A DNA stretch of 20,602 bases. It comes from Candidatus Methylomirabilis sp. Lineage in GTDB: Bacteria; Methylomirabilota; Methylomirabilia; Methylomirabilales; Methylomirabilaceae. This document shows, piece after piece, positions 1 through 20,602 of the stretch (its first letter is position 1; each line of letters begins with the position of its first letter). The notes beneath the pieces are model-generated. The model made no database searches, was not told where the DNA came from, and saw only the letters and a program-made list of their open reading frames with translations. Where the stretch lies: NCBI GenBank assembly GCA_041498975.1, contig JBGQJI010000035.1, positions 1 through 20,602 of the forward strand, given 5' to 3'. A program made the translations under genes and the position numbers.

Positions 1-278
1 CGTTGCCCCTGCTGCTGCTCTCCTTTCTTGTCCTCAACATCGTCACGATGCCGGCCCAGACGGCAGTCTCCCGCGCCTTCGAACGAGAAGCCGACCTCGA
101 ATCGCTCCGCCTCACGAACAGTCCCGATGTTTTCATCGCCTCAGAGGTCACACTTGCCCGGACGAATCTCGCAGACATCGAGCCCCCTAAGGCGATCGTC
201 TGGCTTCTCTACACCCATCCCCCAGTCCTTGAGCGGATCGCCATGGCCGAGGCGTACCGGGAAACGGAGCGGCGGTGA
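1..278 (+). CDS. M48 family (Ste24/HtpX-like) zinc metallopeptidase, C-terminal part only (truncated by window edge)
   Basis: SRAFEREAD (third zinc-ligand region) and the C-terminal YTHPPVLERI motif typical of M48 peptidases; stop overlaps the next start (GTGA). Confidence 0.85.
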   Translation, partial: LPLLLLSFLVLNIVTMPAQTAVSRAFEREADLESLRLTNSPDVFIASEVTLARTNLADIEPPKAIVWLLYTHPPVLERIAMAEAYRETERR

Positions 279-922
279 GGGGCGTGCTCGCCGCGGCTTT
301 CCTCCTGTGCGCGACGCGCGTCATCGCCACCGCGCAGGTTGCCACGCCCAGTCAGGAGACGCTCATCCGCCAGCTCCAGGAGGGAAACCCGGGGGACCGG
401 CGCCAAGCCGCGGGCACACTCGGCAACGCTGGCGACGCGACGGCGGTGCCGGCTCTGATCGACGCCCTAAAGGATGAGGACGAACCTGTCCGGTTCATCG
501 CAGAACGCAGCCTCTGGGCGATCTGGAGTCGGTCCGGTGATCCGAACACCGATGCGCTCCTACAGGAGGGGATTCACCTGCTGCAGAGTGATCGCCCGGA
601 TGAGGCGATCGTCAAGTTCGACGAAGTGCTGAAAGCTGCGCCACCATTCGCAGAGGGGTACAACCGGCGGGCCACAGCCTACTACCTGATGGGCCAGTAC
701 GAGAGATCGATCGCCGACTGCGAAGAGGCGCTGAAACGCAACCCGCTTCACTTCGGGGCGCTGACCGGACTCGGGTACAACTATTACCGATTGGGGAAAC
801 CCGAGAAGTCGATCCGGTATCTCGAACAGGCGCTCACCATCAATCCCAACAAACCCAAGGTCAGATCGGTATTGAATGACCTGATGCATGGCCTTCAGGA
901 AAAGGCCAGAGGTTCCATCTGA
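275..922 (+). CDS. Exported HEAT-repeat plus tetratricopeptide-repeat protein
   Basis: Hydrophobic N-terminal signal-like segment; PBS-HEAT repeat (RRQAAGTLG..AVPALIDALKDEDEPVR); several TPRs (AEGYNRRATAYYLMG, ALTGLGYNYYRLG, ALTINPN). Confidence 0.85.
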   Translation: MRGVLAAAFLLCATRVIATAQVATPSQETLIRQLQEGNPGDRRQAAGTLGNAGDATAVPALIDALKDEDEPVRFIAERSLWAIWSRSGDPNTDALLQEGIHLLQSDRPDEAIVKFDEVLKAAPPFAEGYNRRATAYYLMGQYERSIADCEEALKRNPLHFGALTGLGYNYYRLGKPEKSIRYLEQALTINPNKPKVRSVLNDLMHGLQEKARGSI

Positions 923-959
923 GTCTGCATTTATCCACGCCCCCTCCCGGCACGTTGGG

Positions 960-1045
960 CCTCGGCCCCACCGCGGGAGAGATTGAGTGAGGGGGATGAA
1001 GAGGCTCCAGTCGTGGACTCCCTCGCCCCCCCCTTGGGTGAGGGT
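960..1045. repeat. Two degenerate copies of a CCCTCNCCC...GGGAGAG...GTGAGGG short palindromic intergenic repeat
   Basis: 960-995 cctcggccccaccgcgggagagattgagtgaggggg and 1018-1045 ctccctcgcccccccttgggtgagggt, between the TPR gene and thrC. Confidence 0.55.
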
Positions 1046-1123
1046 AATTGGGACCAGTGGCAGACCTGCAATGACATTCACTGACGAAGCAGCGATACAG
1101 ATCGTGGGCGTTCTCGTGAAGGG

Positions 1124-2380
1124 GTGGCAGTGATGGGACAGATCAAATCGATCTTCTGCCCCAGGTGTGGCCGGGCCTGTGAGCCAGCGCGGTATCAGGA
1201 GAGTTGCGGGTCGTGCGGCAGCGTCCTCGAGGTGGCCATGGACCTTTCGGGACTCGGGCCAGGGGAGCGGGACGCGCTGCTGGCTGCTCCCCAACGCGGC
1301 CTCTTCAAGTGGTGGCCGTTTCTGCCGCTGGCCGATCGGGCCTGTGTCGTTTCGCTCGGCGAAGGCGACACCCCGCTCCTGCCTGCGGGGCGTCTCGGCC
1401 AGCGGCTCGGCTTGAGGCGTCTGCACCTGAAGAATGACACTGTCCTGCCGACCGGCTCCCTGAAGGATCGGAGCAATGCCATTGGCATTTCCAAGGCTGT
1501 CGAGCTGGGAGGCCCGTTGGTGGCCGTGGTCTCGACCGGGAATGCCGCCGCCTCGGTCTCGGCCTATGCCGCCGCGGGTGGGCTCCGATCCGTCATCATG
1601 TTGCCGGAACAGACTGCCCCCGGCAAGGTGGCGCAGGCCGCCGCCCATGGAGCCCAGATCGTGGCCGTCAAAGGCGACTTTGACCAGACGGCGAAGCTCT
1701 TCGCCGCCGCTGTCCGAGAGTTCGGATGGTACGCCTGTATGTCCAACAACCCATACCGGAACGAAGGGAAGAAGAGTTATGCCTACGAGCTGTGGGCGCA
1801 ACTCGGCGGGGAGGTGCCGCAGTGGCTCATCCATCCCACGGCAGGCGGCCTTGGCCTGATCGCCACCTGGAAAGGCTTTAACGAGTTGTACGCGCTCGGC
1901 TGGGTCGATCGGCTGCCCAGAATGGTGGCGGCACAAGCCGCGGCATGCGCGCCGATCGTCGAGGCCCACCGGAGCGGGTCCGAAGACGTTCAGCCGGTGT
2001 CGGCAAAAGAGACCATCGCCGAGAGCATCCGCGTCGGCTACCCCAAAAGTCTTGGTTGGCGCGCGCTCCGGGACATCCGGGCATCGGGAGGGATCGCGAT
2101 CGCGCTGGACGAGCCGGAGATCAGGGACGGTTGGGCGCTCCTGGCCCGGCATGCCGGGATCTACGCCGAGCCGGCCGGCGCGATTTCCCTGGCGGCCGCG
2201 GCGAGGCTCAGGCAGGAGGGAATGATCCGTCCAAACGACCTGACGGTCTGCATGATCACCGGCCACGGCCTGAAACAACCGGAAATTCGAGGACTCGCCA
2301 CACCCTTGCTGCCGCCCATCGAGCCGAACCTGGAGTCGCTCCGGAGGCGGCTGGACCACGAGCGCGTCGATGCCCGTTGA
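1124..2380 (+). CDS. thrC: Threonine synthase (PLP fold type II); alternative ATG start at 1133
   Basis: N-terminal CxxC...CxxC; SLGEGDTPL; PTGSLKDR (PLP lysine); STGNAAAS; NPYRNEGKK; EPAGA; ITGHGLK. Confidence 0.85.
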   Translation: MAVMGQIKSIFCPRCGRACEPARYQESCGSCGSVLEVAMDLSGLGPGERDALLAAPQRGLFKWWPFLPLADRACVVSLGEGDTPLLPAGRLGQRLGLRRLHLKNDTVLPTGSLKDRSNAIGISKAVELGGPLVAVVSTGNAAASVSAYAAAGGLRSVIMLPEQTAPGKVAQAAAHGAQIVAVKGDFDQTAKLFAAAVREFGWYACMSNNPYRNEGKKSYAYELWAQLGGEVPQWLIHPTAGGLGLIATWKGFNELYALGWVDRLPRMVAAQAAACAPIVEAHRSGSEDVQPVSAKETIAESIRVGYPKSLGWRALRDIRASGGIAIALDEPEIRDGWALLARHAGIYAEPAGAISLAAAARLRQEGMIRPNDLTVCMITGHGLKQPEIRGLATPLLPPIEPNLESLRRRLDHERVDAR

Positions 2381-3260
2381 ATCGCCCGGTCCTGTCATCC
2401 TGATCCACGGTGGCGCAGGGAGGGCGGTTCCAGAGCTGGCTGAGGTACGGAAGGCCGGCATCCGAGAGGCCGCTCTTTCTGGATGGAGGGTGCTCAGCGC
2501 GGGCGGCTCGGCAGTGGAGGCCGTCGAGCAGGCGGTCAGAGTGTTGGAGGATGATCCGTCCTTCAACGCCGGACGGGGCGCCTGCCTGAATCGGCATGGG
2601 GACATAGAACTCGACGCCTCTATCATGGACGGTCGGGATTTGGCGGCTGGCGCTATCGGCGCCGTGAAGCAGATCGCCAACCCCGTGACCCTCGCGCGGG
2701 CAGTGATGAAGGCGGGCCGGCATATCATGTTGGTGGGAGAAGGGGCACGGCGCTTCGCAGCGGAGGTCGGGATCAATGAATGTGCGCCCGACGCGCTGGT
2801 CACGGGGCGACAGCGTGGCCGCTGGGCCACCCGGCGAGAGGCTCAGGGCGAGGGTTGCGGCACGGTCGGCGCCGTGGCCCGCGACCGGGCGGGGCACCTG
2901 GCCGCAGCCACCTCGACCGGTGGCCTGCCATTCAAGGCGCCCGGCCGGGTGGGTGACTCGGCGCTGATCGGCTGCGGCACGTACGCCGACGACCAGCTCG
3001 GCGCGGCCTCCTGCACCGGCGATGGGGAGGCGATTATCCGGCTCGTCCTTGCACGAACTGCCCTCGAGTTCCTTCGGACGGGCGAGGAACCGATGGGGGC
3101 TGCGAGGCGGGCCGTCGAGCTGTTGACCACCCGGACCGGGGCCGATGCCGGCATCATTCTCCTCGATCCTCGTGGCCGCATCGGCTTTGCCAACAACACG
3201 GCGCAGATGCCCTGTGGCTATATCCGGAGCGATGACTCCGCGCTCGAGTTCTTTGACTGA
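2370..3260 (+). CDS. iaaA: Isoaspartyl peptidase / plant-type L-asparaginase (Ntn hydrolase)
   Basis: IHGGAG, LEDDPSFNAGRG, ELDASIMDG, GTVGAVA (Thr nucleophile), TSTGG, GRVGDS, TGDGE motifs. Confidence 0.92.
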   Translation: MPVESPGPVILIHGGAGRAVPELAEVRKAGIREAALSGWRVLSAGGSAVEAVEQAVRVLEDDPSFNAGRGACLNRHGDIELDASIMDGRDLAAGAIGAVKQIANPVTLARAVMKAGRHIMLVGEGARRFAAEVGINECAPDALVTGRQRGRWATRREAQGEGCGTVGAVARDRAGHLAAATSTGGLPFKAPGRVGDSALIGCGTYADDQLGAASCTGDGEAIIRLVLARTALEFLRTGEEPMGAARRAVELLTTRTGADAGIILLDPRGRIGFANNTAQMPCGYIRSDDSALEFFD

Positions 3261-3286
3261 GAGGCGCGGACACATAGAGGATCCCG

Positions 3287-4408
3287 ATGGCTGATCAGAA
3301 AGATGGAGGGCTGCTCGCCCGGTGGAGTGAGAACGCGCCTCGGGTCTCCATCGCGTTCTTCTATGGAACTCTCTTCCTTCTCCTCTACCTGACTTATCTG
3401 GTCCTGGTCCCCTTCGCCTCCCCGATTCTTTGGGCGGCCGTCCTGGTCGTGGTGTTTCACCCGATCTATCGCCGCCTCCTGCAGGCACTTGGTGGCAGGT
3501 CCGGGCTGACAGCCTTCCTGCTGACGACGGCAGTGATCCTCGCCGTCATGGTGCCTGCCATCCTTTTCGGATGGGTGCTCTCGCGCGAGGCTGCTAGCTT
3601 CTATCAAGCGGCGCAGGGGTTCTATCGACAGCAGGGGCTCGAGGGAATCGTCGCGCATCCGGCGGTGACAGCCGTTCGGGCCTTCTGGAAACGTGCAACC
3701 CTTCCCTTTCAGCGCTTCGGCTTCGACCTCGACGGGTTGATGCTCTCCGGTGTCAACGCCGTGAGCAGCTTCATCGTGGGCAATCTGAAGGACGTCGCCC
3801 TGAACGTTTTGAGTTTCTCCGTCAACATGCTTCTCACCACCTTTACCTTCTTTTTCCTGCTCAGGGACGGTGAGGCGATCGTCCGGAGCCTGCAAGCGCT
3901 CTTGCCGCTCGAACGAAAACACACCGAGGCGCTCTTCGCGCGCCTCTACGACGCCGTCTCGGCCGTCGTGCGTGGGACGATCGTGACGGCCCTGGCGCAG
4001 GGCGTCCTCGGTGGTTTGGGCTACTGGATCTTCAGCGTCCCGTTCCCGGTCTTTCTCGGGCTGGCCACCGCCGTCTGCTCGTTGCTGCCAGTTGGCGGGT
4101 CAGGCTTGATCTGGCTCCCCGCCGCCATGTATCTCTTCCTGAAGGGAAGCTGGATCCGCGGTCTCTTGCTGCTTGCCTGGTCGGCTGTGGTTGTCAGCAC
4201 TGCGGATAACGTCCTGAAACCGGCTCTCATCTCCGGCGGGACCAATCTCCCGACGCTTTTCCTGTTTTTCGGCATGCTTGGCGGCCTCCAGGTATTCGGC
4301 GTCTTAGGGTTCATCGTGGGCCCCATCCTTCTCGTGACGCTTGCCACCTTTCTCGAAATGTACGTGGAGCTGTCGTCGCAACGGCTCGATCGGCCGGGTG
4401 GCTCCTGA
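3287..4408 (+). CDS. AI-2E family (UPF0118/PerM) transporter
   Basis: 373 aa multi-TM protein with FFLLRDG, LLPVGGS, DNVLKP, GGLQVFGVLGFIVGP signatures. Confidence 0.92.
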   Translation: MADQKDGGLLARWSENAPRVSIAFFYGTLFLLLYLTYLVLVPFASPILWAAVLVVVFHPIYRRLLQALGGRSGLTAFLLTTAVILAVMVPAILFGWVLSREAASFYQAAQGFYRQQGLEGIVAHPAVTAVRAFWKRATLPFQRFGFDLDGLMLSGVNAVSSFIVGNLKDVALNVLSFSVNMLLTTFTFFFLLRDGEAIVRSLQALLPLERKHTEALFARLYDAVSAVVRGTIVTALAQGVLGGLGYWIFSVPFPVFLGLATAVCSLLPVGGSGLIWLPAAMYLFLKGSWIRGLLLLAWSAVVVSTADNVLKPALISGGTNLPTLFLFFGMLGGLQVFGVLGFIVGPILLVTLATFLEMYVELSSQRLDRPGGS

Positions 4409-4420
4409 GCGCCGCCAACG

Positions 4421-4448
4421 GTTCACAGTTCAGAGTTCATAGTTCGGA
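4421..4448. repeat. Heptamer tandem repeat GTTCRNA x4
   Basis: gttcaca gttcaga gttcata gttcgga directly after the AI-2E stop. Confidence 0.75.
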
Positions 4449-4734
4449 GCTGAGATGAGAAATGCCCTCAACCGTCAACGGGTGGTGCAGGACTTCCGGG
4501 CAGGGTCGGGGCTATTGGCGAGTGCCGCCTGCCGAATGGCTATTGGCATGCAGGCCGATCGGGGACAGACGTGTCCGTGGGCCTGCGAGAGCAGGCCGGC
4601 TGCGCTATGATGGTCTATAGATCAGTCTGCTATCGAAGAAGGATGAGGGATCTTAGAACCTCAGCAGGGCTGGAAACGTCAAGGCAGGCATCACTACCCT
4701 GAACCGACCCCGTGCGCGGGCATGATCCGGTTGG

Positions 4735-5064
4735 TTAGTAGCCGCGGTGACCACCACGGCCTCCGCCTCCACCTCCGCCTCCGCGAAATCCACCCGCACC
4801 GCCGCGACGAGGAGCTTGTTCTTTCGCCTCGTTGACTGTGAGCACCCGGCCACCGACCTCTCGCCCGTTCAAGGCTGTGATGGCCGATTGAGCATCGCTT
4901 TGGCTCCCCATCTCGACAAAGGCAAAGCCCCGGGGCCTTCCGGTGTCCCGATCAGTGATGATCTTCACATCGGAAACCTCGCGACCGCCCTCTTCGAAGA
5001 GGGCACGAAGCTGGGATGCGTCGGTGTCAAAAGGCAGATTACCTACATACACTCGTGTCCCCAT
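4735..5064 (-). CDS. RRM (RNP-1) RNA-binding protein with Gly-rich tail
   Basis: RNP2 VYVGNL, RNP1 RGFAFVEM, C-terminal RGG/poly-Gly; AAAGGAG RBS upstream. Confidence 0.96.
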   Translation of the reverse strand: MGTRVYVGNLPFDTDASQLRALFEEGGREVSDVKIITDRDTGRPRGFAFVEMGSQSDAQSAITALNGREVGGRVLTVNEAKEQAPRRGGAGGFRGGGGGGGGRGGHRGY

Positions 5065-5184
5065 GCGTGAGAAACTCCTTTCATCGGCCTGTGGCCGACG
5101 CCCGACGGGCGGTTCGATTGAGGCCAGTGGCCACGGCCCCGCCTGCCATGGCTGGCTTCATCCACCCGGAACTCCCCGGGGGAT

Positions 5185-5466
5185 TCAAAACTCTCGCTCC
5201 TGCCGGCGGACGGCGCGGGCTGCCTGACGGCGGAGTCTCCGCGCGGCCTCGCGGACCTTTCGGCGACGCTTCTCCCCTGGCTTCTCGTAGTGTGCCCTTC
5301 GCTTCAGTTCCTTCAAGATCCCGTCGCGCAGGACCAGCTTCTTGAAGAGACGGATGGCGGATTCGACACCCCGGCCGTCCACCTTCACTTCGAGTGGGCG
5401 GTGCCGAGTCCCGTTGTCAGACCTCGAGCCCCACCGCTGCTCTTCCATTCCACTGTCAGGAGTCAT
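5185..5466 (-). CDS. rpsU: 30S ribosomal protein S21 with N-terminal extension (start uncertain)
   Basis: ESAIRLFKK..GILKELKRRAHYEKPGEKRRRK S21 signature. Confidence 0.92.
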   Translation of the reverse strand: MTPDSGMEEQRWGSRSDNGTRHRPLEVKVDGRGVESAIRLFKKLVLRDGILKELKRRAHYEKPGEKRRRKVREAARRLRRQAARAVRRQEREF

Positions 5467-5515
5467 TGTCCCTCTGAGTCAAGGCGTCGCTTTACCAATG
5501 CCTATCCAGGGCCTC

Positions 5516-5555
5516 AGAAACAAAATACGCCGCGAGACCGTGGTCCTCGCGGCGT
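5516..5555 (-). terminator. Intrinsic terminator-like hairpin in the rpsU leader
   Basis: Perfect 10-bp stem acgccgcgag (5527-5536) / ctcgcggcgt (5546-5555), followed on the minus strand by ATTTTGTTTCT. Confidence 0.75.
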
Positions 5556-5600
5556 TTTCAGAAAACGTGGACGAAACCGTCAGAACCGGAGACCGAATAC

Positions 5601-5630
5601 ACTATACCCCTTTCATCCGAACAGTGTCAA
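5601..5630 (-). promoter_or_regulatory. Sigma70-type promoter for rpsU-RRM operon
   Basis: Minus strand TTGACA-N18-TATAGT. Confidence 0.75.
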
Positions 5631-5671
5631 GGATATTCAGCCGAAGCCATCGTTGAGACCTGAAACCGTCC

Positions 5672-5700
5672 TTGCACCCGCTCCGATCCTGGTGTATAAC
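5672..5700 (+). promoter_or_regulatory. Sigma70-type promoter for the hemQ-like gene (divergent from rpsU promoter)
   Basis: TTGCAC-N17-TATAAC. Confidence 0.6.
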
Positions 5701-5974
5701 AGGGATGCCGCGGAGCACGGAGAAAGACAGACCACGGCAAGCGATCGTCGTGGACGAAAGACCACACATTTGAAGGGTTGCCGGCATCTTCGCTCTCGGC
5801 CACAAGCCCAGCTCCTAACACCGAAATGGGGGCTGCTGGCCCCGGCAGCGCACGGGGCAAGACCGTCGGACTCTTGGCAAGCTTCATCAATCGGTCCACC
5901 GTCGCGGATCACGTTCCTGCCATTCCGGCTGGAGCGGCGCCTCGGGACGGTGTGTTCTCACGGAGGAGGAGAGC

Positions 5975-6670
5975 ATGGCGACTGCGCCAACCCGACAGTA
6001 CGTGAATTTCGCCTTCTACAGGATCGACCCGACCTGGCGACGCCTTCCGAAGGAGGAGCGGGAGGCGAGCAAGAAGGAGTTCAGCGCCGCGGTGGAGGAA
6101 TGGCGCGAACGGATGCTGCTGATCCCCTACTCCACCGTCGGGCTCCGACCGGATACCGACTTCATGCTCTGGCGGATCGGGGATTCGCTGGACCTGTTCC
6201 AGGGGATGACCCGGCAACTCAACGGGACCTCACTCGGCGCCTACCTGATGACGCCCTACTCGCTCGTTGCCATGACCAAGCGCTCGATCTATGTGGACAA
6301 GCACGTCCACCCAGGCCAAGAGGGCCGTCGGGCGCGAGTCGTCCCCGGCGAGTACCGCTACCTGTTCGTCTACCCATTCCTGAAGACGCGCGACTGGTAC
6401 CTGCTGCCGGTGGAGCGGCGCCAGGAGATGATGAACGTTCATATCGAGGTTGGCCACAAGTTTCCCTCGGTCAAACTCAACACCACCTACTCATTCGGTC
6501 TCGATGACCAGGAGTTCGTGGTGGCGTTTGAGAGCGACCAACCGGCGGACTTTGTGGACCTGGTCATGGCGCTCCGGGAGACCGAGGGAAGCCGCTTTAC
6601 CCTCCGGGACACCCCGATCTTCACCTGCGTTCGTAAGACCATCCACGAAGTCCTGGACGACCTGGGTTAA
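5975..6670 (+). CDS. Chlorite dismutase superfamily protein, probably coproheme decarboxylase (ChdC/HemQ-like)
   Basis: Two ferredoxin-like halves; YSTVGLRPDTDFMLW; YPFLK..W; proximal His in MMNVHIEVG; TTYSFGLDDQEFVVAFE; GGAGGAG RBS. Confidence 0.85.
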   Translation: MATAPTRQYVNFAFYRIDPTWRRLPKEEREASKKEFSAAVEEWRERMLLIPYSTVGLRPDTDFMLWRIGDSLDLFQGMTRQLNGTSLGAYLMTPYSLVAMTKRSIYVDKHVHPGQEGRRARVVPGEYRYLFVYPFLKTRDWYLLPVERRQEMMNVHIEVGHKFPSVKLNTTYSFGLDDQEFVVAFESDQPADFVDLVMALRETEGSRFTLRDTPIFTCVRKTIHEVLDDLG

Positions 6671-6773
6671 TTCCGTTCCGGCTAGTTGCACCGCGATGGT
6701 GAGGCTAGCGAAAGCGATAGTTCTTAGCAGCGCACCTGTCAGCGATTCGCCGCAACAAGCTGGAACGGCACTA
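6668..6773. mobile_element. 106-bp MITE-like element, copy A
   Basis: Terminal inverted repeats taattccgttccggctagttgc / gcaacaagctggaacggcacta (18/22); right end in CTAG context; related copy at 13869-13974. Confidence 0.65.
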
Positions 6774-6787
6774 GAAGGCGGGGATGC

Positions 6788-7627
6788 ATGGAGTCGCGGC
6801 TGATCCGGATCGGGCACAGTCCCGACCCGGATGATGCATTCATGTTTTATGCGCTGGCCAAGGAGAAACTCGACACCGGGAGGCTTCGCTTCCAGCATCT
6901 CCTCGAAGGGATCGAGACGCTGAACAATTGGGCGCTGCAAGGGAGGCTGGAGGTTACGGCGATCTCGGCCCACGCCTATGCGTACGTGGCCGACCGCTAC
7001 ATCCTGCTGCCACACGGCGCAAGCGTCGGCCGCAACTACGGGCCGATCCTCGTCGCAAAACGCCCGTTCGACCTCGCCGAGCTGGGCGGCAAGCGCATTG
7101 CCGTCCCTGGGAAACTCACCACTGCATTCCTCCTGTTGCGCCTCTGCCTGGATGGTTTTCACGCCGTTGAGGTCCCCTTCGATCGAATCTTCGATGCAGT
7201 GGAAGGGGGCGAGGCGGAAGCCGGCCTCGTCATCCACGAGGGGCAGCTCACCTACGGGGCCCGAGGTTTCCTGAAGCTGCTGGATCTGGGAGCCTGGTGG
7301 CATGAAAAGACCGGCCTGCCGCTGCCGCTTGGGGCCAACGCCATCCGTAAGGATCTGGGCGAGCCGCTGTGTCTGGAAGTCTCGCGTCTTCTTCGGGCCA
7401 GCATCGAGTATGGCCTGGCCAACCGGGAGGAGGCCCTTCTGTACGCGATGCAGTTCGGTCGCGGGATGGAACGGGCTCTGGCCGATCGATTCGTCGGGAT
7501 GTATGTGAACGAGGACACCCGCGTCTGGAGCCCTGAGAGCCGACGAGGCCTCCAGGAGCTGTTGAGTTTGGCCTGGGAGCGAACCCTGATCGCGAAACGG
7601 GTCTGTCCGGAGTTCCTCCCAGGCTGA
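6788..7627 (+). CDS. mqnD: 1,4-dihydroxy-6-naphthoate synthase-like protein (MqnA/MqnD family), futalosine menaquinone pathway
   Basis: GHSPDPDDAFMF, IETLN, S.G.NYGP, IAVPGKLTTA, GLVIHEGQLTY, DLGAWW..TGLPLPLG, MYVN motifs. Confidence 0.88.
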   Translation: MESRLIRIGHSPDPDDAFMFYALAKEKLDTGRLRFQHLLEGIETLNNWALQGRLEVTAISAHAYAYVADRYILLPHGASVGRNYGPILVAKRPFDLAELGGKRIAVPGKLTTAFLLLRLCLDGFHAVEVPFDRIFDAVEGGEAEAGLVIHEGQLTYGARGFLKLLDLGAWWHEKTGLPLPLGANAIRKDLGEPLCLEVSRLLRASIEYGLANREEALLYAMQFGRGMERALADRFVGMYVNEDTRVWSPESRRGLQELLSLAWERTLIAKRVCPEFLPG

Positions 7628-7898
7628 ATGGCCCGCCCGCCGTAACTCCGAATACGCACGACTCGATGCGAGATCGATCCCCAGCTCTCTCACGCGACGC
7701 CTCATCTTTCCCGATTGCCCGCCACAGGTTGATTCCGCCTTCCCGCTCAACCCCGCCATCACCCGATTGGCGCGTCCTGGCCGTCACGCCGGGTCGAAGC
7801 AGGCCTTCCTGGAATGACTCGCGTCCATCCCGTGAAGACCTGAACAGGGATCTCATGGAGCCCGGTGAGATGGGTGGAGGCAGGGTCGCCAGCAGCGT

Positions 7899-8537
7899 TT
7901 AGAGCAAGCCCTTGTCCTGAGCGTAGAGGGTCAATTCCAGCCGGCCGTCTACGTGGAGTTTTTCATAGATGTGATGCAGGTGAATCTTGACCGTGCCCTC
8001 GCTGATGAGCAACTTTCCGGCGATCTCTTTGTTATGCAGGCCGCTGGCCACCAATCGCACAATCTCCATCTCGCGCGACGTCAGGACCCCTGCGATCTGG
8101 CGCGCCCCGGCCTCCCGTTGGAGCAAGGTTTCCAGCGCGCGGGCGAAGGAGCGCTTCTCGAACCATTGTCCGCCGGCATGCACCTTGCGGACGCACTTCA
8201 CCAGGAGTTGCGGCGCCATTTCTTTCAGCACCACTCCGCTCACGCGCAGGCGGATGGCTTCCAGGGCCTCGTTTTCGTCGATGGCCGCCGTCAGGAGGAC
8301 CACGCGCGTTGCCAGCCTTTCCCTTTTCATCTCCCGGAGCACTGCCAGGCCACTCTTCCCCGGCATCCGTATATCGAGGACCAGGACGTCCGGGAGATAC
8401 TTGCGCACCGCTAGCAGGGTCTCCTCGCCGTCCCGACAACGCGCCAGGACCTTGAAGTCTTGCTCCAGGCGGAAGAGTTGCTCCAGCCCATCGAGGACGA
8501 TGGGATGATCGTCGGCCAACACCAGGCCAATGGGCAT
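7899..8537 (-). CDS. NarL/FixJ family response regulator (REC + LuxR HTH)
   Basis: ATG at 8537 immediately after the kinase stop; LADDHP, VLDIRMP, LK; LTSREMEI..GLHNKEIA..ISEGTVKIH..IYEKL. Confidence 0.95.
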   Translation of the reverse strand: MPIGLVLADDHPIVLDGLEQLFRLEQDFKVLARCRDGEETLLAVRKYLPDVLVLDIRMPGKSGLAVLREMKRERLATRVVLLTAAIDENEALEAIRLRVSGVVLKEMAPQLLVKCVRKVHAGGQWFEKRSFARALETLLQREAGARQIAGVLTSREMEIVRLVASGLHNKEIAGKLLISEGTVKIHLHHIYEKLHVDGRLELTLYAQDKGLL

Positions 8538-8538
8538 G

Positions 8539-10266
8539 TCACACTCCTGGGTGCGCGAGCGGCAGGGTGATCTCCAGGCGAGCTCCAAAGTCGGTTGAAT
8601 TGATGGAGAGTGATCCACCCACGGAGGCAATCCTTTCCTTCAGCATCACCGGCCCCAGCTTCATGTCGGTTAACGCGGCGTGGTCATACTGCCCGCGGAA
8701 GGGGAAGCCGGTGCCGTTGTCCGCCACGACGATCCTGACCTGATTGTCCTGCATGCCCACCTCCACGCCTACGACGGAGGCGTTGGCATGCCGCGCGGCG
8801 TTCACCAGGGCCTCGCTCGCAATGTGATAGATCTCGTCTGCTAGTCCCTTGGAGATCCCCGCCTCCAGGTGCTCCTTCTTCAACTCTACGCGCAGGCCCC
8901 AGTCGCGCTCGATCCTTTTGGCCAGTTCGTCCAGGCGGGCGCCAAGCCTGGGCTCCGCCTCGGGCGAAGCGATCGTGGCTCGCTTCAGCCCGTGGATGAG
9001 GAAGCGCAAGTCGCGCTGCTGGGTGGCGATCAGGCGCTGGATTTCCAGCAAGGTCTCCATGGCCGCCTGCGGTTCCTCTTCCAGCAGGCGGCGCACCGTT
9101 TCCAGTTGCAAGGCCACCCCGGCGAGCGACTGGAGCAGGCCATCATGCAGGTCGCGGGCGAGGCGCATGTGCTCGTCTGTGACCGCCGCTTGCTGTAGCC
9201 CTTGCAGCAGGTAGAAATGGTCCATGCGGGCCGTCACCAGCCTGGCGACGATCTCTCCCAGGCCCAGGTCGTCAGAGGTCATCCGTGACCTGTCCAGGGA
9301 GAGGAGGCGCCCTTTCAGCGTTTCGCCACGCAGGCGCAACGAGAGGACGGCACTGATGGCAAACCATGCCTGCAGTGTGGTGTGGAGGGGCAACCCGCGC
9401 CAGCGCTGCACGCCGGCAGGTGACGTATGCAGCACCGAAGGCACCTCAGCGCGGACGTTCTGGCAGAGAAAATCAGCGTCGGCCAGCGGCTCAGCGACCA
9501 AAGGAAGGAAGGTGCCCGGCGCCTCGCGGCTCCAGTGGATTTCGCCACGGGGCCACAAGGCCAGGTTTAACCAGGGCTCTTCCCCCACCTGCCAGGCGAT
9601 GAGCAGTCGCGGCGAGCCGAGGATGCTGGCCGCGTGCTCCAGCACCTCTCGAACCAGCGGGCGGGCCTCTCGCGGGACCGAGCGTGGCCATCCGGCCAGC
9701 ATGGACAGTTCGCGACGCACCCGCGTTTCGTGCGCTCCCAGGACACCCAGGAAAACTGCCACCAGCCCGAGATACAGGCCATGGATTATGAGGCCGGGGA
9801 GCTCGGAGACCGGGTCGCGCAAGACCCCCGCCCCGTAGACACCCATTCCGATAAATGTCGCCAGGGCTGCCAACGCGGTCCACAGCGTCCCGCGCCACTG
9901 CCAGCGCAATGTGGCGGCCAGGAGCAGGAAGACAAAATAGAGGATAAAGGGACTGGTGGCGCCTTCGGTGAAAAAGATGAAGATGGAAAAGAAATAGATG
10001 AACAGGGAAAAGACCGCCAGATCCAAGACATGCGTAATGAGTGGCATGCGCCCTAGGGGAGCGCCCGGACGCAACACCAACAAGGCTACCAGCAATGCAT
10101 AGACCAGGTAGGCGATCGGAAAGGAGTAGGCGGACTTCGCGTACTTAGCAGGCTCAGAAGGGTCCAGCCAGATCGCGAGAAGGGTAAATGCCCCCAGTAC
10201 CACCCGTCCAGTGGCAATGAGGCATTCTGCGCGTCTCTGTGGAAAGTACGGCGAATCCATCAGCAC
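8539..10266 (-). CDS. Membrane-bound sensor histidine kinase (HisKA_3 + HATPase)
   Basis: N-terminal multi-TM region, GAF-like middle, RLARDLHDGLLQSL H-box, EALVNAARHA N-box, DNGTGF G1 box; alternative ATG at 10260. Confidence 0.93.
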   Translation of the reverse strand: MLMDSPYFPQRRAECLIATGRVVLGAFTLLAIWLDPSEPAKYAKSAYSFPIAYLVYALLVALLVLRPGAPLGRMPLITHVLDLAVFSLFIYFFSIFIFFTEGATSPFILYFVFLLLAATLRWQWRGTLWTALAALATFIGMGVYGAGVLRDPVSELPGLIIHGLYLGLVAVFLGVLGAHETRVRRELSMLAGWPRSVPREARPLVREVLEHAASILGSPRLLIAWQVGEEPWLNLALWPRGEIHWSREAPGTFLPLVAEPLADADFLCQNVRAEVPSVLHTSPAGVQRWRGLPLHTTLQAWFAISAVLSLRLRGETLKGRLLSLDRSRMTSDDLGLGEIVARLVTARMDHFYLLQGLQQAAVTDEHMRLARDLHDGLLQSLAGVALQLETVRRLLEEEPQAAMETLLEIQRLIATQQRDLRFLIHGLKRATIASPEAEPRLGARLDELAKRIERDWGLRVELKKEHLEAGISKGLADEIYHIASEALVNAARHANASVVGVEVGMQDNQVRIVVADNGTGFPFRGQYDHAALTDMKLGPVMLKERIASVGGSLSINSTDFGARLEITLPLAHPGV

Positions 10267-10292
10267 CCTGGTTCATGTCAAGCGCCTTGAAT

Positions 10293-10322
10293 AGCCTAGG
10301 TGCGCTTCCCTGGCCTTGTCAA
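10293..10322 (-). promoter_or_regulatory. Sigma70-type promoter for kinase-regulator operon
   Basis: Minus strand TTGACA-N18-TAGGCT about 30 nt upstream of the kinase start. Confidence 0.55.
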
Positions 10323-10732
10323 GGGAATTTCCCGGAGTCCAGGAGTCCGGCCTCCAGCCATTCGACTGCTCTTGCAGGAGTGGCTCGCGAACTCCACAAG
10401 CCCTTCCACTCTTCTTGCCCCGGCGCGCTCACAACCGCATTGGGGATGAGCGCTGCACCCCCCGTTGAACCCCGTCATCGCACTGTCGGGCCCACCGCGC
10501 CTTCGACCGGCTGAAGCGGCCAAACGGCTTCCGGAGCAACGGCTTCGAAAAGCTTCACATGAGGAATGACTTCCCTCAGCGGACCTTCCCCATCTACGAG
10601 CTGTTCTCAGCAAGGGTCACACACCGAACACTGCTATCAATGCTGAGACCGCGAGCAGAAACGCTTCTGCTATAAGCTGACAGCCGCGCAAACCCCGCGG
10701 ATCGCACATCTCCCGGCAAGAGCACCGAGCAC

Positions 10733-10805
10733 TAAGGCCATTGGGCCGAACTTTCGGGCCAATTATATATCGAAAGTTATAAAAATATCTATCCTTTACT
10801 ATATT
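10733..10805. promoter_or_regulatory. Cluster of imperfect palindromes resembling NarL/DosR-type operator boxes in AT-rich DNA
   Basis: TAAGGCC-ATTG-GGCCGAA, GCCGAAC-TTTC-GGGCCAA, ATATATC-GAAA-GTTATAA, TCTATCC-TTTA-CTATATT; 10761-10800 has only 7 G/C in 40 nt. Confidence 0.4.
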
Positions 10806-10971
10806 GTGCCCCGTCGAGCCTGCCACTACAGTAATTAAAAGAAGACAGAGTTAGGTAAGACAAATTTAGAAACCGCTTCATTCCAGAAAGAATGACTAAG
10901 TTGAGTCTTATCAGAGTAAGAAAAGCATTGCCCCACTTTATTCGTCACCCTTCACAGGAGCGCAACGGGGC

Positions 10972-11127
10972 ATGTCGGCAACCGGTAGAATCCCGGCGTT
11001 CTCTCCTCGTGCTGTTTCTATGCCGAATGGTGAGGATGCCAAGCTTGACTTGGGCGCTACGTACATCGGGAGGACGTCCCGGCGATCCGTATCGGACGTC
11101 GGGCCACCCAGGAGGAGGGCAGCATGA
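10972..11127 (+). CDS. Putative 51-aa small ORF overlapping the radical SAM start (ATGA)
   Basis: AGGAG at 10956-10960, ATG at 10972 (alternative 11020), MSATGRIPAFSPRAVSMPNGEDAKLDLGATYIGRTSRRSVSDVGPPRRRAA; no recognised homology. Confidence 0.3.
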   Translation: MSATGRIPAFSPRAVSMPNGEDAKLDLGATYIGRTSRRSVSDVGPPRRRAA

Positions 11128-13613
11128 ACGGCGCGAACGGTAACGGCAGCAACGTGGATCGAGTGAAGGAACTGCACGCGCATATCGACAAACAACAGCA
11201 GCGGCGACAGAGCAACAAGGTGCTCCACGCCCATCCTTCCCCCCTCTTCTGGCTGGAGCGGAATGTGCCAGTGAAAGAGATGATGACCGAGCGTGTCGTG
11301 GCGAACGCGGCAATTCCAAAGCGGGTCAACCTGTATGTGGGCACGCCCTACTGTCTCCCCACGAATCCCGACAGGTGCGGCTTCTGTCTGTTTCCGAGCG
11401 AGGTGTACCAGGGGCAGGATCAGTTGGATACGTATCTGAAATACCTCGAGTGGGAAGGACGGAGATATCAGCAGTTCTTCGACGGCGCTGAGCTGGCGAG
11501 CATCTATTTCGGGGGAGGGACGTCCAATCTCTACAAGCCGGAGGATTACCACAAGCTTCTGGGGATCGTGAGAGGGGTCTTCCCGACGATCCCGGCGGAC
11601 ATCGAGATCACCCTAGAAGGCATTCCCCAGCTTTTCACACGGGAGAAGCTCGAGGCGATGAAAGCGGCCGGGGTCAACCGGATCAGCATGGGTGTACAAC
11701 AGCTCGACGATGAGATGATCAAACTCAGCGGACGAAAGCAGAAGGCCAAGCACGCCTTCCAGACACTCGAGTGGTGCCAGGAACTGGGGCTCCAGAGCAG
11801 CGTCGATCTCATCTTCGGATGGCCGCGGCAGACGATCGAGCTGATGCTGAAGGACCTGGATGCCATCGTCGGGACCGGTATCCGTCACCTCACTCACTAC
11901 GAATTGAACGTGGCCGGCCGGACCGATTTCGCTCGCAATCACCGGGACGAACTCCCTTCAACCGAGCAGAACGTCGAGATGTATCGGGTATCCAAGCAGT
12001 TCCTCGAGAGCCATGGATTTCGGCAGGTGACTGCCTACGACTGGGAGAAGCCGACCCTCGGCCTCTCTGGCGAGTACCTCTTCGAGGAGCACATGCGTCA
12101 CTTCTTCACCTGTGACAAGGAACAGGGGATCGTGGGCTACGACATGTGGGGCTGGGGATTCGCCGGCGTCTCCTACTTCCTGGGCACGCCGGAGATGCCG
12201 GGTTGGACGTACATGAACTGTCCCAGGGTGGGAGAGTACTTCGGTCGTCTCGACGAAAGTCGGTTCCCCATCGACCGGGGGTTCCACTACACCCAGAAGG
12301 ATCTGCGAATCGCCTGGCTCTTCCAAACCCTCCAGGGGATGAGCGTCGATCTGAGTGGCTACCGGAAGATCTTCGGCTTCGACCTCCTGGAAGAGTACGC
12401 CGACACCTGGCAGGCCCTGACCGAGCGGGGATGGGTCGAGATCACCCAGGAGAAGGTCATGCTGGTGGGGGACGGGGTCTTCTACACCCCCCTGATTCAG
12501 GGCCTGCTCGCGCATGAGCGGATGGAGGAGATGAGGAAGAGCAAATCGGCAGCGGGCGCGTTGCTCGAGGTCCCGCCGGAGTTCCCGCAGAAAGCCGCTA
12601 CGCGGATGCCTGCCGAAATCGGTCAGCTTCCAGAAAACGTCATTCCCTTCCCGGAGATCGAGACCCCAGTCCCGAGCGTGATAACCCCCTCTCGCCAGGT
12701 CGCGCCCCGATCGCGAGAGGTCGGGGAGCCCGAGTATTACCGCGAGCAGACGAAGGATAGCGTCGATCTCTCACTCCTCAGGATCTCTCACGACATCCGG
12801 CATGACGTTCCTATCCTTCTGACTCACGGGACATTCTCCAACGCCCAGGTCTGCACGAGGCTGGCCGGATACCTGGCCGAGAATGGTTTCGACTGTTGGA
12901 TCCTTGAGCTGAGGGGTCACGGCCGAAGCGAGGCAGGAGACGGTCACCTGGACTTCGAGCGGTTCAGCGAGTTCGACGTGCCGGCGGCGCTGCGGGCAGT
13001 GCTCCACCGGACCAGAAAGGAACACCTCCTCTGGGTCGGGCATAGCGGGGGTGGGCTGGTCCTCCTGATGCACCTAGCGCGGAACCCAGAGGCCTGCGCG
13101 CGGATCAAGGGGATCGTGACGCTGGCCAGCCAGGCCACCGAGGCGGGAGCAACCTGGGCCGGCCGGGCGAAGATCGCGCTCGGCGCCATGGCGAACAATC
13201 TGATCGGCTACTCGCCTGGCCCATTGCTCAAGCTGGGCCCGGAGAACGAATTCAAGGGCGTGATGAACCAGTGGTTCCGCTGGAACTGGAACCGCCAATG
13301 GACCGGAAAAGACGGCTTCGACTACCTCGAGGCAATGAGGAGGGTCGACGTCCCCGCGCTCTGCTTTGCAGGAGGCGGAGATCGGTTCATCGCCCCCTAT
13401 CAGGGTTGCCGCCGGCTCTACGACGCGCTAGGAAGCCTCGATAAGCGGATGGCGTTCTGCGCCAAGTCGGAGGGGTACGGTGAGGATTACAGCCACGCGC
13501 GGATCATCGCGAGCCGTCAGGCACAACAGGAGATCTGGCCCATGATCGCGGAATGGCTGACCAAGCGGGCGCGATCGATGCAGGGCGATAGAGAGCTCGT
13601 CCGAGTCGCTTAG
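11124..13613 (+). CDS. Fusion protein: HemN-like (class C type) radical SAM domain + Pro-rich linker + alpha/beta hydrolase
   Basis: LYVGTPYC-x7-CGFC, IYFGGGT, RISMGVQ, DLIFGWPRQT in aa 1-~470; LLTHG, ELRGHGRS, GHSGGG (Ser641), GGGD (Asp753), YSH (His791); AGGAGG RBS; single uninterrupted frame. Confidence 0.9.
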   Translation: MNGANGNGSNVDRVKELHAHIDKQQQRRQSNKVLHAHPSPLFWLERNVPVKEMMTERVVANAAIPKRVNLYVGTPYCLPTNPDRCGFCLFPSEVYQGQDQLDTYLKYLEWEGRRYQQFFDGAELASIYFGGGTSNLYKPEDYHKLLGIVRGVFPTIPADIEITLEGIPQLFTREKLEAMKAAGVNRISMGVQQLDDEMIKLSGRKQKAKHAFQTLEWCQELGLQSSVDLIFGWPRQTIELMLKDLDAIVGTGIRHLTHYELNVAGRTDFARNHRDELPSTEQNVEMYRVSKQFLESHGFRQVTAYDWEKPTLGLSGEYLFEEHMRHFFTCDKEQGIVGYDMWGWGFAGVSYFLGTPEMPGWTYMNCPRVGEYFGRLDESRFPIDRGFHYTQKDLRIAWLFQTLQGMSVDLSGYRKIFGFDLLEEYADTWQALTERGWVEITQEKVMLVGDGVFYTPLIQGLLAHERMEEMRKSKSAAGALLEVPPEFPQKAATRMPAEIGQLPENVIPFPEIETPVPSVITPSRQVAPRSREVGEPEYYREQTKDSVDLSLLRISHDIRHDVPILLTHGTFSNAQVCTRLAGYLAENGFDCWILELRGHGRSEAGDGHLDFERFSEFDVPAALRAVLHRTRKEHLLWVGHSGGGLVLLMHLARNPEACARIKGIVTLASQATEAGATWAGRAKIALGAMANNLIGYSPGPLLKLGPENEFKGVMNQWFRWNWNRQWTGKDGFDYLEAMRRVDVPALCFAGGGDRFIAPYQGCRRLYDALGSLDKRMAFCAKSEGYGEDYSHARIIASRQAQQEIWPMIAEWLTKRARSMQGDRELVRVA

Positions 13614-13868
13614 GGAGGCCACGCGGCCGCACGGCGAATGGCCCAACGCCGTGAAAGGCAGCCCGTGTCGTCGCAGAGGACCTTTGGGGGAACGCAGAGC
13701 CGCCTGTAGCACGGCACAAGCGAACACGACGAGTCCAGGTGCGAGACATTTCACTCGGCGGCGTGCCTCATGGGTTGGGCATTCGGCCACCCTCGGCCGA
13801 AAGATTTCTCGCTCCACCTCAGAGAACGGTGCCCGCAAGCCCGATATCGGAGGGAGCCGGAGGCGCGC

Positions 13869-13974
13869 GAGTGCCGTCCCAACTTGTTCGGACACATCGC
13901 ACAAGTATCCGACGGCCGATCCGGATGCCTGCGGGTCATCTTATCATTCGGCGGATAACGTTCGAACGGCACTA
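13869..13974. mobile_element. 106-bp MITE-like element, copy B
   Basis: Imperfect inverted ends gagtgccgtcccaacttgttcg / cggataacgttcgaacggcacta; right 30 nt are 23/30 identical to copy A. Confidence 0.6.
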
Positions 13975-16530
13975 GATCTTTTCGCGAAGATCCATCCCCT
14001 CCGCCACGAGTGCCATGACGTCGTGGTACTGGAAGGGCTTGTTCAAGACCAGATCGACTCCAGCCTCTTTCAGCTTCCCGCGGTCAAGCGTCAGGCCCCA
14101 CCCTGTGACGAGGGCCACGGGGGTCTTCGGGGCTAACCCCTTGATGGCTGCGGCCACCTCCCAACCCGAACACTCCGGCATGCCCAGGTCGGTGAGGACG
14201 AGATCGAAGTCAGTCTGGCGGAAAAGGCGGAGCCCTTCTCTACCACCGCCTGCCTGAACCACGGTGTGGCCCGCCGCCTCGAGGATATCTGAGAGGAGTT
14301 CGCGCACCATGCCATCATCGTCGATGATCAGGATGCGTCCTGGCTTGGCTAACGGTGCCGGTTTCGGTAGTGGCGCCGATCGGAGCTTCGAGGGGATCGG
14401 CAGCCTGATCTCGATGGTTGTGCCGTGCCCGGGATTGCTGCGGACGTTGATTTCGCCGTGGTGGCCTCTGATAATTCCGTACGACACGCTCAGGCCGAGG
14501 CCAGTCCCCTTGATCCCCTTGGTGGTGAAGAAAGGATCGAAGATCCTGGCTTTGACTTCTTCGCTCATCCCGATCCCCGTGTCCGACACGCTGGCGTAAA
14601 CCCACCCATCTACCTCTTCGGTCTTGAAGGTAAGCTTCCCTCCCTCCGGCATCGCCTCTACGGCATTGAAGACGAGATTGGTCAGGACCTCCCGGAGTTC
14701 GGAGATATTCCCCATCACGGGGGGGATCTTCCCGTAGCCGGTCTCCATCTCGATGGTCGCGCCGGCTAGGTTGGCCTCGTCCTTCCACTTGGCTTCGGTG
14801 ATGGCCAGCGTATCTTTGATGGCCTGGTTCAGGTCCACCGGGAAGAACTCTTCTTCTCGCCGCTTCCGGGTGAAGTGCTGCAAGCGGCGGACGGTATTGG
14901 CCCCATCCAGTGCCGCCTTTTCGATCGCGTCAAGGCCTCGCTTGGTCTCCTCGTCCAGGACCACCCGGCGCAGCAGTTGGGCCCGGCCAAGGATCGCGCC
15001 CAAAATGTTGTTGAAGTCATGGGCCACCCCTGACGCCATTTCACCCAAGGCGTGAAGCCGCTCGGTCCGCAGGAGCTGTTGCTCCAGTTGCTTCCGCTCC
15101 GTGATATCCCTCGCGATTCCCTGCCAGCCGGTCACGCGGCCCATTGCATCCCGTACCGTAACAGTCCCGATCTCAACGGGGACGACGCCAGAGCCGTCCT
15201 TCTTCACCATCTCCAACTCGTAGAAGCTGAATGGGTCCTTCCCTCTTGCCGCCCTGGCGAAGATCTCCTGAGCCCGGCGCTGGCTCTGGGGAGTCAGGAT
15301 ATCGGTGGAGTAGCGACCCACTAGCTCCCCTGGTTTGTACCCGAGGATTTCCTCAACCTTCGGGTTCAGGTACGTAAATCGCCCTTCACGGTCCAACGCG
15401 TAGATGACGTCACGGACGTGTTCGGCCAGCAGCCGGTATTTCTCCTCTGAGGCCTTCACCGCCTGGGCATGGGTCTGGACCGCTTCGAACAGCTTCGCGT
15501 TCTCGATGGCGATCGCGGCTTGGCGGGCGATCGCATCGACCAATCTCACATTCTCCTCTGCAAACTTTTGCCGCGCATCCCACCAGACAGCAAGCAACCC
15601 TCCGATCGGCTGGTCCTTGACGAGCATGGGAACGAACAGGATGGAGCGATGCGGGAGGTTCCGAAAGATGTCATGGGCGCACCTGGGATCCGTGGAGGTA
15701 TCATCGGTGTAGACCGCGGACTTCTTCTCCCACGCCTCTTGGAGAAGCAGGTTCCCTTTGAGCGGAAGCTGGGTTCCCATGAACACACCGAGACGCTCCC
15801 TCGGCACGTGGTATCCAGCGAAAGGATTGAGGTTACCCGTCGAGGGGTCCAGCACGTAGGCCCCCACAGTATCGGCCGAGAGCACACGGGCGACCGCTCG
15901 CGCGATGCGCCGGACCGCTTCTTGGAGATCGAGGGTGGAATTGACGGAATAGCTGACCTCGAGCAGCGTTTGCGTCTCTTTCAGGCTTGCCTGCGTCTCA
16001 CCGATCAGCCGGGCGTTTTCCAGCGCGATGCTCAGTTGGCGCGCGATCGTCTGTAGTAACAGCAGCTCATTGGTTGAGAAGGATGACGATCGGGACTTGG
16101 CCAGGTTCAGCATACCGATCGCCCGATCCTGGCCGATAAGGGGAACGCACGCGTGAGCGACAACTGGCAGCCCGGACAGGGCTAGCCGAGGACACTGATC
16201 GATGACACTGCATTCGAGGGGCGGATCGGCCCCTATGAGGGAGCGAAGGCAGGGGCAGTCCAGGCAGGTGAGGTTGGCGGCTTCCGGTCGAATCTGAGCA
16301 GTATGTCTGACCGCAGCAAGGTAGACCCTACCCTGCGGATCCGCTGTGACGGCGGGCCAGACCCGACTGTCCGGTGGATCCTGGGCAAGGTAGATCCAGC
16401 CGAGGACCGCATCGTCAACCGCCTTCAGGAGCTCCTCTAGAACGGTATCCAGGAGCTTGTCGGGCGCCGACGACCGAACCGCGGTCGAAACCGCCATGAC
16501 GGCCGAGAGACTCCTACTAGGCACGTCCAT
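13972..16530 (-). CDS. Cytoplasmic hybrid sensor kinase GAF-GAF-PAS-HisKA-HATPase-REC
   Basis: Two GAFs ending IALENARL / IAIENAKL; PAS (SEEKYRLLAE...ARDITERK); H-box GVAHDFNNIL; NAVEAM, DTGIGM, FDPFFTTK, GTGLGL; C-terminal REC (IIDDD, TDLGMP, KPF). Confidence 0.95.
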   Translation of the reverse strand: MDVPSRSLSAVMAVSTAVRSSAPDKLLDTVLEELLKAVDDAVLGWIYLAQDPPDSRVWPAVTADPQGRVYLAAVRHTAQIRPEAANLTCLDCPCLRSLIGADPPLECSVIDQCPRLALSGLPVVAHACVPLIGQDRAIGMLNLAKSRSSSFSTNELLLLQTIARQLSIALENARLIGETQASLKETQTLLEVSYSVNSTLDLQEAVRRIARAVARVLSADTVGAYVLDPSTGNLNPFAGYHVPRERLGVFMGTQLPLKGNLLLQEAWEKKSAVYTDDTSTDPRCAHDIFRNLPHRSILFVPMLVKDQPIGGLLAVWWDARQKFAEENVRLVDAIARQAAIAIENAKLFEAVQTHAQAVKASEEKYRLLAEHVRDVIYALDREGRFTYLNPKVEEILGYKPGELVGRYSTDILTPQSQRRAQEIFARAARGKDPFSFYELEMVKKDGSGVVPVEIGTVTVRDAMGRVTGWQGIARDITERKQLEQQLLRTERLHALGEMASGVAHDFNNILGAILGRAQLLRRVVLDEETKRGLDAIEKAALDGANTVRRLQHFTRKRREEEFFPVDLNQAIKDTLAITEAKWKDEANLAGATIEMETGYGKIPPVMGNISELREVLTNLVFNAVEAMPEGGKLTFKTEEVDGWVYASVSDTGIGMSEEVKARIFDPFFTTKGIKGTGLGLSVSYGIIRGHHGEINVRSNPGHGTTIEIRLPIPSKLRSAPLPKPAPLAKPGRILIIDDDGMVRELLSDILEAAGHTVVQAGGGREGLRLFRQTDFDLVLTDLGMPECSGWEVAAAIKGLAPKTPVALVTGWGLTLDRGKLKEAGVDLVLNKPFQYHDVMALVAEGMDLREKI

Positions 16531-16798
16531 TGCATCCCTATTTCTTGCCCCGGCGAGGCGCCCGACAGACGCCTATCCGGGAGGCAACACCCTAGCAGAA
16601 AAAGGCGCGGGAGGCAACGAGAAAGTAAAGGAAGCCATCCGAGACCAGGGCAGCTCGGGAAGGCATCAAGACTTTTCTGGATCCGGGAACCCTTCCAGGC
16701 GAAGCCAAACACCGCCACGAGACAAGCGGACCCCGCGATCGAACGGCCAAGCCAGAGCTTTCCCAGTCCGTCGGCAGGAGGCGGAAACCCCCCGATCT

Positions 16799-17525
16799 TC
16801 ATGCGCGCTCTGCCACCAGACGGCCTTCCTGCATGACCGGGACGACCTCGGTGGTATCCACCCCCGAACAGATCTCCAGGTCCGATCCAAAGCCTTTCTG
16901 GATGAGGTGTTTTCCCCATTCGCAACACTGGAGCATCCCGAGAAGGTCATTTTGGTGGACCACGAAAAGTTGGTGCGCAGCCCTTGCAGCATCACTGAGC
17001 TCCAAGGAGCGATCAGAGATGGTGAGCAGGCGATCGATGAGCATCCCGCCGCCAACGGCGTCCTCAAGGCAGAAGCGGCCACGTTGGCCCGCGCAGACGA
17101 TCAGGACGTCGAGGCCGGCGCGCATGAGCCACCGCGCCGCGGCAGAACCGTTCAGGAAGGCGGTCGCGACGATCACCCGAGCGCCCTCAACCGCCTGAAA
17201 CGCGCGGGTCCCATTGGTCGTGGTTAGGACAATTGTCTTGCCCTCGACATTGTCACGGCCGTATTCGACCGGAGAATTCCCCAGGTCGAAGCCTGGCACC
17301 TTGACCGCACCCCGTTCTCCGGCCAGCAGGCCGCCACCCGCCAAGCCTCAGCGCCAAACCCCTGGCCTCCTTCAGCGTCAGGACGGGGATGACACCGACG
17401 CACCCGTGGTGCAGCGCGACGGTAATGGTGGTCGTAGCCCGGATCACATCGATCACCGCCACCGCTCGACCAGAGGCGGACCGACGCACCGGATCCAGCC
17501 GGCTGAAAGCAAGGTCAAGGATCAC
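16799..17525 (-). pseudogene. comB: 2-phosphosulfolactate phosphatase family gene split by a frameshift near 17335-17346
   Basis: VIDVIRATTT in the 17525 frame; LLAGERG..GFDLGNSP, LTTTNGT, AFLN, CAG..FCLED continue in the +1 frame to the stop at 16799. Confidence 0.85.
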
Positions 17526-18121
17526 GCCGGCTCGTCCCGATCAGGCAACCCCAGTAGCGGTGGAATCTCGGCCAGCGAAGCGATCACGTGATCGGCATTG
17601 TGCGAGAATGGTTGGACGGGGTTGCAGAGCAGTGCGGTCCGGACGCCCGCCCGGCGGCCCGCCAGCATGTCGAATTCGAAGTCGCCCACGAACAGCGCCT
17701 CGTCCGTCCCGAGGCCGAGCCGCCGACAGGCCAGCAGGACCGGGTCGGGCGCCGGCTTTGGCGGGGCATCTTCCCTGGTCACGATCGCCGAGAAGGGGAA
17801 CTGCAGTCGCCCCAGGATGAGGTCTACGCTCCTGCGGCTATTGCGGGTAACCAGCCCGAGACGCAATCCATGATGATCGAGCCTGCGGAGAAGAGGAGCG
17901 ATCCCATCCTGAGGCTGGCAACGATTGGCGGCCTCGGTCTCGTGGCGCTCGAGGATTGCCTCCGCCCTGGTGCGGGCTCCGCCGGAGAGGCTGAGGATCC
18001 TTTCAAGGATGAACCCCTCCGTTGAGCCGAAGATCTCCTGCTTGATCGCCGCGAAATCAAGGCACTGCACGACCACCACCCCATCCAAATCGAAGAGGAC
18101 ACCCCTGATCCTTGGGCTCAT
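17522..18121 (-). CDS. HAD-IA family hydrolase (phosphoglycolate phosphatase-like)
   Basis: Motif I FDLDG, motif II VTRN, motif III KPAP, motif IV VGDFEFD; stop overlaps comB GTG. Confidence 0.92.
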   Translation of the reverse strand: MSPRIRGVLFDLDGVVVVQCLDFAAIKQEIFGSTEGFILERILSLSGGARTRAEAILERHETEAANRCQPQDGIAPLLRRLDHHGLRLGLVTRNSRRSVDLILGRLQFPFSAIVTREDAPPKPAPDPVLLACRRLGLGTDEALFVGDFEFDMLAGRRAGVRTALLCNPVQPFSHNADHVIASLAEIPPLLGLPDRDEPA

Positions 18122-18149
18122 CGCTCGTCTTTCGCCCTCGTTTCTGCCC

Positions 18150-18359
18150 TCAATAGGCTGCGGGAACCCAGTCCCGCATGGCCCGTCCAGGTCGCGCTGC
18201 CATTTCGGACTTGACGGCGGAACCTGGAACTGGGGCCCTAAGACTTTGGACGTTCAACGTTGTCGTTTCCTCGCCCACATATATTATGTATACTCGACCG
18301 CCGCAGACCTGACAAGTCGGGACTGGAGGGTAGAAAGGCTTTGGCTCCTCGTTCGGCAT
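18150..18359 (-). CDS. Small hypothetical protein with a single CxxCGG knuckle (possibly degraded zinc ribbon)
   Basis: ATG at 18359 preceded by GGAG/GGGGG; CQVCGGRVYIIYV; co-oriented with HAD-comB. Confidence 0.45.
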   Translation of the reverse strand: MPNEEPKPFYPPVPTCQVCGGRVYIIYVGEETTTLNVQSLRAPVPGSAVKSEMAARPGRAMRDWVPAAY

Positions 18360-18414
18360 CGTCACCCCCAACTCCCAACTCCATCTCAGGACACTGCTCG
18401 GCGCCCAAATCCCG

Positions 18415-18443
18415 TTGACACCGTTATCGATACCTGCTATGAA
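18415..18443 (+). promoter_or_regulatory. Sigma70-type promoter for the MFS gene
   Basis: TTGACA-N17-TATGAA with extended -10 TG. Confidence 0.6.
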
Positions 18444-18482
18444 CAGGCGGTTATTCAGGTCCAGAAGGGTGGTTATCGGACA

Positions 18483-19679
18483 ATGGCCGCTAAATTCTCG
18501 TCAGATCAGATACGAACCATAGCAACGCTCAGCACCGCCATCGCGATTCGGATGCTCGGGATTTTTCTCGTGCTTCCCATCTTCACGCTGTACGGAGAGC
18601 AGTTTACGAGCTCGAAACCGCTGATCGGCCTTGCCTTCGGCAGCTACGGGCTGACCAATGCGCTTCTCCAGATCCCGTTCGGCTGGCTGTCCGATAGATT
18701 TGGGCGGAAACCGCTCCTCCTCATCGGCCTCGCCCTTCACAGCGTCGGCTCTATACTGGCCGCCGTCCCCCCCAACATTTTCGCGTTGATCGCCGCTCGC
18801 CTGATCCAGGGGGCCGGGGCCATCAGCTCTGTGGCATTCGCTCTGGTGGCCGATTCGGTCGAGGAGAAAAATCGCGCCACCGCAATGGCCTTCCTCGGGA
18901 TCCCCATCGGCCTCTCTTTCGTCGGCGGCATCCTGGCAGGACCCCTGATCGCCAGCATCGCCGGCTATGCCTCCCTCTTCTGGATCTCCGGCGTTCTGAG
19001 TCTGCTCGCTTCCATCTACCTCGCCCTCGTCGTAAAGGAACCGGCAAGAGAACGGCCTGACGCTGGCGGCGCCGCCAGCCGACCGTCAGTCGCTTCGGTG
19101 TTCAAGATCGGCGACGTCTTCAGATTGGACGTCTGCGGGTTCCTGATGTCCTATTTCATGAGCAGTTTCTTCTTCCATTTTCCCCTTCTGGCTCGGCGTT
19201 ACTTGCCTCTTAGAAGCTACTACATGCTGCTCGGCCCGATGCTCGTCGTTGCCGCAGTCGTGATGTTTGCCGCCTCCGGGGCGGCCGATAGAGGCTACGC
19301 GAAACTGGCGGGGGTAACGGCCTTCGTAATCCTTTCGATCAGTGGGCTGCTCCTCTTTCGCGGCGCTGATTTTGGGTTCCAAGCGCATCCGCTTCTGGCT
19401 CTCGCGGTCGCAGGCATGCTCTTCTTTTCCGGGTTCTCCAGTCTTGAACCGATCCTCCCGAGCCTCATCACGAAAGCGTCACCCAAGACCGTCTATGGCG
19501 CAGCCCTGGGTACCTACAATTCGTTGCAATTCCTCGGCAGCTTCGCGGGCGGGGCGGCTGCAGGGATTCTCGGCGCCCTGGGAGATCAGTTCGTGATGGC
19601 CGGCCTCCTGGTGGCCGCAGCGCTGGGCGTGATGCTGATGGCCCAAGTCAAGGTTGGCTATGGAAGCACCGCACGCTGA
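18483..19679 (+). CDS. MFS transporter (YajR-like DHA family)
   Basis: True start ATG 18483 (MAAKFSS); RMLGIFLVLP, QIPFGWLSDRFGRKP (motif A), ARLIQGAGAI, LEPILPS, YNSLQFLG. Confidence 0.92.
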   Translation: MAAKFSSDQIRTIATLSTAIAIRMLGIFLVLPIFTLYGEQFTSSKPLIGLAFGSYGLTNALLQIPFGWLSDRFGRKPLLLIGLALHSVGSILAAVPPNIFALIAARLIQGAGAISSVAFALVADSVEEKNRATAMAFLGIPIGLSFVGGILAGPLIASIAGYASLFWISGVLSLLASIYLALVVKEPARERPDAGGAASRPSVASVFKIGDVFRLDVCGFLMSYFMSSFFFHFPLLARRYLPLRSYYMLLGPMLVVAAVVMFAASGAADRGYAKLAGVTAFVILSISGLLLFRGADFGFQAHPLLALAVAGMLFFSGFSSLEPILPSLITKASPKTVYGAALGTYNSLQFLGSFAGGAAAGILGALGDQFVMAGLLVAAALGVMLMAQVKVGYGSTAR

Positions 19680-19754
19680 CGAGGGGATGAGTGAGCGTGA
19701 CCCTGCCAGCCGTTGAGGTACGTGACAGCGAAGGCACGGAGCGTTGCGCTGCCC

Positions 19755-20555
19755 CTAGATCCCGCGGACGAACTTGCGGATGGCTGCATTGACCCGTTCC
19801 GGCGATTCGAGGGGAAGCATGTGACCGGCTTTCTCGACAAGCTCGAGGGTGGATCCTGAGATCTGTTGATGCAGTCGCTGGGAGTAACGAACGGGCGTAA
19901 TCAGGTCATCGCTGCCGCAGAGGATCAAGGCGGGTAGCTTGAGCAGCCCGAGCCGACTTCTGAAGTCGAGCTTCCGGCTGGCGGAGAAATCGCCCAACAC
20001 CGTCTCAAGGCTGCAGCGTCGAACATCATCCCGCGCAATCGCCAGCGCCTCCTTCGTGACCAGATCCGAGAAAAACATCCCCTTGAACTTGTGAGGTAGG
20101 GTGGCGATAGCCCACAACAGGATGTCGGGCGTCAGGGCCAGCGTGTCGAGGTAGGCCGCCGTCGCGACGAGGATCAATCCCTTCAGGAGCTGCGGGGCTT
20201 CCAGGGCGACCTGAAGCGCGACGGCTCCCCCCAGTGAATGTCCTGCCAGGAAGACCTTGCGCCTAGCGATCCGTTGGAGCACGGCTCTGACTACGCTGGC
20301 GTACCGTTCGACGGAGGGGTCGCCGGCAGGAGCGGAGGCGCCGTGCCCGGGAAGATCCGGCGCCACGATCTCGAACTCACGCAAAAGCCCGTCCACCTGA
20401 TACCGCCAGGAGTCGGCGCTGCAGCCGCTGCCGTGGATCAGGACAAGCCGCTCGCGCCGAATCGCCCAACGCCCGCCCGTGTGGACAACGCCCACGGCCC
20501 GTCCGTCGATCTTGAAGACTTTCCGAGGAAGTCGCTCTAGTAGCTGGCCTGGCAT
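19755..20555 (-). CDS. Alpha/beta fold hydrolase
   Basis: LIHG, PDLPGHG, GHSLGG nucleophile elbow, GSDDLITP acid, AGHM histidine. Confidence 0.92.
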   Translation of the reverse strand: MPGQLLERLPRKVFKIDGRAVGVVHTGGRWAIRRERLVLIHGSGCSADSWRYQVDGLLREFEIVAPDLPGHGASAPAGDPSVERYASVVRAVLQRIARRKVFLAGHSLGGAVALQVALEAPQLLKGLILVATAAYLDTLALTPDILLWAIATLPHKFKGMFFSDLVTKEALAIARDDVRRCSLETVLGDFSASRKLDFRSRLGLLKLPALILCGSDDLITPVRYSQRLHQQISGSTLELVEKAGHMLPLESPERVNAAIRKFVRGI

Positions 20556-20602
20556 GGGAAGGCGAACTTATCGCAGGAAAGCGATAGTGGTGGGAAAGGG
20601 AA

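Follow-up and report, generated by a model that had tools for sequence, protein, structure and literature searches.

A conserved fusion of a HemN-like radical SAM domain to a lipase-like serine hydrolase in methane-oxidising Methylomirabilota

Methane-oxidising bacteria of the NC10 lineage (Methylomirabilota) carry a genuine, intact and conserved gene of bifunctional type, in which a HemN-fold radical SAM domain and a serine hydrolase of the alpha/beta fold are joined in a single reading frame. The pairing derives from a module of two genes, and the explanation that best covers the whole, to which we give a probability slightly short of even, is that a domain modifying an acyl (thio)ester by radical chemistry and a lipase-like hydrolase have been brought together in one chain. 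The gene was studied in a stretch of 20,602 nt (contig JBGQJI010000035.1, positions 1 to 20,602, forward strand), hereafter called the window, and its features are as follows.

11124..13613, forward strand: whole ORF (P0001) of the radical SAM-linker-hydrolase fusion, 829 aa plus stop
11110..11119, forward strand: Shine-Dalgarno-like AGGAGGAGGG, 4 bases 5′ of the ATG, read directly from the sequence
11124..12569, forward strand: HemN-fold radical SAM domain, residues 1-482 (PF04055, matches to 1olt, pLDDT mostly >90)
11352..11387, forward strand: Fe-S cluster motif C77-x7-C85-x2-C88 (CLPTNPDRCGFC), of non-canonical spacing, from the sequence
12570..12710, forward strand: Pro-rich linker, residues 483-529, predicted to be disordered (pLDDT <50)
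12711..13610, forward strand: capped alpha/beta hydrolase domain, residues 530-829 (PF12146, PF00561, PF12697; Foldseek)
13044..13046, forward strand: codon of Ser641, putative nucleophile in GHSGG (conserved in 24/24; between strand 635-640 and helix 642-653)
13380..13382, forward strand: codon of Asp753, putative triad acid (conserved in 24/24; after strand 745-750)
13494..13496, forward strand: codon of His791, putative triad base (conserved in 24/24; in the loop after strand 774-779)

The ORF begins with ATG and has a GC3 of 0.80 against a GC2 of 0.42. Pfam profiles place Radical_SAM (PF04055) at residues 84-245, with 64.2 bits against a cut-off of 29.5, and Hydrolase_4, Abhydrolase_1 and Abhydrolase_6 within residues 563-763, with 66.9, 59.3 and 42.7 bits, each over its cut-off. 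ORF and profiles thus agree with a first-pass annotation of this DNA, which had described one 829-aa frame uniting a HemN-fold domain with a hydrolase. The motifs named there—GGGT (130-133), RISMGVQ (186-192) and DLIFGWP (228-234)—all lie in the radical SAM domain, which also includes, at its N-terminus, a segment specific to the family and, at its C-terminus, a subdomain like that of HemN. The proposed triad of Ser641, Asp753 and His791 is kept in all 24 fused homologues and occupies canonical topological positions in the AlphaFold 2 (AF2) model, after strands 635-640, 745-750 and 774-779, and the linker reported between the domains is found again at residues 483-529, where 11 of the 47 residues are Pro and pLDDT drops below 50, against >90 in both domains (91 for the model matched to HemN). 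One correction is needed: the cluster motif does not have the CxxxCxxC form but the CX7CX2C spacing (C77-x7-C85-x2-C88), which the annotation had missed. Around the linker (residues 481-540) column identity among fused homologues is just 25-35%, with all indels in frame in the 11 sequences compared. The pTM of the whole-protein model is only 0.69, so that the model offers no confident packing of one domain against the other.

The same fusion recurs as an uninterrupted ORF of 815-818 aa in 10/10 Methylomirabilota genome loci from independent assemblies and in 23 full-length fused protein clusters (68-93% identity) drawn from JGI, NCBI, ENA and Logan, in line with the earlier claim of a natural fusion. 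Every long relative that the hydrolase domain has (25/25) proves to be the same radical SAM fusion, with no other fusion partner; the fused clade is monophyletic (support 100/99), and Cys77, Cys85 and Cys88 are, like the triad, invariant in 24/24 fused proteins. In principle the single frame might stem from misassembly, from a chimera or from the loss of a stop codon through sequencing error, and the window does hold one apparent frameshift elsewhere, near 17271-17317 in a minus-strand ComB-like gene. The recurrence of the ORF in every locus, the four sources of the fused clusters, the in-frame indels and the GC3 value all speak against such an artefact, and we regard it as refuted by the ten loci and 23 clusters, with a probability close to nil. 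The architecture had also been called unfamiliar from characterised proteins; a full-text literature search returned no paper on a radical SAM-hydrolase fusion, and nothing relevant on Methylomirabilis with radical SAM or coproporphyrinogen or on HemN with KAS III and ACP. The words hydrolase, fusion and fused are absent from a review of HemN-like enzymes, and the ESM Atlas yielded just generic radical SAM and alpha/beta hydrolase clusters.

Within the radical SAM domain, the canonical CxxxCxxC motif of the superfamily is absent: three Cys are kept and the loop spacing varies. CX7CX2C occurs in 133 of the 156 relatives of ≥400 aa and marks a whole uncharacterised HemN-like subfamily, in which the loop is probably a variant rather than one that has lost its ligands. 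Because the spacing is non-canonical, binding of a [4Fe-4S] cluster is an assumption on our part. The fold is of the HemN type: Foldseek aligns the domain with E. coli HemN (1olt) at E 3.1e-29 and TM 0.81, normalised to the target, over 442 columns, and a PDB sequence search gives HemN 1olt (E 1.1e-23) followed by NocN 9p2u (E 1.6e-13). With HemN the domain has the whole fold in common, including the C-terminal subdomain, and its GGGT, GVQ, R and D positions line up with those of HemN; Tyr71, Glu165, Gln192, Arg204 and Asp228 correspond to HemN Tyr56, Glu145, Gln172, Arg184 and Asp209, which we take to have SAM-binding roles. For a possible second SAM-binding site, Tyr71 and Glu165 have these HemN counterparts, and the region of HemN Phe310/Gln311 aligns poorly. 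HemN is, however, just 23% identical, and our protein differs from it in having a cluster loop longer by four residues, an N-terminus peculiar to its family (RRQxNxVLHxHPSP) and another genomic context.

The domain, like the standalone relatives P0099 and P0122, scores under the cut-off of every named HemN-type model: 121.8 against 324.95 for HemN (TIGR00538), 143.6 against 205.4 for HemW (TIGR00539), 138.3 against 400 for ChuW/HutW (TIGR04107) and 110.9 against 321.4 for HemZ (TIGR03994). The best-scoring is the STM4012 family (NF006067; 156 bits, E 1.5e-45), yet its cut-off is 380. A true STM4012 gene (L017) carries a HemN_C Pfam match that the fusion lacks and belongs to an STM4011-4015 operon, where its neighbour is a hydrolase of the sulfatase fold, not the alpha/beta fold. 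That partner, STM4013, was ruled out as a parallel case on account of its sulfatase fold, and Slr0320 was dismissed as a comparison, being a class B (B12-binding) enzyme.

The C-terminal domain belongs with the alpha/beta hydrolases, given the profile matches and a GxSxG elbow, Asp and His in canonical order. Foldseek pairs it with 6v7n (E 3.7e-16), 1k8q, 7ozm, 6eic and 3hju at TM 0.72-0.75, and on the predicted model it resembles the gastric and lysosomal acid lipases and monoacylglycerol lipases, among which the best structural matches are 6v7n, 1k8q, 1hlg, 7ozm, 6eic and 3hju. What is common to them is a capped alpha/beta fold with a Ser-Asp-His triad, at an identity of just 16-19%; a conserved cap motif, QWFRWN, is found only in the domain's own subfamily and not in the lipases. 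No similarity to NosK was detectable beyond what the domain shares with alpha/beta hydrolases in general. A tblastn search of plasmids with the domain returned a single match, at 27% identity from Xenorhabdus, which was of no use.

The two halves are also found apart. Of the 120 standalone hydrolases listed, about 118 have 47-78% identity to the fused hydrolase domain. At one Rokubacteria locus (L014), in an assembly with two apparent 1-nt frameshifts, separate radical SAM and hydrolase genes meet at the junction TGATG, the radical SAM stop TGA (6755-6757) overlapping the hydrolase ATG (6757); that hydrolase ORF is 57% identical. Thirteen of 95 standalone radical SAM clusters are co-located with one of 119 hydrolase clusters, as deduced from an identical length of the longest contig and the same source rather than read in the DNA, and five of the 13 shared contigs are ≤4.1 kb, so short that the two genes must adjoin. 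A stop-start overlap in the split form, together with at least 13 co-located pairs, is typical of proteins that work together. Homologues encoding the domains always separately and unlinked, which would have sat badly with the first-pass annotation, are therefore not what we see. These comparisons show that the fusion is derived from a two-gene radical SAM-hydrolase module: adjacent, translationally coupled genes would have come first, as still in Rokubacteria; loss of a stop codon would then have formed the single chain in the Methylomirabilis lineage; and the old intergenic and N-terminal stretch would have turned into the floppy linker.

The surroundings of the gene in the window comprise the following.

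5975-6670: ChdC/HemQ-like gene, two genes upstream in the conserved order
6788..7627, forward strand: MqnD-like gene, conserved upstream neighbour (PF02621; PDB TTHA1568 2czl/3a3u at 2.6e-64)
7899-8630, reverse strand: response regulator inserted between the MqnD-like gene and the fusion
8539-10266, reverse strand: kinase inserted between the MqnD-like gene and the fusion
13972..16530, reverse strand: hybrid histidine kinase GAF-GAF-PAS-HisKA-HATPase-REC, convergent with the fusion (Pfam)

The hybrid histidine kinase, which might conceivably regulate the fusion, adjoins it in 10/10 Methylomirabilota loci, and L014 has a related kinase immediately upstream. The conserved upstream genes belong to menaquinone (MqnD) and heme (ChdC-like) metabolism and not to lipid metabolism, an observation that counts against an acyl substrate. 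Neither the window, with its 20.6 kb, nor the flanks of the ten Methylomirabilota loci contain an ACP/PP-binding, KAS or lipid gene, and the closest large-genome relatives, in Vicinamibacterales (57-58% identity), show neither a hydrolase nor KAS/ACP within 10 kb. Elsewhere in the subfamily an ACP gene does adjoin the radical SAM gene (L013, L015 and L016), a context known from these three loci only, two of them in a more distant clade. In L013 (Rokubacteria), which shares a 100/100 clade with L014, the radical SAM gene is followed by a FabF equivalog (574.6 bits, cut-off 493.75) and then an ACP; on two Deinococcus megaplasmids, within a PKS/NRPS cluster, a CX7CX2C radical SAM gene (43-44% identity) is followed by KAS III and then by ACP, with stop and start overlapping. 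Rfam gave 0 matches over the whole window and hence no riboswitch ahead of the fusion gene. A promoter and terminator scan of 10200-14100 was uninformative, with two promoter-like sites on the minus strand only (0.9 expected) and 0 terminators.

On the reading that we favour, the N-terminal HemN-fold domain would most likely bind [4Fe-4S] and SAM and perform a radical, class-C-type change; the acyl group acted upon would be in thioester or ester linkage. In the HemN fold such reactions most often result in methyl or methylene transfer. The Ser-Asp-His hydrolase would then either cut the modified acyl group from its carrier or take it as an acyl-O-Ser641 intermediate and pass it on. By analogy, the protein may be a NosN/NosK-like pair in one chain, which would first alter an acyl (thio)ester by radical chemistry and then hydrolyse or transfer it. 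The first-pass annotation had likewise envisaged a two-step enzyme that modifies a tethered substrate and then releases it. Of this, the tethered acyl substrate draws indirect support from the three subfamily members placed directly before KAS and ACP and loses some from the lack of these genes near the Methylomirabilota fusion; modification with subsequent release has an unfused precedent in NosN/NosK (PMC5585349). Cluster and SAM binding, the acyl substrate, the type of chemistry (methylation, cyclopropanation or oxidation) and the order of steps are what we infer. A carrier-free version strikes us as improbable: here the lipase-like domain would draw a fatty acyl chain from acyl-ACP or a membrane lipid onto Ser641 and keep it covalently tethered there for the CX7CX2C HemN-like domain to add a methyl or methylene branch at an unactivated carbon, and the chain would afterwards be returned or released. 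That the fusion might be a route to the signature 10-methylhexadecanoic acids of Methylomirabilis, lipids that one study names (PMC6581649), is pure speculation.

Three other functions were weighed. The fusion may be real and yet involve no hand-over of substrate, the two domains carrying out separate steps of the same pathway or regulon, or the hydrolase serving to anchor or regulate. We think this unlikely but deserving of attention: the linker is long, disordered and fast-evolving, the model lacks confident inter-domain packing and the Vicinamibacterales relatives do without a nearby hydrolase, but the stop-start overlap of the split form, the at least 13 co-located pairs and the fully conserved triad (24/24) tell against it. 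Less likely again is that the fusion is a menaquinone enzyme, an MqnK/MenK-like class C methyltransferase with the hydrolase as a lipid-facing accessory; this we hold to be very unlikely. MqnD is directly upstream in five loci (L001, L003, L005, L007 and L008) and in the window, L006 and L010 the inserted two-component pair is all that parts it from the fusion; MqnK and MenK are HemN-like (PMC10114718), and quinones, as lipids, would suit a lipase-like domain. Yet some 430 nt lie between MqnD and the fusion, the pair is broken by that insertion in three sequences, no Mqn gene adjoins the subfamily members of Rokubacteria, Deinococcus and Vicinamibacterales, and a quinone survey preprint makes no mention of Methylomirabilota.

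A role in tetrapyrrole metabolism, with the radical SAM domain as an oxygen-independent heme-metabolism enzyme or chaperone (HemN-, HemW- or ChuW-like, or an anaerobic coproheme decarboxylase) and the hydrolase as accessory, seems to us distinctly unlikely. The HemW, ChuW/HutW and HemN models do reach E-values of 1e-35 to 1e-42, the HemN fold match spans 442 columns and the JGI family name is oxygen-independent coproporphyrinogen-3 oxidase; but all four equivalog models (HemN, HemW, HutW and HemZ) stay far under their cut-offs, and the JGI name is automatic, being attached even to hydrolase-only proteins. A ChdC/HemQ-like gene stands two genes upstream in 6/9 sequences with enough upstream DNA for the check (the window, L001, L005, L006, L008 and L010), but L003 and L007 retain the fusion with no ChdC match, and the synteny is weak evidence because it spans only one lineage; relatives adjoin KAS and ACP, not heme genes. 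To our knowledge, a lipase-like partner has no role in heme chemistry, which also tells against this function.

Coproporphyrinogen oxidase is a routine mis-annotation of HemN-like radical SAM enzymes, among which new chemistries continue to come to light, such as methylation, cyclopropanation and heme ring opening. For the acyl (thio)ester reading, the fusion supplies a Rosetta-stone link that ties the CX7CX2C subfamily to a lipase-like serine hydrolase and, elsewhere, to KAS and ACP, and these links together narrow the search for a substrate to acyl esters and thioesters. It points to a chemistry of two steps, with an acyl compound or a lipid as substrate, in an intra-aerobic methanotroph lineage, NC10, for whose unusual lipids we know of no assigned biosynthetic genes. 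A single-chain construct could, moreover, trap its own substrate. The comparison also exposes an annotation error: proteins that consist of the hydrolase alone bear the label coproporphyrinogen oxidase, which they seem to have received from the fused gene.

Among known systems, Jaw5 of the jawsamycin pathway is a HemN-like cyclopropanase that acts iteratively on ACP-tethered acyl chains (PMC10114718, PMC13459092). This action parallels the radical SAM-KAS-ACP cassettes of our subfamily, although the partner of Jaw5 is an iterative type I PKS and not a hydrolase, and the likeness is one of description only. For clorobiocin, where CloN6, CloN7 and CloN1 are separate proteins of an actinomycete antibiotic cluster with a pyrrole-2-carboxyl substrate, the likeness again goes by description only. 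CloN6 is presumably HemN-like and CloN7 presumably of the alpha/beta fold. Methylation by CloN6 is described as coordinated with acyl transfer by CloN7 from the carrier CloN1 (PMC11218499). In nosiheptide biosynthesis the HemN-like NosN adds a methyl group to a thioester carried by NosJ, and its release is then the task of NosK, a protein of the alpha/beta fold (PMC5585349). NosN/NosK and, for nocathiacin, NocN/NocK show the same pairing of a HemN-like class C radical SAM enzyme with an alpha/beta hydrolase on an acyl thioester; these proteins are separate, with only NosK-NosJ fused (in NocK), whereas here the radical SAM domain and the hydrolase form one chain. The nosiheptide substrate is a thiopeptide indolic acid and our fusion has no carrier protein nearby, and NocN aligns with a canonical C-x3-C-x2-C motif where the fusion has CX7CX2C. 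The NosN/NosK comparison is accordingly best read as an analogy of mechanism, not as family membership.

The fusion protein, P0001, is encoded by a frame with coding-type base composition (GC3 0.80, GC2 0.42), and a putative ribosome-binding sequence can be read directly upstream of it:

11110-11119, + strand: strong Shine-Dalgarno-like sequence, AGGAGGAGGG
11124-13613, + strand: fusion ORF, P0001, 829 aa, single frame with ATG start

Pfam placed Radical_SAM at residues 84-245 (64.2 bits, above cut-off) and three alpha/beta-hydrolase models, every one above cut-off, at residues 563-763, bearing out the first-pass annotation of one frame that joins a radical SAM (rSAM) enzyme to a hydrolase. 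The HemN-type motifs it had named were located at residues 130-133 (GGGT), 186-192 (RISMGVQ) and 228-234 (DLIFGWP); it had overlooked the Fe-S ligand spacing, which is C77-x7-C85-x2-C88 and not CxxxCxxC. An AlphaFold2 model made from a 107-row alignment (A1) reached a mean pLDDT of 91.1 and a pTM of 0.69, with both domains mostly above 90. Residues 483-529 fell below 50 and are therefore a disordered linker; with 11 prolines among its 47 residues, this is the Pro-rich connection proposed earlier. P0001 contains no transmembrane-like segment (top 19-residue hydropathy 1.42). The intergenic stretch ahead of the gene (10267-11123) is unusually long (~860 nt) and lower in GC (~0.55), with an AT-rich core at 10740-10920; promoter-like matches near it lay on the minus strand only, and no Rfam match was found there.

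We searched 5.8 billion proteins by word index and scored 8000 candidates, of which 832 had E <= 0.001. The best 120 of these 832 relatives comprised 23 clusters of the full-length fusion (810-887 aa, 68-93% identity, both Pfam sets present), two fragments and 95 standalone rSAM proteins (467-503 aa, 56-68% identity). Scanning a single genome for each species yielded 14 loci, ten of which (L001-L010) were titled Methylomirabilota, Methylomirabilis or, once, 'Patescibacteria', and an uninterrupted ATG-started fusion ORF of 815-818 aa was present in all ten. Misassembly or a lost stop codon as the source of the single frame is excluded by these ten intact ORFs and by the 23 fused clusters, which also show that homologues do not always encode the domains separately: the fusion is real. 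Linkers diverge widely across the ten loci, yet their indels are all in-frame. An alignment of 24 fused proteins showed just 25-35% identity in the linker region (481-540); Cys77, Cys85 and Cys88 were invariant, as were Ser641, Asp753 and His791, the catalytic triad already suspected from sequence. A library clustered at 50% identity holds the fused form as one cluster, P0016. All 25 hydrolase-domain relatives of 521-2000 aa were the same rSAM-hydrolase fusion, and the hydrolase domain therefore has no other fusion partner. The contig titled 'Patescibacteria group bacterium' (L003, DATMXF010000007.1) shares synteny with the Methylomirabilota loci and encodes proteins 68-85% identical to theirs; its bin is probably mislabelled or contaminated.

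The rSAM domain has the full HemN fold (Foldseek to 1olt, E 3.1e-29, TM 0.81 over 442 columns; phmmer E 1.1e-23), with NocN as the next PDB sequence match (E 1.6e-13). Its scores fell below the cut-offs of all five named equivalog models examined: STM4012 (156 against 380), HemW (143.6 against 205.4), ChuW/HutW (138.3 against 400), HemN (121.8 against 324.95) and HemZ (110.9 against 321.4). Standalone rSAM relatives were likewise under the equivalog cut-offs. Among 156 rSAM relatives of at least 400 aa, 133 carried CX7CX2C, ten CX6CX2C (mostly proteins of 700-930 aa with an unknown N-terminal extension), seven the canonical spacing (all remote) and three other spacings; the motif was not found in the remaining three. 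P0001 belongs to an uncharacterised subfamily of the HemN-fold radical SAM group, spread over Acidobacteriota, Rokubacteria, Deinococcus, Delftia, Burkholderiaceae and Mycolicibacterium. Eight distant relatives of 700-930 aa (P0143, P0188, P0224, P0232, P0233, P0235, P0250 and P0267) place a HemN-like CX6CX2C domain at the C-terminus; their N-terminal extension of 250-500 aa has no firm Pfam match, those to DUF4350 and IFT52-GIFT being weak.

The C-terminal domain is a capped alpha/beta hydrolase, with the triad at canonical topological positions in the model. Among solved structures it lies nearest to lysosomal acid lipase, to gastric lipases and to monoacylglycerol lipases from bacteria, archaea and human (TM 0.58-0.75, normalised to target). 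A conserved cap motif, QWFRWN, is common to the fused domain and its standalone relatives, and here too P0001 is a member of an uncharacterised subfamily of its fold. JGI labels many hydrolase-only proteins, P0302, P0305 and P0311 among them, 'oxygen-independent coproporphyrinogen-3 oxidase' although they have no radical SAM domain; we infer that the label passed to them from the fused gene and, if so, is a mis-annotation that is spreading among standalone hydrolases.

Both domains also occur apart. A search with the hydrolase domain only returned 298 proteins at E <= 1e-20; about 118 of the best 120 were standalone (~270-330 aa, 47-78% identity), and among the 120 listed three were named Rokuibacteriota/Rokubacteria and one Myxococcaceae. 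In a Rokubacteria MAG (locus L014), the rSAM and hydrolase parts (52-67% and 57% identical to P0001, respectively) are separate genes: the rSAM ORF stops at TGA 6755-6757, and the ATG at 6757 starts an ORF whose opening resembles the hydrolase's first hairpin. Two apparent 1-nt frameshifts, at ~6015-6025 in the rSAM gene and ~6885-6895 in the hydrolase gene, indicate that this locus is poorly assembled or decaying. The longest contig of the standalone hydrolase P0388 (82,784) equals the L014 contig in length. For thirteen of the 95 standalone rSAM clusters, one of the 119 hydrolase clusters has a longest contig of exactly the same size and source, table values suggesting that these pairs share contigs; five such contigs are 3.2-4.1 kb, too short for the two genes to lie apart. 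The split two-gene form, from which the fusion arose, is not a one-off. In a maximum-likelihood tree (careful search) of 70 rSAM-domain rows, sampling every fourth of the standalone clusters and 17 of 24 fused proteins, support was 100/99 for the fused clade and 100/100 for a Rokubacteria clade that includes L014 and L013. P0083, a standalone protein of 473 aa ending directly after the rSAM domain, falls in the basal polytomy of the fused clade.

Upstream of the fusion, the window and the Methylomirabilota loci carry an MqnD gene (E 2.6e-64 to TTHA1568), joined in most of the loci by a ChdC/HemQ-like gene. Downstream lie an always convergent GAF-GAF-PAS hybrid kinase and, beyond it, ComB-like, HAD, MFS and second alpha/beta-hydrolase genes. 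Other features of the window are:

4735-5064, - strand: small RRM-type RNA-binding protein gene (PF00076, 1.6e-21)
7899-10266, - strand: LuxR-type response regulator and HisKA_3 histidine kinase, inserted between MqnD and the fusion
16805-17519, - strand: ComB-like 2-phosphosulfolactate phosphatase gene (PF04029), in two frames, broken near 17271-17317

The regulator-kinase insertion recurs in L006 and L010 and is absent from L001, L003, L005, L007 and L008. The ComB-like orthologue in L008 is intact (241 aa); the window copy either carries a frameshift error or is a pseudogene. The RRM gene has several hundred non-coding bases on either side and is 85-94% identical in the 8 Methylomirabilota loci extending this far (L001, L003, L005-L008, L010). 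No ACP, KAS or lipid gene lies near the fusion in the window or these loci, whose neighbours are uninformative about substrate. An MqnK-like role has the MqnD neighbour as its sole basis. The ChdC neighbour, automatic names and a general HemN likeness would favour a tetrapyrrole role, which is contradicted by the sub-threshold equivalog scores and by the genomic contexts of relatives.

Those contexts are more telling. In the Rokubacteria locus L013, the rSAM gene is followed by FabF (equivalog, 574.6 bits against 493.75) and then ACP; a fourth ORF, 4446-4694 (+), is cut by the contig end and, to judge from a weak match (E 0.009) of its start to the beginning of the Radical_SAM profile, may encode a second rSAM. 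On two Deinococcus megaplasmids (L015, L016), an rSAM gene (43-44% identity, CX7CX2C) precedes KAS III and ACP with overlapping stops and starts, at the end of a biosynthetic cluster (L015 1-12819, L016 1-12812) ordered type I PKS, NRPS/condensation, thioester reductase, class III aminotransferase, GNAT, rSAM, KAS III, ACP. We know of no product of this cluster. In two Vicinamibacterales genomes, neither ACP nor hydrolase was found within 10 kb of the rSAM relative.

On the best-supported reading, an acyl group bound as a (thio)ester would undergo class-C-type radical modification by the rSAM domain, and the serine hydrolase domain would hydrolyse or transfer it in a coupled step. Alternatively, the hydrolase might first load the acyl group on Ser641 and then present it to the rSAM domain. 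Fold, conservation and architecture are shown directly; we infer all that goes further, including cluster binding by the CX7CX2C motif, two-SAM chemistry, substrate class and step order. The domains may also be fused without channelling between them. The boldest reading, in which P0001 would branch lipids without a carrier and account for the 10-methyl C16 acids that PMC6581649 names for Methylomirabilis, seems unlikely. A full-text literature search, with subscription-only papers outside its scope, returned no publication on the rSAM-hydrolase architecture or this Methylomirabilis gene, and a term search of a HemN-like review found nothing on the architecture.

Of the clorobiocin proteins, CloN6 is HemN-like and CloN7 has an alpha/beta fold. 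The documented precedent for the proposed mechanism is nosiheptide, where a methylindolyl thioester on NosJ is methylated by NosN and afterwards taken off by NosK, a protein of alpha/beta fold (PMC5585349). NocK unites hydrolase and carrier in one protein (PMC5585349). In clorobiocin, CloN6, CloN7 and CloN1 are described as dividing the same triad of roles among them (PMC11218499). Jaw5 is described as working on ACP-tethered chains (PMC10114718, PMC13459092). P0001 is not a member of the NosN or NosK families, but in its working mode it may be likened to the NosN/NosK pair.
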